A DNA stretch of 64,000 nucleotides from an uncultured Actinomycetes bacterium. GTDB taxonomy: Bacteria > Actinomycetota > Thermoleophilia > Gaiellales > Gaiellaceae. Below are positions 1-64,000 of this stretch, one piece after another. The notes beneath the pieces are model-generated. The model was not told where the DNA came from, did not search any database, and saw nothing but the letters and a program-made list of their open reading frames with translations. Where the stretch lies: contig CAWAAD010000004.1 of the NCBI GenBank assembly GCA_963779895.1, forward strand, positions 201,543-265,542, given 5' to 3'. Both the position numbers and the translations under genes were made by a program. The stretch's first letter is position 1; the number at the start of each line of letters is the position of its first letter.

Positions 1-489
1 CATCAGAAGACCTGTAGAGACCAGCAGGCCGAGCGCCGCCCCGCCGAGGATGTCGAGCGGCCAGTGGACGCCCACGTAGACGCGCGAGCAGGCGATCGCG
101 GCGGCGAGCACGAACGCGGGGACGGCCAGCCGCGGCGCCGCCCACGCGAGCGCCCCGGCGCACGCGAATGCCACCGACGAATGGCCTGAGGGGAACGAGC
201 CGGAGTGCGGGACGTGGACGAGCGGTTTCGGTTCCGGGTAGACGAGCGGCGGGCGCCTGCGGTCGATCCAGTCGCGCAGCCCGAACGAGAGCAGCTCCGC
301 AGCGGCGTCGGCCAGTAGGAGGGGCACGAGCAGGAACGGTCGGCGCCAGAGGACGGCCAGGAAGAGTCCGGCCACGACGAAGACGAGCCCGTCGGTTCCG
401 ATCCAGGAAAGGCCGACGAAGAGCCAGTCGAGCCAACCGGCGCGATGGTGGACGACCCAGCGCTCGAGGTGCCGGTCGAGACGGATCAG
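1..489 (-). CDS. PAP2-family membrane phosphatase, partial (C-terminus cut by window edge)
   Basis: Minus-strand translation from nt 1 reads ...SGSFPSGHSSVAFACAG...ACSRVYVGVHWPLDILGGAALGLLV... These are the PAP2 motifs (SGH and SRxxxxxHxxxD) in a hydrophobic context. It is absent from the ORF track because there is no stop inside the window. The start codon is unresolved; the frame is open to ~489. Confidence 0.7.
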   Translation of the reverse strand, partial: MIRLDRHLERWVVHHRAGWLDWLFVGLSWIGTDGLVFVVAGLFLAVLWRRPFLLVPLLLADAAAELLSFGLRDWIDRRRPPLVYPEPKPLVHVPHSGSFPSGHSSVAFACAGALAWAAPRLAVPAFVLAAAIACSRVYVGVHWPLDILGGAALGLLVSTGLLM

Positions 490-1064
490 GTGGGAAGCAG
501 CTGCTTGGTCTGTTCGATCAGCTGCTGCGGGTTGAACGGCTTCCCGATGAAACCCTGCGCACCCCGGGACGTGGCCTCGGGCTCGGAGGGCTCCTCGACC
601 TTGCCGCTGAACATGATCACCGGGATCGCCCCGACGCCGTGGCGCTCCTGTACGCGGCGGAGCATCTCCCAGCCGTCGACCTCGGGCATCATCACGTCGA
701 GCAGCACGAGGTCGGGCGTGGATTCCTCGAGCACCCTCAGCCCCTCCTCGGCGTTGCCCGCCTCGCGCACCGAGTAGCCCTCCATCTCCAGGTTGACGCG
801 CACGTACTCACGCAAGCGGCGTCGTCGTCGACGATGAGGACATCGGGCCGGCGCCGGGTGCGCTGCTCGGCCCCGAGCGCTCGAGGAACGAGTCGAGGTC
901 GGCGCGACTGGTAGCGGCGGTGCCCGCCGGGCGTATAGAAGGCCGGCACCGGCCCTGATCGGACCATTTCCGGATCGTGCTCTGGGCGACGCCGAGATAC
1001 TTCGCGGCCTGACCCAGGGTCAGCCAGTCGGGCTCGCCGGTGGGAGCGAGGCGGTGGGAGACGT
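486..1064 (-). CDS. Response regulator: excisionase/MerR-like HTH fused to a CheY-like receiver (frame-disrupted in this sequence)
   Basis: Fragments in three frames tile one protein. The HTH is DWLTLGQAAKYLGVAQSTIRKWSDQGR, PAFYTPGGHRRY and ADLDSFLERS. The receiver is PDVLIVDDD, LVLLDVMMPEVDGWEML, PVIMFSGK and GFIGKPF (ORFs 737-967 and 486-815). There are at least 3 frame switches between ~815 and ~1000. The start is uncertain. Confidence 0.75.
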
Positions 1065-1128
1065 CATTCCGCGGCAGTGTCAGCCGGAGAATCTACCCAA
1101 AGCTCCGCTTTCCTAATCGATAAGTGCG

Positions 1129-1332
1129 TCAGGGCGCGGTCACCGTCACGGTCGCCGACTCGGGCGCGAGCGTGAGGCGCCGGTCCGGCCTGTGAGCGTG
1201 CCGCCCGGCGGGGGTTGTCGTGGAGCGCTTCCCGAGCGCGATGCCGATCGCGAAGACGAACACGAGCACGAGCCCGACGATGATGCGCCGCGGCGCACGC
1301 CTCTCCCTGCGCCGGCGGCGGGGAGCGCTCAT
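1129..1332 (-). CDS. Small membrane-anchored hypothetical protein
   Basis: A 67-aa ORF with an Arg-rich N-terminus followed by one clear TM helix (IIVGLVLVFVFAIGIALG). I recognise no family. Confidence 0.35.
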   Translation of the reverse strand: MSAPRRRRRERRAPRRIIVGLVLVFVFAIGIALGKRSTTTPAGRHAHRPDRRLTLAPESATVTVTAP

Positions 1333-1465
1333 AGGCCGTCCTTCGGCCTATGAGCGTGTGCAGGGGGCGGCGGGAACCGGAGGTTCTCCCACACCGGACT
1401 GTAAGAGGGGGCTCGTGGGGGAAACATGGTTTCCCCCACGGGAGCGAGCGGGAGGCGAGCGACAC

Positions 1466-1777
1466 TCACGGGCGGTAGTCGACGGCGCCGCGCGAGTATC
1501 AGGTGGAACGCCGCATCCTGGACGATCGTCATCTGCGCGGGCCAGCCGGGCCGGGCCTCGCGCTCGGCCAGCGCCTCACTGGACCCAGCGGTCGGCCTGG
1601 CCGTACGCCACGGCGAGCTCTTCGAGCGTGAACGTCTGGCCGATCCGGCGGCGGAGGCCGTCGAGCACGACGTCGAGCTCGTCGAGCAGGAGCGATAGCG
1701 GCGGCGGTCGCCCGCGGCTGCCTCGAGCCGTCGGTGACGGCTTCCTCCCACTCCTGCCGGGTCGCCTCGAGGGCCAT
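1466..1777 (-). CDS. Conserved-looking hypothetical protein (frame-disrupted)
   Basis: Frames tile MALEATRQEWEEAV..., ...LLDELDVVLDGLRRRIGQTFTLEELAVAYGQADRW... and ...WPAQMTIVQDAAFHL.YSRGAVDYRP-stop (TGA at 1466-1468). Function unknown. Confidence 0.35.
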
Positions 1778-1786
1778 CGGCCATGG

Positions 1787-2296
1787 TCACGATGCTAGTC
1801 GCGTGCTCAGCTCGACATGCCAGCGCTCGGCCAGAGCGGCTCGACTTCGGCCAGGATCTCGCTCCCCGAGCGAGGTAGCCGGGACGGGCGAGCGCGAAGG
1901 CGGCATGAGCGTGCAGGCACTTCAGGCGGGCCGGCCGGCGCGGGCCTCCGATCGCCGAGCTCCAGGGAAGCGCCCCTCGGGTCCGAGGCGCCGCCGCTCC
2001 GTCGCGCACGGCGCGCTGCTCGCCGTCTCCCGCTCGAGACTCGCGCCGAGCCGCGGCTCGACAGCGACGCCGCGCTCCAGCGCTCGACCCCGCCGGCGGC
2101 CTCGAGCCGCGCGATCGCCGGCGACGAGCATGGGGACAGGTGAGGCAGTAGGTCGTCGGAAACGGCTCGCCGCGGTGCGTCGTACGGCGCCTGCTCGGTG
2201 ACGGCCGGGCGCCCGAACGGGCAGCGAACGCGCGACGCGCCGGAAGGCTCGCGGCGGCCGGCCGAGCTGCCGCTCGACGATCGCCCGGTCGTCCAC
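1787..2296 (-). CDS. DUF501-family protein (frame-disrupted)
   Basis: VDDRAIVERQLGRPPRAF..., GEPFPTTYCLTCPH and LKCLHAHAAFALARPGY are DUF501 hallmarks. It sits in the classical eno-ftsB-DUF501 position. The GTG start overlaps the ftsB stop. The 3' end is ambiguous between 1787 and 1807. Confidence 0.7.
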
Positions 2297-2636
2297 TAGC
2301 GCGGCGAACGCAGCGCCCGGTACCGGGATCGCGTCCAGGCGTCGATTCCCTTGACGATGAAGAGCTGCTCGCCCGGGCTGCACGAGACCGAGCCGGCGCG
2401 CTTCGCGCTCGAGCGCCTCGGGCGTGCTCGCGGGGGCCAGCGTTGTGCTGGAGCTCGCGCTTCTCCGCGTCGAGCGTGTGCACCTCCGCCGTCCGGTCGC
2501 CAGCGTCGGCTTCGCGTCTCAGGTAGCTGCGCAGCGGACGTGCGTAGAGCAGGCAAACGAGCAGGATCGCGCCGACCGCGAGCCAGCGCCTGAAGATCTT
2601 CGACTTGCGGGCCGTCGCCGAGCCACGCGGGCGCAT
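2296..2636 (-). CDS. ftsB: Septum formation initiator FtsB/DivIC family (frame-disrupted)
   Basis: The N-terminus has a TM (RRWLAVGAILLVCLLYA) followed by a coiled coil (ORF 1329-2636 start). The C-terminus ...PGEQLFIVKGIDAW... is in ORF 2296-2556. It lies immediately downstream of eno/pyk, as in actinobacteria. Confidence 0.7.
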
Positions 2637-2672
2637 TCGCCGTCCGCGACGGGGCTCCTCTCGGTCAGGCCG

Positions 2673-4090
2673 CTAGGCAACCTTGATCAGTTCGTCGAGC
2701 CGGGGATGTTGACCGCCGTTCCGCCGGTGATCACGACGCGGTCGCCGGCGTCGACGAGGCCGCTCTCGCGCGCCGCCGCGAGCGACGGCGCCAGAGATCC
2801 TCGATGTCGCTGCACTCCGGGATCAGAACCGGCGTGACGCCCCACTCGAGCGCCATCTGCTGCAGCGAGTAGTCGGTGGTGCGTGAGCCCGAGGATCGGC
2901 CGCCGCGGACGCAGGCGCGCGACCGCCGAGGCGGTTCGGCCGGTGTAGGTCGGGACGAGGATCGCCTGTGCGCCGAGCGCCTCGGCCAGGTCGCAGGCGG
3001 CGTTCGACATCGCCTCGCCGACCGTCGGCTCCTCGCTCGCCTCGGGGAGCTGGTGCCGGTAGCCGAGGCTCGGCTCGACCGCCGCGGCGATCCGGGCCAT
3101 GTACTCGACCGACTCGAGCGGGTAGTCGCCCGATCGCCGTCTCGCCGGAGAGCATCAGCGCAGAGCTGCCGTCGAGGATCGCATTCGCGACGTCGCTCGC
3201 CTCCGCGCGCGTCGGCTCGGCGTGGTGGACCATCGACTCGAGCATCTGGGTCGCCGTGATCACGGGCTTCCCGCGATCGAGGGCGGCGACGATGATCCGC
3301 TTCTGGATGAGCGGCACCATCGCGACGCCGATCTCGACGCCGAGGTCGCCGCGCGCGACCATCAGGGCGTCCGCCTCGCGCGAGAACGGCGTCGAGCGCG
3401 GCCGACCGCCTCGGCCTTCTCGATCTTCGCGATCACGTGCGCGTGCGAGCCGGCCTGCTCGAGGAGGGCGCGCAGGTCGCGAACGTCGGCGGCGGAGCGG
3501 ACGAACGAGAGCGCGACGAAGTCGACGCCGATCTCGAGCGCGAGCTCGAGGTCGTCCATGTCCTTGCGCGTCAGCGACGGGATCGGAATCGGCACGCCCG
3601 GCAGATTGACCCCTTTGTTGGCGCTGACCACGCCTCCGGCGACGACGGCGCACCGGGCACGGCCGGCTTCGACGCGCTCGACGCGCAGCCGGACGAGCCC
3701 GTCGTCGATGAGGACGTCGTGGCCGGGCTGGAGCACCTCGCCGATCACCGCCGGGCTCACGGGCAGATCCCCGTCCATCGACCGCTCGCCGCCGGCGACG
3801 ACCACGTCCTCTCCGCGCTGGAGCGTCACCGGCTGCTCGAGCTCGCCGATCCGGAGCTTCGGGCCCTGGAGGTCGGCGATCAGCGCGATCGGCCGGCCGA
3901 GCTCGGCCTCGGTTGCCCGCACGAGCCGGGCGCGGTCGCGATGCTCGTCGTGCGTACCGTGGGAGAGGTTCAGCCGCGCGCCGTCGACTCCGGCGCGCAC
4001 CAGCTCGGCCACCATCTCCGGGGTCGAGGACGCTGGGCCGATCGTTGCGACGATCTTCGTGCGTCTCGGTCTGGGAGTGGCTGCCGCCAC
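2673..4090 (-). CDS. pyk: Pyruvate kinase (frame-disrupted, at least 4 frame switches)
   Basis: [26 protein letters not shown] (ORF 3362-4090). [12 protein letters not shown]...ATQMLESM...LSGETA (frame of 2823-5009). [11 protein letters not shown] (ORF 2687-3100). [18 protein letters not shown] (third frame). The tail is [12 protein letters not shown](LIKVA). Confidence 0.95.
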
Positions 4091-4138
4091 GCCCTGAGAC
4101 TAGCGAGCGAGACCGCCGGTGGCCGAGCCGAAGAGCCG

Positions 4139-6204
<2,066 letters not shown>

Positions 6205-6207
6205 GTC

Positions 6208-7299
6208 CTAGGGGGTGGTGGTGGCGGCGGTCGTCGTCGACTGCTGCTTGCAGGGATCCTGGCCGGGCGGCGGCGCGTAGCCGGCCTGGTAGGCGATCGT
6301 CTTGCAGTAGCGCTTCGTCAACCCCTTCTCCCAGTCCTGGACGGCCTTCGAGCGCCGATCTTGCAGGATCGTCTGCCGGATCGCCTCCTTGACCTGAGAA
6401 AGCGGGGTCGGCTTTGCGGGCGTCGCCGGCTTCACGGGGCCGGTGGCCTCGATGATGTGCCAGCCGAACTTCGAGTGCACGGGCTTCGAGATCTCGTGGG
6501 TCTTGAGCGAGAACGCGACCTGCTCGAACGGCTTCACGAAGCCGCGCCCCTTGACGTCTCCTCCGGGGATGATGCCGCCGTTCTTCGCAGAGCTCGTGTC
6601 GGTCGAGTACTTGCGGGCGAGCTTGCCGAAGAGCTTCGGGCTCGCCTTGAGCTGCGCGTAGAGCCGGTCCGCCAGACTCCTCTTCTTGACGAGGATGTGC
6701 GCCACGGGCCTGCTCTCTGGCTGGGCGGGAGTCTCGTACTGCGACTTGTGCTTGTCGTAGTAGTCGCTGATCTCCTTGTCGGAGACCTTCAGGTCGCCCG
6801 AGACCTTCGCCTGGACCCGCTCGCGAACGAGGGTCAGCCTGATGCCCTTCTTGACCTCCTCGTCGGTGAAGCCCTGCTGCTTGAGCGCGGCCCGGTAGGC
6901 CTTGTCGACCTGCTTCTTCGACTTCGGCGGCTGCCCCGGCTGGCTGCCGTAGTACTGCTGCTTGATCTGATCGAGTCGGTCGGCGACGTCCTTGTCCGTG
7001 ACCTTGACGTCGAGCTTCTCGGCCTCCTGCTCGTACTCCGCCGCCGAGACCAGGAATTGCGTGACGTTGGCGCGGAGATTGGCGAGCTCCACCGAGCCGG
7101 CCTTCGGGAACGTGTGATTCGTCGCCTTGTAGTTCTGCTTGGTCTGGTCGAGCAGGGCCTGCCAGTCGGCCTTCGAGACGGTCTTGTCGCCGACGACCGC
7201 GACAGCGTCGCTCGGAACGTTGCGCGCGCCGCCACCGCTGCACGCGGAGACCGCGAGCAGAAGGGCGATACCGAAGAGAACTTGGCTGACCCGTCTCAT
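6208..7299 (-). CDS. Parvulin-type peptidyl-prolyl isomerase lipoprotein (PrsA/SurA-like)
   Basis: Intact ORF 6208-7332. It has a lipoprotein signal MRRVSQVLFGIALLLAVSAC (the Met at 7299 is preferred over 7332) and the PpiC domain ...HILVKK...FGWHII. Confidence 0.85.
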   Translation of the reverse strand: MRRVSQVLFGIALLLAVSACSGGGARNVPSDAVAVVGDKTVSKADWQALLDQTKQNYKATNHTFPKAGSVELANLRANVTQFLVSAAEYEQEAEKLDVKVTDKDVADRLDQIKQQYYGSQPGQPPKSKKQVDKAYRAALKQQGFTDEEVKKGIRLTLVRERVQAKVSGDLKVSDKEISDYYDKHKSQYETPAQPESRPVAHILVKKRSLADRLYAQLKASPKLFGKLARKYSTDTSSAKNGGIIPGGDVKGRGFVKPFEQVAFSLKTHEISKPVHSKFGWHIIEATGPVKPATPAKPTPLSQVKEAIRQTILQDRRSKAVQDWEKGLTKRYCKTIAYQAGYAPPPGQDPCKQQSTTTAATTTP

Positions 7300-7328
7300 G
7301 CAAAAAGCGCCGAGAGCAGCGGTTTCGC

Positions 7329-10300
7329 TCATGCTGCTTGGCGCGCGTCGATTATAGCATCGACCAGGCGAATCGCTCTGCCGAAGTCCTCTTCCCGAAC
7401 CGAGACCTCCCTCCTGGCGGTTGTGTAGACGGCGGTCGAGACGCCGCGACGGAGCGCGCGCAGCTCCGCGGAGCCGAGCTCGAGCGGGCCGACCGTCGCC
7501 TTGCCGCCCTTGAAGACGAGGTAGTCCGCGCCGAGCAGGGCGAGCTTCACCTTGGCCTCCTGAATCGCGAACAGGTTCTCGACGGGCTCGGGCAGCGGGC
7601 CGTAGCGATCCTCGGTTGCCGCGCGCAGCTCCCTGAGCTCGTCGTCCGTTTCCGCCAGGGCCAGCCGGCGGTGCAGGTCGATCTTCAGCGCCTCGGCCTC
7701 GATGAAGCCGGCGGGCACGTAGGCGTCCACGCGCGCGTCGACCCGCACCGGGCGCGGCACGACCCGCCGTTCCCCGGCGAGCTCTGCGACCGCCTCGCCG
7801 AGCAGCTCGACGTAGAGCTCGAACCCGAGCGCCGCCACGTGCCCGTGCTGCTCGGCCCCGAGCAGGTCGCCCGCGCCGCGGATCTCCAGGTCCCGCATCG
7901 CGATCGCGAACCCGGCGCCGAGCTCGGTGTGGTCGGCGAGCGTCGCCAGGCGGGCCCGCGCCTCGGCGGTCAGCTCCCTCGAGTCGGGGTAGAAGAGGTA
8001 GGCGTGCGCGAGCACGTCCGAGCGGCCGACCCGGCCTCGGATCTGGTAGAGCTGGGCCAGGCCGAGCGCGTCGGCCCGCTCCACGACCAGCGTGTTCGCC
8101 TGCGGGATGTCGAGCCCGGACTCGATGATCGTCGTCGAGACGAGCACGTCCGCGTCGCCTCGCAGGAACGCGTGCATCTTCTCCTCCAGCTCCCGCTCCC
8201 GCATCTGGCCGTGCGCGACGGTCACGCGCAGCTGCGGGCAGAGCTGCTGGATCTTGGCTGCGGCCTCCTCGATCGACTCGACCCGGTTGTGGAGGTAGAA
8301 GCTCTGGCCGCCGCGTGCGGTCTCCCGGGTCAGGGCGAGCCTGACTAGGTCCTCGTCGTACTCGCCCACGTAGGTGCGGATCGGGCGGCGCCCCTCCGGC
8401 GGCGTCTCGATCACCGAGATGTCGCGCAGTCCCGAGAGCGACATGTGCAGCGTTCGAGGAATCGGGGTCGCGCTCAGCGCGAGGACGTCGACCTCGAGGC
8501 GGAGCGCTCGGAGCAGCTCCTTCTGCGCCACGCCGAACCGCTGCTCCTCGTCCACGATCACCAAGCCCAGCTCTTTCGGGATCACGTCGCGGCTCAGGAC
8601 GCGGTGCGTTCCGATCAGGACGTCGACCTTTCCGTCGGCGAAGTCCCGCAGCACGCGCTTCTGCTCAGCCGGGCGGCGGAAGCGGGAGATCATCTCGACG
8701 CGGACGGGGAAATCGCGGTAGCGCTCGCGGAACGTGTTCCAGTGCTGCTCGGCGAGGACGGTCGTGGGGACGAGCATCAGCGCCTGCTTGCCGTTCAGGA
8801 CGACCGCGAAGGCTGCGCGGACCGCGACCTCGGTCTTGCCGAAGCCGACGTCCCCGCAGACGAGCCGGTCCATCGGGCGCGGCGCCTCGAGATCCTCCTT
8901 GACCGCCTCGATCGCGGAGCGCTGGTCGTCGGTCTCGCGGTACGGGAACTCGGCTTCGAGACGCTCGAGCCAGTCCGCGGAGAGGTCGAACGCGAGGCCT
9001 TCGGCCTGCTGGCGGCGGGCGTAGAGCGCGAGCAGGTCGCCCGCGAGCTCGCGCACGCTCGTCCGAGCCCGCGCCTTCAGGTTCTGCCACGCCTTGCCGC
9101 CGAGCTTGCTCAGAGCCGGCGAGCCTGCGTCCGCGCCGATGTACCTCGAGACCTTGCCGATCTGCTCGTGCGGGACGTACAGCCGGTCGTCGCCCCGGAA
9201 GCCGAGGAACAGGTAGTCGCGCGTCACCCCGGCGACCGTCTTCGTCTCGAACCCGAGCAGCTTCCCGATCCCGTGGTCCTCGTGGACCACGTAGTCGCCG
9301 GTGCCGAGGTCGGCGAAGGACTGGAGCGCGCGGCCGGGCGCCGAGACCCGGGTGCGCGTGCGCTCGGCGGAAGACCTGCGTGTCCGGAAGGAGCGCGAGA
9401 CCCAGGTCGCGCCAGACGAAGCCGCGCCGTGCGGGCGAGACGGCGAACAGAAGCTCGGGCTCGTCCGGGAGCGGCTCGCCCTCGTCGAGCAGCCGCGCCT
9501 CGACGCGACGGAGGAGGTTCTGCGTCCGCAGGGCCTCGCCGCGGTGGGGGAACGCGACGACGACGCGGTTGCCCGCGCGCAGGAGGCCGGCGAGCTCGGT
9601 CTCGGCCTCGGCCAACCCGCGGGCGGCGAGCGCCGGCCGCTGGGCCTCGAAGGCGTGGACTGCCCGCTCGGCAACGGCTCCAGCTCCGCCACACCCTCGA
9701 GTGACAGGCTTTTGCGAAGCTCGACGGCGCCTTCAGGCTCTTCTTCCTCCCAGACGGCGCGGACCTCGTCGGGCTGCCAGACGAGGTCGGGTGGCCGCTC
9801 CAGCGGCGGGACGAGGTCGGCCGGGACCGCGGCGGCCTCGTCGTCGTCCGGAAGCGACGGCTCGACGAGATCGAGACGGCGCTCGGTCGCCGGATAGACG
9901 ACAGCGCGCTCGACGTCGGGTGGAGCGTCCGCTGCGTGAAGGGCGAGAAGGCTCGAAGGGCCTCGACCTCGTCGCCGAAGAGCTCGACTCGGAGCGGGTC
10001 GCGCCCGGTCGTCGGGAAGACGTCCACGAGACCGCCGCGCACGGCGAACTGGCCACGCTCCTGGACGCGGTCGACGCGTTCGTAGCCGGCGAGCGCGAGA
10101 CCGCTCGGCCAGCGCGTCGAGCCCGGGCGAAGCGTTGCGGTCGAGCGCGAGCGGATCGGGCCTCGCCTCCGGCGGCGGGAGCGGCTCGGCACAGCGCGGT
10201 CGCAGAGGCGCAGACGAGCCCGCCCGCGGCGAGGACGTCGAGCGCGCGGGCTCGTTCGCCGACGAGGTGCGGCGGCGGCTCGAGGCCCGAGCCCGAGCCG

Positions 10301-10572
10301 GACGCCGCGGCTCGGCAGCAGCGCGACGCGTTCTTCCCCGAGCAGCCAGCGCGCGGCCTCGGCCACGTCGCGGGCGTCCGCGTCGTCGGGCAGCAGCACG
10401 ACGAGCGGGCGCCCGAGGTGCTCGTGCAGCGCCGCGAGCACAGCGGCAGAGCCGGCTCGGAGACGCGCGCGCGCGCCGGCAGCGCCTCTGCGAAGGCCGC
10501 CAGGCGCTCGTCGGCGAGCGAGCTCCGCGACGAGCGGGTGGAGAACGGGACGTGTGGTCTCGGTCGGTCCAT
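7329..10572 (-). CDS. mfd: Transcription-repair coupling factor Mfd (frame-disrupted many times)
   Basis: The C-terminal two thirds are intact in ORF 7329-9692: CGDVGFGKTEVA, DEEQRFGV, helicase motifs and the TRCF C-terminal domain. The N-terminal UvrB-like part is tiled over ORFs 8665-9615, 9224-10441 and 9733-10737 (LLPDDADARDVAE, FAVRGGLVDVFP, RVELFGDEVE). Confidence 0.95.
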
Positions 10573-10619
10573 GACGAACGACGGAACCGCCGGTTCCGCC
10601 GCCGGCATCGTAGCTTCCG

Positions 10620-11217
10620 TCAGTTGAAGCGGGCGCTGAGTCGCTTCGAGGCCGTCGCGGACGATGTGCCTCGACTGCGTCCGCGGCGCGCGCGACGAGC
10701 CGTCGACGTCCTCATCCGGCGCGAACGGCGAGAGCACGCAGTCGGCGACCGGGCGTCGGATCGCCGCGGCCGGGCCGCCCCACTCCGATCCGCAGCCGCA
10801 GGAACTCCTGCGTGCCGAGAGCCGCGCGAGCGAGCGCAGGCCGTTGTGACCGGCGAGCCCGCCGCCGCAGCCGCGCCTGAAGCCGCCCGGGTCGAGATCG
10901 ACGTCGTCGTGGACGACCAGCAGCGCGTCCGGCTCGACCTTGAAGAAGCGCGCCGCCGCGCCCGACCGAGCGGCCCGGACTCGTTCATGTACGTCTCGGG
11001 CTTCAGCAGGGCGATCCGGCGCTCATCGAGACGGACTTCGGCGAGCGCGCCGGAGAACTTCGAGCGCCACGAGCCGTCCGTGCCGCCGCGCGAGCTCGTC
11101 GAGGACCATCCAGCCCACGTTGTGGCGGGTTCGCTCGTACTCGCGCCCGGGGTTGCCGAGGCCCGCGACGAGCAGGTCGAGCGTCGAGGCCGGCTCGCCC
11201 CGACGGAAGAGGCGCAC
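10620..11217 (-). CDS. pth: Peptidyl-tRNA hydrolase (frame-disrupted)
   Basis: [29 protein letters not shown] (tail of ORF 11023-11733). [29 protein letters not shown] and ...VLSPFAPDE... lie in other frames. The protein ends ...RFN-stop at 10620. Confidence 0.9.
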
Positions 11218-11218
11218 G

Positions 11219-11939
11219 CTAGCCTCTTCGGCCGGCTTCCGTCGGCTTCGCCCTCGGCCTCCGGCGGCGGGCCTTCGCGCCTCGCCCTCCGGGGCCTCCT
11301 CGGCCTCCGGCACCTCGCCCTCGCTCGGCCTCCTCGCCCTCCGCGACCTCTTCGGGCTCGGGCTCGACGAAGCGCGTCGGCAGGTCACGGTCGCGAGCAC
11401 GGTCTCCTCGGGGTCGTCGAGGAACGTGACCCCTTCGGCGGCCTCGAGGTCGGCGAGCCGCAGCGTGTCGCCGATAGCCATCCCGCTGACGTCGAGGTCG
11501 AGGTGCTCGGGAACCTCGAGCGGGAGCGCCTCGACGATGACCTCGCGGGTGACCTGGGAGAGCACGCCGCCCTCCTTGACGCCCCGGGCTCGCCGACGAG
11601 CTCGACGACGACCTGCGCCTGGATCGGCTGGTCGAGCCGGACCTCGTGCAGGTCGATGTGCGTCAGCGTCCCGCGGACCGGGTCCTGCTGGTAGTCCTTG
11701 AGGATCGAGGGATGCGCCCGCTGTCCCGTCCATCGACGACGTCGAGGATCGCGTGCAGACCGCCGGCGCCGCTGAGCACCCGCCGCAGCTCGCGCTCGGG
11801 CACGGCAGAACGAGTGCGGCTCTTTCCCGCGCCCGTAGAGGACGCCCGGGATGAGCCCCTGCTTGCGCAGGCGGCGCGACTCCGCGCGAGCCGCGCTGCT
11901 CCGCTCCCGCACCTCCAGCTTGACTCGTTCGCCGGCCAC
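11219..11939 (-). CDS. rplY: 50S ribosomal protein L25/general stress protein Ctc (frame-disrupted)
   Basis: [13 protein letters not shown]...[15 protein letters not shown] and [22 protein letters not shown] (ORF 11385-11939). [33 protein letters not shown] (ORF 11023-11733). It has an acidic C-terminal tail. The 3' end is inferred at the TAG ~11219. Confidence 0.88.
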
Positions 11940-11963
11940 GGCGGCCGATTCTAGCTAAGGCTC

Positions 11964-14900
11964 GTGCAACGGCCTATTCTCGCAAGCGTGAGGACGTGTC
12001 CGGCCTGTCGCCGGGAGAACGCGGACGGCGCTCGCTTCTGCGTGGCCTGCGGCACGCCTCTCGTCGCGATCTGCTCCGAGTGCGGCGCGGAGATTCCGCC
12101 CGGCGCGGGCTTCTGCCCCGCCTGCGGCGCTCCCGCGGGGCCTGTTCGCGCGCCGGCCGGCGAGGAGCGCAAGGTCGTGACCGTCCTCTTCGCCGACCTC
12201 GTCGACTCGACCAGCCACGCCGAGCAGCTTGACCCGGAGGACGTGCCGGCGATGCTCTCGCCGTACTTCGTCCGGGTGCGCGCGCGAGATCGAGCGTTGC
12301 GGCGGCACCGTGGAGAAGTTCATCGGCGACGCCGTGATGGCCGTGTTCGGCGCGCCGGCCGTGCACGAGGACGATCCCGGAGCGGCGCCGGGCGCGCGCG
12401 CGTTCGGGAGGCAGTCGGCGAGCTGAACGCGGGCTCAGCGTCGATCTGCACGTGCGGATCGGCGTCAACACCGGCGAGGCCGTCGTGTCGCTCGGCTCCG
12501 ACCCCAGGGCGGCGAGGGAATGGTCGCGGGAGACGTCGTCAATACGTGTGCGCGGCTTCAGACCGCGGCCCCGGTTGACGGGATCCTCGTCGGCGAGACG
12601 ACCTACCGGGCGACCGCGGGAGCCGATCGAGTACCGCGAGCACGCCGCCGGTCGAGGCGAAGGGCAAGGCCATCCGGTGCCGGTCTGGGAGGCGGTGGAG
12701 CGGGCTCGAGGAGGGCGCCGCGCCGCGGACCGCGACGCCGCTCGTCGGGCGCTGGCGGGAGCTGAGCCAGCTACTCGACGCGCTCGTCCGGGTCCGGAGG
12801 AGGAGCGCGCCCGAGCTCGTGTCGCTCGTCGGGGTGCCGGCATCGGCAAGACCCGGCTCGCCCGAGAGCTCGTGGCCGCGGCCGAAGCCGAGCCCGGGGT
12901 TCGCGTCATTGGCGCCTTGGACGCTGCCTCCCCTACGGCGACGGCGCTCGTTTGGGCGCTGGCCGAGATGGCGCGCTCGGAGGCGGGGATCCTGAGACGG
13001 CGACTCGGAGGAAGAGGCTGGCGCGAAGCTCCGGGCGAGCAGTCGAGCAGCTCCCCGGCGAGGCCGCGGCTGGCTGGCTCGAGGCGCACCTGCGCCCGCT
13101 GGTCGGTCTCGAGGGCGAGGCGCCCCGAGCGGCGCGAGGACTCGTTCGCGGCCTGGCGACGCTTCTTCGAGGCGCTCGCGGAACGGCGGCCGCTCGTCCT
13201 CGTCTTCGAGGACCTGCACTGGGCCGACCCGGGAGTGCTCGACTTCGTCGACCACCTCGTCGACTGGTCGAGCGGCGTGCCGCTGCTCGTTCTCTGCACG
13301 GCGCGTCCGGAGCTGCTCGAGCGCCGGCCCGACTGGGCCGGCGGGAAGCCGAACGCGATCACGATCTCGCTCTCGCCCCTCTCGAACGACGAGACCGCAG
13401 AGCTCGTCGCGGCGCTGCTCGGCGAGCTGCCGGCCGGCGCCGCCGAGCCGCTGCTGCGCAGGCCGGCGGCAACCCGCTCTACGTCGAGGAGTACGCGCGG
13501 ATGCTCGTCGAGCGCGGGTTCCTCGTCCGCGAGCAGGGGTTGTGGCGGGTGGCCCGGCCGGACCTGCCGCTCCCGGAGTCGGTGCAGGGGACGATCGCCG
13601 CCCGCATCGACGGCCTTCCACCGGACGAGAAAGCCCTCCTGCAGCAGGCGGCGGTGGTCGGCAAGGTCTTCTGGCTCGGAGCGGTCGCCGCCGCGGGCGG
13701 GCTCGAGCGCACGCGGGCGGAGCAGCTCCTGCACTCGCTCCAGCGGAAGGAGTTCGTTCGCCGCGAGCGCCGCTCGTCCGTCGCCGGGGAGGTGCAGTAC
13801 TCCTTCCGGCACGTGCTCGTCCGGGACGTCGCGTACGGCCAGCTCCCGCGCGCGAGGCGCGCCGAGGCGCACGTCGCCGCCGCGGCGTGGCTGGAGTCCG
13901 TGGCCGGCGGGGGCGACGAGCTGGCCGAGCAGCTCGCGCACCACTACACGTGCACCCTCGAGCTGCACCGTGCCCTCGGCTACGACATCTCCGAGCTCGC
14001 CGCCCGCGCAGTCGACGCGTTCCACCAGGCCGGCGAGCGGGCGCTGAGTGCGAACGCCTACGAGGCCGCGGGAAGGTTCTTCGCCGCCGAGCTCGAGCTG
14101 AGGCCCGAAGACGACGCCCGGCGACCGTACGCACTGCTGGGTCTCGGCGAGGCGCGCTCCCACGCCGAAGGAAGCGGGACAGCCGAGCTCGAGCAGGCCT
14201 ACCGGGCCCTCGAAGCCGCCGGAGATCGCGAGGCCGCGGCGGAAGTCGCCTCGGCGCTCGCGCCGATCCTTTGGGCGCGCGGCGAGGCCGACAAAGCGGC
14301 CGAATGGCGGACCTGCGCGGCCGAGCTGGTCGCCGACCTGCCGCCGTCCCGAACGAAGGCGTTGGTGCTGAGCCGGCTCGCAAGCCTGCACAGCGTCCGC
14401 GACGAAGCCGAGGAGGCCGTTCGGCTCGGAGAGGCCGCTCTCCAACTCGCGGAGGAAGTCGGCTCCGACGAGGTACGGGCCCGTGCCCTGGGAGCACTCG
14501 CCAACGCGCGCACGCAGACCGGCGACTGGTCCGGCTTCGACGACTACGCCCTCAGCGTCGAGATCGCGACCCGGCTCAAGTTGCCCGATGCGATCGTGAG
14601 CCTCATCAACTACGCAGGCTCGCGCATGGCCTTCGGCGATCTGAACGGCGCCTTCGAGCTCCAGGCGCAGGGCCGCGAGCTGGCGCGCGAGCTCGGTGAG
14701 AGCCGCTATGCAGCGTGGCTCCACGCGGAGCAGGTCAGCGAGAACTTCTGGCAGGGACGCTGGGACGATGCGCTCCGGCTCGCCGACGAGGTCGTCGAAG
14801 CCGCCGCGGGTGGCGCCGCCGGCTACATGGAGATCCCCGCGCGGCTGACCCGCGCTCGGATCCTGTTCGACCGCGGACAGGAGCGCGAGGCGCTCGAGGA

Positions 14901-15366
14901 TGTCGAGCTCGCACTCGCCAACGCGCTCGAGATCGGTGAGATCCAGGTCGTCGTTCCGGCCCGCGCCCTACGGGCACGCATCCGGGTTGGGAGCGATCCG
15001 GCGGCGGCCGAGACAGACCTCGCCGATGCGATCGAACGCATCCGCGGTAGAGAGGTCTGGGCGAGCTACGCCTGGGCGGACATCGGGGTCGTGCTGGCGG
15101 CGCTCGGACATCCGTTCCCGGACCTGACAGCCACAAGCCGCTGGATCGAGGCGGGGCGCGCGTTCGGGGTCGAGCCGCTCGCGGCGGCCGAGCTCTACGG
15201 TGAGATCGGCTCGCGCCCCGACGAGGCCTTCGCCCGGCTCCGCGCAGCCGAGCAGCTCCTTACCGGAGGAGATGCCGGGGCTGCGGAGGCGCAGCTCATG
15301 CGCGCTCGCGTCTTCTACCGCGCTGTTCGCGCGGAGGCCCGCCTCGACGCTGCCGGCGCGTTCTAA
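11964..15366 (+). CDS. Multidomain signalling protein: double zinc ribbon + class III adenylate/guanylate cyclase + STAND/AAA ATPase + TPR-like repeats (N-terminal third frame-disrupted)
   Basis: [41 protein letters not shown], then [37 protein letters not shown]. The Walker A is G(V)[13 protein letters not shown] long helical-repeat C-terminus is intact in ORF 12952-15366. Confidence 0.85.
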
Positions 15367-15677
15367 CCCGGGTCTCTGGGCCTGGCGCGCGCCTTCAGCC
15401 AGAGGAAATTGACGGTTGCGTGGCGTCCCGGCTCGACGGAAGCGAACTTGAGGCGCTTACCAACAGCCAGGAAGTGGTCCGGCCCAACGAGCTTCAGCCC
15501 GTGGCTCGGCGTCGGCTTCTTGCCGTCGAAGGTGACCCGAATGGCCGGGCTTTCGACCGATAACGCCATCGCGTCGGTACCTTCCGGGGGCGTGACGGTT
15601 TGGACGTCGTTCGGCCCGGTCGATCTCGCGGACGCCGTTCCGATCGGGTCGTAGGTGATGCCACCGGCGATGTGCAT
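15363..15677 (-). CDS. Hypothetical protein
   Basis: A 104-aa ORF with a strong RBS (GGGAGGAACG before the ATG). It is convergent with the cyclase gene and overlaps its stop by 4 nt. No family recognised. Confidence 0.45.
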   Translation of the reverse strand: MHIAGGITYDPIGTASARSTGPNDVQTVTPPEGTDAMALSVESPAIRVTFDGKKPTPSHGLKLVGPDHFLAVGKRLKFASVEPGRHATVNFLWLKARARPRDPG

Positions 15678-15785
15678 CGTTCCTCCCAGGTTGCGGCAAG
15701 CCAGAGTCTAGAGCGCCGGCGCCGCCGAAGCCAGCCACGGGCTCGCCAGGTTTCTTCCCCCACGGCAGCGTGGAACACGTGAGGC

Positions 15786-16588
15786 ATGCCTCCGCACTGG
15801 GCAGTCGTCGCCGGTTGGATCTTCCTCGGACTCGGCTTCGCGAGCGCGCTCGTCATCGTCGTCGACGAGCTCGTACTGGGGCGCCGCCAGCACATGTGGA
15901 TCATGAACCTCGTCCACCCGATCACCGCGCTCTACTGGGGGCCGGTCTGGCTCTGGGCCTACTTCGCTCACGGGCGCAGTTCGTCTGGCCCCGCGTTGCG
16001 CGAGGAGGCGGCACGGCTCGCTGGCTCCGGCGCCGACCCCGAGGAGCTGGAGCGGCAGGGAAACTCGACCGAGCCCGCCGACCTGCGCGCGTGGCACGTG
16101 GCGAACGCCGACTCGCATTGCGGCGCCGGCTGCACGCTCGGCGACATCGCCGGGGAGTGGACGGTGTTCGCGCTCGGGCCGCTGACGTTCGCGGGCGCGA
16201 CCGTCTGGCCGGAGCTCCTGCTCGACTTCCCGCTCGCCTGGGCGTTCGGGATCGTCTTCCAGTACTTCACGATCGTCCCGATGCGCGAGGACGTGGGCAA
16301 GCTGAAGGGCCTCTGGCTCGCGATCCGCGCCGACACGCTCTCGATCGTCGCCTTCCAGCTCGGTCTCTTCGGCTGGATGATCCTCTCGGCGAAGGTCATC
16401 TGGCAGCCGCCGCTGCGCATCGACACGCCGACGCACTGGTGGATGATGCAGGTCGGGATGATCCTCGGCTTCTTCACCGCCTACCCGGTCAACCGCTTCC
16501 TCGTGCGGGCGGGCTGGAAGGAGAAGATGGACGACCGCACCCACCTCGCCGAGCACGTCCGCAGGCTGCGCGAGCCGCTGCCGGCGGC

Positions 16589-16592
<4 letters not shown>
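15786..16592 (+). CDS. DUF4396-family integral membrane protein
   Basis: Intact 268-aa ORF with multiple TM helices and the characteristic SHCGAGCTLGD motif. Confidence 0.65.
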
Positions 16593-17630
<1,038 letters not shown>

Positions 17631-17638
<8 letters not shown>

Positions 17639-18960
17639 CCTGTTTTCGCTTTCTCCGGACGTAGCCTTCCTTGTTTTCCTGGCGCTGGCGTGCGACCGCG
17701 AGGGCTTCCGGAGGAACATCTTTCGTGATCACCGATCCGGCACCGATCCAAGCATCGTCGCCGATCTCGACCGGCGCGACAAATGCATTGTGGACGCCGG
17801 TCCTGACGTTGCGGCCGATCTTCGTGCGGCCCTTGGGCCTGCCCTCCTCGTGCGGGAAGTTGACGGTGATGTTGCCGGCGGCGATGTTCGTATCCTCGCC
17901 GATCTCGGCGTCGCCGATGTACGAGGAGTGCGGCACCTTCGTCCGCTCGCCGATGCGTGAGTTCTTGATCTCCACGAACGCGCCCGCCTTTGCCCCGGCC
18001 GCCAGAACCGTTCCAGGGCGAACGTAACAGAACGGGCCCACCAGGGCACCGGGGCCGATCTCGGCGTCGACGAGCACCACGTGCGGGCCGATCTCGGCCC
18101 CCTCGGCGACCCGGGTGGCGCCCCTGAGAACGGTGAAGGGATGGATGGTCGAGTCGGGCTCGAGCTCGACGGACGGGTCGATCCAGGTGCTCTTCGGGTC
18201 GACGATCGTCGCTCCCGCGAGCATGTGGGCCTCGTTGATCCGGTCGCGCAGGACGGCTGCGGTCGCGGCCAGCTCCACGCGCGTGTTCACGCCGACCTCG
18301 GCGTCGTCCGCGTCCTGGCAGACGGCCACGCGTTCGCCCGCCGTGACGAGGTCGCGGACCGTGTCCGTCAGATAGAGCTCGCCCTGTTTGTTCTCCGGCG
18401 CGAGCCGCTCGAGCGCCGGCCAGAGCGTTGCCGCGTCGAAGACGTAGATGGACGAGTTGATCTCCGTGAGCGCGAGGTCGTCCTCGCTCGCGTCCGCCGC
18501 CTCGACGATCGCCTGGAGCGTCCCGTCCGGGCCGCGGACGATGCGCCCGTACCCGCCCGGGTCGGGACGGTCGAACGAGAGCACTGTCGCCGCCGCCTGC
18601 TCGCAGCGGTGGGTCTGGAGCAGCCGTCCGAGGGTCTCGGGCGTGATCGTCGCTGCGTCGCCGCTGACGACGAGGACGTCGCCTTCGAACCCTTCGAGCG
18701 CCTGACGCGACGCCGCCGCGGCGTCCCCGGTTCCGCGGGGCTCCTTCTGCACCGCGACCTTGACGCCTTCGAAGGCGTCTTCCGTGCCGGGCGAGGTGAC
18801 GACGACGAGCGGATCGGGCGCGAGGGGGCGGACAGCCTCGATCACCCAGTCGACGAGGCGCCGACCGAGCAGCGGGTGCAGGTGCTTCGGCGTTCGCGGA
18901 TCGCATTCGCGTCCCCAGACCTGCCGCGAGGATGACGGCTGCGGGCGGCCGGTCGCGTCA
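17631..18960 (-). CDS. glmU: Bifunctional GlmU (UDP-GlcNAc pyrophosphorylase / GlcN-1-P acetyltransferase), N-terminus frame-disrupted
   Basis: ORF 17631-18845 carries the hexapeptide-repeat LbH domain and the sugar-nucleotidyltransferase core. The N-terminal AAVILAAGLGTRMRS / PKHLHPLLGRRLVDWVIEAV is tiled over two other frames up to the ATG at 18960. Confidence 0.92.
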
Positions 18961-18963
18961 TAG

Positions 18964-19034
18964 CTGGGGCGCCAGGATTCGAACCTGGGATCGCGGGACC
19001 AAAACCCGCTGCCTTACCACTTGGCTACGCCCCA
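18964..19034 (-). tRNA. tRNA-Gln (anticodon UUG)
   Basis: The reverse complement folds as a cloverleaf: acceptor TGGGGCG/CGCCCCA, anticodon arm GCGGG-TTTTGGT-CCCGC (anticodon TTG), T arm CCAGG-TTCGAAT-CCTGG. No encoded CCA. Confidence 0.9.
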
Positions 19035-19048
19035 CCGAGGAAAGCAGC

Positions 19049-19423
19049 TTAGCCCCGGTCTGAGAGCAGGAATAGGAGCGCGATCGCCGCGAAGACGGCC
19101 GCCGTGACCAGCGCGAGCCAGTAGAGCAGGAACGAGAGAATCACGACGACGACCGCGAGCGACTGGGAGGCCCCGCCGATCCAGGAGAGCTGGCGGGCGG
19201 TGTCCGAGCGCGCGTGCCGGCCCCAGACCACGTAGATAGCGAGCAGCGGAATCGCGAGTGCAATCACGACCCACCGCGAGTAGTGCGTGAACGCGACGAT
19301 GATCCCCTCGCCCACAGCGATCCAGAGCGAGAACTTGATCCGGTTCGACCGAAGCCAGCGGCCCGCCCTCGTGCTGCGGGGCTCGATCGACGCGGTCGGC
19401 TCGAGGGGCCTGTCGGTGGCCAT
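19049..19423 (-). CDS. Hypothetical integral membrane protein
   Basis: Intact 124-aa ORF with 3-4 predicted TM helices (FSLWIAVGEGIIVAF, VVIALAIPLLAIYVVW, LAVVVVILSFLLYWLALVTAAVFAAIALLFLL). Confidence 0.55.
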   Translation of the reverse strand: MATDRPLEPTASIEPRSTRAGRWLRSNRIKFSLWIAVGEGIIVAFTHYSRWVVIALAIPLLAIYVVWGRHARSDTARQLSWIGGASQSLAVVVVILSFLLYWLALVTAAVFAAIALLFLLSDRG

Positions 19424-19426
19424 GCG

Positions 19427-20245
19427 TCAACCGTACCAAGCTGGAACGGTCAACCAGGTGCGCCCGCGCGGGCGCAGCGCGCGCTCGGCTGCCGAGGCGT
19501 GTTCGCGATGGTGGAAGAGCCCGTAGACGACCGGGCCGGCGCCGCTCACGTCGGCCCGGAAGGCGCCGAGCCCGAGCAGCTCATCGGCGAGCGGCGACGA
19601 GGCAAGATCGTTGGGCGGGAGCGCGGCCAGGTCGCGCGGGCGGCGCACCTGCGCCAGAGCTTCCCCGAGCGCCGCGCGCCGTTCCGGGTAGCCCTGCTCA
19701 CCGCCGCGCTCGTCGAACGCCGCGTACACGGCCGCCGTCGATTCCTTGCGGGCCCCGCGCGGCAGCAGCAGCACGACCCAGTAGTCCTGGGGTAGGTCGA
19801 GGGCGGTGAGCTCGTCGCCGCCGCCCTCGCCGAGCTGCGGACCGGTGGCGAGAAAGAAAGGCACGTCCGTGCCGAGCGCGGCCGCGAGCTCGAGGAGGCT
19901 CTCGGTGGGGAGGGGATCGGGAAGCGTCTCATTCGCCAGCCGGAGAGCGGTCGCCGCGTCGGAGCTGCCGCCGCCGAGGCCCGCGGCGACCGGGATGCGC
20001 TTCCAGATCTTCGCCTGCCAGCGCGGCTCGGCGCCCGCCGCCTCGCCGAGGGTCTCCAGCGCGCGCCGGACGAGCGTGTCCTGGGCGAAGCCTTCGACGC
20101 GAAGCGCCGGCGCCGTCTCGATCGCGATCCGGTCGGCGAGGTCGAGCCGCTGGAGCACGGTCGCGACCTCGTGCCGGCCGTCCTCGCGGGGCGGGCCGGC
20201 GACGAGCGCGAGGTTCAGCTTCGCGGTCGCAGGCGCCCGCCTCAC
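19427..20245 (-). CDS. ispE: 4-diphosphocytidyl-2-C-methyl-D-erythritol kinase
   Basis: KLNLAL...IPVAAGLGGGSSDAA (GHMP kinase motif). The GTG start at 20245 overlaps the rsmA stop (GTGA). Confidence 0.88.
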   Translation of the reverse strand: MRRAPATAKLNLALVAGPPREDGRHEVATVLQRLDLADRIAIETAPALRVEGFAQDTLVRRALETLGEAAGAEPRWQAKIWKRIPVAAGLGGGSSDAATALRLANETLPDPLPTESLLELAAALGTDVPFFLATGPQLGEGGGDELTALDLPQDYWVVLLLPRGARKESTAAVYAAFDERGGEQGYPERRAALGEALAQVRRPRDLAALPPNDLASSPLADELLGLGAFRADVSGAGPVVYGLFHHREHASAAERALRPRGRTWLTVPAWYG

Positions 20246-21027
20246 CGCCCGAGCTCCTGGGTGAGCGCGACGAATTCCGGCGGCGTCAGCTCCTCGGCGC
20301 GCGAGCCCGGATCGCGTCCGATCGCCTCGAGCGCGGCGGCGGCTTGGTCGCGCGCGGCGCGGCCGGCCAGCTCCAGCGAGTTCGCGAGACGCTTGCGCCT
20401 GTGCGCAAACGCGGCGGTCACGGTCTCCTTGACGCCCGGGTACGACTCGGAGAGAGCGCCGCGGCGGCGGAAGGCGACCAGGGCCGAGTCCACGTTCGGG
20501 CGTGGACGGAAGACGTTGCGCGAGACCGGGTGGAGCCCGGTCCGCTCGGCCGCGAGCTGGACGAGCACCGAGACGGCTCCGTAGGCCTTGGTCGAGGGCT
20601 CGGCGAAGAACCGGTCGGCGACCTCGCGCTGCACCATCACGCACCAGCGCTCGACGCTCGGGAGGCCGTCCAGGCTCTCGACCACGAGCGGCGTCGCGAT
20701 GTTGTAGGGCAGGTTCGCGACGAGCTTCCGCGGCGCGGGTTCGAGCGCGGCGAGATCGATCGCGAGGGCGTCGCCGAACACGAGCTCGACGTTCTCCTGC
20801 TCGCCGAGCCGCTCCGCGAGGGGCGCTGCCAGAGAGCGGTCGAGCTCGACCGCGTGCACGTGCGCGACGCGATCGGCGAGGTAGGCGGTCAGGACGCCGA
20901 GCCCCGGGCCGATCTCGAGCACGACGTCGCCGGGACCGAGCTCCGCAAGCCGGCCGATGACGCCGAGGATGTTCTCGTCGGCGAGGAAGTGCTGCCCGAG
21001 CCGCTTCTTGGCCGCCGGCCGGCTCAC
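20242..21027 (-). CDS. rsmA: 16S rRNA (adenine1518/1519-N6)-dimethyltransferase
   Basis: LGQHFL, VLEIGPGLGVLT, LVANLPYNI. The GTG start at 21027 overlaps the tatD stop. Confidence 0.92.
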   Translation of the reverse strand: MSRPAAKKRLGQHFLADENILGVIGRLAELGPGDVVLEIGPGLGVLTAYLADRVAHVHAVELDRSLAAPLAERLGEQENVELVFGDALAIDLAALEPAPRKLVANLPYNIATPLVVESLDGLPSVERWCVMVQREVADRFFAEPSTKAYGAVSVLVQLAAERTGLHPVSRNVFRPRPNVDSALVAFRRRGALSESYPGVKETVTAAFAHRRKRLANSLELAGRAARDQAAAALEAIGRDPGSRAEELTPPEFVALTQELGR

Positions 21028-21770
21028 GAGAGGCCGAAGGCCGCGGTCGCGTTCGCGTCCAACAACGCCGCGAGCGCCGCCGGGTCCTCGCCGCGTGCCT
21101 CGGCCAGCGCGGCGGCCGTGTGGATCACGTTCGCGGGCTCGTTCGGCCGTCCGCGTCTGGGCTGCGGGCTCAGGTAGGGGCTGTCGGTCTCCACGAGCAG
21201 GCGGTCGGCGGGGACGGCGCGAGCCGCCTCGCGCAGCTCCTCGGCCTTCGGGTACGTGACGTTGCCGGCGAACGAGACGTAGTAGGCGCGCTCGAGCGCG
21301 AGCGGCAGCAGCGTAGGGCTCGAGAAGCAGTGCAGCACGACCGTGCCCGGAAAGCCCCCCAGCGCTGCGGCGGTCTCTTCCTCGGCCTCTCTCGTGTGGA
21401 CGACCACGGGCTTGCCGAGCTCCGCCGCGAGCTCGAGCTGGCGGGCGAAGAGCTCGCGCTGACGCTCGCGCGGCGCGTAGTCGCGGTAGAAGTCGAGGCC
21501 CGTCTCGCCGACCGCAACCGCGCGCTCGTCGGCGAGCAGCTCCCGGAGCTCGTCGAGGCGGTCCGCGTCGTCGTCCGCCGCCTGGTGCGGATGGACGCCC
21601 AGCGCGGCCCAGACCGCCGGCTCGCGCCGGGCGAGCGCGAGCGTCTCGCGGCAGGAGTCGAGGCCGGACCCGACCGACACGATCCGCCCGACGCCGGCCG
21701 CCTTCGCACGCGCGAGCAGCTCTTCCGGGGGATCCACGCACCCATCGAGATGTGCGTGCGTGTCGGTCAT
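21024..21770 (-). CDS. tatD: TatD-family metal-dependent DNase/hydrolase
   Basis: MTDTHAHLD, VGETGLDFY, VLHCFS, LVETDSPYL. Confidence 0.9.
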   Translation of the reverse strand: MTDTHAHLDGCVDPPEELLARAKAAGVGRIVSVGSGLDSCRETLALARREPAVWAALGVHPHQAADDDADRLDELRELLADERAVAVGETGLDFYRDYAPRERQRELFARQLELAAELGKPVVVHTREAEEETAAALGGFPGTVVLHCFSSPTLLPLALERAYYVSFAGNVTYPKAEELREAARAVPADRLLVETDSPYLSPQPRRGRPNEPANVIHTAAALAEARGEDPAALAALLDANATAAFGLS

Positions 21771-21823
21771 GCGCAGTCCCCCGTCCACTGCCGTCGAGCC
21801 GGCATGCATTGCTGGATGGGGCA

Positions 21824-23344
21824 CTAAGCCGCGGCTGTGGGCAGGTCGACGCGCGGGAACAGCGGCGACGCGGCCTCGATCCCGTCGGTCTCGGGGGTCC
21901 TGCCGTAGGCGACCCCTTCCAGCCCGAGCTCGACCGGCTGCCGAAGGGCGCCCAGGATCCGGGGCGCCGTCTCCGGCAGGTACGGCGAGAGGGCAACCGT
22001 GACCGCCCGGATGCCGTCGGCCAGGTCGTACAGGACCGAGTCGAGCTCTCCGCTCTTCGTCTCGTCCTTCGCGAGCTTCCAGGGCGCGGCCGTCTCGACG
22101 AAGCGGTTGAGCCGACGCACGACTTCCCAGCAGTCCTCCAGTGCTCCCGTCAGGTCGTATTCGTCGAAGCGCCCGACGAGCTTCGCCCGCAGTTGCTCCA
22201 GCGCCGCGGCCAGGTCCTCGTTGCGCGCGCCCGGCTCGATCCGCCCGCCGCGGTAGCGGGCGATCATCGCGGTCGTTCGCGAGACGAGGTTGCCCAGGTC
22301 GTTCGCGAGCTCCCGCTCGTAGCGCTCGTGGAGTGCCTCGACGGAGGCACTGCCGTCCTGCCCGAACGAGACCGAGCGCAGCGCCCAGAACCGCACCGCG
22401 TCGCTGCCGTAGACATCCACGAGGTCGAGCGGGTCGATCACGTTTCCGAGCGACTTCGAGATCTTGCGCTCGTCCAGGAGCAGGTAGCCGTGCACGAACA
22501 GCTGCTGCGGCACGTCGTAGCCCGCCGAGAGGAGCAGCGCCGGCCAGAAGACGCAGTGGAAGCGGAGGATGTCCTTGCCGAGCAGGTGGTGGGCCTCTGG
22601 CCAGAAGCGCTCGCGCAGATCCTCGCCTTCGCGCGCGTACGTGAGCGCGCTCAGGTAGTTGATGAGCGCGTCGACCCAGACATAGGTGACCTGCTCCTCG
22701 TCCCAGGGGATCGGCACGCCCCAGGGCTGGCCCGCGCGGCTGACGCTGAAGTCCTGGAGACCGCCCTCGATGAAGCTCCGCGCCTCGTTGTAGCGGAAGC
22801 GCGGCAGCACGAAGTCGGGCCGCTCGTCGTAGAGCGCGAGCAGCCGCTCCTGGTAGGCGGAAAGCCGGAAGAAATAGTTCTTCTCCTCGATCCGCTCCGG
22901 CGGAATCCCGTGCTCGGGACACAGCCCGTCGACGAGATCCGCCTCGCTCTTGAACTCCTCGCACCCGACGCAGTAGAGGCCCGAGTAGACGTCCTGGTAG
23001 ATGTCGCCGTTGTCGTAGACGCGCTGGAGGAACTCCTGGACGAAGCGTTTGTGTCCCTCGTCGGTCGTGCGGATGAAGAAGTCGTACTGGGCATCGACCC
23101 GCCTAGGCAGCTCGCGCCAGTCGGCGGCGATGCGGTCGACGTAGGTCTTGGCGTCGAGCCCCTGCTCCTCGGCGACGCGGTACACCTTCGAGGCATGCTC
23201 GTCCGTTCCGGTGAGGAAGAACGTCTCGTCGCCGCGCTGGCGGTGGTGCCTGACGACGACGTCGGCGGCGATGGTCGTGTACGCGTGCCCGATGTGAGGC
23301 GTGGCGTTCACGTAGTAGATCGGTGTCGTCAGGTAGTAGCGCAT
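21824..23344 (-). CDS. metG: Methionine--tRNA ligase (short, type 2 form)
   Basis: Intact from MRYYLTTPIYYVNATPHIGHAYT (HIGH). It has the Zn knuckle CVGCEEF...CPEHG and KISKSLGN (KMSKS). The track ORF extension upstream of 23344 is off-target Arg/Pro-rich sequence. Confidence 0.95.
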   Translation of the reverse strand: MRYYLTTPIYYVNATPHIGHAYTTIAADVVVRHHRQRGDETFFLTGTDEHASKVYRVAEEQGLDAKTYVDRIAADWRELPRRVDAQYDFFIRTTDEGHKRFVQEFLQRVYDNGDIYQDVYSGLYCVGCEEFKSEADLVDGLCPEHGIPPERIEEKNYFFRLSAYQERLLALYDERPDFVLPRFRYNEARSFIEGGLQDFSVSRAGQPWGVPIPWDEEQVTYVWVDALINYLSALTYAREGEDLRERFWPEAHHLLGKDILRFHCVFWPALLLSAGYDVPQQLFVHGYLLLDERKISKSLGNVIDPLDLVDVYGSDAVRFWALRSVSFGQDGSASVEALHERYERELANDLGNLVSRTTAMIARYRGGRIEPGARNEDLAAALEQLRAKLVGRFDEYDLTGALEDCWEVVRRLNRFVETAAPWKLAKDETKSGELDSVLYDLADGIRAVTVALSPYLPETAPRILGALRQPVELGLEGVAYGRTPETDGIEAASPLFPRVDLPTAAA

Positions 23345-23349
23345 CGCTC

Positions 23350-24404
23350 TCAATGATACGAGCCGCCTTCGGAGCGGCCGTTCGGCGCCGCCCGAACAGA
23401 AGCCGGATACAGGCGAGCAGGAGCGCGCAGAGGATCGTCGCGAGCGCGGTGTCGCGGAGGCCGTGCGAAACGGACTGGGTCCGCCCCCGAGAAAGCCCGG
23501 CAGGCGCGGGCCTCCAGAGGCCGGCCGCGACGACCGCGCCGCGCGGAGAAGGCGCTCGTGAGAGCGCACCAGCACGCGCTGTCGCGGTGCGCCTGGACGC
23601 TCGCTCGGCCCGCCGGATCGGGCGGGACATCTCGCGGGCGCGAGACCGTTCCTGCGCAGCCGGCACCGCGTGAGCGCCGGCGCGCACGGTCGCCTGCGGT
23701 GGGCTCGCGGCGCGGGTGGCGGGCCGTCGCAGGGGCCGCGGGCTCGCGGCGCTCGCCGCAGAAACCGGCGCCGGAGGCCTGCGAAAACCCCGCCTCCTCG
23801 CCACCGCATGGACGCGCAACCGGACGGGCGGACCCTCTGCCTCGCCGATCGGAGCAGGCGGGGGCACGACACCCGTAGGGGCGGGAGGCTCGAGCGGAGC
23901 CGGGTCGGGAGGCGGCGGAGGCTCCTCCGCGGGCGGCGGCGCAACCTGCTGAGCGGGCAGAAGGAGGAGGGGGTCGAGGTAGCCCTGCCGGTCCGGGGTC
24001 AGCCGGACGCCGAGGTGGACGTAGGGCTCCGAGGGTCCACCGCCTCCGCCCGAGCCGACGGTGCCGACCACCGCGCCTTCGGAGACGGCCTGGCCGCGCC
24101 GCACCGAGTAGGAGCCAAGCTGCACCAGCGTGACCGAATACCCGTCCGGCGTCTGGATCGTCACCGTCTTGCCGCTCGCGGGGACCGTCCCTGCGAAGGA
24201 GACCGACCCTGCAACGGGCGCGAGCACCGGTGTGCCGGTCGCAGCTCCGATGTCGATCCCGCGGTGCTGCCCTGGCTCGTATGGGTGATCGCGGTCGAAC
24301 GAAAAGTAGGTGAGCACCGGCCCGGTGACCGGCCAGCTCCAACCCAGCGCGGGCGCCGGGGCAATCAGTGCGGCGGCCAGGGCCGCGGAAACGAGCAGTC
24401 TCAT
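23350..24404 (-). CDS. Secreted M23-family metallopeptidase with Pro-rich linker and C-terminal TM segment
   Basis: Signal peptide MRLLVSAALAAALIAPAPALG, HRGIDIGAATGTPVLAPVAGSV, YVHLGVR, then a PPPAEEPPPPPDP linker and ALATILCALLLACIRLLF. The 3' end is ambiguous: the track frame runs 240 nt into metG, and an alternative frame stops at 23350. Confidence 0.75.
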
Positions 24405-24481
24405 CTGAGCGATGACCTCCGTTGTCAACTATGCCAACTGCAGCCACGGTAGCAGGGGTGCGACGCCGTTGTCAAATCCGG

Positions 24482-25285
24482 CTACAGGGAGTCGCGGTAC
24501 AGCCTGTTCCGGGCGACTCCGGTTAGCCGCGCGACGACGTCCGCCGCCCGGCGCCTCGGGACTCCCGCGGCGACGAGCTCGGCGACCGCGGCCGCGGCGG
24601 CCGTCTCGTCGGGCGCCTCAGGCTCCCCGGCTCCGAGGACGAGCGTGATCTCACCCTTGACCTCGCCCCTGAAGCGGCCCGCGAGCTCGGAGAGCGACCC
24701 GGCCGCGACCTCCTCGAAGCGCTTCGTCAGCTCCCGGCAGACCGCGGCAGGCCGGTCCGGGAGCACGCGCGCGAGCAGCTCGAGCGTTCCAGGCAGGCGC
24801 TGCGGCGACTCGAACGCGACGACCGCCCACGGCCGGCCCGCGAGCTCCTCCGCCAGCGCGAGCAGCGCCGGCTCGCCACGCGGCAGATAGCCGAGGAACT
24901 GGTAGCCGCCCCCCGCGAGGCCGCCGGCGACGAGAGCAGTCTCGACGGCGGACGCCCCGGGCAGGACGGTCACGGGCAGGCCGGCATCGAGCGCCGCGCG
25001 GATCAGCCGCGTGCCCGGATCGGAGATCCCCGGCAGGCCCGAGTCGCTCACCAGCGCGATCCGTTCGCCGGCCTCGAGCCGCGGCAGCAGCTCGGCCGTC
25101 CGCCGCGCCTCGTTGTGCCGGTGGTACGAAAGGAGCCGCGCGCGGATGCCGTGCCGCTGGAGCAGCTTCCGCGTCTGGCGGGTGTCCTCGCAGAGGACGA
25201 CGTCCGCCTCGGCGAGCTGGCGCAGGACGCGCAGCGTGACGTCCTCGAGATTCCCGATCGGCGTCGCGCAGACCGCGAGCGGCAC
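24482..25285 (-). CDS. rsmI: 16S rRNA (cytidine1402-2'-O)-methyltransferase
   Basis: PLAVCATPIGNLEDVTLR, LCEDTR, SDSGLPGISDPG, ELTKRFEE. Confidence 0.9.
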   Translation of the reverse strand: MPLAVCATPIGNLEDVTLRVLRQLAEADVVLCEDTRQTRKLLQRHGIRARLLSYHRHNEARRTAELLPRLEAGERIALVSDSGLPGISDPGTRLIRAALDAGLPVTVLPGASAVETALVAGGLAGGGYQFLGYLPRGEPALLALAEELAGRPWAVVAFESPQRLPGTLELLARVLPDRPAAVCRELTKRFEEVAAGSLSELAGRFRGEVKGEITLVLGAGEPEAPDETAAAAAVAELVAAGVPRRRAADVVARLTGVARNRLYRDSL

Positions 25286-25290
25286 GGCGG

Positions 25291-26218
25291 CTACTCGGCC
25301 TGCTCGAGCGCCTCGAAAGCGACCATTCCCGCGCCGATCACGCCGGCCTTGACGCCGAGCTGGGCCTCGACGATCTTGACCGCGTCGCGCGCCGGCGCCA
25401 GGCCGTCGCGCGCCAGCACTTCCCTGGCCGGCCCGAGCAGGAGCTCTCCGGCCGCCGCGAAGCCGCCCCCGACCACGACCAGCTCGGGCTCGAAGACGTT
25501 CACGAAGCTCGCGATCCCGGCCCCGAGCCGGCGGCCGATCTCCGCAAGCGCCTCGACCGCTTGAGCGTTCCCGGCCCGGGCCTCCTGGACGAGATCGAAT
25601 GCCGTTGCGCCGGCGCCGAGCAGCTGGCTCGCCGCGGCGTCCCCTGCGGGCCCCGCCGCGAAGGTCTCGAGATGACCGCGACCCCCGCAGCCGCACGCGG
25701 GACCCTCGTAGTCGATGACGACGTGGCCGAGCTCCGCCCCGGTGCCGGTGGCGCCGCGATACGGCCGCCCGTCGAGGATCAGGCCCCCGCCGACGCCGGT
25801 CCCGAGCGTCAGCATCACGACGTACCGGGCGCCGCGAGCCGCGCCCGCCTGCCACTCGGCGATCGCGGCCGCGTTGGCGTCGTTGTCGATTCCGACCGGG
25901 AGGCCGTGCCGCTCCCGCATCTTCTCGCGGAAGTCGACCCCTGCGAGCGGGATGTTGACCGAGGCGACGGCCCGACCAGCGCGCTGGTCGATCCGTGACG
26001 GGAGCCCGAAGCCGAGGGCTGCGATCTCCCGCCCGGCGCGGAGCTCTCGCACCAGCCCGTCGAGCTGGGAGAGCAGCGCCTCCTGCGAGGAGCGCTCGCG
26101 TCGTCACGGGTCGAGCTCCGCCTCGATCGTGCCGTCGCGGAGCACGACGGCCGCCAGGGTCTTCGTCCCGCCGCACGTCGACGCCGATGACCCGCTCCTC
26201 CAAGGCGAGGGGTACCAT
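25291..26218 (-). CDS. ROK-family sugar kinase (glucokinase-like), N-terminus frame-disrupted
   Basis: IGVDV(GGTKT) at the N-terminus is split by a 1-nt slip. ORF 25291-26052 carries GIDNDANAAA, LTLGTGVGGG and the ROK zinc motif GHVVIDYEGPACGCGGRGHLE. Confidence 0.88.
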
Positions 26219-26228
26219 ACGCCGCCGG

Positions 26229-27418
26229 ATGGCGTCGCCCGGCGGAGAGAAGCCGTATCGCCTCTACCGCGGCGGACGCGTCAAGGGACGGGTCCCGACA
26301 ACGGCGCCGCCGCGGAGGCCGCCTCCACGCGCGCCACGCGACGGCCGGGACGGCAAGGGCCGCTCCCGGGGCCAGCACCCGCGACCGGCCCGGCGCCCAG
26401 CCCCTCATATCCGCTGGGGACGGCAGATCACGATCGCGCTCGTGCTCGTGCTGCTGTCTTCGTCGTCTGGGGCCTGCTCGGCTACCTCGCCTTCCGCGGC
26501 GGGGTCTCGTCGGCGAACAAGCGCCTGCCGAGGGCGACGCGGACGGCTCTGGCGCCCGACAAGGGCTCGCCCCTCGGCAACCCGACCACCATCCTCCTGC
26601 TCGGCACCGACCATTCGCTCGCGGTCTCGCGCTCCGGCGACCGGCACTCGGACTCGATCACGCTGCTGCGGACGGATCCCGCACACAACCGGCTCGACTA
26701 CCTCTCGATCCCGCGCGACCTCCGTGTCGAGATCCCGGACTACGGCCCGGCGAAGATCAACACCTCCTTCCAGGTCGGCGGGCCGCGGCTCGCGATCCGG
26801 ACGGTCGCCTCCTACACCGACATCCCGGTCAACCACGTGATCGTCGTCAACTTCGCGGATTTCCGCGACCTGATCGACAAGGTCGGCGGCGTCGACGTCG
26901 TCGTGACACGCCCGATCCTCTCGAAGTTCGACTGCCCGTATGCCTCGCCCGTCCGCTGCTCGCGCTGGCCCGGGTGGCATTTCCGAAGGGCGCGCAGCAC
27001 CTGGACGGGCGGCGGGCGCTGATCTACTCGCGCGTCCGCAAGAACCTGCTCGACCCCAGCGAGAGCGATATCACCCGCGGGGAACGCAACCAGCAGGTGC
27101 TCCAGGCCGTCGGTGAGCAAGCTCGCGGGCCTCGGCACCTTCCTCCGGATGCCGTTCATCGGCGGCGGCCTTCTGAAGCCGCTCGCAACCGACCTCTCGG
27201 CCAATCAGTTCATCGAGCTCGGCTGGAACAAGTTCCGAGCCGGCCGCACGATCCACTGCCGGCTCGGCGGGATCTCGACCGGCGGGGACATCACGCCGAG
27301 TGAGGACAACGCCAAGGTGATCCTGATGGTGCTCGGGCGCTCGGCCGTTCAGCCGCCCGCTCCGTCCGGCGACACGTACCCGCCCGGCTGCCTGATCGGC
27401 AACCGGCCGCCCGGCTAG
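26229..27418 (+). CDS. LytR/CpsA/Psr (LCP) family cell-envelope phosphotransferase (frame-disrupted)
   Basis: The cytoplasmic N-terminus MASPGGEKPYRLYRGG is followed by a TM. ILLLGTDH...RSDSITLLRTDP, INTSFQVGGP, NHVIVVNFADFRDLID (ORF 25715-27022). ALIYSRVRKN...DITRGERNQQVL (ORF 26974-27303). The tail is in ORF 27113-27418. Confidence 0.88.
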
Positions 27419-27687
27419 CTTTCCGCGGTCTTCTCCTTCGTCTCCTTTTTCTCGGGCTTGTCCGTCTTCTGGTCGCCGCCGTCCTTCGACTCCTCGCGCT
27501 TGCGCTTGCTGCGGCCGTAGTCGGTCGAGTAGAAGCCGGAGCCCTTGAAGTGGACGGCCACGGGATAGAGCACGCGTTCGACCGGGCCCTCGCCGCAGGT
27601 CTCGCAGACGTCGGGCGCGGGCTCGCCCATCCGCTGGAAGAGCTCGAACAGGTGCCCGTTGGGGCAGCGGTACTCGTAGATCGGCAT
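27415..27687 (-). CDS. FmdB-family zinc-ribbon protein
   Basis: MPIYEYRCPNGHLFE...CETCG...FKGSGFY with a Lys/Glu-rich tail. Start ATG at 27687. Confidence 0.85.
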   Translation of the reverse strand: MPIYEYRCPNGHLFELFQRMGEPAPDVCETCGEGPVERVLYPVAVHFKGSGFYSTDYGRSKRKREESKDGGDQKTDKPEKKETKEKTAES

Positions 27688-27760
27688 TCGTCCTAAGGAT
27701 AGTGCGGGGGGTGGCTGAGCTCCTGACGCGATGGGCGCTCGTTCCCGGGGGTTCATTGCG

Positions 27761-27955
27761 TCAGGAGCTCGAAGGCCTGCGCTCGCGCTCCAGCGTCTCG
27801 CGGTGGCAGGGCGCGTCCTCGAAGGCGGCGAGACCCGGGGGAGTCTGGCGGGCACGGGGGCGCTTGCGGCCCACGGCCGCGAGCACCGCCGAGGCGCCGA
27901 CGAGCCCGCCCAGCAGGAACGAGCGCGCTCGTTTGGCCCTCGTTTCCCGCTCCAT
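27761..27955 (-). CDS. Small membrane-anchored hypothetical protein
   Basis: A 64-aa sub-ORF (MERETRAKRARSFLLGGLVGASAVLAAVGRKRP...) fills an otherwise empty 275-nt gap and has a single TM. Weak support. Confidence 0.3.
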   Translation of the reverse strand: MERETRAKRARSFLLGGLVGASAVLAAVGRKRPRARQTPPGLAAFEDAPCHRETLERERRPSSS

Positions 27956-27964
27956 GCCACGATT

Positions 27965-28861
27965 GTGCCTGTGCTGGTGACGCTGGGCGACCTGCTCCTG
28001 GACGTGATCGTGCGCGCGCCTGGCGGCGTAGGCTCGACGGAGCCGCCCAGGAGCGGAGGCCGCGGCTCCGCCGTGGCCGGGAGCGGGATCCACGCGCTGG
28101 CCTCGGGCGCGGACACTCCGGCGGAGACGCGGATCGCTTCCGGCGGGCAGGCTGCGAACGTGGCCGCGTGGGCGGCGGAGCTCGGCGGGAGCGCACGATT
28201 CGTCGGCAAGCAGGCGGACGACGCGGCCGGAGCGCTCGTGCGCTCGCTCCTGGAGCGGCGTGGCGTGGAGCTCGCCGGCCCGCGAGTCGAGGGCAGGACC
28301 GGGGTCGTCGTGGCGTTCGTCGGCCCGGAGGGGGAGCGCTCGATGGCGACCGACCGCGGAGTGGCGCCGGATCTGCGCTCGGACGAGCTCGAGCCGGGCT
28401 GGTTCGCGGACTGCGACTGGCTTCACCTCTCCGGCTACTCGCTGCTCGCCGAGCCGATCGCGCAGGCGGCGCTCGAGGCGGTGCGGCTCGCCCGCGCACA
28501 CGACGCTCAGGTCAGCGTCGACCTTTCCTCGTGGAGCGCGATCCGCGACTACGGGCCGGCGCTGTTCCGGTCACGGCTCGAGGAGCTCTGCGCGGACGTC
28601 CTGTTCGCCAACGAGCCGGAATGGGAGCTTGTCGGCGGCGCCTACGCGCTGGCGGGGACGGCGGTCGTCAAGCGCGGCTCGCGCGGCGTCACGGTCTACG
28701 GGGAACGAGGGGCCGGGGAGTATCCGGCCCCGGCCGCGGAGGTGGTCGACACGACCGGCGCCGGCGACGCCCTTGCGGCCGGGTTTGTCGTGGGCGGGAT
28801 CGAGCTCGGCCTCGAGGCCGCCGCCCGCTGCGTCGGCCGGCTCGGGGCGGTGCCGGTGTGA
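27965..28861 (+). CDS. psuK: PfkB-family carbohydrate kinase, likely pseudouridine kinase
   Basis: VLVTLGDLLLDV at the N-terminus (GTG 27965) and the DTTGAGDA anion-hole motif. The stop overlaps the psuG start (GTGTGA), which implies coupling with the pseudouridine-5'-phosphate glycosidase. Confidence 0.75.
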   Translation: MPVLVTLGDLLLDVIVRAPGGVGSTEPPRSGGRGSAVAGSGIHALASGADTPAETRIASGGQAANVAAWAAELGGSARFVGKQADDAAGALVRSLLERRGVELAGPRVEGRTGVVVAFVGPEGERSMATDRGVAPDLRSDELEPGWFADCDWLHLSGYSLLAEPIAQAALEAVRLARAHDAQVSVDLSSWSAIRDYGPALFRSRLEELCADVLFANEPEWELVGGAYALAGTAVVKRGSRGVTVYGERGAGEYPAPAAEVVDTTGAGDALAAGFVVGGIELGLEAAARCVGRLGAVPV

Positions 28862-29756
28862 CCGAACTGTTCCGAATCGCGCCGGAACTGCAACAAAGCC
28901 TCCAGAACGGGGCTCCCGTCGTCGCGCTCGAGACTACGCTGATCGCCCACGGGTTCCCTCCCAGGGTGGGGGTGGAGGTGGGGCTCGCCGCCGAGGCGGC
29001 GGTCCGCGCCGAAGGCGCCGTGCCCGCGACGATCGGCGTCCTCGACGGCGCGATCGCGGTCGGGCTCGGCGAGGACGATCTGGCGCGCTTCGGAGAGGCC
29101 GGCCCGAGGCCCGCAAGGCAGGCCCGCGCGACCTCGCAGCGTGCGCCGCTCAGGGCGCTCTCGGCGCGACGACGGTCGGCGGAACGCTCGCCGTCTGCCG
29201 CCGTGTCGGGATCCGCTTCATGGGCACAGGCGGGATCGGCGGCGTCCATCGAGGATTCGCGGAACGTCCCGACGTCTCGGCCGACCTGACCGAGCTCGCC
29301 CGAACGCCGGCGCTCGTCGTCGGCTCCGGCGCCAAGTCGCTGCTCGACGTGCCCGCGACCGCCGAGGCGCTCGAGACGCTCGGCGTGCCGGTGCTCGGCT
29401 ACCGCACCGACGAGCTTCCGCTCTTCTACGCAGCGGTGGGCGGGCCGCCGGTCTCTGCGCGTGTCGAGTCGCCCGAGGAGGCGGCGCGTATCGCCCGCGC
29501 ACACTGGGAGCTCGGCAGTGCCGGCCTCCTGCTCGGGAACCCGCCCGAGAACGGCGTCGACGTCGAGCCGCTGCTCGAGGAGGCGCTGAGCGCGGCCGCG
29601 ACCGAGAACGTGACCGGCCAGGCTCTCACGCCGTTCGTGCTCGCGTTCCTGCACGAGCGCAGCGGCGGCCGCACGCTGGAGGTGAACCGCGAGCTGATCG
29701 TCGCAAACGCGGGCCTCGCCGCCCGCGTCGCCGTCGCGTTCAGGCGAGCGAGCTGA
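28858..29756 (+). CDS. psuG: Pseudouridine-5'-phosphate glycosidase (one frame slip ~29100)
   Basis: PVVALETTLIAHG, ATIGVLDG (frame of 28168-29289). TTVGGTLAVC, GTGGIGGVHRG, SADLTEL (ORF 28260-29756). Confidence 0.9.
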
Positions 29757-30024
29757 GGAACTCGTCGATCGAGAGGGCAGTCAGCGTCTGCAGCTTCGCG
29801 CTACCGCGCGCGCCGAGCGCGACCGACACGCGGGCGATGGTCTCCGCGTCCGGAGCCTCGACCACGTTGATGAAGTCGAACGGCCCCAGCGTCGCCCACT
29901 GGTGCAGGACCTTCGCGCCCAGCTCCTCGACGTCACGGTTCACCTCGCGCAGCCGGTCGGGGTTCGCCTTCAGGGTCTGGACGCCCTGGGCGGTCAGGCT
30001 CGAGAGCATGATGTAGGTCGGCAT
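29740..30024 (-). CDS. GYD-domain protein
   Basis: Intact 94-aa ORF: MPTYIMLSSLTAQGVQTLKANPDR...TLGPFDFINVVEAPDAETIARVS. RBS GAGGAGGAGCG. Confidence 0.8.
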   Translation of the reverse strand: MPTYIMLSSLTAQGVQTLKANPDRLREVNRDVEELGAKVLHQWATLGPFDFINVVEAPDAETIARVSVALGARGSAKLQTLTALSIDEFLSSLA

Positions 30025-30712
30025 CGCTCCTCCTCGGTCGGGGGCCCGACTCTAACCGCGCCGCCTGGTCGAAGTAGAGCAGGGCGGCGCCGAGCACCAC
30101 GACCGGCCAGAGCACTCCCTCCGCGATGGGCCGCGCGATCTCCGCCGCCTGTCCGCTGCCCGCGTTCAGCGCCAGAGCCATGACGCGAGAGCTGAGGTAG
30201 AACGCGATCGCCAGGGTCGCCATCGACCCCAGCGAGTGGACGTAGTCGGCTCGCGCGAGCGCGTAGCCGCGCCGCAGGGAACGGACGACACCCTCGCCTT
30301 CGATCGTCGCGGCGGGGACGGCGAGGCCAAGCAGCGCCAGCCATGCGACGGCCGGAAGGATGTAGGCGAGGACGAGCAACGGAACCGGCAGGAAGACGAG
30401 CAGGCCGGCCGCGGAAGCCGTGAGGAGCCGCCTCCGGGGAATCGGGTGCCCGGCCGCGAGCACCGAGGCGCCGACGAACGACAGCGTGAGCAGCACCGAA
30501 CCGGCCGCCACGCTGACGATCGCTTTCGCCGCCCCGTCTAGGGTCAGCAGCAGCAGGCCCAGCAACCCGATCGGAGCACCGAGGCCGAACGCGGGCCAGA
30601 ACCGCCGCCCGTACAGGCGAATCGCCTCCGCGACGAGCTGCCCGACGGTCCGGGTCTCCGGCGGCAGCGGGGGCGGCAGTGGCTCCCGCTTGCGCGCACC
30701 CGTCCTCGCCAT
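29933..30712 (-). CDS. Polytopic membrane protein of unknown function
   Basis: A 259-aa ORF with 5-6 TM helices. As written it overlaps the GYD gene by ~90 nt. An alternative frame gives a stop at ~30052, so the 3' end is uncertain. Confidence 0.55.
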   Translation of the reverse strand: MARTGARKREPLPPPLPPETRTVGQLVAEAIRLYGRRFWPAFGLGAPIGLLGLLLLTLDGAAKAIVSVAAGSVLLTLSFVGASVLAAGHPIPRRRLLTASAAGLLVFLPVPLLVLAYILPAVAWLALLGLAVPAATIEGEGVVRSLRRGYALARADYVHSLGSMATLAIAFYLSSRVMALALNAGSGQAAEIARPIAEGVLWPVVVLGAALLYFDQAARLESGPRPRRSDADLHHALEPDRPGRPDPEGEPRPAARGEP

Positions 30713-30739
30713 CGCGCAACCGTACAGCCGAGGACGGGG

Positions 30740-30928
30740 CTACGCGGCGCGGCGAAACGGGAAAAGCCGGCGCAGGCGCCGGCGCCGGTGTTCGCGCTGC
30801 TCGCGCTCGGTGCGCTCGCGCGCCTCTTGCCTGACCAGACTTTCCATCAGCCGCTCGCGTGAGTTGGCGATCGCATCCCGAACGCGCTGCCAGTCCTCAG
30901 GCGTCGGCTCGATCTTCTTCTTCGCCAT
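30740..30928 (-). CDS. Small basic hypothetical protein
   Basis: MAKKKIEPTPEDWQRVRDAIANSRERLMESLVRQEARERTEREQ... is helical and charged. It may continue upstream (to ~31050) if a frame slip is present. Confidence 0.3.
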   Translation of the reverse strand: MAKKKIEPTPEDWQRVRDAIANSRERLMESLVRQEARERTEREQREHRRRRLRRLFPFRRAA

Positions 30929-31105
30929 TCTCGCCTCCAAGCAGCTCGATGATCAGCTCCAGCTTAGCGTCCATGCCCATTACGAAACCGCTGAGCTCTC
31001 GGACGCGCGCGACCAGCTCGAGCAGCTCTGACGAGGGCTCGCGTCTGCGCCGCACGATGCAATGGTCACGGTGACGGTGCTGCAGCGCAAGATGTCCGAC
31101 TCGGA

Positions 31106-33554
<2,449 letters not shown>

Positions 33555-33573
<19 letters not shown>

Positions 33574-33932
33574 CTGCGCTCCGGAAGTCGTGCGGGGTCG
33601 TAGAGAACGAGGTCGCGGCGGTACTGCTTGTGCACCTGGTCGATGGCCTCGCGCATCTCGCGCTCGAGGCGTTCCATACGCGCCTGCATGCGTCTGAGCT
33701 GGTCCTCGAGGTCGAGCACGGCCTCGACGCCCGCGAGGTTGAGCCCCAGCTGCGTCGTCAGCCTCTGGATCAGCCGTAGCCGCTCGAGGTCCGCCTCGGA
33801 GTACAGACGCGTGTTCCCGGCCGTTCGCCTCGGCTGCACGAGGCCCTTCTGCTCGTACATCCGCAGGGTCTGGGGGTGCATCCCGACGAGCTCGGCGGCG
33901 ACGGAGATCATGTAGCGCGGCCGCTCGTCCAT
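33555..33932 (-). CDS. hspR: MerR-family heat-shock repressor HspR
   Basis: [49 protein letters not shown]. It occupies the fourth position of the dnaK-grpE-dnaJ-hspR operon. ATGA overlap with the dnaJ stop. The 3' end overlaps the clpB start by 19 nt. Confidence 0.88.
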
Positions 33933-34999
33933 CAGGCTCCCGCCTTCTTCAGCTGCTCGAAGAGCTCGCGCTGCTTCTTGTTGAGCTTCGTCGGAACGGA
34001 GAGCTTCACTCGCGCGAGCAGGTCGCCGCGGCCGGAGCCCTTCAGTTTCGGGGCGCCCTTGCCCTTGACGCGGAGCATCGTGCCGTCGGTCGTGCCGGGC
34101 TTGATCTTGACGGTGACCGGCCCGTCCGGCGTCGGCACCTCGGCGTTCGCGCCCAGCGCCGCGTCGGAGAACGGCACCGGGACGTCGACCACCAGGTCGT
34201 CGCCCCGCCGCGTGAAGACCTTCGACGGTTCCACGCGCGTGACGACGAACAGATCGCCCGCCTCCGCGCCCCCGTAGCCCGCCTCGCCCTTGCCCCGCAG
34301 GCGGATCCGGGAGCCGTCCTTCACGCCGGCCGGGATCTTGACCGTGTAGCGCTTCGTCCGCCGCTCGCGGCCGATACCGTGGCAGCGCGGGCACGGATCC
34401 TCGATCACCGTGCCGTTCCCGCGGCAGCGCGGGCAGGGCTGCGACAGAGCGAACAGGCCCTGGCTCTCGGCCTTCACGCCGCGGCCGTGGCACTCCGGGC
34501 AGAGCGTCGGCGCGGTCCCCGGCTTCGCGCCCGAGCCGGCGCACTCGCGGCAGGCGGTCTCGAGCTCGACCGGGATCGTCGTCTCGACGCCGCGCAGCGA
34601 GTCCTCGAACGAGAGCCGCACCTCCACCTCGAGATCGCGCCCCGGCTGTCCGCGCTGCTGCTGCTGCCGGCCGGCGCGCCGGCCGAAGAGGCCGCTGAAG
34701 ATGTCGCCGAGGTCGCCGAGATCGCCGACGTCGAAGCCCTCGCCGAACGAGAACCCGCCGCCCGGCCCGGGCCGCCCGTTGGCCGCGCCGAAGCGGTCGT
34801 ACTGCTTGCGCTTCTCCGGGTCGGAGAGAACGTCGTAGGCCGTCTGCACCTCCTTGAAACGCTCCTCGGCGGCGGCGTCGCCCGGGTTCGCGTCCGGGTG
34901 GTGCTTGCGGGCGAGCTTGCGGTAGGCCTTCTTGATCTCGTCCTGGCTCGCGCCCTTCGAGACCCCGAGCGCCCCGTAGAGATCCTTAACGCTCGCCAT
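33932..34999 (-). CDS. dnaJ: Chaperone DnaJ
   Basis: Intact 355 aa. J domain with [10 protein letters not shown], a G/F region and four CxxCxGxG zinc-finger repeats ([32 protein letters not shown]). Confidence 0.95.
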
Positions 35000-35488
35000 C
35001 GTCCTCCAGCGGTGCGGAGACGATCACGCGCGCGGGACGTACGACGTGCTCGCCGAGCCGGTAGCCCTTCTGCAGGACCTCGAGGACGGAGCCTTCCTCC
35101 GCGTCCGAGGGCTGTGAGAGCAGCGCCTCGTGGACGTGCGGGTCGAAGCGGCCGTTGGTCTCGATCTCGGCGAGGCCCTCGCGCTTGAGCGCGTCCCTCA
35201 GCGCACGGTGTACGAGCCGAACGCCCTCCTCGAGCTTCGCTTCCTCGTGCTCCTCGGCCGCCGCGAGCGCGCGCTCCAGGTCGTCGAGCACCGGCAGCAG
35301 CTCCTTGACCAGCCGCTCGTGGGCGCGCGCGACCAGGCCCTGCTGATCGCGCGCGACCCGCTTGCGGTAGTTCTCGAAGTCGGCCGCGACCCGCTTGAGG
35401 TCGTTCAGGTGCTCGTCCCGCTCGGCCTCGAGCGCCGCCAGCTTCTCCTCGAGCTCTGTCCGGGCTCTCCGCCCCGCCGTTCGGTCAT
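34986..35488 (-). CDS. grpE: Nucleotide exchange factor GrpE (slip near N-terminus)
   Basis: [33 protein letters not shown] (other frame) followed by ORF 34986-35291 ([11 protein letters not shown]...FDPHVHEAL). The ATG at 35488 overlaps the dnaK stop (TGATG). Confidence 0.9.
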
Positions 35489-37396
35489 CAGGAGGTCTTG
35501 GCCTCCTCGTCGACCACCTCGGCGTCCTCGATCACCTCGTCGTCGGACTCCGCGGCGCCGTCACCGTCGGCCGGGGAAGAGGCCTGCGCCTGAGCGGCCT
35601 GAGCGTAGACCGCCTCGGAGAGCTTCAGCGACGCCTCCTGCAGCGCGTCCGTCTTCGCCCGGATCTCGCCCAGGTCGTCGGTCTCGAGCGCCTGCCTGAG
35701 CTCCATCACACGGCCCTCGATCGTCGAGGCCTCGCTCTCGTCGAGCTTGTCGCGGTGGTCCTTGAGGCTCTTCTCGGTCGCGTAGGCGAGCGACTCGGCC
35801 TGGTTCTTCGCGTCCGCGAGCTCGCGCAGGCGGTGCGCCTCGTCGGCGTGCGCCTCGGCGTCGCTAGATCATCTGCTCGACCTCGTCGGGCTTCAGGCCC
35901 GAGCCGCCCTCGATCTTGATCTGCTGCTCGTTGCCGGTGCCGAGATCCTTGGCCGAGACGTTGATGATCCCGTTCGCGTCGATGTCGAAGGTGACCTCGA
36001 TCTGCGGCATGCCCCGCGGCGCCGGCGCGATGCCGACGAGCTGGAACTTGCCGAGCGTCTTGTTGTAGAGCGCCATCTCCGACTCGCCCTGGAGCACGTG
36101 CACCTCGACCGACGGCTGGTTGTCCTCCGCCGTCGAGAAGACCTCCGACTTCTTGGTCGGGATGGTCGTGTTGCGCTCGATCAGCTTGGTGAAGACGCCG
36201 CCCTTCGTCTCGATCCCGAGCGACAGGGGCGTGACGTCGAGAAGCAGGATGTCCTTGACCTCGCCCTTGAGCACGCCGCCCTGGATGGCCGCGCCGACGG
36301 CGACGACCTCGTCCGGGTTGACGCCCTTGTGCGGGTCCTTGCCGGTCAGCTCCTTGACCTTGTCGACGACGGCCGGCATGCGCGTCATGCCGCCGACGAG
36401 GACGACGTGGTCGATCTGCGAGGCGTCGAGCCCGGCGTCGGCCAGGCAGCGCTTGGTCGGCTCGACCGTGCGCTCGAGCAGCTCGGCGCTCAGCTCGTTC
36501 AGCTTCGCGCGTGTGAGCTGGAGGTCGAGGTGCTTCGGGCCCTCCTGCGTCGCGGTGACGAACGGCAGGTTGATCTGCGTCGTCATCGTCGAGGAGAGCT
36601 CGATCTTCGCCTTCTCGGCCGCCTCGTAGAGGCGCTGCAGGGCCATCCGGTCCTGCGAGAGGTCGATTCCCTGGTCCTTCTTGAACTCCGCGACCATCCA
36701 GTCGACGATCGCCTTGTCGAAGTTGTCGCCGCCGAGGTGGTTGTCGCCGTTGGTCGCCTTCACCTCGAAGACGCCCTCGCCGAGCTCGAGGATCGAGACG
36801 TCGAACGTCCCGCCGCCGAGGTCGAAGACGAGGATCGTGTGGTCGGAGGCCTCCTTGTCGAGACCGTACGCGAGCGCCGCGGCGGTCGGCTCGTTGATGA
36901 TCCGCAGGACGTTGAGCCCGGCGATCTTGCCGGCGTCCTTGGTCGCCTCGCGCTGCGCGTTGTTGAAGTAGGCGGGGACGGTGATGACCGCCTCGCCGAC
37001 CGTCTCGCCGAGGTACGCCTCGGCGTCTGCCTTGAGCTTCTGGAGGATCATCGCGCTGATCTCCGGCGGCGCGTACTCCTTGCCGCCCGCCTTGACGCGC
37101 ACGTCCCCGTTCTGGCCTTCCACGACCTCGTACGGGACGATCTTCATCTCCTCCGAGACCTCGCCGTACTTGCGCCCCATGAAGCGCTTGATCGAGAAGA
37201 TCGTGTTCTGCGAGTTCGTCACCTGCTGGCGCTTCGCCGGCGCCCCGACGAGCCGCTGGCCGTCGCTCGTGAACGCGACCACGGACGGGGTCGTGCGCCC
37301 GCCCTCCGCGTTCGGGATCACGGCCGGCTCGCCGCCCTCGATCACGGCCACACAGGAGTTGGTCGTGCCGAGGTCGATGCCGATAGTCTTTGCCAT
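35488..37396 (-). CDS. dnaK: Chaperone DnaK/Hsp70 (single slip ~35865 creating a TAG)
   Basis: [38 protein letters not shown] etc. in ORF 35864-38191. The C-terminal lid and tail ...[10 protein letters not shown] are in ORF 35488-35709. Confidence 0.97.
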
Positions 37397-37421
37397 AGTC
37401 GAAATCTCCTTTGCTTGCGTT

Positions 37422-37454
37422 CTTGGCTGAGAAAATCTAAGCGTCACTATATCA
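37422..37454 (-). promoter_or_regulatory. Candidate dnaK promoter (extended -10 TGATATAGT) with a degenerate HAIR-like inverted repeat
   Basis: AT-rich island 37397-37465 in a ~70% GC background. The minus strand reads TGATATAGT (37446-37454). Downstream is CTTAGAT-N6-AGCCAAG (37422-37441), which matches the HspR operator consensus CTTGAGT-N7-ACTCAAG only 4/7 + 5/7 and with the wrong spacer. Confidence 0.3.
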
Positions 37455-37465
37455 ACTCTCCAGAG

Positions 37466-38335
37466 GTGGCGCTGGCCACGTGCGCGGAGGTCCCGGAGCT
37501 CGACGAGGACGGCCCGGCCCTGCTCGCGGCCCTGGAGCAGCGCGGTGTCGCGGCCGTCCCGGCGGTCTGGGACGAGCCGGAGGTCGACTGGGACGCGTTC
37601 GACCTCGTGGTCCTCCGCTCCACCTGGGACTACGCCGAGCGGCGCGCCGAGTTCCTGGACTGGGCCTCGCGGCTGCCCCGCGTCCTCAACGCCTTCCCGG
37701 CCCTGCGCTGGAGCTCGGACAAGCGCTATCTGACCGAGCTGGAGCAGGCGGGCGTGCCGATCGTTCCGACGCTGGTGCTCGAGCCCGGCTCGCCGTTCCA
37801 TCCACCGCACGGCGAGTTCGTCGTCAAGCCCGTCGTCTCGGCCGGCGGGCGGAGCTCGGCGCGCTACCTGCCGGAAGCTGCCCGGGCGGCGGCCGCTCAC
37901 GTGCAGGCGCTGCACGCCGAGGAGCGCGACGTCCTGGTGCAGCCGCACGTCGCGGGCGTCGACGAGTCGGGCGAGGTCGCGCTCGTCTACCTCGGCGGGC
38001 GGCTGTCGCATGCCGTTCGCAAGCACGTGGCGCTCGGCCGTGGCCCCCTCGGCGCGGACGAGCTGTACCTCGAGGAGAGGATCGAGCCCGCGCAGCCGAC
38101 GGACGCCGACCTTGCGGTGGCCGATGCCGTCCTCGCCGCGCTCCCTTTCGAGCCTGCGGAGCTTCTCTACGGACGGATCGACCTCGTCCACGATCCCGCG
38201 CCGCTCGTGCTCGAGGTGGAGCTCGTCGAGCCGTCGCTCTACCTGCTGTACGGCGACGGCGCCGCCGCCCGGCTGGCCGACCTGATTGCCCGGGCCGCCG
38301 CTAGGGACCTACGACGCGAAGGTGAGGATCGCTAG
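37466..38335 (+). CDS. ATP-grasp domain protein (RimK/glutathione-synthetase-like)
   Basis: The tail of ORF 36098-38335 from the GTG at 37466: [16 protein letters not shown]..., [34 protein letters not shown]...[12 protein letters not shown]. Confidence 0.7.
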
Positions 38336-38502
38336 ACCGAGTCCTGGGCCTGCTCGCCCTGGGCGGGGTCGTCGTTCGTCTCCTCCCAGCGCTTCCGCTC
38401 CTCGCCGGAGGGGTCGACCTGCTCGTCGATCTGCCGCTGGGTCGGGTTGCGACCCTCGTCGTCGATCAGCTCCTCCCCGCTCTCGTGCTCGCGCTCTGTC
38501 AT
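38332..38502 (-). CDS. Unannotated 56-aa highly acidic hypothetical protein
   Basis: ATG at 38502 is preceded by GGAGG with a 5-nt spacer. Translation: [56 protein letters not shown]-stop. It falls below the 60-aa cut-off of the ORF track. Its stop overlaps the ATP-grasp stop (CTAG). Confidence 0.4.
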   Translation of the reverse strand: MTEREHESGEELIDDEGRNPTQRQIDEQVDPSGEERKRWEETNDDPAQGEQAQDSV

Positions 38503-38578
38503 CGAAGCCTCCTCGTTCGTCGAAGTCCGAGCATTCCCACCGGGCTCGGGCCGTGAAACCTCCGTTACTCTCTGTCAC

Positions 38579-39568
38579 ATGGAGCCGCTCGTCGACGGAT
38601 GGGGACGTGAGATCAAGAGCCTGCGGGTCTCGGTCACCGACAAGTGCAACTTCCGCTGCCGCTACTGCATGCCGGCGGAGGGGCTCGAGTGGCTGGAACG
38701 CGACGAGCTGCTCTCCTTCGAGGAGATCGCCCGCCTCGTACGCGTGCTCGCCGCGATGGGCGTCGACGAGATCCGCCTGACGGGCGGCGAGCCGCTCGTG
38801 CGGCGCGATCTGCCCCAGCTCGTCAGCCAGCTCTCGGCGATCCCCGGCGTGCGCGACCTCTCGCTGACGACGAACGGCGTGCTCCTCGACCGGCTGGCAG
38901 GCCCCCTGGTGGAGGCTGGCCTGAAGCGACTGAACGTCTCGCTCGACTCGCTCTCCCACGTCCGCTTCTCGGAGATCACGCGGCGGGACGCGCTCGACCG
39001 CGTGCTCGCCGGGCTCGAGGAGGCGGAGCGCTATCCGGAGCTGCGTCCGATCAAGGTCAACTGCGTCGCGATGCGCGGGTTCACCGAGGAAGAGGTGCCG
39101 GCGCTGGCGCAGCTCGCGCGCGACAAGCCCTACGTCGTCCGCTTCATCGAGTTCATGCCACTGGACGCCGACGAGTCCTGGCGCGGGGACGACGTGCTCA
39201 CCGGCGACGAGATCCGGGCGCTGATCGAGGAGCGCTGGCCGCTCGTCGAGATCCCGGCGAAGCCCTCGTCCACTGCGCGCCGGTTCCGGTTCGCCGACGG
39301 GGCCGGCGAGATCGGCTTCGTCAACCCGGTCTCGGAGCCGTTCTGCTCGAGCTGCGACCGGATCCGGCTGACTGCCGACGGGCAGCTCCGCACGTGTCTC
39401 TTCTCCCGCCGCGAGTGGGACCTGAAGACGCCGCTGCGAAACGGCGCCTCCGATGCCGAGCTGGAGCGCCTCCTGCGCTTCGCCGTGCAACACAAGGAGC
39501 TCAAGCACAAGATCAACGAGGCCGGTTTTGTGCGGGCTAGTCGATCAATGTCCCAGATTGGCGGCTGA
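38579..39568 (+). CDS. moaA: GTP 3',8-cyclase MoaA (radical SAM)
   Basis: From MEPLVDGWGREIKSLRVSVTDKCNFRCRYCMP (CxxxCxxC), LTGGEPL, and the C-terminal cluster FCSSCDRIRLTADG. The track ORF start at 38447 is an upstream read-through. Confidence 0.93.
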   Translation: MEPLVDGWGREIKSLRVSVTDKCNFRCRYCMPAEGLEWLERDELLSFEEIARLVRVLAAMGVDEIRLTGGEPLVRRDLPQLVSQLSAIPGVRDLSLTTNGVLLDRLAGPLVEAGLKRLNVSLDSLSHVRFSEITRRDALDRVLAGLEEAERYPELRPIKVNCVAMRGFTEEEVPALAQLARDKPYVVRFIEFMPLDADESWRGDDVLTGDEIRALIEERWPLVEIPAKPSSTARRFRFADGAGEIGFVNPVSEPFCSSCDRIRLTADGQLRTCLFSRREWDLKTPLRNGASDAELERLLRFAVQHKELKHKINEAGFVRASRSMSQIGG

Positions 39569-39608
39569 GCGAGATCACGACAGACTCGGGCGTTAGAATC
39601 TTCTTGCC

Positions 39609-40358
39609 GTGAGCGCCCTTGCAGCAGCCGGTCGTCGCTACCTGCCCAGAGGGTGGGCCGACCTCGGCCGCCAGGTTGCGATCTGGTTCGGCTTTCTCGC
39701 CGCCTACCAGCTCGCGCGCGGCCTGGCCGACCGCAACCCCCCGCGCGCCTTCCAGAACGGGCTGCACGTGATCGGGATCGAGCGCCACGCGCACGCGCTG
39801 ATCGAGCTCACGCTCCAGCGCTTGGTGGACGGTTCGCAGCTGCTCGCCACGCTCGCGTCGTGGACCTACTGGAACTCGGAGTTCACCGTAGTCGGGCTCG
39901 CGCTCATGTGGGTCTACCTCCGCCGGAACGACGCCTTCGTGCGCTTCCGGAACGCGATCCTGCTCGCGAACGTGCTCGGGCTCGTGGGCTACATCTTCCT
40001 GCCGACCGCGCCACCGAGGATGTTCCCCGACCTCGGCTTCGTGGACACGCTCGCCGACTTCAGCGGCCTCAACCACGGGAGCGGGCTCGTCGAGGTCGTC
40101 TCGAACCCCTACGCCGCGATGCCGAGCCTGCACGCCGCGGACGCCCTGATCGTCGGGCTCGTCCTCTTCTCCGTCTGCCGGACGCGCTTCCTGAAGCCTC
40201 TCTGGCTGGTCTGGCCGGCGTGGGTCTGGTTCAGCGTGATGGCGACGGGCAACCACTTCTGGCTCGACGTCCTGGCCGGGATTTTCGTGGCGGCGATCGC
40301 GTACGGGATCGTCTACGGGCGCCCGCTCCGGCGCTTCCGCCGGCCGGCGACGGCCTAG
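39609..40358 (+). CDS. PAP2_C / inositol-phosphorylceramide-synthase-like membrane phosphatase family protein
   Basis: Intact 249 aa and polytopic. It has the motifs NPYAAMPSLHAADAL and ATGNHFWLDVLAG, typical of the PAP2 C-terminal (Aur1/sphingomyelin-synthase-like) family. Confidence 0.7.
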   Translation: MSALAAAGRRYLPRGWADLGRQVAIWFGFLAAYQLARGLADRNPPRAFQNGLHVIGIERHAHALIELTLQRLVDGSQLLATLASWTYWNSEFTVVGLALMWVYLRRNDAFVRFRNAILLANVLGLVGYIFLPTAPPRMFPDLGFVDTLADFSGLNHGSGLVEVVSNPYAAMPSLHAADALIVGLVLFSVCRTRFLKPLWLVWPAWVWFSVMATGNHFWLDVLAGIFVAAIAYGIVYGRPLRRFRRPATA

Positions 40359-40362
40359 TCTC

Positions 40363-41001
40363 TTGAGCCGCCCGGCCGGCCTTGCCGCGGTGAAGCGCGG
40401 CTACACGGACGGCACCCGCCGCCTCGCCTCGCGCTGGATCGGCGGCCTCGCGCGCACGCGCGTGACTCCGAACGCCCTCACCGCCGCCGGTATCAGCCTC
40501 TGCGGCGTCGCCGCGGTGCTCGTCTGGTTCGGCGACCACGACCAGTGGCCGATCTACTGGGGCGCCGCCGTGCTCTTCGTCGTCGGCTCGGTGCTCGACA
40601 TCCTCGACGGGGCGCTCGCCCGCCACGGAGGCAAGGCGACTCCGTTCGGCGCGTTCCTCGACTCGATCTCCGACCGCGTGAGCGAAGGGTTCGTGCTGAC
40701 CGCGGTCGCGCTCGTCTTCTCCCGCCACGGGAACGAGGTCGCCCTCGCGTTTGCGATCGCGGCGATGGCCGGCTCGTTCCTCGTCTCCTATGCGCGCGCG
40801 AAGGCCGAGCTGCTCGGGCTGCGCGGAGACGTCGGCCTCGGCAGCCGCGCCGAGCGCGTGGTCGTGATCACGGGCGGCCTCGTCTTCGCTCCTTGGGGCG
40901 GGCTGCAGTGGGCGATCTATTTCCTCGCGCTGACCGCGTGGTTCACAGTCCTCCAGCGGGTCATGAGCGTCCGCAAGCAACTCCGCGCCGACCGCCTCTA
41001 G
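40363..41001 (+). CDS. CDP-alcohol phosphatidyltransferase, phosphatidylinositol-phosphate synthase-like
   Basis: Exact family motif D-x2-DG-x2-AR-x8-G-x3-D-x3-D in [28 protein letters not shown]. Polytopic. It sits 4 nt after the PAP2 gene and immediately upstream of ino1. The substrate assignment is inferred from context. Confidence 0.8.
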
Positions 41002-41005
41002 CCCC

Positions 41006-41033
41006 TATACTGCTAGCACTCCTGTGCTAGCAC
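41006..41033 (+). promoter_or_regulatory. Candidate -10 box plus duplicated palindromic operator TGCTAGCA(C) x2
   Basis: TATACT at 41006-41011. The 9-mer TGCTAGCAC occurs at 41011-41019 and 41025-41033 (14-nt register), and each copy contains the perfect 8-bp palindrome TGCTAGCA. The second copy overlaps the GTG start (41024) of the Arc-like ORF. Confidence 0.45.
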
Positions 41034-42469
41034 CGACCCGCAAAGGTGTCCTCGTCCGAATGCCAGCGGCGCTGAAGCGGCTCCTCTCCGACGAGGTGAC
41101 CCGCTCCGGCCGGAGCCTCAACGACGTCGCGGTGGGAATCCTCGCGTCCCGCTTCGCAGTCTCGTTCGAGCCGAGTGGCCGACCGGGCAGGCCGCCGGGC
41201 CGAAGCGGATCGGTGCTCCTGCGCATGCCGCCCGAGCTGAAGGAGACGCTCACCGCGCGCGCGGCACAGCGCAAGCGCAAAGTCAACGACCTGATCGTCG
41301 AGACGCTCTCGGAGCGCCTCGGAAAGGAACCCATGGCTGCAACCAACGGCAAGGTGCGACGCTCGGACGACAAGGTCCGCGTCGCGATCATCGGCGTCGG
41401 CAACTGCGCGAGCTCACTCGTGCAGGGCGTCGAGTACTACAAGGATGCCGAGCCCGGAACGTTCGTGCCCGGCCTGATGCACGTCGATCTCGGCGGCTAC
41501 CACGTCCGCGACGTCGAGTTCACGGCCGCCTTCGACGTCACCACCGACAAGGTCGGCAAGGATCTCTCCGAAGCGATCTGGGGGCACCCGAACAACACGA
41601 TCAAGTTCTCCGACGTGCCCAAGACGGGCGTAACCGTCAATCGCGGGATGACCCACGACGGGCTCGGGAAGTACCTCTCGGAGGTCGTGACCAAGGCCCC
41701 CGGCGAGACCGACGACGTGGTCGGGATCCTCAAGGAGACGGGCACCGACGTGGTCGTCAACTACCTGCCGGTCGGCTCCGAGGAGGCGACCAAGTGGTAC
41801 ACGGAGCAGATCCTGAACGCGGGCTGCGCGATGGTCAACTGCATGCCGATCTTCATCGGGCGTGAGAGCTACTGGCAGCGGCGCTTCGAGGAGAAGGGCC
41901 TGCCGATCATCGGCGACGACATCAAGTCGCAGGTCGGCGCCACGATCACGCATCGCGTCCTGATGGGCATCTTCCGCGACCGCGGCGTCAAGGTCGACCG
42001 CACCTACCAGCTCAACTTCGGCGGGAACTCCGACTTCCTGAACATGCTGGAGCGGGAGCGGCTCGAGTCGAAGAAGATCTCGAAGACCTACTCGATCAAG
42101 TCCACGCTGCCGTACGAGCTCGAGGAGAAGAACATCCACGTCGGCCCCTCCGACCACGTCCCGTGGCTCGAGGACCGCAAGTGGGCCTACATCCGGATCG
42201 AGGGAACGGCCTTCGGCGACGTGCCGCTGAACGCGGAGCTGAAGATCGAGGTCTGGGACTCGCCCAACTCGGCCGGGGTCGTGATCGACGCCGTCCGGCT
42301 GGCGAAGCTGGCGCTCAACCAGGGCGTCTCCGGAACTCTCGGCGCGCCGAGCGCCTACCTGATGAAGTCGCCGCCGAAGCAGATGAAGGACGAGGATGCT
42401 CGCGACCTCACCGAAGACTTCATCCGCAAGCACGCCCGGAAACAGACCAAGCAGCCGGCGAAGGCGTAG
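41024..42469 (+). CDS. ino1: Tandem Arc/ribbon-helix-helix module fused in frame to myo-inositol-1-phosphate synthase
   Basis: Residues 1-103 contain two RHH repeats: [37 protein letters not shown] and [38 protein letters not shown]. They are joined by a Pro/Gly linker. Residues 104-481 are MIPS ([16 protein letters not shown] Rossmann, [16 protein letters not shown]). There is no stop between the modules. An RBS-like GAAAGGAA lies before Met104 (41333). Confidence 0.85.
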
Positions 42470-42480
42470 CAGACTCGGAA

Positions 42481-42512
42481 AGCGGGCGCTGGGATCGCCT
42501 CCAGCGCCCGCT
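42481..42512 (+). terminator. Strong intercistronic hairpin after ino1 (12-bp perfect stem, no U-tract)
   Basis: AGCGGGCGCTGG (42481-42492), loop GATCGCCT, CCAGCGCCCGCT (42501-42512). It lies 12 nt after the ino1 stop and is followed by ACACGGCC, not a T-run. Confidence 0.4.
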
Positions 42513-42565
42513 ACACGGCCGGCGTCCCAAGAGCCGAGGAGCAGCGCCGGGCTACACTCGGGGCG

Positions 42566-44299
42566 ATGGGCCTGCGCGTTTGCCTGGTCACACCCTTTGC
42601 CTGGTCGCGGCCCCACGACGTCAACGAGCACGTTGCCGGGATCGCCGCCGAGCTGCGCGCGCTCGGCCACCTGGTGACCGTGCTCGCGCCCTCGACCCGC
42701 GCGGCCGACCTGCTCGCCGGGCGGCGCGCCCTGCTCGACGGCGCAGGCGAGGAGGTGATCGCCCTCGGCCCGGCCGTTCCGGTCTCGCGGCGGAGCCGGA
42801 TCGGCGTGCCGGTGGGAGTGCGGGCCAACCTGGCGCTCGCGCTCGCCCGAGGCGGCTACGACGTCGTCCACGGCTTCGAGCCCGGGCTGCCCAGCCTCTC
42901 GTACCTGGCGCTCCGCGACGCGCAGGCGCTGGCGGTGGCGACCTTTCTCTCGGCGGAGCGGCTCGGCTACCCGCCCGGGCGTGCGCAGCGGGAGCGGCTG
43001 CTGGGGCGGCTCGACGCGCTGCTCGCGACCTCGGAGGCAACCGCGGAGGCTGCAGCCGAGCGGCTGCCCGGCGACTACCGCGTGCTCTCTCCCGGCGTCG
43101 ACACCGAGCTCTTCCGGCCCGGACGCAAGCGAAGCCTCGTCGTCTACGAGTGGCGGCCGGCCGAGCGTCCCCTCGGCCGTGCGGTCGCCCGGGCGCTGCG
43201 TGGGCTGCCCGACTGGGAGCTCGTGGTGCTGCGGACGAAACCGCTCGCGGGGCGCCCGACGATCTCGCGCTCGCTGCGCGGCCGCGCGCACGTGCGCACG
43301 CTGCGCGACGGGGCGGCGAGGGCGCCGCTGCTCGGGGAGGCGGCGCTCTTCGTACCCGCCTTCGACGGCGTCGAGCGCGTCGCGCTGGAGGCCGGGGCGG
43401 CGGGCGCCGCGATCGTCTCCCCACCCGGCGTCCGCGAGCAACCCGAGCTCGCAGCCGCCGCGATCCTCCGCCTGGCCGAGGACGCCGACTTCCGGGACCG
43501 CTCGGGCACCAGAGCCCGCGCGGACGCCGAGAAGCAGAGCTTTGCCGAGCTGGCCCGCGAGATCGACGGCGTCTACCGCGAGCTCGGGACGCGAAGGAAG
43601 CGCCGCCCGCCGGTGCGGACGATCCCGGCCGAGCACGACTGGATCGCCGTCGACCTCCACCTCCACACCAACTGGTCGCACGACTGCCAGATCCCGGTCG
43701 AGGAGCTGCTCGACCAGGCCGAGGCGCAAGGGCTTGGCGCAATTGCCGTCACCGACCACAACGTCTTCGGTGGCGCTCTCGAGGCGGTCGAGCTTGCCCG
43801 CGGCCGCGACCTGGTGGTGATACCGGGAGAGGAGGTCAAGACCGACGGCCAGGGCGAGGTGATCGGCCTCTTCCTCTCCGAGGAGATCCCGCGCGGCCTG
43901 TCGTTTGCGGAGACGATCGCGGCGATCAAGGCGCAGGGCGGAATCGTCTATCTCCCCCACCCCTTCGACCGGCTGCACGCGATCCCCGACGCGGCCACCC
44001 TGCACCGGCACCTGCAGGATCTCGACGTCCTCGAGGTCTACAACGCGCGGCTGCTGTTCGAGACCTACAACGACGAGGCCCTCCGCTTCGCGCGCAAGTA
44101 CGGGCTGACGATGGGCGCCGGCTCGGACGCGCACGTAGTCCAGGGGATCGGGACGGGCGGTCTGCGGATGCCTGCTTTCGACGGGCCGGAGGAGTTCCTG
44201 GCCGGCCTCCGCCTGGCCCAGGTCCTGCGGCGCCCGCGCTCGCTCCTCTACCTCCAGTCTCTGAAGTGGGCGGCCCAGGCCAAGGAAAGGGTCCGCTAG
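42566..44299 (+). CDS. GT4 (PimA-like) glycosyltransferase fused to a C-terminal PHP-domain phosphoesterase
   Basis: Intact 577 aa. The N-terminal ~340 aa form a GT-B fold (MGLRVCLVTPFAW...HDVNEHV, ...FDGVERVALEAGAAGAAIV). From ~aa 355 (nt ~43640) the PHP motifs appear: VDLHLHTNWSHDC, AVTDHN, IPGEEV, YLPHPFD, GAGSDAH. Confidence 0.85.
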   Translation: MGLRVCLVTPFAWSRPHDVNEHVAGIAAELRALGHLVTVLAPSTRAADLLAGRRALLDGAGEEVIALGPAVPVSRRSRIGVPVGVRANLALALARGGYDVVHGFEPGLPSLSYLALRDAQALAVATFLSAERLGYPPGRAQRERLLGRLDALLATSEATAEAAAERLPGDYRVLSPGVDTELFRPGRKRSLVVYEWRPAERPLGRAVARALRGLPDWELVVLRTKPLAGRPTISRSLRGRAHVRTLRDGAARAPLLGEAALFVPAFDGVERVALEAGAAGAAIVSPPGVREQPELAAAAILRLAEDADFRDRSGTRARADAEKQSFAELAREIDGVYRELGTRRKRRPPVRTIPAEHDWIAVDLHLHTNWSHDCQIPVEELLDQAEAQGLGAIAVTDHNVFGGALEAVELARGRDLVVIPGEEVKTDGQGEVIGLFLSEEIPRGLSFAETIAAIKAQGGIVYLPHPFDRLHAIPDAATLHRHLQDLDVLEVYNARLLFETYNDEALRFARKYGLTMGAGSDAHVVQGIGTGGLRMPAFDGPEEFLAGLRLAQVLRRPRSLLYLQSLKWAAQAKERVR

Positions 44300-44320
44300 C
44301 CGAGAAAGGGGTCTCTGCCT

Positions 44321-44905
44321 TTGCCTGCCGTGAGCGACGAGATCTTCGAGAAGTACCTGCAAAAAGCCATCGCCGAGATCAACGAGCTCGGCGACGAGAT
44401 CGCGCGCGCAGCCGGCGACGGCCGGGTGCCGGTGCTGGGTTCGGGCCACCCGCTGGCGGACGTGCTGCTGCTCAAGCACTCGCCGCGCAGCTCGGAGATC
44501 CAGGAGGGCGTGGCCTTCTACGGGCGCGCGGGGCAGGCGATCCTGAAGTCGCTGCAGCGCTTGCACGTCGACCCGATGGCGGTCTACGGGACGAACTGCC
44601 TCAAGTTCGCCGACGGCGATCCCGAGGAGGCGCGGCCGTGGCTCGCGCGGGAGCTGCACATCGTCCAGCCGAAGCTCGTGGTCGTGATGGGCGAGCCCGC
44701 GCTCGGGTTCCTGAACGAGCTCGAGTTCCCGCTCGCGGAGCCGCTCCAGCCCGCCCTCGGCGAGCTGCGGCGCTTCACGCCGACGATCGAGGCGCTCTTC
44801 GTCCCGGACGTCGACGAGTCGCTCGACGAGCAGCCGGCGAAGACCCGGTTCTGGAACGCGTTCAAGGCACTGGGCCCCTGGTGGGCCGAGCTTCCGCCTT
44901 ATTGA
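44321..44905 (+). CDS. Uracil-DNA glycosylase superfamily protein (atypical motifs)
   Basis: Intact 194 aa. The segment VPVLGSGHPLADVLLLKHSPRSSEIQEGVAFYGRAGQAILKSL aligns to the family-4/5 UDG N-terminal region, but the GE(A/G)PG position reads KHSPR. No Fe-S cysteines. Confidence 0.6.
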   Translation: MPAVSDEIFEKYLQKAIAEINELGDEIARAAGDGRVPVLGSGHPLADVLLLKHSPRSSEIQEGVAFYGRAGQAILKSLQRLHVDPMAVYGTNCLKFADGDPEEARPWLARELHIVQPKLVVVMGEPALGFLNELEFPLAEPLQPALGELRRFTPTIEALFVPDVDESLDEQPAKTRFWNAFKALGPWWAELPPY

Positions 44906-45618
44906 GCCCGAGGGTCGCGGCCTTTCTCGCGCTGGCCGCGGCGCTCGGCGCCTACTACGCCCTGCACGAGTCGCTCTGGCGCGGCTCGGTCTGGCAGGAC
45001 ATCGCGTTCCTCGCGTTCGTCCTGATCCCCGCCGTGTTCGGGCTCGTCCACCTCGCGCTTCCGTACTGGCGCTCACCGCCGCTACAGCTCTTCGTCACCG
45101 GCCTTGCCTTCGTCGTCCTCGCGGTCGTGCTCGAGCTTGCGGATGCGTCGATCCCGGCCGACTTCGCCAAGCTCGCCGCGATGACGGCGCTCGCCTGGGT
45201 CTTCCTGAACTACTTCGAGGGCGCCTCCTGGGTCGTGCTCATCGCCCTGATCGTGCCCTGGGTGGACGCGTACTCCGTCTGGCGCGGCCCGACCCACAAG
45301 ATCATCGCCCACCGCGAGAACGTGTTCACGACGCTCTCGTTCGCGTTTCCGCTGCCGGGTGAGGGCGAGAGCGCGAACCTCGGGCTGCCCGACCTGCTCT
45401 TCTTCGCGCTCTTCCTGGGCGCCGCCGCGCGGTTCCGGCTGCGCCTCTTCTGGACCTGGCTCGGGCTGAGCCTGTCCATCGGCGGGACGCTGGCGCTCGC
45501 CTACTGGGCCGGCGTCCGCGGGCTGCCGGCGCTGCCGCTGCTCTCGCTCGGCTTCCTGCTCCCGAACGCCGACCTCCTCTGGCGCGCGGCCCGGGAGGAA
45601 CGCCGCGCCGGCCGATGA
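44902..45618 (+). CDS. Polytopic membrane protein of unknown function
   Basis: The tail of ORF 42163-45618 from the TTG at 44902 (overlapping the UDG stop). About 6 TM helices (AFLALAAALGAYY, IAFLAFVLIPAVFGLV, LFVTGLAFVVLAVVL, ...). Confidence 0.55.
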   Translation: MSPRVAAFLALAAALGAYYALHESLWRGSVWQDIAFLAFVLIPAVFGLVHLALPYWRSPPLQLFVTGLAFVVLAVVLELADASIPADFAKLAAMTALAWVFLNYFEGASWVVLIALIVPWVDAYSVWRGPTHKIIAHRENVFTTLSFAFPLPGEGESANLGLPDLLFFALFLGAAARFRLRLFWTWLGLSLSIGGTLALAYWAGVRGLPALPLLSLGFLLPNADLLWRAAREERRAGR

Positions 45619-45624
45619 CCGGGG

Positions 45625-46338
45625 TCAGGCGAGCCGCTGCAAGAAACCGCCGGGATGGCAGGAAAGGCCGTACAGCTCCAGGTCGCGGCGAACTCTGAAC
45701 CGACGTCCTTCAGCCGTCTGAAGCCACGCCTCGATCGCAGGCAGAACCCCCCGCGGCCAGTCGGCGGCGAGCCGCATCTCCTCGATGTCGACGCAGCCAT
45801 CCTCGACCACGAAGAAGCCGCCGCGGGGAACGAACCGGGCGAACGACTCGAGCGCGGCCATCGTCGTTTCGTACGTGTGCGCCGAGTCCTCGACGACGAG
45901 GCAACTGGGGTCGGGCGGTAGCGCCGCCTCTACGCGGGCCGCTGTCGCATCGTCTCGGACGTCGCCGTCGATGAGGACGATCGTCTCCTCGAAGCCGGGG
46001 TCGACGGCGTGGAGGTTGGCCCGAGCCGGGGACGTGTCCAGGTCGAGGGAGACGACCTGATAGCGGTTCCGAGACGTGTATGCGGCCAGAGCCCGCAGTC
46101 GATCTCTGAACCAGAGAGCGCTCCCGCCGAACTGCGAGCCGATCTCGATCACGCAGTTCGGCTTCGCCTCCCAGAGGAGGTGCTCGTACACGCGCAGGTC
46201 CTCGGGGAACTTCGACATCGGAATGCCCGCGTAGGAGTCTTGCGTGTGCTGCTCGACGCGCCGCAACCAGTAGTCGAGCACCGTTGCGTCCAGATCGGCT
46301 GCGACCCGAGGCGGCAACACGGCGGACAGGCTATCCAC
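45625..46338 (-). CDS. CmcI/cephalosporin-hydroxylase-family SAM-dependent O-methyltransferase
   Basis: Intact 237 aa. GIPMSKFPEDLRVYEHLLWEAKPNCVIEIGSQFGGSALWF...VVEDSAHTYE is typical of the CmcI/rhamnosyl O-methyltransferase family. Confidence 0.75.
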   Translation of the reverse strand: MDSLSAVLPPRVAADLDATVLDYWLRRVEQHTQDSYAGIPMSKFPEDLRVYEHLLWEAKPNCVIEIGSQFGGSALWFRDRLRALAAYTSRNRYQVVSLDLDTSPARANLHAVDPGFEETIVLIDGDVRDDATAARVEAALPPDPSCLVVEDSAHTYETTMAALESFARFVPRGGFFVVEDGCVDIEEMRLAADWPRGVLPAIEAWLQTAEGRRFRVRRDLELYGLSCHPGGFLQRLA

Positions 46339-46363
46339 CTGCCCGGTCCTGGCCGGCGCGCGG

Positions 46364-47732
46364 TCAGGGAGCGCGCGTGAGCAGCGCGACGGTCTCGACG
46401 TGCGGGGTGTGCGGGAACATGTCGACCGGGCGCGCTCGCTCGAGGCGGTAGCCCCACTCCCGCTCGAGCTCCTTCACGTTCGCGGCGAGCGTGGTCGGGT
46501 TGCACGAGACGTAGACGAGCCGCGGGGCCTCGAGCCGGGCCAGCCGGCGCAGAGCCTTGCCCGAGAGCCCGGCGCGCGGGGGGTCGACGACGGCGACGTC
46601 CGGCGACCCGGCGCGGTCGCGGAGCTCCTCCAGCGACGCGCCCGACCTCGCCGGCGAAGAAGGCCGCGTTCGTGATCCCGTTCAGGTCGGCGTTCTCGAG
46701 GGCGCAGGCGACCGACTCCTCCGAGACCTCGACGCCCCACACCGTCAGCGCCCGCGAGGCCAGCGTGAGCCCGATCGTCCCGATCCCGCAGTAGAGGTCG
46801 TACACGGTCTCGCTCCCGGTCAGCCCCGCGTACTCCCCGGCCAGCTCGTAGAGCCGCTCCGCCATCGCGGTGTTCGTCTGCAGGAAGGCGTTCGGGCGGA
46901 CGCGGAAGCGCAGCCCGCACAGCTCTTCCTCGATCGCGTCCTCTCCCCAGAGCAGCGTCGTGGGCAGGTTCGTCACCTCGGCGGGCGAGTCGTTCACCGA
47001 CCAGTGGATCGAGCGCACCTCCGGGAAGCGGCGCAGCACCTCGACGAGCTCGTCGCGATCGAAGCGCTCGCCCGCGGCCGTCACGAGCTGGACGAGGAGC
47101 TGCCCCGTGTTCCGCCCCTCGCGGAGGACGAGGTGGCGCAGGTAGCCGGTGTGCTCGGCCTGGTCGTAGGCCTCCAGCCTCTCGGCCCGCGCCCAGTCGC
47201 GCACGGCGTCGCGCACGGCGTTGCCGAGGTCGGTCGTGAGCCAGCAGCGCGAGATGTCGAGCACCTCGTCCCAGCGGCCCGCCTTGTGGAAGCCGAGCGC
47301 CGGGCCAGACGGCGTCGAGGTGAACGAGTACTCGAGCTTGTTCCGGTAGTGGAACTGCTCGACCGCGGGGACGATCGGCTCCAGAGGCGGCTCCTCCAGC
47401 CCGCCGATCCGGCGCAGGGCGTCCGCGACCTGCTCGGCCTTTGCCGCGACCTGGGCCTCGTACGCGAGATCCTGGAAGCGGCAGCCGCCGCACGCGGGGT
47501 AGTGCGCGCACGGCGCCTCGACCCGCTGCGCGCTCGGCTCCAGCACTTCGACCGCGAGCGCCTCCGCGTGGTTTCGCTTCACCTTCGTCACGCGCGCGCG
47601 CACGCGGTCGCCCGGGAGCCCTCGCCGGACGAAGACGACGAACCCGTTCAGGCGCGCGACGCCGTTCCCGCCGTACGCGAGCGAGTCGACCGAGAGCTCC
47701 AGCTCCTGGTCGCGGACAACAGGCGCGGCCAT
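46364..47732 (-). CDS. 23S rRNA (uracil-5-)-methyltransferase RlmD/RumA family (C-terminus frame-disrupted)
   Basis: A TRAM domain, the Fe-S motif CAHYPACGGCRFQ and SAM motif DLYCGIGTIGL (ORF 46149-47732). The C-terminal VVDPPRAGL and LVYVSCNPTTLA are in another frame and end ...LLTRAP-stop at 46364. Confidence 0.88.
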
Positions 47733-47742
47733 GTGCGAGGCC

Positions 47743-48141
47743 TCAGCGAAGCGCGGTGACGAAGATCTTGCGCTCGCGCGGCCCGTCGAACTCGCAGAAG
47801 AAGATCCCCTGGTAGCGGCCGAGCGCGAGCTTGCCCTCGGTCAGGGGGACGAGCACCTCAGGGCTCATCAGCGACGCGCGCATGTGCGACGGGGCGTTCG
47901 GCCCGTCCGCGTCCTCGTGGCGCCAGCCCCAGCCGTCCTCGACGATCTTCTCCATCGCCGCCTCGATGTCGCGGGCGAGATCCGGGTCGAGGTCCTCGTT
48001 GATCGTGACCCCCGCTGTCGTGTGGGGCACGTAGACGAGCGCGGCCGCCGCTCCGTCGGTTCCGTTCAGCGCCTCCTCCACCTGCGGGGTGATGTCGAGC
48101 AGCTGCGTCCGCCGCTCCGTCTTGAGGCTGATCTCCTGCAC
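47743..48141 (-). CDS. YjbQ/UPF0047 family (secondary thiamine-phosphate synthase) protein
   Basis: Intact 132 aa. VYVPHTTAGVTINE...DIEAAM...GPNAPSHMRASL...LALGRYQGIFFCEFDGPR. Confidence 0.85.
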   Translation of the reverse strand: MQEISLKTERRTQLLDITPQVEEALNGTDGAAAALVYVPHTTAGVTINEDLDPDLARDIEAAMEKIVEDGWGWRHEDADGPNAPSHMRASLMSPEVLVPLTEGKLALGRYQGIFFCEFDGPRERKIFVTALR

Positions 48142-48159
48142 CCGGATATCCTATGACCT

Positions 48160-49650
48160 ATGCCGAGCGAGCCGCCGACGCCCCAGGACCTCGACGCCTA
48201 CCGCGACGAGGCGGACCGCTTCATCGCCGAGCTCGACGAGGAGCACTACCTCCACTTCGCAGGGCTCAAGGAGCGCCTCGAGCTCGAGCCGATCTACGAG
48301 CGCCACGCCGACCTGACGAAGCTGGAGCGGGCGCAGTCGCTCGGCGCCGCGGTCGACGGCGACCGCCGCGTGCGTGAGCTCTGGCGCTTCGCGTGCGAGG
48401 GTCACTTCGGCGAGCTCACCCGGGGTCACGCCGAGCGGCTGGCCGCGCTCGAGGCCGAGCTCACCGTCTCCGTCGACGGCGAGACGATCCCGTTTCGGAT
48501 GCTGCGCCCCGAGATCGCGAACGAGCCGGACCGCGGGCGCCGGGAACGGCTCGACGAAGCGATGTACGAGGCGACCGAGGAGCACCTGAACCCGGTCTAC
48601 GAGGAGAGCGTCGAGACCGTCCGCAACGTCTTGCCGAAACTGGGGTCGGCGAGCTACCGGGACCTGTACGAGCGTTTCGGCCTGCGGCTCGAAGACCTCG
48701 CCGGGCAGTGCCGCGCGTTCCTCGACTCGACCGAGGAGCTGTACGAGCGGACCCTCGACGGGGCGCTGCGCAGGCAGCTCGGGATCGGCCTGGACGAGGC
48801 GGAACGCTGGGACGTCCCGCGCATGATCCGCTCGCCGCAATGGGACGAGCGGTTCCCCGGCGACCTGATGGTGCCGGCCCTGCGCACGACGCTCGCCGAC
48901 CTCGGGATCGATCTCGACAGCCAGGAGAACGTGCACCTCGACATCGAGCAGCGCCCGCAGAAGACGCCTCGGGCCTTCTGCGCCCCGATCGAGGTGCCGG
49001 ACAAGGTGATGCTCGTGATCCAGCCGATCGGCGGCGCCGACGACTGGCGCGCCTTCTTCCACGAGGCCGGTCACACGGAGCACTTCGCGAACACCGACCG
49101 TGAGCTCTCGATGGAGTACAAGCGGCTCGGCGACAATGCCGTGACCGAGGGGTGGGCGATGCTGCTGCAGCACCTGACCGACGAGCCCGCCTGGCTCTCG
49201 CGCCGGCTCGACTTCCCCCGGCCGGAGGACTTCGCGGCCGAGGGGATGCTCTGGCTGCTCTTCTTCGTCCGCCGCTACTCCGCGAAGCTGCTCTACGAGC
49301 TCGAGTTCCACGGCGACGGCGGGCTCGACGGGATGTCGAAGCGCTACGTCGAGCTGCTCGGGGACGCGCTCAAGATCGAGCCGAGCCCGGTGAACTACCT
49401 CGCCGACATCGACGACGGCTTCTACGTCCAGTCCTACCTGCGCTCCTGGGCCTTCGAGGCGCAGCTCCGCGACCACTTTCGGACGCGGTTCGGCACGGAC
49501 TGGTTCGCCTCCCGCGAGGCCGGCTCGCTGCTCCAGGAGCTCTGGGCGGAGGGCCAGCGCCCGACCGCCGACGAGCTGCTGCAGGAGGTCTCGGGCGCCG
49601 AGGTCGAGCTGGAAGCGGTCGCAGACCGCGTGCGCGAGCACGTCCGCTAG
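48160..49650 (+). CDS. M3-like zinc metallopeptidase (oligoendopeptidase-F-like)
   Basis: Intact 496 aa with FFHEAGHTEHF (HExxH) and a downstream E in ...AVTEGWA... Confidence 0.7.
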   Translation: MPSEPPTPQDLDAYRDEADRFIAELDEEHYLHFAGLKERLELEPIYERHADLTKLERAQSLGAAVDGDRRVRELWRFACEGHFGELTRGHAERLAALEAELTVSVDGETIPFRMLRPEIANEPDRGRRERLDEAMYEATEEHLNPVYEESVETVRNVLPKLGSASYRDLYERFGLRLEDLAGQCRAFLDSTEELYERTLDGALRRQLGIGLDEAERWDVPRMIRSPQWDERFPGDLMVPALRTTLADLGIDLDSQENVHLDIEQRPQKTPRAFCAPIEVPDKVMLVIQPIGGADDWRAFFHEAGHTEHFANTDRELSMEYKRLGDNAVTEGWAMLLQHLTDEPAWLSRRLDFPRPEDFAAEGMLWLLFFVRRYSAKLLYELEFHGDGGLDGMSKRYVELLGDALKIEPSPVNYLADIDDGFYVQSYLRSWAFEAQLRDHFRTRFGTDWFASREAGSLLQELWAEGQRPTADELLQEVSGAEVELEAVADRVREHVR

Positions 49651-49671
49651 GCCGGCTTCGGAGCGCGCCCT

Positions 49672-50571
49672 ATGCTCCGAGGCACGGTACGGGAGGGCAC
49701 GACAGAGGATTTCGGGTCGGCTACCGAGCTGCTGAACCGCGTCTGGCCGCACCGCGTCGGATCCGAGCGTGGTCTCCGACACACGGCCGACGCCGCGCCG
49801 GCGGACGCGCACCGCCGCTACTGGGCCGCCGAAGACGAGGCAAGCTCGTCGGCTGGGCGACGGCGGCAATCGAGCACCAGAGCGCCGAGCGCCCGGGCTT
49901 CCTGGAGGTCAGTGTCGCGCCGGAGTCCCGCAAATGCCGGCCTGGGGACCGCCCTCCTCGAGCACTGCGAAGCGCATCTGGCCGGCCTCGGCGTCGCGAC
50001 GGTGCTCTCGTCCACCACTCCCGAGGAGGCGTCGCGGAGGTTCGCGACCGCACACGGTTTCCGGCACACCAACACGACTCGGATCTCCGGCGTCGACCCG
50101 CGTACGGTCGAGCCCGAGAGCGCGCCGCCCGGCGTCGATCTGCGCCCACTCGCCTCGCTCGACCCACGCTTGGTGTACGAGCTCGACGCCGAGGCGATGG
50201 CGGACGTCCCCGGGGAGGTTGCGATGGACGACGTGTCGTTCGAGCAATGGCTCGAGGACTATTGGCGCCATCCGGATTACGACCTCGACGCGAGCGTTGC
50301 GGCCGTCATCGACCACAGACCGGTCGCCTTCTCGCACCTTCGCATCGGCGCGGGCGGCCGGGCTGTCACCGACATGACCGGGACGCTGCGTGCCTATCGC
50401 GGCCGCCGCCTCGCCCAGTTGGCGAAGCGCGCGACCCTCGTGAACGCCGCGAAACGCGGGGTCGAGCTCGTCTCCACAGAGAACGACGAGACGAATGGAC
50501 CGATGCTCAGGATCAACGAGAAGCTCGGCTATCGGCCGATCGGCAGCACGCTTACCTGGTCGCGACCCTGA
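49672..50571 (+). CDS. Tandem GNAT-family N-acetyltransferase (local compensating frame slip ~49830-49930)
   Basis: The C-terminal GNAT is RAYRGRRLAQLAKRATLVNAAKRG...NGPMLRINEKLGY. The N-terminal GNAT core GKLVGWATAAIEHQSAERPGFLEVSVAPESR is readable only in the frame of ORF 49152-50576. Confidence 0.7.
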   Translation: MLRGTVREGTTEDFGSATELLNRVWPHRVGSERGLRHTADAAPADAHRRYWAAEDEASSSAGRRRQSSTRAPSARASWRSVSRRSPANAGLGTALLEHCEAHLAGLGVATVLSSTTPEEASRRFATAHGFRHTNTTRISGVDPRTVEPESAPPGVDLRPLASLDPRLVYELDAEAMADVPGEVAMDDVSFEQWLEDYWRHPDYDLDASVAAVIDHRPVAFSHLRIGAGGRAVTDMTGTLRAYRGRRLAQLAKRATLVNAAKRGVELVSTENDETNGPMLRINEKLGYRPIGSTLTWSRP

Positions 50572-50630
50572 CGTGACTCACTCGAGCTCTCTGAGCTCGA
50601 ATCGCGAAGGTCAGAACATAAGGTGATCAC

Positions 50631-51410
50631 GTGGCACAGGACGAACGGCTACGTCTAAGTTCGTCGTTTGGCGCAGTGGCGACCGCATACGCCGAGCATC
50701 GCCCGGACTACGCGCAGGTCGCGGTGCGCTGGGCCCTCGAAGGCGCGCCCGGCCCGCGAGTGCTCGACCTCGGCGCTGGAACCGGCAAGCTGACCGCCAC
50801 GCTGGCCGCGCTGGGCGCCGACGTCATCGCGGTCGAGCCCGACCCGGCGATGCTGACCGAGTTGCGCCGCGCGCTGCCGACCGTCCGCGCCCTGCCGGGC
50901 AGTGCCGAGGCGATACCGCTGCCGGACGCATCCGTCGATGCTGTGCTGGCAGGCAACGCTATGCACTGGTTCGACATGAACGTCGCGGGGCCCGAGATAG
51001 CCAGAGTCCTCGAACCAGACGGTGTCCTGGCCGGCCTGTGGAACGTCTTCGACAACCGGGTTGACTGGGTTGCCGGACTCGAACGGATCAGCGGAAGCGC
51101 GGCCATCGGGCCGAGGGACACGTTCAGCAGCTGGCGCGCCGCGACAGTCGAAGCGCACCTCCCGAGCAGTGGCCCAATCGGCCAGTTCGGCTCGGCAGAA
51201 CAGGCGGAGTTCCCGCATGGTCAGCGACGAACCGCCGACTCCCTCCTCGCGACGTTCGCGACGAAGGCGGGGATGCTGGTCATGCCAGAACAGGAACAAG
51301 AGGCCACCCTCGGTCGAATCCGCGCCTTCCTCGCGAGCAGACCGGAGACCGCTCGCGGCGAATTCACCCTGCCGATGCTGACCGGCGTGCTCCGCGTCGG
51401 GCGACTGTGA
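50631..51410 (+). CDS. Class I SAM-dependent methyltransferase
   Basis: Intact 259 aa. Motif I is VLDLGAGTGKLT, followed by AVEPDPAML and DAVLAGNAMHWF. Confidence 0.8.
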   Translation: MAQDERLRLSSSFGAVATAYAEHRPDYAQVAVRWALEGAPGPRVLDLGAGTGKLTATLAALGADVIAVEPDPAMLTELRRALPTVRALPGSAEAIPLPDASVDAVLAGNAMHWFDMNVAGPEIARVLEPDGVLAGLWNVFDNRVDWVAGLERISGSAAIGPRDTFSSWRAATVEAHLPSSGPIGQFGSAEQAEFPHGQRRTADSLLATFATKAGMLVMPEQEQEATLGRIRAFLASRPETARGEFTLPMLTGVLRVGRL

Positions 51411-51565
51411 AAGCCTCTCGCCTGGGCGACAGGCAGCGCTCGGTCACTCCCAGGACGCGGGCTGCTCCCGATCGTCGCAGGCATGGGCAGCGGCTGGAAG
51501 CCCCCCTCCCCTCCTAGACCTTTGGGCGTTGCGCTCCGTCCTGTGCGAGTGCATAAGCTCTGCAG

Positions 51566-52906
51566 GTGACGAGGACGCGGGTTCTGATCGCCGGCGCGGC
51601 CGGCCGTGACTTTCACAACTTCAACCTCGTCTACCGGGGGCGAGAGGAGTACGAGGTCGTCGCCTTCACCGCGACCCAGATCCCGAACATCGACGGGCGC
51701 GTCTACCCGAGCGAGCTGGCGGGCGAGCTCTACCCGGACGGGATCCCGATCTGCCCGGAGGATGAGCTCGAGGACCTGATCCGCCGGCGCGAGGTCGACG
51801 AGGTCGTCTTCGCCTACTCCGACGTCACGCACGAGCACGTCATGCACCTGGGCTCGCGCGTGCTCGCGGCGGGCGCTTCCTTCCGGCTGATCTCGCCGCG
51901 CGAGACGATGCTGGCCTCGGAAAAGCCTGTGGTGGCGGTCTGCGCGGTGCGCACCGGCTCCGGAAAGAGCCAGACCACGCGGCACATCGCGGCGCTCCTC
52001 CGCGAGTCCGGCAAGCGCGTCGCCGTCCTGCGCCATCCGATGCCCTACGGCGACCTTGCTGCCCAGGCAGTGCAGCGCTTCGAGCGCTACGAGGATCTCG
52101 ACGCCGCCGATGCGACGATCGAGGAGCGCGAGGAGTACGAGCCGCACCTCGCCGAGGGGAACCTCGTCTTCGCGGGAATCGACTACGGCGCGATCCTCGA
52201 CCGGGCCGAGCAGGAGGCGGACGTGATCCTCTGGGACGGCGGCAACAACGACACGCCGTTCATCAAGCCGGACCTGCACGTCGTCGTCGTCGATCCGCAC
52301 CGCCCCGGGCACGAGCTGCGCTACCACCCCGGGGAGACGAATCTCCGGATGGCCGACGTCTGCGTCGTCAACAAGCTGGACAGCGCGCCGCAGGAAGGGG
52401 TCGACGCGGTGCTCGACGCGATCCGCGAGCACAACCCCGGCGCGCGGATCGTGCTCGCCGCCTCGCCCTACGTCGTCGAGGGCGACGGCACGGAGATCGC
52501 CGGTAAGCGGGTGCTCGCAGTCGAGGACGGCCCGACGCTCACGCACGGCGAGATGACCTACGGCGCCGCGGTGCTGGCGGCAAAGGCCAACGGCGCGGCG
52601 GAGTTGATCGATCCCCGCGAGGCCGCGGTCGGCTCGATCGCCGAGACCTTCAGGAAATACCCGCACGTGGGCGCGCTGCTTCCGGCGATGGGCTACGGGC
52701 GGCAGCAGATGGAGGACCTGCGCGCGACGATCGAGGGCTCCGGCGCCGAGCTCGTCCTGATCGGGACGCCGATCGACCTGCGCCGGCTGATCGACTTCGA
52801 GGTGCCGGCGCTGCGCGTCACCTATCGCCTCCAGGAGGTCGGCGAGCCGACGCTCGCGGACATCCTCTCGGAACACGGCTTGATAGGCGACAAAGCGCTC
52901 GTTTGA
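51566..52906 (+). CDS. COG2403-type P-loop protein (cyclic 2,3-diphosphoglycerate-synthetase-like / predicted GTPase)
   Basis: Intact 446 aa. RVLIAGAAGRDFHNFN, P-loop VRTGSGKSQTT, WDGGNND. The stop overlaps the arcC start (TTGA). Confidence 0.7.
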   Translation: MTRTRVLIAGAAGRDFHNFNLVYRGREEYEVVAFTATQIPNIDGRVYPSELAGELYPDGIPICPEDELEDLIRRREVDEVVFAYSDVTHEHVMHLGSRVLAAGASFRLISPRETMLASEKPVVAVCAVRTGSGKSQTTRHIAALLRESGKRVAVLRHPMPYGDLAAQAVQRFERYEDLDAADATIEEREEYEPHLAEGNLVFAGIDYGAILDRAEQEADVILWDGGNNDTPFIKPDLHVVVVDPHRPGHELRYHPGETNLRMADVCVVNKLDSAPQEGVDAVLDAIREHNPGARIVLAASPYVVEGDGTEIAGKRVLAVEDGPTLTHGEMTYGAAVLAAKANGAAELIDPREAAVGSIAETFRKYPHVGALLPAMGYGRQQMEDLRATIEGSGAELVLIGTPIDLRRLIDFEVPALRVTYRLQEVGEPTLADILSEHGLIGDKALV

Positions 52907-53817
52907 CGGCGGTCGTCGCTCTCGGCGGGAACGCGCTGATGCGGCCCGGCGAGCGGGGAACGGCTGCGGAGCAGCGTGCCAACCTGCGCGAGGCCTGCGC
53001 GGCGCTTGGCCCGTTGCTGCGGAACGGGGAGCTGGTGATCACGCATGGAAACGGGCCGCAGGTCGGCAACGAGCTGCTCCGGCACGAGCGCGCGGCCGAC
53101 GAGGCGCCGCCGCTCCCGCTCTACCTCGCCGTGGCCCAGACACAGGCCGAGATCGGCGCGCTCGCCGAGTCCGAGCTCGAGGCCGTGGCCGGCCGGCCCG
53201 TCGCGTGCCTGCTCACGCACGTCGTCGTCGACGCGGACGATCCGGCCTTCGCGGAGCCGACGAAGCCGATCGGCCCCTTCTACGACGAGTCGCGGGCACG
53301 CGAGCTCGAGCGCGACCGCCGGTGGCATGTCGTCCAGGAGGCCGGCCGCGGCTGGAGGCGGGTCGTGCCCTCGCCGGCGCCGCTCGAGGTGGTCGAGCTG
53401 GAGGCGATCCGCTCGCTCCTGCGTGCGGGAACGATCGTGGTCGCCTGCGGGGGCGGCGGCATCCCGGTGACCCGGCGCGACGGGAAGCTCGCGGGCGTGG
53501 ACGCGGTGATCGACAAGGACCGGGCCTCGTCCCTGCTCGCCCGCGCGCTCGAGGCTGACCGGCTCGTGATCCTGACCGAGGTCCCGGCGGTCTACCGCGG
53601 CTTCGGGACCGGCAAGCAGGAGGAGATCCGCGAGCTGCCCGCGGACGAAGCCGAGGCCCTCGCCGGCGAGGTGGAGGCGGGCTCGATGCGCCCGAAGCTG
53701 GAGTCGAGCGTCGAGTTCGTCCGTGCAACGGGAAACGAGACCCTGATCACCTCGCCGGCAAAACTCGGCGAGGCCCTCGCCGGCCGGGCCGGCACGCGCA
53801 TCGTCCCGTCGTCTTAG
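52903..53817 (+). CDS. arcC: Carbamate kinase
   Basis: Intact 304 aa. VVALGGNAL, THGNGPQVGN, VACGGGGIPV, VIDKDRAS. Confidence 0.92.
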   Translation: MTAVVALGGNALMRPGERGTAAEQRANLREACAALGPLLRNGELVITHGNGPQVGNELLRHERAADEAPPLPLYLAVAQTQAEIGALAESELEAVAGRPVACLLTHVVVDADDPAFAEPTKPIGPFYDESRARELERDRRWHVVQEAGRGWRRVVPSPAPLEVVELEAIRSLLRAGTIVVACGGGGIPVTRRDGKLAGVDAVIDKDRASSLLARALEADRLVILTEVPAVYRGFGTGKQEEIRELPADEAEALAGEVEAGSMRPKLESSVEFVRATGNETLITSPAKLGEALAGRAGTRIVPSS

Positions 53818-55117
53818 GTGTGTGCGCGCGCGGCGTGCTCGGCGGCGCGGTCGAGCACGTCGAAGGCGTCCTGGTCGCGCCCCGCTGCCCGGAGCGCCTG
53901 CGCCCACGCGCGAGAGGCCGAGGCCGCTTCCTGCCAGCGGCTCTCGCCGGCGAAGAGCCCGACCGCCCGCTCGTACTCGGCATGAGCTTCGTCGACCGAG
54001 CCGGCGGCGACGTGAGCCTGGGCCAGAGCGGCGTGCGCGCGGGCGAGCTCGAGCGGGTCCGAGCCCTCGAGAATCTCGAGCGCGCGCCTCGCGAGCGCAG
54101 CGGCCTCTTGGTGATCGCCGGCCAGGGTCCGGTGCCGCGCCTGCTCCGACCAGAGACGGCCCAGATCGGCCGCATTCGCCTTCTCGCCGAGCAGGCGCGC
54201 GGCCTCGTCGAGATGAGGGAGTGCGGCTTCGGGCTCTCCGTCGTCGAGCAGGATCTCCCCGCAGGTGACGTGCGCCCGTGCGAGCCGGCGCGTGTCCTCC
54301 GTCGCTTCCAGGAGGCCGAGCGCGCGGTTGACCTGGCGTAGGGCGACACGCGGCCTCCCCTCCGTCAACGCCAGCCGGGCCAACGACCGGTAGAGCCGGA
54401 CGCGCGAGTATGGATCCGTTCCGCCCTCGGCACGCGACACGGCCTCCTGCACGACCTGCCGCGCCGCAGGAAGATCCCCGAGGTCGGCGAGGGCTTGGTT
54501 CAGATACGTCGCGAACCGCACTTCGGCCGCGACGTCCTCGGGAGCGCGCTCGCGCACCTCGGCCAGGCAGCGCTCAGCAGCTCGACTGCGCGCTCGGGAC
54601 GCCCGAGCGCCGAGTACGAGCGTGCGAGCGTCGCGAAGACGTCGCCGTGCGAGAGCGGCGAGATGCGCGGGTCCAAGAGCGGTTCCTCGAGCTGCTCGAC
54701 CGCCTCGGCGTAGGAGCCCCGCCGCGCGGCGGCTTCTCCCAGGCCGAGCCGCGCCCGCAGGCCGGCGTCCTCGTCTCCGGCCTCGTCGGCCTCCGCCAGA
54801 ACCGCTCGGAAGTCGCTTGCGGCGGCTTCGGGGTCGAGGTCCAGCCGCAGCTTCAGCTCGGCTTCGGAGAGACGAAGCTCCCGCAGCTCTTCCTTGCGGA
54901 CGTCGGTTCCCGTCTCCAGGTACTCGACCGACACGCCCAGCTTGGGAGCGAGCTTGCGGAGCGCCTTGACCGACGGCTGGCGTGCGCCGGCCTCGATGCG
55001 GCTGACGTAGGCGTACGAGACTCCCGGCGAGGAGAGCTCACGCTGGGAGAAGCCGCGCTCGGTCCGCAGCCGTCTCAGCCGCTCGCCGAGCGACTCCGCA
55101 GTGTGTTCGCCTTCCAC
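53814..55117 (-). CDS. XRE-family HTH regulator with C-terminal TPR-like repeats (one frame slip ~54540)
   Basis: ORF 54500-55117 carries LGERLRRLRTERGFSQRELS...VSRIEAGARQPSVKALRKLA. ORF 53814-54557 supplies the helical-repeat C-terminus. Confidence 0.8.
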
Positions 55118-55193
55118 TCCACGCCATCTTCCCTTGCCCCGCTCGGGTCCGTCAACCGACTGCTTGGAGTTGACATCCGCCAGAGAAAGTGGT

Positions 55194-55221
55194 GAGAGGG
55201 CGGCCCGAAGGCCGCCCTCTC
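55194..55221 (-). terminator. Intrinsic terminator downstream of hsp20
   Basis: Perfect 12-bp stem GAGAGGGCGGCC / GGCCGCCCTCTC with a 4-nt loop (UUCG on the minus transcript). It lies 20 nt after the hsp20 stop and is followed by ACCACUUUCUCU. Confidence 0.65.
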
Positions 55222-55240
55222 GGTTCCGGCGAAAACCGGG

Positions 55241-55723
55241 TCAGGACTTGTTCGAGGCCGTTCCCTCGATCGTCTTCTGGTCGCCGCCGCCGATCTGGAT
55301 CCGGCGGGGCTTCGGCTGCTCGGGCTTCGCGACGTGGATCTCGAGCACACCGTCGTGGTAGTCGGCCTTGATCTGATCCTCGCCCACGCCCTGCGGCAGG
55401 CCGAACGTCCGGCTGAAGGTGCCGTAGCGCCGCTCGTAGCGGTAGAGCTTGTCGTCGGAGACCTCGTGGGTGCGGTCGCGCTCGGCCGAGACGGTCAGCG
55501 CGCCGTCCTCGAACTCGATCGCGATCTCGTCCTCCGGGACGCCCGGCAGGTCGAGCGCGTAGACGATCTCCCCGTCGGTCTCCCAGACGTCGAGAGCGGG
55601 CACCCAGCTCCGGCCGGAATCGCCGTTGCCTCCGCCGCCGGCGAAGCTGTTCATCAGGCGGCTCATGTCGTTCTGGAGCGTCGCGAACTCGCGAAACGGC
55701 TCCCAGCGAACCAGTGTGGCCAT
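55241..55723 (-). CDS. Hsp20/alpha-crystallin small heat-shock protein
   Basis: MATLVRWEPFREF...VPALDVWETDGEIVYALDLPGV...LTVSAER...YGTFSRTFGLP...GVLEIHV. The ATG at 55723 is preferred because it has RBS AAGGAGG, over the track start at 55744. Confidence 0.92.
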   Translation of the reverse strand: MATLVRWEPFREFATLQNDMSRLMNSFAGGGGNGDSGRSWVPALDVWETDGEIVYALDLPGVPEDEIAIEFEDGALTVSAERDRTHEVSDDKLYRYERRYGTFSRTFGLPQGVGEDQIKADYHDGVLEIHVAKPEQPKPRRIQIGGGDQKTIEGTASNKS

Positions 55724-55758
55724 GAGTGTCCCTCCTTTCGTCACTTGATCCGCAGGAA

Positions 55759-55787
55759 AGGATAAAACCTCAGTGCATTACTGTCAA
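55759..55787 (-). promoter_or_regulatory. Candidate sigma-70-type promoter for hsp20 (TTGACA-N17-TATCCT)
   Basis: On the minus strand, TTGACA is at 55782-55787 and TATCCT at 55759-55764, separated by exactly 17 nt. It lies in an AT-rich divergent intergenic region. Confidence 0.45.
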
Positions 55788-55816
55788 GTCAGTCGGAAGT
55801 AGCATGTCCAAGCGAA

Positions 55817-56750
55817 ATGGCAACGGTCAGCGAGAGCCTCAAGGGACGGCACTTCACCCTCGTCGCCCACTGGAGCGGCGAGGAGCTCCTGCAGGCGCTC
55901 GATCTGGCCGACGAGCTCAAGGAGCGCCGGCAGCGCGGCGAGAAGCACTACCTGCTCCCGGGGCGCACGCTCGGGATGATCTTCCAGAAGCCCTCCACGC
56001 GGACGCGGGTCTCGTTCGAGGTCGGGATCGCGGAGCTCGGCGGGCACGGTCTCTACCTCGCCGCTTCGCGACCTGCAGCTCGGCCGTGGCGAGACGCTCC
56101 GCGACACCGCGACCGTGCTCTCCCGCTACCTCCACGGCCTGATGATCCGCACCTTCGCCCAGGACGACGTCGAGGAGCTCGCCCGGCACTCGACGATCCC
56201 TGTGATCAACGGCCTGACCGACAGCTCCCATCCCTGCCAGGCGCTCGCCGACGTGATGACGATCCGCGAGCGCTTCGGGCGACTCGAGGGCGTACGCGTC
56301 GCCTACCTCGGGGACGGCAACAACGTCTGCGCCTCGCTGATGGTCGCGGCCGCAAAGCTCGGAATGGAGTTCGTCGCCGCCACGCCCGAGGGCTACGAGC
56401 CCGACCCGCACGCGGTCGAGCTCGCGCGCGAGGCCGGCGGCAGCCCCGAGCTTCTGCGCGACCCGCAGGAGGCGGCCCGGGGCGCCGACGTCCTCTACAC
56501 GGACGTCTGGACGAGCATGGGCCAGGAGGAAGAGCGCGAGCGGCGCCTCCGCGACCTCGACGGCTTCGGCATCGACGGGGAGCTCGTGCGCCTCGCCGGC
56601 GAGCGTGCGATCGTCCTGCATTGCCTCCCGGCTCACTACGGCGAGGAGATCGCCGAAGACGTGCTCTACGGGCCGCAGTCGGCCGTCTGGGACCAGGCTG
56701 AGAACCGCCTGCACAGCCAGAAGGCGCTGATGGCGCTCGTGATCCCGTAG
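55817..56750 (+). CDS. argF: Ornithine carbamoyltransferase (one frame slip ~56065)
   Basis: FQKPSTRTRVSFE (ORF 55817-56701). LMIRTF, HPCQALAD, HCLPA (ORF 56115-56750). Anabolic versus catabolic role is not resolved. Confidence 0.93.
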
Positions 56751-56762
56751 CCTCCGAGCGGC

Positions 56763-57467
56763 GTGCTTCCGCTCAAGGACAACGTCCCGACGAGGACGTT
56801 CCCGTTCGTGACGGTCGCCCTGATCGCGGCGAACATCATCGTCTGGATCTGGGAGTGGAAGAGCGGCGTGAACAAGGAGGTCTTCCACTACGGCTACTAC
56901 CCGTGCTCGCTCGAGGGCCCGTGCGTCCGGCCCGCGTCGCTCGTCCATCACGTCCCGTGGTACGAGGGCGCGTTCACGTCGATGTTCATGCACGGGAGCT
57001 GGCTCCACATCGGCGGGAACATGCTCTTCCTGTGGATCTTCGGGAACAACATCGAGGACGCGCTCGGCAAGGTCCGGTTCCTGCTCTGGTACGTGGTCGC
57101 CGGCCTCGCCGCCACCGCCGCGCAGACCGTCGTCACCCTCGAGTTCTCGAACGCGACGGGCGCGAGCATCCCGAACGTCGGCGCCTCGGGCGCGATTGCG
57201 GGCGTGCTCGGCGCCTACCTGCTGCTGCTCCCGCAGGCGAGGGTGCTGACGGCCTTCATCTTCGTGTTCATCTTCCTGCGCGAGGTTCCGGCGATCGTCT
57301 TTCTCGGCATCTGGTTCCTGTTCCAGCTCTGGGAGGGCGGCTTCGCGATCCTCCATCCGCAGGCGGGCGGCGGCGTCGCCTTCTTCGCGCACATCGGCGG
57401 GTTCGTCTTCGGGATGGCGACCGTCTACCTGGTCGCGGTGCGCCGGCCCCTGCGCCCCCACTGGTGA
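56763..57467 (+). CDS. Rhomboid-family intramembrane serine protease
   Basis: Intact 234 aa. HGSWLHIGGNMLFLW, GASGAIAGVLGAY, FFAHIGGF. Confidence 0.9.
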   Translation: MLPLKDNVPTRTFPFVTVALIAANIIVWIWEWKSGVNKEVFHYGYYPCSLEGPCVRPASLVHHVPWYEGAFTSMFMHGSWLHIGGNMLFLWIFGNNIEDALGKVRFLLWYVVAGLAATAAQTVVTLEFSNATGASIPNVGASGAIAGVLGAYLLLLPQARVLTAFIFVFIFLREVPAIVFLGIWFLFQLWEGGFAILHPQAGGGVAFFAHIGGFVFGMATVYLVAVRRPLRPHW

Positions 57468-57588
57468 GCTCGGGGCTGCTCACGGACCTCGCGCTCGCCG
57501 CCGGGGCGCTGGGATTGCTCGTCGTCCTGATCTACCTCTTCTCGGGGGATTAGGGAATGGCGAGACGGGTGAAAGCGTTTTCAGAGAC

Positions 57589-57831
57589 ATGACAACTCTC
57601 GATCAAATCCATGCCGAGATCGACAGCGCGACCGAGCGCCGCGCCGAGCTCTGGCACCTGCTCTCCGAAGGTCACGACGCCGCGCTGGCGGCAGAGCTGC
57701 ACGAGCTCGAGGGGCGCATCGCGGCGCTCTGGGACGAGCATCGCAGCCTCAAGGCCCGCGCGCGCTTCGGCGACCGCGACGAGATCATCAAGCGCGCCCG
57801 CCACGAAGAGCGCCTCGCCCGCGCGGCCTAG
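57589..57831 (+). CDS. DUF2630-like small helical protein
   Basis: Intact 80 aa. MTTLDQIHAEIDSATERRAELWHLLSEGHD...LWDEHRSLKARARFG. Confidence 0.5.
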   Translation: MTTLDQIHAEIDSATERRAELWHLLSEGHDAALAAELHELEGRIAALWDEHRSLKARARFGDRDEIIKRARHEERLARAA

Positions 57832-57843
57832 TTCCTCCCCCGG

Positions 57844-57875
57844 GCCGGCGGCCGGAGGAGCCGCCGGCTCTTGCC
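57844..57875 (+). terminator. Intrinsic terminator candidate after the DUF2630 gene
   Basis: 9-bp perfect stem GCCGGCGGC (57844-57852) / GCCGCCGGC (57860-57868) with a 7-nt loop, followed by TCTTGCCTCT. Confidence 0.45.
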
Positions 57876-57894
57876 TCTACACTGTGAGCCGCCC

Positions 57895-57967
57895 GGGGCG
57901 TTAGCTCAGCTGGGAGAGCGCCGGCTTTGCAAGCCGGAGGTCACCGGTTCGATCCCGGTACGCTCCA
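57895..57967 (+). tRNA. tRNA-Ala (anticodon UGC)
   Basis: Acceptor GGGGCGT/ACGCTCC with the G3:U70 alanine identity pair. Anticodon arm CCGGC-TTTGCAA-GCCGG. T arm ACCGG-TTCGATC-CCGGT. No encoded CCA. Confidence 0.93.
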
Positions 57968-58074
57968 CTCGAAAGTCGCTGTAAAGCGGCTCCTTCTGTT
58001 GGCTGACAAGCCAACGACGCTAAGCCGCTGCAAACGACCTGCTAAGGAAAGCGACCGCATGGACGCTGCCCGAT

Positions 58075-58418
58075 TCAGAGTTCCAACCGGCGCGCGGCAG
58101 CTTCTATTGCGTATGCCTCGGCATCCGAGACGCCGTCAGGTATGTCCTGCCAATCACTGAGCGCCTCGCCGTACTCAGCTGCGGCTTGCGCCTTGGCATC
58201 TTCGAGAGTCTGGTGCCACGTATCGCCCGCGAACTCTCCCTGCGCCGTATAACGGTAGAGCATCGGCCGTCGGGATGCGCCACGAGGACTACGACATCCG
58301 GATGCGACATCGGTTCAGCCGGGGTACCGCCTGCCAGTTCGGCGGGAAGACCGAGGAAGTGACGCGTCGGCTGCGTGAGCGCTGCACGGTCTACGAAAGC
58401 GAAGGAAGCACTCACCAC
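58075..58418 (-). CDS. Island hypothetical protein (probably one gene split by a frame slip ~58265)
   Basis: ORF 58104-58418 (...AEPMSHPDVVVLVAHPDGR) continues naturally into ORF 58075-58263 (MLYRYTAQGEFAGDTWHQTLEDAKAQAAAEYGEALSDWQDIP...). No family recognised. Confidence 0.35.
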
Positions 58419-58448
58419 CCGTGAGTATGCCGCGGCGATGGCGCGATG

Positions 58449-58676
58449 CTACGGAACCCGCGCTGGATCAACGCGTTCGGCGGCCTCCGCAATGCGGGCA
58501 TCCAAGAGATGTGAGTAGCGGTTGACCGTGATCAACGGGTTCGCGTGTCCGGCGACGGCCTGGACGAGCTTCACGTCCGCGCCGGCGGCGACGAGGCGCG
58601 AGACGCACGTGTGCCGGAGGTCGTGGAAGCGATAGCCCTCGCGCTCGAGGCCAGCCAATCGTAGAGCCGGGCAGAA
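58449..58676 (-). pseudogene. Tyrosine recombinase/phage integrase, C-terminal stump only
   Basis: ...LAGLEREGYRFHDLRHTCVSRLVAAGADVKLVQAVAGHANPLITVNRYSHL... carries the catalytic HxxR and the Tyr nucleophile region. The N-terminal ~4/5 of a normal integrase is missing. The reading frame abuts the hairpin repeat at 58672. Confidence 0.8.
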
Positions 58677-58915
58677 CTTGGGTCAGGTCTTGCATTTCGC
58701 CAGCTCCTGGGTCACGACTAGGAGCGTTTGTTCACACCCCTGTCGCGTAGGTGCACGAAATGCAAGACCTGACCCCGACCTTCCGAAACCTGACCCCGAC
58801 CTTCAGAACTTGGGTCAAGTCTTGCATTCCGCCAGCTCCTGGGTCACGACTAAGAGCATTTGTTTACACCTCCTGGTGCGTAAGTGCACGAATGCAAGAC
58901 CTGACCCCGACCTTC
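58672..58915. repeat. Two tandem ~112-nt long-hairpin repeat units plus a triplicated 16-mer
   Basis: Unit 1 is 58672-58783 and unit 2 is 58805-58915 (roughly 90% identical). Unit 1 has a perfect 20-bp stem, 58680-58699 / 58756-58775. CCTGACCCCGACCTTC occurs at 58768, 58789 and 58900. Confidence 0.85.
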
Positions 58916-59733
58916 TCGGCGTCGGTGAGGCGCTGGTGCGGGTGCCGCCGAAGCTGACGGTGCCCGAGCGACGAGCGGGCAGGACACGCGGCAAGTCGGA
59001 CCCGATCGACGCGCTCGCGATCGCGCGGGCTGCGTTGCGCGAGCCGGACCTGGCCCGGCCGCATGCCGGCGAGCAGGTCTTGCGCGACCTGAAGCTGTTG
59101 GTGGATCATCGCGACGATCTGGTCGACCAGCGCCGCCGCTCTCAGCAGCGCTTGCGCTGGCATCTGCACGCGCTCGACCCGACCTTTGAGGTGCCCTTGC
59201 GCAAGCTCAGCCGCGCCTCGGAGCTTGAGCGGGTCCGCCGCTGGCTGGCGCGTCAGCCGAAGGGGATGTAGGTGCGGCTGGCGCGCGAGCTCGTCTCGAG
59301 CTGCCGCTCGCTCAACCGGACGATCAGCGAGCTCGACCAGGAGCTCGAGCGGCGAGCCGCCGAGCTCGCCCCGGCGCTGCTCGAGCTACCCGGCTGTGCC
59401 GGCGTCACGGCCGCCAAGCTGCTCGCCGAGATCGGCCCGATCAACCGCTTCCGAAGCGACGCCCAGCTCGCCCGACACAGCGGCGTCGCACCGCTCGAAG
59501 CCAGCTCAGGCCGCACCCAACGCCACCGGCTCGACCGCGGCGGCAACCGCCAACTCAACGCCGCCCTCTACCGGATCGCGATCACCCAGGCCCGCTACCA
59601 CGCCCCCGCCCGCGACTACCTCGAGCGCAAACGCGCCGAAGGCAAGAGCCGCCGCGAAGCGATCCGCTGCCTCAAACGACTCCTCATCCGAGCCGTCTAC
59701 CAGACCCTCAAAGCGAGCCCCGCCTTGACATAG
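58915..59733 (+). pseudogene. IS110-family transposase, N-terminally truncated and interrupted by an in-frame TAG (59269-59271)
   Basis: ALVRVPPKL...RGKSDPIDALAIARAAL is the distal part of the DEDD domain. The C-terminus is PGCAGVTAAKLLAEIGPINRFRSDAQLARHSGVAPLEASSG (Transposase_20). The first ~80 residues, with the first catalytic Asp/Glu, are absent. Confidence 0.8.
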
Positions 59734-59761
59734 GAGCAACGCTGGCCCCGGGCCATGCCGC

Positions 59762-60238
59762 TTACTCCCGAAGGTCCGCGCGCGAGTCGCGCATGGCTCG
59801 GCGCAGCTGAACCACTCCGATCACCATCAAAGCCGCCCCGACCATGAATCCCCACGTATGAGTTAGCGGTACATGGCGGAAGTCCGTTGGATTCGTCGCG
59901 CCCCAGCCGAAGAGGGCAGCACCGACGACGATCAGAACGAAACTGCGGGTCCGTCGAGCGCGGGCGGGTGCGGTTTCCCAGAAGGTTGGTGTTCGTGCCC
60001 AGCGTTCCGGCCGCGGCTCTCGGCCGAGGAGACGCGCGACCACCGGGAAGTCGTCGGGCCACGTCCTCCGCCAGTCGCTCGGATACCTGAAGCCGATGGT
60101 GAGGATCGCGCCGACCACGAGGAGCACACCGCCGAAGGACTTCGCCCCATAGGTCATCGCGAGTAGTCCGATGGCTACGATCACCCATCCGGCAAGGAAC
60201 GCGTGGAAGCCAGTGCTGTACTTCGGACGCTCGGGCAT
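59762..60238 (-). CDS. Island membrane protein (4 TM), unknown function
   Basis: A sub-ORF from MPERPKYSTGFHAFLAGWVIVAIGLLAM... within track ORF 59762-60538. The upstream 100 codons look non-coding (Arg/Ser/Thr-rich). Confidence 0.45.
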   Translation of the reverse strand: MPERPKYSTGFHAFLAGWVIVAIGLLAMTYGAKSFGGVLLVVGAILTIGFRYPSDWRRTWPDDFPVVARLLGREPRPERWARTPTFWETAPARARRTRSFVLIVVGAALFGWGATNPTDFRHVPLTHTWGFMVGAALMVIGVVQLRRAMRDSRADLRE

Positions 60239-60377
60239 TACTCCCTCATCGACAGCACCGAGGCATGACTGAAACGTCAGGGCTTTCCGGGACGCTGCCT
60301 CAGGCGAGCGCGTAGCTTGCCCAACCGCGCCAACACCTGATTCAAGTGAGCGACAGGCCCTGCCGATTCTCGGTCTG

Positions 60378-60776
60378 ATGACGATCACCGTGGGCCGCCT
60401 GCTGTTGTACGTGTCGGCACTCGTTGTCGCACTCGTTCTTCTCGTCGTCGGCTGGAGCTGGTTCGGCCTGGGTGGCGCTCCATCGTTCGCCGACAAGGCG
60501 AAGGCGATCTGTCGGCAGGAACTGCCCGCCATCGCCAACGCTCCCGACTTCCAGACGGCGCTGACCCACTCGCGCGAGATGCGGTTGCGTCTCTCGACCC
60601 TGACGCCGGCTGCAGCGCAACAGCAGCTCTTTTCCGACTGGATGGCAAAACTTCAGGCCAGCGAGGACGCCGGTGTCGGCGGCGATTGGGCGGCTGCGCA
60701 GGCCGACGACGCTGGCGCGCAGTTCGACGTGCGCAACCTTGGCCTCTCAGACGGCTGCCTCTACCATCTTCACTAG
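60378..60776 (+). CDS. Island secreted/membrane-anchored hypothetical protein
   Basis: A 132-aa ORF with an N-terminal TM/signal anchor (LLLYVSALVVALVLLVVGW). No family recognised. Confidence 0.4.
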   Translation: MTITVGRLLLYVSALVVALVLLVVGWSWFGLGGAPSFADKAKAICRQELPAIANAPDFQTALTHSREMRLRLSTLTPAAAQQQLFSDWMAKLQASEDAGVGGDWAAAQADDAGAQFDVRNLGLSDGCLYHLH

Positions 60777-61236
60777 AAGCGAGCAGCTCGGCCCACCGTG
60801 GCGTCCGGTCAGGGATTTCGTTCCTCCCGCCGGGTCTACGCGGGGTCTAGCCTCTGTCGCAAGGTTCCCGCGTCTCGAAAGACACTTACGGACTGGCCCC
60901 ACCCGGCGTACGCTCGTCAAGCGACGCGACGAGCGGCCTGGAGACCTATCCGAAGACGAAGGCGGCGCACGGCTGCGTTCGCAAGCCCCAACAAGGTCCG
61001 AAAAAGAGAGACGGGCGCGTCCCGCCTGCCGATGTTGGCCGCGGCCGAGGCAGAGACGCCTTGTGTCGTCTCTCTTGACAACGACCGCTGCTAACGCTCT
61101 GCTAAGGAAACCGTCGCAAACGTCGTTTGGAGCGTTTCCCGTCCGACACCGCCGGAGAGGCTGCAAACCCTGATGGAGAGCGCGTTTCCGCGAAACGGAC
61201 AGAATCAGACCGAAACGGTCGCAACCCCCTAACTCA

Positions 61237-61280
61237 GCTTTGCAAGCCGGAGGTCACCGGTTCGATCCCGGTACGCTCCA
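61237..61280 (+). repeat. attR-like partial tRNA-Ala copy (3' 44 nt)
   Basis: GCTTTGCAAGCCGGAGGTCACCGGTTCGATCCCGGTACGCTCCA is identical to 57924-57967. The preceding CTCAGC resembles the D-arm but the rest of the 5' half is missing. Confidence 0.85.
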
Positions 61281-61334
61281 TTCCCGATCGAGTCCGCTGC
61301 GGCTGGCGCCGCAGGATGGCGACTTCGTCGGGAT

Positions 61335-62312
61335 TCATCTCGAAGTCGCCTCGCGGATGCGCGGATCGATTGCCGCCAGCGCGATGTCCGAGGCGACGTT
61401 GACGAGCAGCACCGCGGTGGTCAGCACCACCGTCAGGCCGAGCGTGAGCGGGTAGTCGCGCGCCTGGGCGGCGGCGACGAAGTACCGCCCGATCCCGGGA
61501 ATCGAGAAGATCCACTCGACCAGGAAAAGCCCGAGCACGAGCTGGCCGAGCAGGGGCCCGGCCATCGAGAGCACCGGGATTGACGCCGGCCGCAACACGT
61601 GCACCGCGATCACGCGCCGCCGTCTCAGCCCCTTGCCGCGCGCAGCTACCACGAACTCGCGCGAGCCGACCTCGAGCATCTCGAAGCGCAGCACCCGCGC
61701 GATCTGCGCCAGGGGCAGCAGCGCGAGCACGAGCGACGGCATCACCCACGTGCGCCAGCCGTGCCAGCCGGAGGTCGGCAGCAGCCCGAGCTTCACCGAG
61801 AAGAGCCAAATCGAGAGGGTGCCGACGAAGAAGAGCGGCACGCTCATCATCAACGCCGTGAGGGCGGTCGCGCTGCGGTCGGCGAGCGAGCCGGGCGAGA
61901 CACCGGCGGCGACGCCGAGGCCCACCCCGGCCACGACGACCCAGATCAGCGCGAGCCCCACGAGCTGCAGTGTCACGGGCCCTTGCTCCCGCAGGATCGA
62001 GTTGACCGAGCGACCGGGGAACGAGGTCGTCGGGCCGAAGTCGAGCCGGGCGAGCCCACCGAGGTAGCGCCCGTACTGCTCGTACCACGGCACGTCGAGC
62101 CCGAGCCGACGCTGCATGTTGCGCGTGATCGACGACGGTTTGGCGTCGCTGTACTTGACCCAGGCCTCGTTCGAGAGCCCGAGCGGCGGGCCGTGCCGCA
62201 GCGGCGAGCCGCCGATCGCCCGCATCAGCCCGAACAGCAGCGTCACGCAGACGAACAACACCGGCACGATCCAGAGCGCGCGCTTGAGCGCGAAGCGAAG
62301 CATCGCACTCAC
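61335..62312 (-). CDS. ABC transporter permease, DppB/OppB (peptide/nickel) family
   Basis: Intact 325 aa. MLRFALKRALWIVPVLF..., EAA-loop region FVVAARGKGLRRRRVIAVHVLRPA, and about 6 TM helices. The likely start is the Met at 62303. Confidence 0.85.
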   Translation of the reverse strand: MSAMLRFALKRALWIVPVLFVCVTLLFGLMRAIGGSPLRHGPPLGLSNEAWVKYSDAKPSSITRNMQRRLGLDVPWYEQYGRYLGGLARLDFGPTTSFPGRSVNSILREQGPVTLQLVGLALIWVVVAGVGLGVAAGVSPGSLADRSATALTALMMSVPLFFVGTLSIWLFSVKLGLLPTSGWHGWRTWVMPSLVLALLPLAQIARVLRFEMLEVGSREFVVAARGKGLRRRRVIAVHVLRPASIPVLSMAGPLLGQLVLGLFLVEWIFSIPGIGRYFVAAAQARDYPLTLGLTVVLTTAVLLVNVASDIALAAIDPRIREATSR

Positions 62313-62609
62313 TTGTAGCCGAACCGCGCGAAGCTACGCGCAGCTGAGGAAACGGCTGCAAAGAGCGCTCGGACGGGCGGTTTCGCGGAGGCAGCCGGAA
62401 ACAGGCCGAACCACTTCCGAATGGCCCGGTTCAACTTGCAAGCCGGCCGCGTGTTGCTGAGAGCGCGAGCGCCGATCCCGCGGCCACCCAGCATGCTGCG
62501 GCAACAACACCTGCGAAGCCGAGGCGGTCCACGCAGGAAGTGTGTCATGGGTCACGGCGAAGCTAAGCGCGGGCGGTAAGGGCTGCGTCAATCCTTCTAG
62601 AGTTGTCGC

Positions 62610-63293
62610 GTGCGAGTTCGTGACCTGAACTGGATGCAGCTGGAGAAGTACCTGCAGCGCGACGATCGCATTGTGCTGCCGGTCGGATCGACCGAGCAAC
62701 ATGCCTACCTCTCGCTCGAGACCGACAACATCATCGCCGAGCGGCTCGCGGTCGAGGCCGCCGAACCACTGGGCGTTCCCGTGCTGCCCGTCCTGGCGTT
62801 CGGCGTGACCGGCTTCTCCATGTTCCCCGGCAGTCCGACGCTGCAACCGGAAACGTACGGTGCGGTCCTGCGTGACATCTTGAGCTCACTCCATGCGCAA
62901 GGGTTCCGTCGCTTCTTCGTCTCGAACGGCCACAGCGGCAACAAGCCCGACGCTGCGTTGGAATGGGCCGCGGCGAACGAAAATGCCACCGTCATCTGGC
63001 ACGAGGTCTGGGACGGCCGGCCCGACGAGGTCGCCGCTGCGATCGACGAGGACTACGACCACGCGTCGTGGTCGGAGAACTTCCCGTGGACGCGGCTCGA
63101 AGGCGTCGAATCTCCGCCCGAGCGCAAAACGCCCTTCACGCGACCGCCCGGCAACAGCGACGACGAGTGGCGCGAAGCACTCGGCGACGGCTCGTTCGGC
63201 GGGCTCTACCAACGGCCGGACGAAGACGTGCTGCGCGTCTGGAGCGTCGCCGTCGAAGAGCTCCGGGCCCGGCTCGACTCAGGCTGGCCGTAG
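62610..63293 (+). CDS. Creatininase-family amidohydrolase
   Basis: Intact 227 aa with a GTG start. IVLPVGSTEQHAYLSLETD and FFVSNGHSGN. Confidence 0.8.
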   Translation: MRVRDLNWMQLEKYLQRDDRIVLPVGSTEQHAYLSLETDNIIAERLAVEAAEPLGVPVLPVLAFGVTGFSMFPGSPTLQPETYGAVLRDILSSLHAQGFRRFFVSNGHSGNKPDAALEWAAANENATVIWHEVWDGRPDEVAAAIDEDYDHASWSENFPWTRLEGVESPPERKTPFTRPPGNSDDEWREALGDGSFGGLYQRPDEDVLRVWSVAVEELRARLDSGWP

Positions 63294-63345
63294 CTCGTAG
63301 TCTCCAAGCCGCGGACGGCGGCCTGCAGCTCACCGGCGGCCTCGT

Positions 63346-63756
63346 ATGACATTGTCCAGCCTCGTGCCCGAGATCGACCGGTCCGAGCTGACTGATCCGA
63401 AGGCGAAGGGCTTCCTGCAGCTCTGCTCGGATCGCAGGTTCCACGTCCCGACCATGGAGGCGTTCGCGGAGGCTGCCGGGCTCGAGCGCGACGAGTACTT
63501 CATCGAGGCGCAGCCGGGCGGAGCTCCGTCCTGGGCCGACAGCACTCCGGCCGGCCGGCTCGCCTACGACGCGGGCGCTCGACTGATGGGTTGGGCGGCG
63601 CACGGCGACCGCTGTCTCGGCTTCCCGGACGTCTCCAACGAGGAGCTCCTGCGGAGGCTCGAGCAGACGGCTCGCGAGAGGATGAGCGACTTTCCGCGCG
63701 CGGCGCACTTCCTCCTGTTCGGCGCGGGGGACGAGGTCCGCGTCACCCGCCTCTAG
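63346..63756 (+). CDS. Hypothetical protein
   Basis: Intact 136-aa ORF with ordinary (non-Arg-rich) composition. It contains CSDRRF and HGDRCLG motifs. No confident family. Confidence 0.5.
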   Translation: MTLSSLVPEIDRSELTDPKAKGFLQLCSDRRFHVPTMEAFAEAAGLERDEYFIEAQPGGAPSWADSTPAGRLAYDAGARLMGWAAHGDRCLGFPDVSNEELLRRLEQTARERMSDFPRAAHFLLFGAGDEVRVTRL

Positions 63757-63869
63757 CACAAGACCCGCCCCGCACTGCAATTACCTGGGGAGGGAACCGC
63801 AGAAGTTGGGGCGGGCCTACCTGCAATACGCGAGCCAGCCCGTAGCGGTTCACTGTCTGGACGCCGACC

Positions 63870-63896
63870 AAGAGGAAACGGCCCGTTTCCGGGCCG
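63870..63896 (-). terminator. Intrinsic terminator for the gene entering from the right edge
   Basis: The minus strand reads CGGCCCG-GAAA-CGGGCCG (7-bp GC stem, GAAA tetraloop) followed by TTTCCTCTT. It lies 31 nt after the TAA at 63927-63929. Confidence 0.55.
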
Positions 63897-63926
63897 CTCC
63901 TCGAGCTTGTCAGGTTGGACCGGTGG

Positions 63927-64000
63927 TTACGCGGTGACGCGTGGTCGCTCGGCGTACTCCTCGATCCTTGCCTGCCGGGCACGGATCGGCTCTTCCGCGC
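63927..64000 (-). CDS. 3' end of an unidentified gene (partial)
   Basis: The open frame from the window edge reads ...AEEPIRARQARIEEYAERPRVTA-stop and is followed by a good terminator. It is too short to classify. Confidence 0.25.
   Translation of the reverse strand, partial: AEEPIRARQARIEEYAERPRVTA

Follow-up and report, generated by a model that had tools for sequence, protein, structure and literature searches.

A GT4–PHP fusion as a candidate PIP phosphatase in an inositol-lipid gene cluster of Gaiellaceae

Which protein dephosphorylates PIP to PI in actinobacteria? The earlier note on this DNA considered the step to be without an assigned gene, in agreement with the literature consulted, which lists an assignment in Bacteroides only (PMC9246714). 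The locus analyzed here, part of a window of 64 kb (the whole stretch of DNA under study), encodes a PimA-like glycosyltransferase fused to a PHP domain, and we consider its PHP half a good candidate for this step in the group, one that is open to experiment but so far unproven. That it is the PIP phosphatase seems to us slightly better than an even bet. The whole model, in which the eroded GT half is also a membrane/PI(P)-targeting module and not a working mannosyltransferase, is more tentative and falls somewhat below even. The original proposal is therefore partly supported: the metal site, the PimA kinship and the PIPS/INO1 context speak for it, but the GT function and the PAP2 alternative do not hold up well.

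Genes of the cluster and the supply of PIP

The host of the cluster is a soil actinobacterium (Gaiellaceae). The features, in window coordinates, are as follows.

39609..40358, + strand: PAP2_3 membrane protein of the AUR1/IPC-synthase type, accessory cluster member
40363..41001, + strand: PIP synthase (PIPS), a CDP-alcohol phosphatidyltransferase
41011..41032, no strand: palindrome pair TGCTAGCA, candidate operator for the RHH domain
41024..41332, + strand: N-terminal extension of INO1, two ribbon-helix-helix (RHH; Arc/HicB-like) repeats
41333..42469, + strand: catalytic part of INO1, myo-inositol-3-phosphate (L-myo-inositol-1-phosphate) synthase
42481..42512, + strand: GC-rich hairpin directly 3′ of the INO1 stop codon
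42566..43600, + strand: GT4 (GT-B) half of the fusion, PimA-like, residues 1-345, basic, catalytic residues eroded
43640..44299, + strand: PHP half of the fusion, trinuclear-metal phosphoesterase family, residues 359-577, candidate PIP phosphatase
44321..44905, + strand: UDG-superfamily protein, acidic, catalytic motifs altered
44881..45618, + strand: polytopic membrane protein, homologue of presenilin/SPP-type GxGD proteases, start codon uncertain

The four co-directional ORFs reported earlier, from PAP2_3 to the fusion, are all found on the + strand, including the 4-nt gap between PAP2_3 and PIPS, and their codon-position GC (GC3 0.92-0.95, GC2 0.42-0.52) is typical for real genes at 70% genome GC. 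The PIPS ORF matches CDP-OH_P_transf, and the catalytic motif that had been called exact is read exactly in the translation (D79-x2-D82G83-x2-A86R87-x8-G96-x3-D100-x3-D104) and conserved across 58 orthologues. Its top PDB matches are Renibacterium PIPS (5d91, 1e-20) and M. tuberculosis PgsA1 (6h53, 1e-19), DIPP synthase being weaker (4mnd, 4e-6); in NCBIfam, AIP synthase (138 bits) and PIPSynth (121 bits) are both under cut-off. The ORF at 41024-42469 was correctly named as INO1: it matches Inos-1-P_synth (PF01658, 120 bits) and TIGR03450 (531 bits over residues 118-467). Both identities, assigned by homology, are well supported.

Two features of this region were not mentioned in the earlier note. 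The INO1 ORF carries an N-terminal extension of 103 aa with Pfam matches to HicB and Arc (E 2.6e-5 each), which is in frame in 22/60 Gaiellales loci; GGAAAGGAA precedes an internal ATG at 41333. The palindrome TGCTAGCA occurs only twice in the window, against 0.23 times expected by chance, and the two copies lie 14 nt apart; together they may form an operator for the RHH domain of the extension. The second feature is the GC-rich intergenic hairpin (13 bp, with no T-run), which may be a boundary between transcription units or an attenuator. The junction between INO1 and the fusion is loosely kept, with insertions of 0.1-5 kb in relatives, and the hairpin falls at this same junction; this is a point against the PIP-phosphatase model.

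The two halves of the fusion

The fusion at 42566-44299 matches Glyco_transf_4, PHP and PHP_C in Pfam, as had been described. In the PHP half, PHP covers residues 363-427 and PHP_C residues 501-552, both exceeding their cut-offs. It fills 9/9 positions of the metal-ligand consensus H, H, D/H, H, E, H, C/H, D/N, H (PMC3666897), with H365, H367, D373, H398, E423, H465, H471, D521 and H523. The phosphatase idea hinged on these ligands; all are present, each is either invariant or conserved to 90% or more among 14-34 fusions, and they are held across fusions down to 37% identity. In a confident structure model (pLDDT 90.7, pTM 0.87) the fold of this half matches TM0559 (2anu) and RNase AM (predicted structure, Foldseek). 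No NCBIfam equivalog model reaches its cut-off on this half (nearest, CehA/McbA domain, 72 bits vs 80), and the closest characterized relatives of the half are nucleotide or RNA enzymes, the pAp phosphatase Cv1693 and RNase AM. We know of no PHP enzyme that acts on a lipid head-group. The searches turned up no PHP of this family outside a fusion; genes that look standalone are contig-truncated or frameshifted fusions.

The GT half matches Glyco_transf_4 at residues 19-181, and PimA is its only PDB sequence match (7e-10) and its top Foldseek match (5e-15), so that PimA is indeed the closest solved relative by sequence and fold. Its pI is 10.4; peripheral lipid-binding GTs are likewise strongly basic. 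Relative to PimA, however, G15G16 is replaced by HD, H118 by L, K202 by L and Q18 by N, and the 59-70 loop is shortened, with Y62 and N63 deleted; in PimA, G16 and K202 contact the β-phosphate and H118 is mutationally critical (PMC9202250). The GG loop is missing in 34/34 fusions and K202 is lost in nearly all, position 118 being L, F, S or I within the window's clade. The donor domain is undetectable, with no Glycos_transf_1 domain (Pfam) or NCBIfam GT model found in the window's GT half. Only one GT-half residue is invariant across 14 fusions, and this half evolves faster (30-39% identity in distant fusions, vs 49-59% for the PHP half). Given the missing donor-binding and critical residues and the faster evolution of the GT half relative to the PHP half, it is doubtful that the window's fusion makes PIM1, and a targeting role appears more likely. 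The same losses make doubtful the earlier description of the GT half as the enzyme that consumes PI, and of the cluster as one module from glucose-6-P to PIM1.

It is conceivable, though unlikely, that the fusion is bifunctional, its PHP half turning PIP into PI for the GT half to mannosylate to PIM1 as PimA does, or the GT half mannosylating PIP first. PimA is after all the nearest relative, the window protein retains R196, E199, E274 (as D/E) and E282, and we found no second PimA-like gene in the window or in any relative locus examined, while Solirubrobacter, a member of the Thermoleophilia, makes both PI and PIMs (PMC10722151). Set against these points are the residue losses and undetected donor domain described above. 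Since P0166 keeps H118, RKG, E274 and E282, and P0153 has a detectable Glycos_transf_1 domain (P0144 also has a recognizable donor domain), GT activity may persist somewhere in the fusion family.

Neighbours of the fusion and other assignments

Conservation of the gene neighbourhood, a check proposed with the original idea, is found in deeply divergent relatives: PIPS lies upstream of the fusion in 7/8 and INO1 in 6/8 informative divergent lineages (38-51% identity), and the outer flanks differ among those that keep the cluster context. The order is PAP2_3-PIPS-INO1-fusion in L082 and L086-89, PIPS-INO1-fusion in L093-95 and PIPS-INO1-x-fusion in L083/84, and PIPS abuts the fusion in L085; apart from the fusion, the clusters of L083/84 and L093-95 contain no hydrolase candidate. 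Against the model, neither PIPS nor INO1 was found within 7-8 kb of the fusion in L021, L048, L059 and L081. RumA is syntenic in 70/80 loci and 5/9 divergent lineages, and DnaK is also syntenic; both genes are unrelated, and all named fusion carriers are Thermoleophilia. The PIPS/INO1 association may therefore partly reflect inherited gene order. Since all named members belong to this class, and no mycobacterial orthologue was seen, a PIP phosphatase in Thermoleophilia, if true, would not alone assign the mycobacterial enzyme.

The gene found most consistently beside the fusion had no place in the earlier account of the cluster. The UDG-like gene lies beside the fusion in 77/80 Gaiellales loci and 8/9 divergent lineages, with overlapping stop and start codons in some, and the pair is kept in L081 without PIPS or INO1. 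It is followed by the presenilin-like gene (75/80 loci), whose product finds presenilin-1 (8.6e-5) and presenilin-2 (2.2e-4) in profile searches, with GLPD aligned to GLGD and PALP to PAL. The PIP-phosphatase model leaves both proteins unexplained. One could instead suppose that the fusion and the UDG-fold protein are a pair processing nucleotides or nucleic acids (for example, as a pAp phosphatase, 5′-3′ exoribonuclease or DNA-end phosphoesterase), next to inositol genes by inherited Thermoleophilia gene order. The tight pairing, the RumA and DnaK synteny and the nucleotide or RNA enzymes among the best PHP family and structure matches favor this reading, yet we judge it improbable. The UDG-like protein (Pfam UDG 37.8 bits; UDG_fam4 35 bits vs a 125-bit cut-off) lacks both catalytic motifs, with KHSPR for GE[AG]PG in motif A and VPD for HPS in motif B, and it is strongly acidic (pI 4.8; median 4.8, n=85), unlike DNA-binding glycosylases. 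A role in nucleic-acid processing is not obvious for a PimA-like lipid GT module, the L081 neighbours are again lipid head-group genes (GlcN-PG-synthase-like GT4, LPG_synthase_TM), and PIPS directly abuts the fusion in L085.

The upstream membrane protein had been offered as the alternative phosphatase. Its likeness to IPC synthase stands, but its family is PAP2_3 (PF14378, 144 bits) and not PAP2_C. PAP2 phosphomonoesterases are marked by a C1 K-x6-RP motif and a C3 arginine. Across 50 orthologues, PTAPP, PS.H and NH..LD are conserved and the K-x6-RP and S-R motifs are absent, so that just the His-His-Asp pattern remains, as in IPC and sphingomyelin synthases. Yeast AUR1 IPC synthase (9ivc, 9vj3), the only solved PAP2_3 relative and sole PDB sequence match, shares the PS.H and H..D motifs, although the similarity is distant (E 4e-6 over 69 residues). 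PAP2_3 is a weak phosphatase candidate because its motif pattern is that of the AUR1/IPC-synthase transferases and not of phosphomonoesterases; a role as a phosphoinositol transferase at a step beyond PI is more probable. That it is nevertheless the PIP phosphatase, by analogy with PgpB on PGP, the fusion having some other envelope-related role, would fit its 4-nt spacing from PIPS, the pair kept in Gaiellales, L082, L086 and L089, and the lipid phosphate phosphatases of the PAP2 superfamily. We regard this as quite unlikely, the gene being absent from 4/8 informative divergent lineages (L081, L083/84, L093/94 and L095) that still have PIPS or the fusion.

There is a similarly small chance that the fusion follows an MshA/MshA2 logic, its GT half glycosylating soluble inositol-3-phosphate and its PHP half removing the phosphate to leave a glycosyl-inositol as a precursor of thiols or compatible solutes. 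INO1 is the gene immediately upstream, MshA matches the structure of the GT half strongly (1.6e-12, Foldseek), synthase-phosphatase fusions are common in solute pathways, and the phosphatase after MshA is, to our knowledge, also without an assigned gene. On the other hand, neither a PDB search (E ≤ 1) nor the NCBIfam mshA equivalog (E ≤ 0.01) gives a match to MshA, the donor-binding residues are eroded, and among upstream partners it is PIPS, a lipid enzyme, that is retained most widely. Least probable is a soluble inositol-monophosphate phosphatase yielding free inositol, an analogue of the IMPase family: INO1 adjoins the fusion, and the PHP and IMPase families are described as analogues for histidinol phosphate (PMC5516325), but such an enzyme would compete with PIPS over one substrate and gives no reason for the PHP half to be always joined to a PimA-like membrane module.

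Proposed pathway and known systems

Taken together, we propose that the PI pathway is encoded as two adjacent units, (PAP2_3)-PIPS-INO1 and a second starting with the GT4–PHP fusion. By homology, INO1 would convert glucose-6-P to inositol-3-phosphate, which PIPS would join with CDP-diacylglycerol to give PIP. The PHP half would then most likely take the phosphate off the inositol of PIP on the cytoplasmic side of the membrane, yielding PI. That Solirubrobacter makes PI and PIMs agrees with such a pathway. Having apparently lost its sugar-nucleotide donor-binding residues in this Gaiellaceae lineage, the PimA-derived half probably serves mainly as a basic peripheral-membrane module that recognizes the PI(P) head-group and positions the phosphatase.

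TM0559, Cv1693 (2yb1), RNase AM/YciV (7ug9, 9etk) and HisJ have the same fold as the PHP half and the same trinuclear metal site of nine residues; they occur unfused, with nucleotides, RNA or histidinol phosphate as substrates, whereas the PHP half studied here is always fused to GT4. In mycothiol synthesis, MshA and the MshA2 phosphatase likewise combine a GT4 acting on inositol phosphate with a subsequent phosphatase, with INO1 nearby, but the GT half has no sequence-level match to MshA and its constant partner is a lipid enzyme. The mycobacterial operon pgsA1-patA-pimA (PIP synthase, acyltransferase, PimA) also places a PIP synthase with a PimA-type GT4, with PgsA1 and PimA as the closest relatives of known structure for the window's PIPS and GT half; the operon differs in having no PHP domain, INO1 or UDG-like gene and in a GT that retains G16, H118, K202 and the 59-70 loop, and no acyltransferase is present in the window's cluster.

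The closest precedent is the Bacteroides thetaiotaomicron cluster of BT_1522 (PI-DHC synthase), BT_1523 (PIPS), BT_1525 (PIP phosphatase, assigned in 2022) and BT_1526 (MIPS) (PMC9246714). Its phosphatase belongs to the PgpA family, whereas ours is a PHP domain joined to a PimA-like one, and neither a PgpA-like gene nor sphingolipid genes were seen at our cluster. Both systems, however, cluster the genes for the same MIPS, PIPS and PIP phosphatase logic, together with a PAP2_3/AUR1-like phosphoinositol transferase; in ours the phosphatase is a candidate and the transferase a likely one, BT_1522 being the best NCBIfam match of the window's PAP2_3 protein.

Gene content of the cluster and the predicted route to phosphatidylinositol phosphate

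The four co-directional open reading frames that the earlier note had taken for an inositol-phospholipid cluster all lie at the coordinates given there, and their codon-position GC signature is that of real genes in a genome of about 70% GC:

39609-40358 (+), PAP2_3 protein (PF14378, 144 bits)
40363-41001 (+), CDP-alcohol phosphatidyltransferase with the exact motif D79-x2-DG-x2-AR-x8-G-x3-D-x3-D104, here called PIP (phosphatidylinositol phosphate) synthase, PIPS
41024-42469 (+), inositol-phosphate synthase, INO1 (TIGR03450, 531 bits over residues 118-467)
42566-44299 (+), 577-aa fusion of a GT4 N-terminal domain (GT half) with PHP and PHP_C (PHP half)

The motif D-x2-DG-x2-AR-x8-G-x3-D-x3-D is kept in 58 PIPS orthologues. 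Judged by sequence matches, the predicted transferase is much nearer to solved PIP synthases (Renibacterium PIPS 5d91, 1e-20; M. tuberculosis PgsA1, 1e-19) than to other members of the family (DIPP synthase, 4e-6; PS synthase, ~1e-5), with scores below the NCBIfam equivalog cut-offs (PIPSynth 121 bits, cut-off 170; AIP synthase 138, cut-off 180). Synthesis of di-myo-inositol phosphate by this enzyme was rejected, as the protein is far nearer to PIPS than to DIPP synthase and the cluster has no cytidylyltransferase. INO1 matches PF01658 (Inos-1-P_synth) with 120 bits (cut-off 27) and falls under the TIGR03450 equivalog cut-off of 638. Taken together, the two identities support, by homology, a predicted route in which INO1 would convert glucose-6-P to inositol-3-P and PIPS would then make PIP.

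Three features surround the ends of the INO1 gene:

41011-41032, palindrome TGCTAGCA, with just two copies in the 64 kb window, 14 nt apart
41024-41332 (+), in-frame 103-aa N-terminal extension of INO1 with two ribbon-helix-helix (RHH; Arc/HicB-like) repeats
42481-42512 (+), perfect GC hairpin of 12-13 bp, without a T-run, directly 3′ of the INO1 stop codon

The extension is in frame with INO1 in 22 of 60 Gaiellales loci, and both copies of the palindrome lie just before or at the start of the INO1 ORF. This arrangement suggests that RHH-INO1 is an enzyme-fused autoregulator with the palindrome as its putative operator. The hairpin coincides with the loose junction between INO1 and the fusion, where related genomes have insertions of 0.1-5 kb (spacer of 0.1 to ~5 kb in the best 80 of 534 relatives, all Gaiellales), and therefore suggests two units, PAP2_3-PIPS-INO1 and fusion-UDG-like gene-membrane protein. 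Rfam, promoter and terminator scans of the cluster region gave nothing useful.

Further out, the cluster is set among housekeeping genes (ClpB-DnaJ-GrpE-DnaK, MoaA and a RumA-type methyltransferase), and no further lipid genes were found among the window proteins scanned outside the cluster. Some irregular features were seen there:

31106-33573 (-), ClpB, apparently broken into two ORFs that overlap in different frames (31106-32758 and 32734-33573)
45625-46338 (-), CmcI/rhamnosyl-O-methyltransferase-like ORF (Pfam 2e-27), overlapping the 3′ portion of a RumA-type ORF (46149-47732) in which the C-terminal ~150 aa seem to be read out of frame
59272-59733 (+), fragment of an IS110-family transposase (Transposase_20), ~15 kb downstream of the cluster

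The ClpB split may reflect a frameshift, an error in sequencing or a pseudogene. The CmcI-like ORF, missing from all 80 related Gaiellales loci (best 80 of 534 relatives), may be a lineage-specific insertion.

An intact PHP half joined to a PimA-like half

The fusion scores 44.1 bits for PHP (Pfam gathering threshold 26.4) and 45 bits for PHP_C (21.3). The metal-ligand consensus of PHP proteins has nine positions (H, H, D/H, H, E, H, C/H, D/N, H; PMC3666897), all of which are filled in the window protein, by H365, H367, D373, H398, E423, H465, H471, D521 and H523, position 7 being assigned by order only. These residues, together with D363 and D468, are invariant in 14 full-length fusions (37-73% identity) and at least 90% conserved in 34 fusion sequences. 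In the AlphaFold2 model of the fusion (pLDDT 90.7, pTM 0.87), the C-terminal half has a PHP-type fold and matches TM0559 (2anu, TMt 0.70) and RNase AM (7ug9, 9etk). Since the ligands are all conserved and the fold is that of the family, the objection that the metal site might be missing fails, and the PHP half is an intact hydrolase. The characterised proteins nearest to it act on nucleotides or RNA, and its substrate is unreadable from homology.

The GT half matches Glyco_transf_4 with 60.7 bits. M. smegmatis PimA is its sole PDB sequence match (7e-10) and also its top Foldseek match (5e-15), with a mycobacterial mannosyltransferase and MshA ranking below it, so that the earlier description as PimA-like is justified in the sense of nearest relative. 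MshA itself was rejected as an identity: it had neither an NCBIfam mshA match at E ≤ 0.01 nor a PDB sequence match at E ≤ 1, and the window GT half resembles it at the fold level alone.

We mapped the functional residues of PimA, as listed in PMC9202250, onto the window protein. In PimA the donor β-phosphate is contacted by G16, R196 and K202, plus the PRKG loop, and the residues critical by mutation are Y9, Q18, Y62, N63, R68, H118, R196, E199, R201 and E274 (PMC9202250). The window protein has HD in place of G15G16, L for K202, F for Y9, N for Q18, L for H118 and P for R201, and both Y62 and N63 are deleted; R68, R196, E199, E274 (as D/E) and E282 are kept. The GG loop is present in 0 of 34 fusions and K202 survives in almost none; H118 is missing from the whole of the window's clade and retained in most other lineages. 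Neither the Glycos_transf_1 donor domain nor an NCBIfam GT4 model found a match in the window protein, and a Glycos_transf_1/GT4 donor domain was detected in two relatives (P0144 and P0153).

The two halves also differ in how they have been conserved. Among the 14 full-length fusions, a single invariant residue falls in the GT half, versus dozens in the PHP half, and in distant members the GT half is 30-39% identical and the PHP half 49-59%. Their charge differs too, with a strongly basic GT half (pI 10.4, +10) and an acidic PHP half. We infer that the GT half is a module derived from PimA on which catalytic constraint has been relaxed, and that in this lineage it probably binds membrane and head-group and does not work as a mannosyltransferase. 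Some residual or altered glycosyltransferase activity may persist, especially in the ~700-aa clade. The proposal that the cluster carries the pathway on from PI (phosphatidylinositol) to PIM1, the PimA product, is thus doubtful in this lineage, given the lost donor contacts and critical residues and the undetected donor domain.

Neighbours of the fusion and their conservation

Two further genes follow the fusion:

44321-44905 (+), 194-aa protein of the UDG superfamily (Pfam UDG, 37.8 bits), here called UDG-like
44881-45618 (+), 245-aa membrane protein, 3′ of the UDG-like gene, with no Pfam match on its own

A scan of genome contigs confirmed 534 relatives of the fusion, of which the best 80 loci, all Gaiellales at 60-84% identity, were compared. 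Of these 80 loci, 77 have the UDG-like gene and 75 the membrane protein downstream of the fusion; INO1 (63 loci), PIPS (49) and PAP2_3 (46) were detected upstream, on contigs of which many are truncated. Three Gaiellales loci with the full 7 kb upstream have none of PAP2_3, PIPS and INO1. The unrelated RumA is present in 70 of the same 80 loci, and synteny within the order says little because RumA, DnaK and MoaA, all unrelated, are equally syntenic there. Therefore, we relied on nine divergent lineages at 38-51% identity, one of them (L096) cut upstream.

Gene order around the fusion at loci of the divergent lineages
L082, L086-88, L089: PAP2_3-PIPS-INO1-fusion-UDG-like
L093-95: PIPS-INO1-fusion-UDG-like, without PAP2_3
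L083/84: PIPS-INO1-(160 aa)-fusion, without PAP2_3 and without the UDG-like gene
L085: PIPS directly against the fusion, followed by the UDG-like gene
L081, 5240-7626 (-): fusion-UDG-like pair only, beside a GlcN-phosphatidylglycerol-synthase-like GT4 (148 bits, short of the cut-off) and an LPG_synthase_TM protein
L096: truncated upstream; fusion-UDG-like-membrane protein

Among the eight informative lineages, PIPS accompanies the fusion in seven, INO1 in six and PAP2_3 in three. The neighbourhood is thus conserved beyond close relatives, with the caveats that RumA is also nearby in five of the nine lineages and that every named carrier is a Thermoleophilia MAG. Close relatives of the fusion protein are labelled Gaiellaceae or Thermoleophilia. 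The LPG_synthase_TM family seen at L081 also occurs near Bacteroides inositol-lipid clusters, as reported by Heaver et al. (PMC9246714).

The UDG-like gene is the most faithful neighbour of the fusion, being also present in eight of the nine divergent lineages. Its product has matches of ~1e-7 to family-4 UDG and UdgX, and a UDG_fam4 score of 35 bits versus a 125-bit cut-off. Both UDG catalytic motifs are altered, motif A reading KHSPR (versus GE[AG]PG) and motif B VPD (versus HPS), and the protein has conserved motifs of its own (GSGHPLAD, EGVAF.GR.G, PD[IV]D..LD and FW.AF..G.W...PPY). There is one cysteine in the window protein and there are four to nine in orthologues outside Gaiellales, the latter in keeping with the four cysteines of the Fe-S cluster having been kept. 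With altered motifs A and B, one cysteine and a score below the cut-off, an assignment to family-4 uracil-DNA glycosylases was rejected and membership of the superfamily alone was retained; the protein does not resemble a DNA glycosylase. All 85 orthologues examined are acidic (median pI 4.82; window protein 4.8), and the protein may associate as a subunit with the basic GT half.

The membrane protein is also found at L085, L089, L093 and L096. A 17-sequence profile of it matches presenilin-1 (8.6e-5) and presenilin-2 (2.2e-4), aligning the invariant G168-x-P-D171 with the catalytic GLGD, P216-A-L-P219 with PAL and VD129 with YD. From this alignment, it looks like a bacterial homologue of presenilin/SPP-type intramembrane proteases.

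Candidates for the PIP phosphatase

Wherever bacteria and archaea synthesise PI by way of PIP, a PIP phosphatase is required. The bacterial enzyme was previously unidentified according to Heaver et al. (2022), whose assignment for Bacteroides is BT_1525, a member of the PgpA family with its gene clustered with those of PIPS and MIPS (PMC9246714), and in the literature searched the step is assigned in Bacteroides alone (2022). Our literature search found no paper assigning an actinobacterial or archaeal PIP phosphatase, and none linking a PHP domain to PI. A scan of the cluster genes and of 27 window proteins found no PgpA-family protein of the BT_1525 type.

The earlier note had offered the phosphoesterase of the fusion as the missing enzyme. 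With an intact metal site and a kept context, it stands as a credible, specific candidate for Thermoleophilia, and, combining both versions of this reading, we lean slightly towards the PHP half being the PIP phosphatase in that class. The reading does not extend directly to mycobacteria. No unfused PHP or GT protein of the fusion's family was found, as the three candidates for standalone orthologues (P0215, P0220 and P0248) proved to be contig-truncated or frameshifted fusions. The search thus gave no path to an orthologue in mycobacteria, and a result on the PHP half would not be directly transferable.

The other phosphatase proposed, the PAP2_3 protein, is a weak candidate. PAP2 phosphomonoesterases of the PgpB/LPP type are marked by the C1 motif K-x6-RP and the C3 motif S-R-x5-H-x3-D. 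Fifty PAP2_3 orthologues keep PTAPP, PS.H and NH..LD (a His-His-Asp pattern), and both the C1 motif and the arginine before the C3 histidine are absent among them. The sole PDB matches are yeast AUR1 IPC synthases, and the best NCBIfam match is the BT_1522 PI-DHC synthase model (45.8 bits versus a cut-off of 480). Owing to the AUR1 kinship, the missing phosphomonoesterase motifs and its dispensability in several lineages, we consider PAP2_3 to be probably a phosphoinositol transferase that acts downstream of PI, in agreement with BT_1522 of Bacteroides.

Returning to the PHP half, the fusion is built from known parts, its function being predicted, and it offers a concrete, expressible candidate protein for the PIP-to-PI step. 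A fuller and rather improbable version of this reading is that the fusion is a new lipid head-group phosphatase, in which a PimA-derived pseudo-glycosyltransferase, now recognising PI(P) and docking at the membrane, would bring the trinuclear-metal PHP phosphatase to PIP, and the enzyme would work with the acidic, catalytically remodelled UDG-fold partner, filling the PIP-to-PI step in Thermoleophilia. The reach would be limited, as the fusion is apparently confined to Thermoleophilia and would not point to the mycobacterial enzyme. If the PHP half does act on PIP, the PHP family would reach lipid substrates and a glycosyltransferase fold would have been re-used as a targeting domain. The PHP phosphatase for PIP would have no kinship with the PgpA, PAP2 and HAD phosphatases known to act on phospholipid head-groups, and would represent a third, non-homologous solution to their dephosphorylation.
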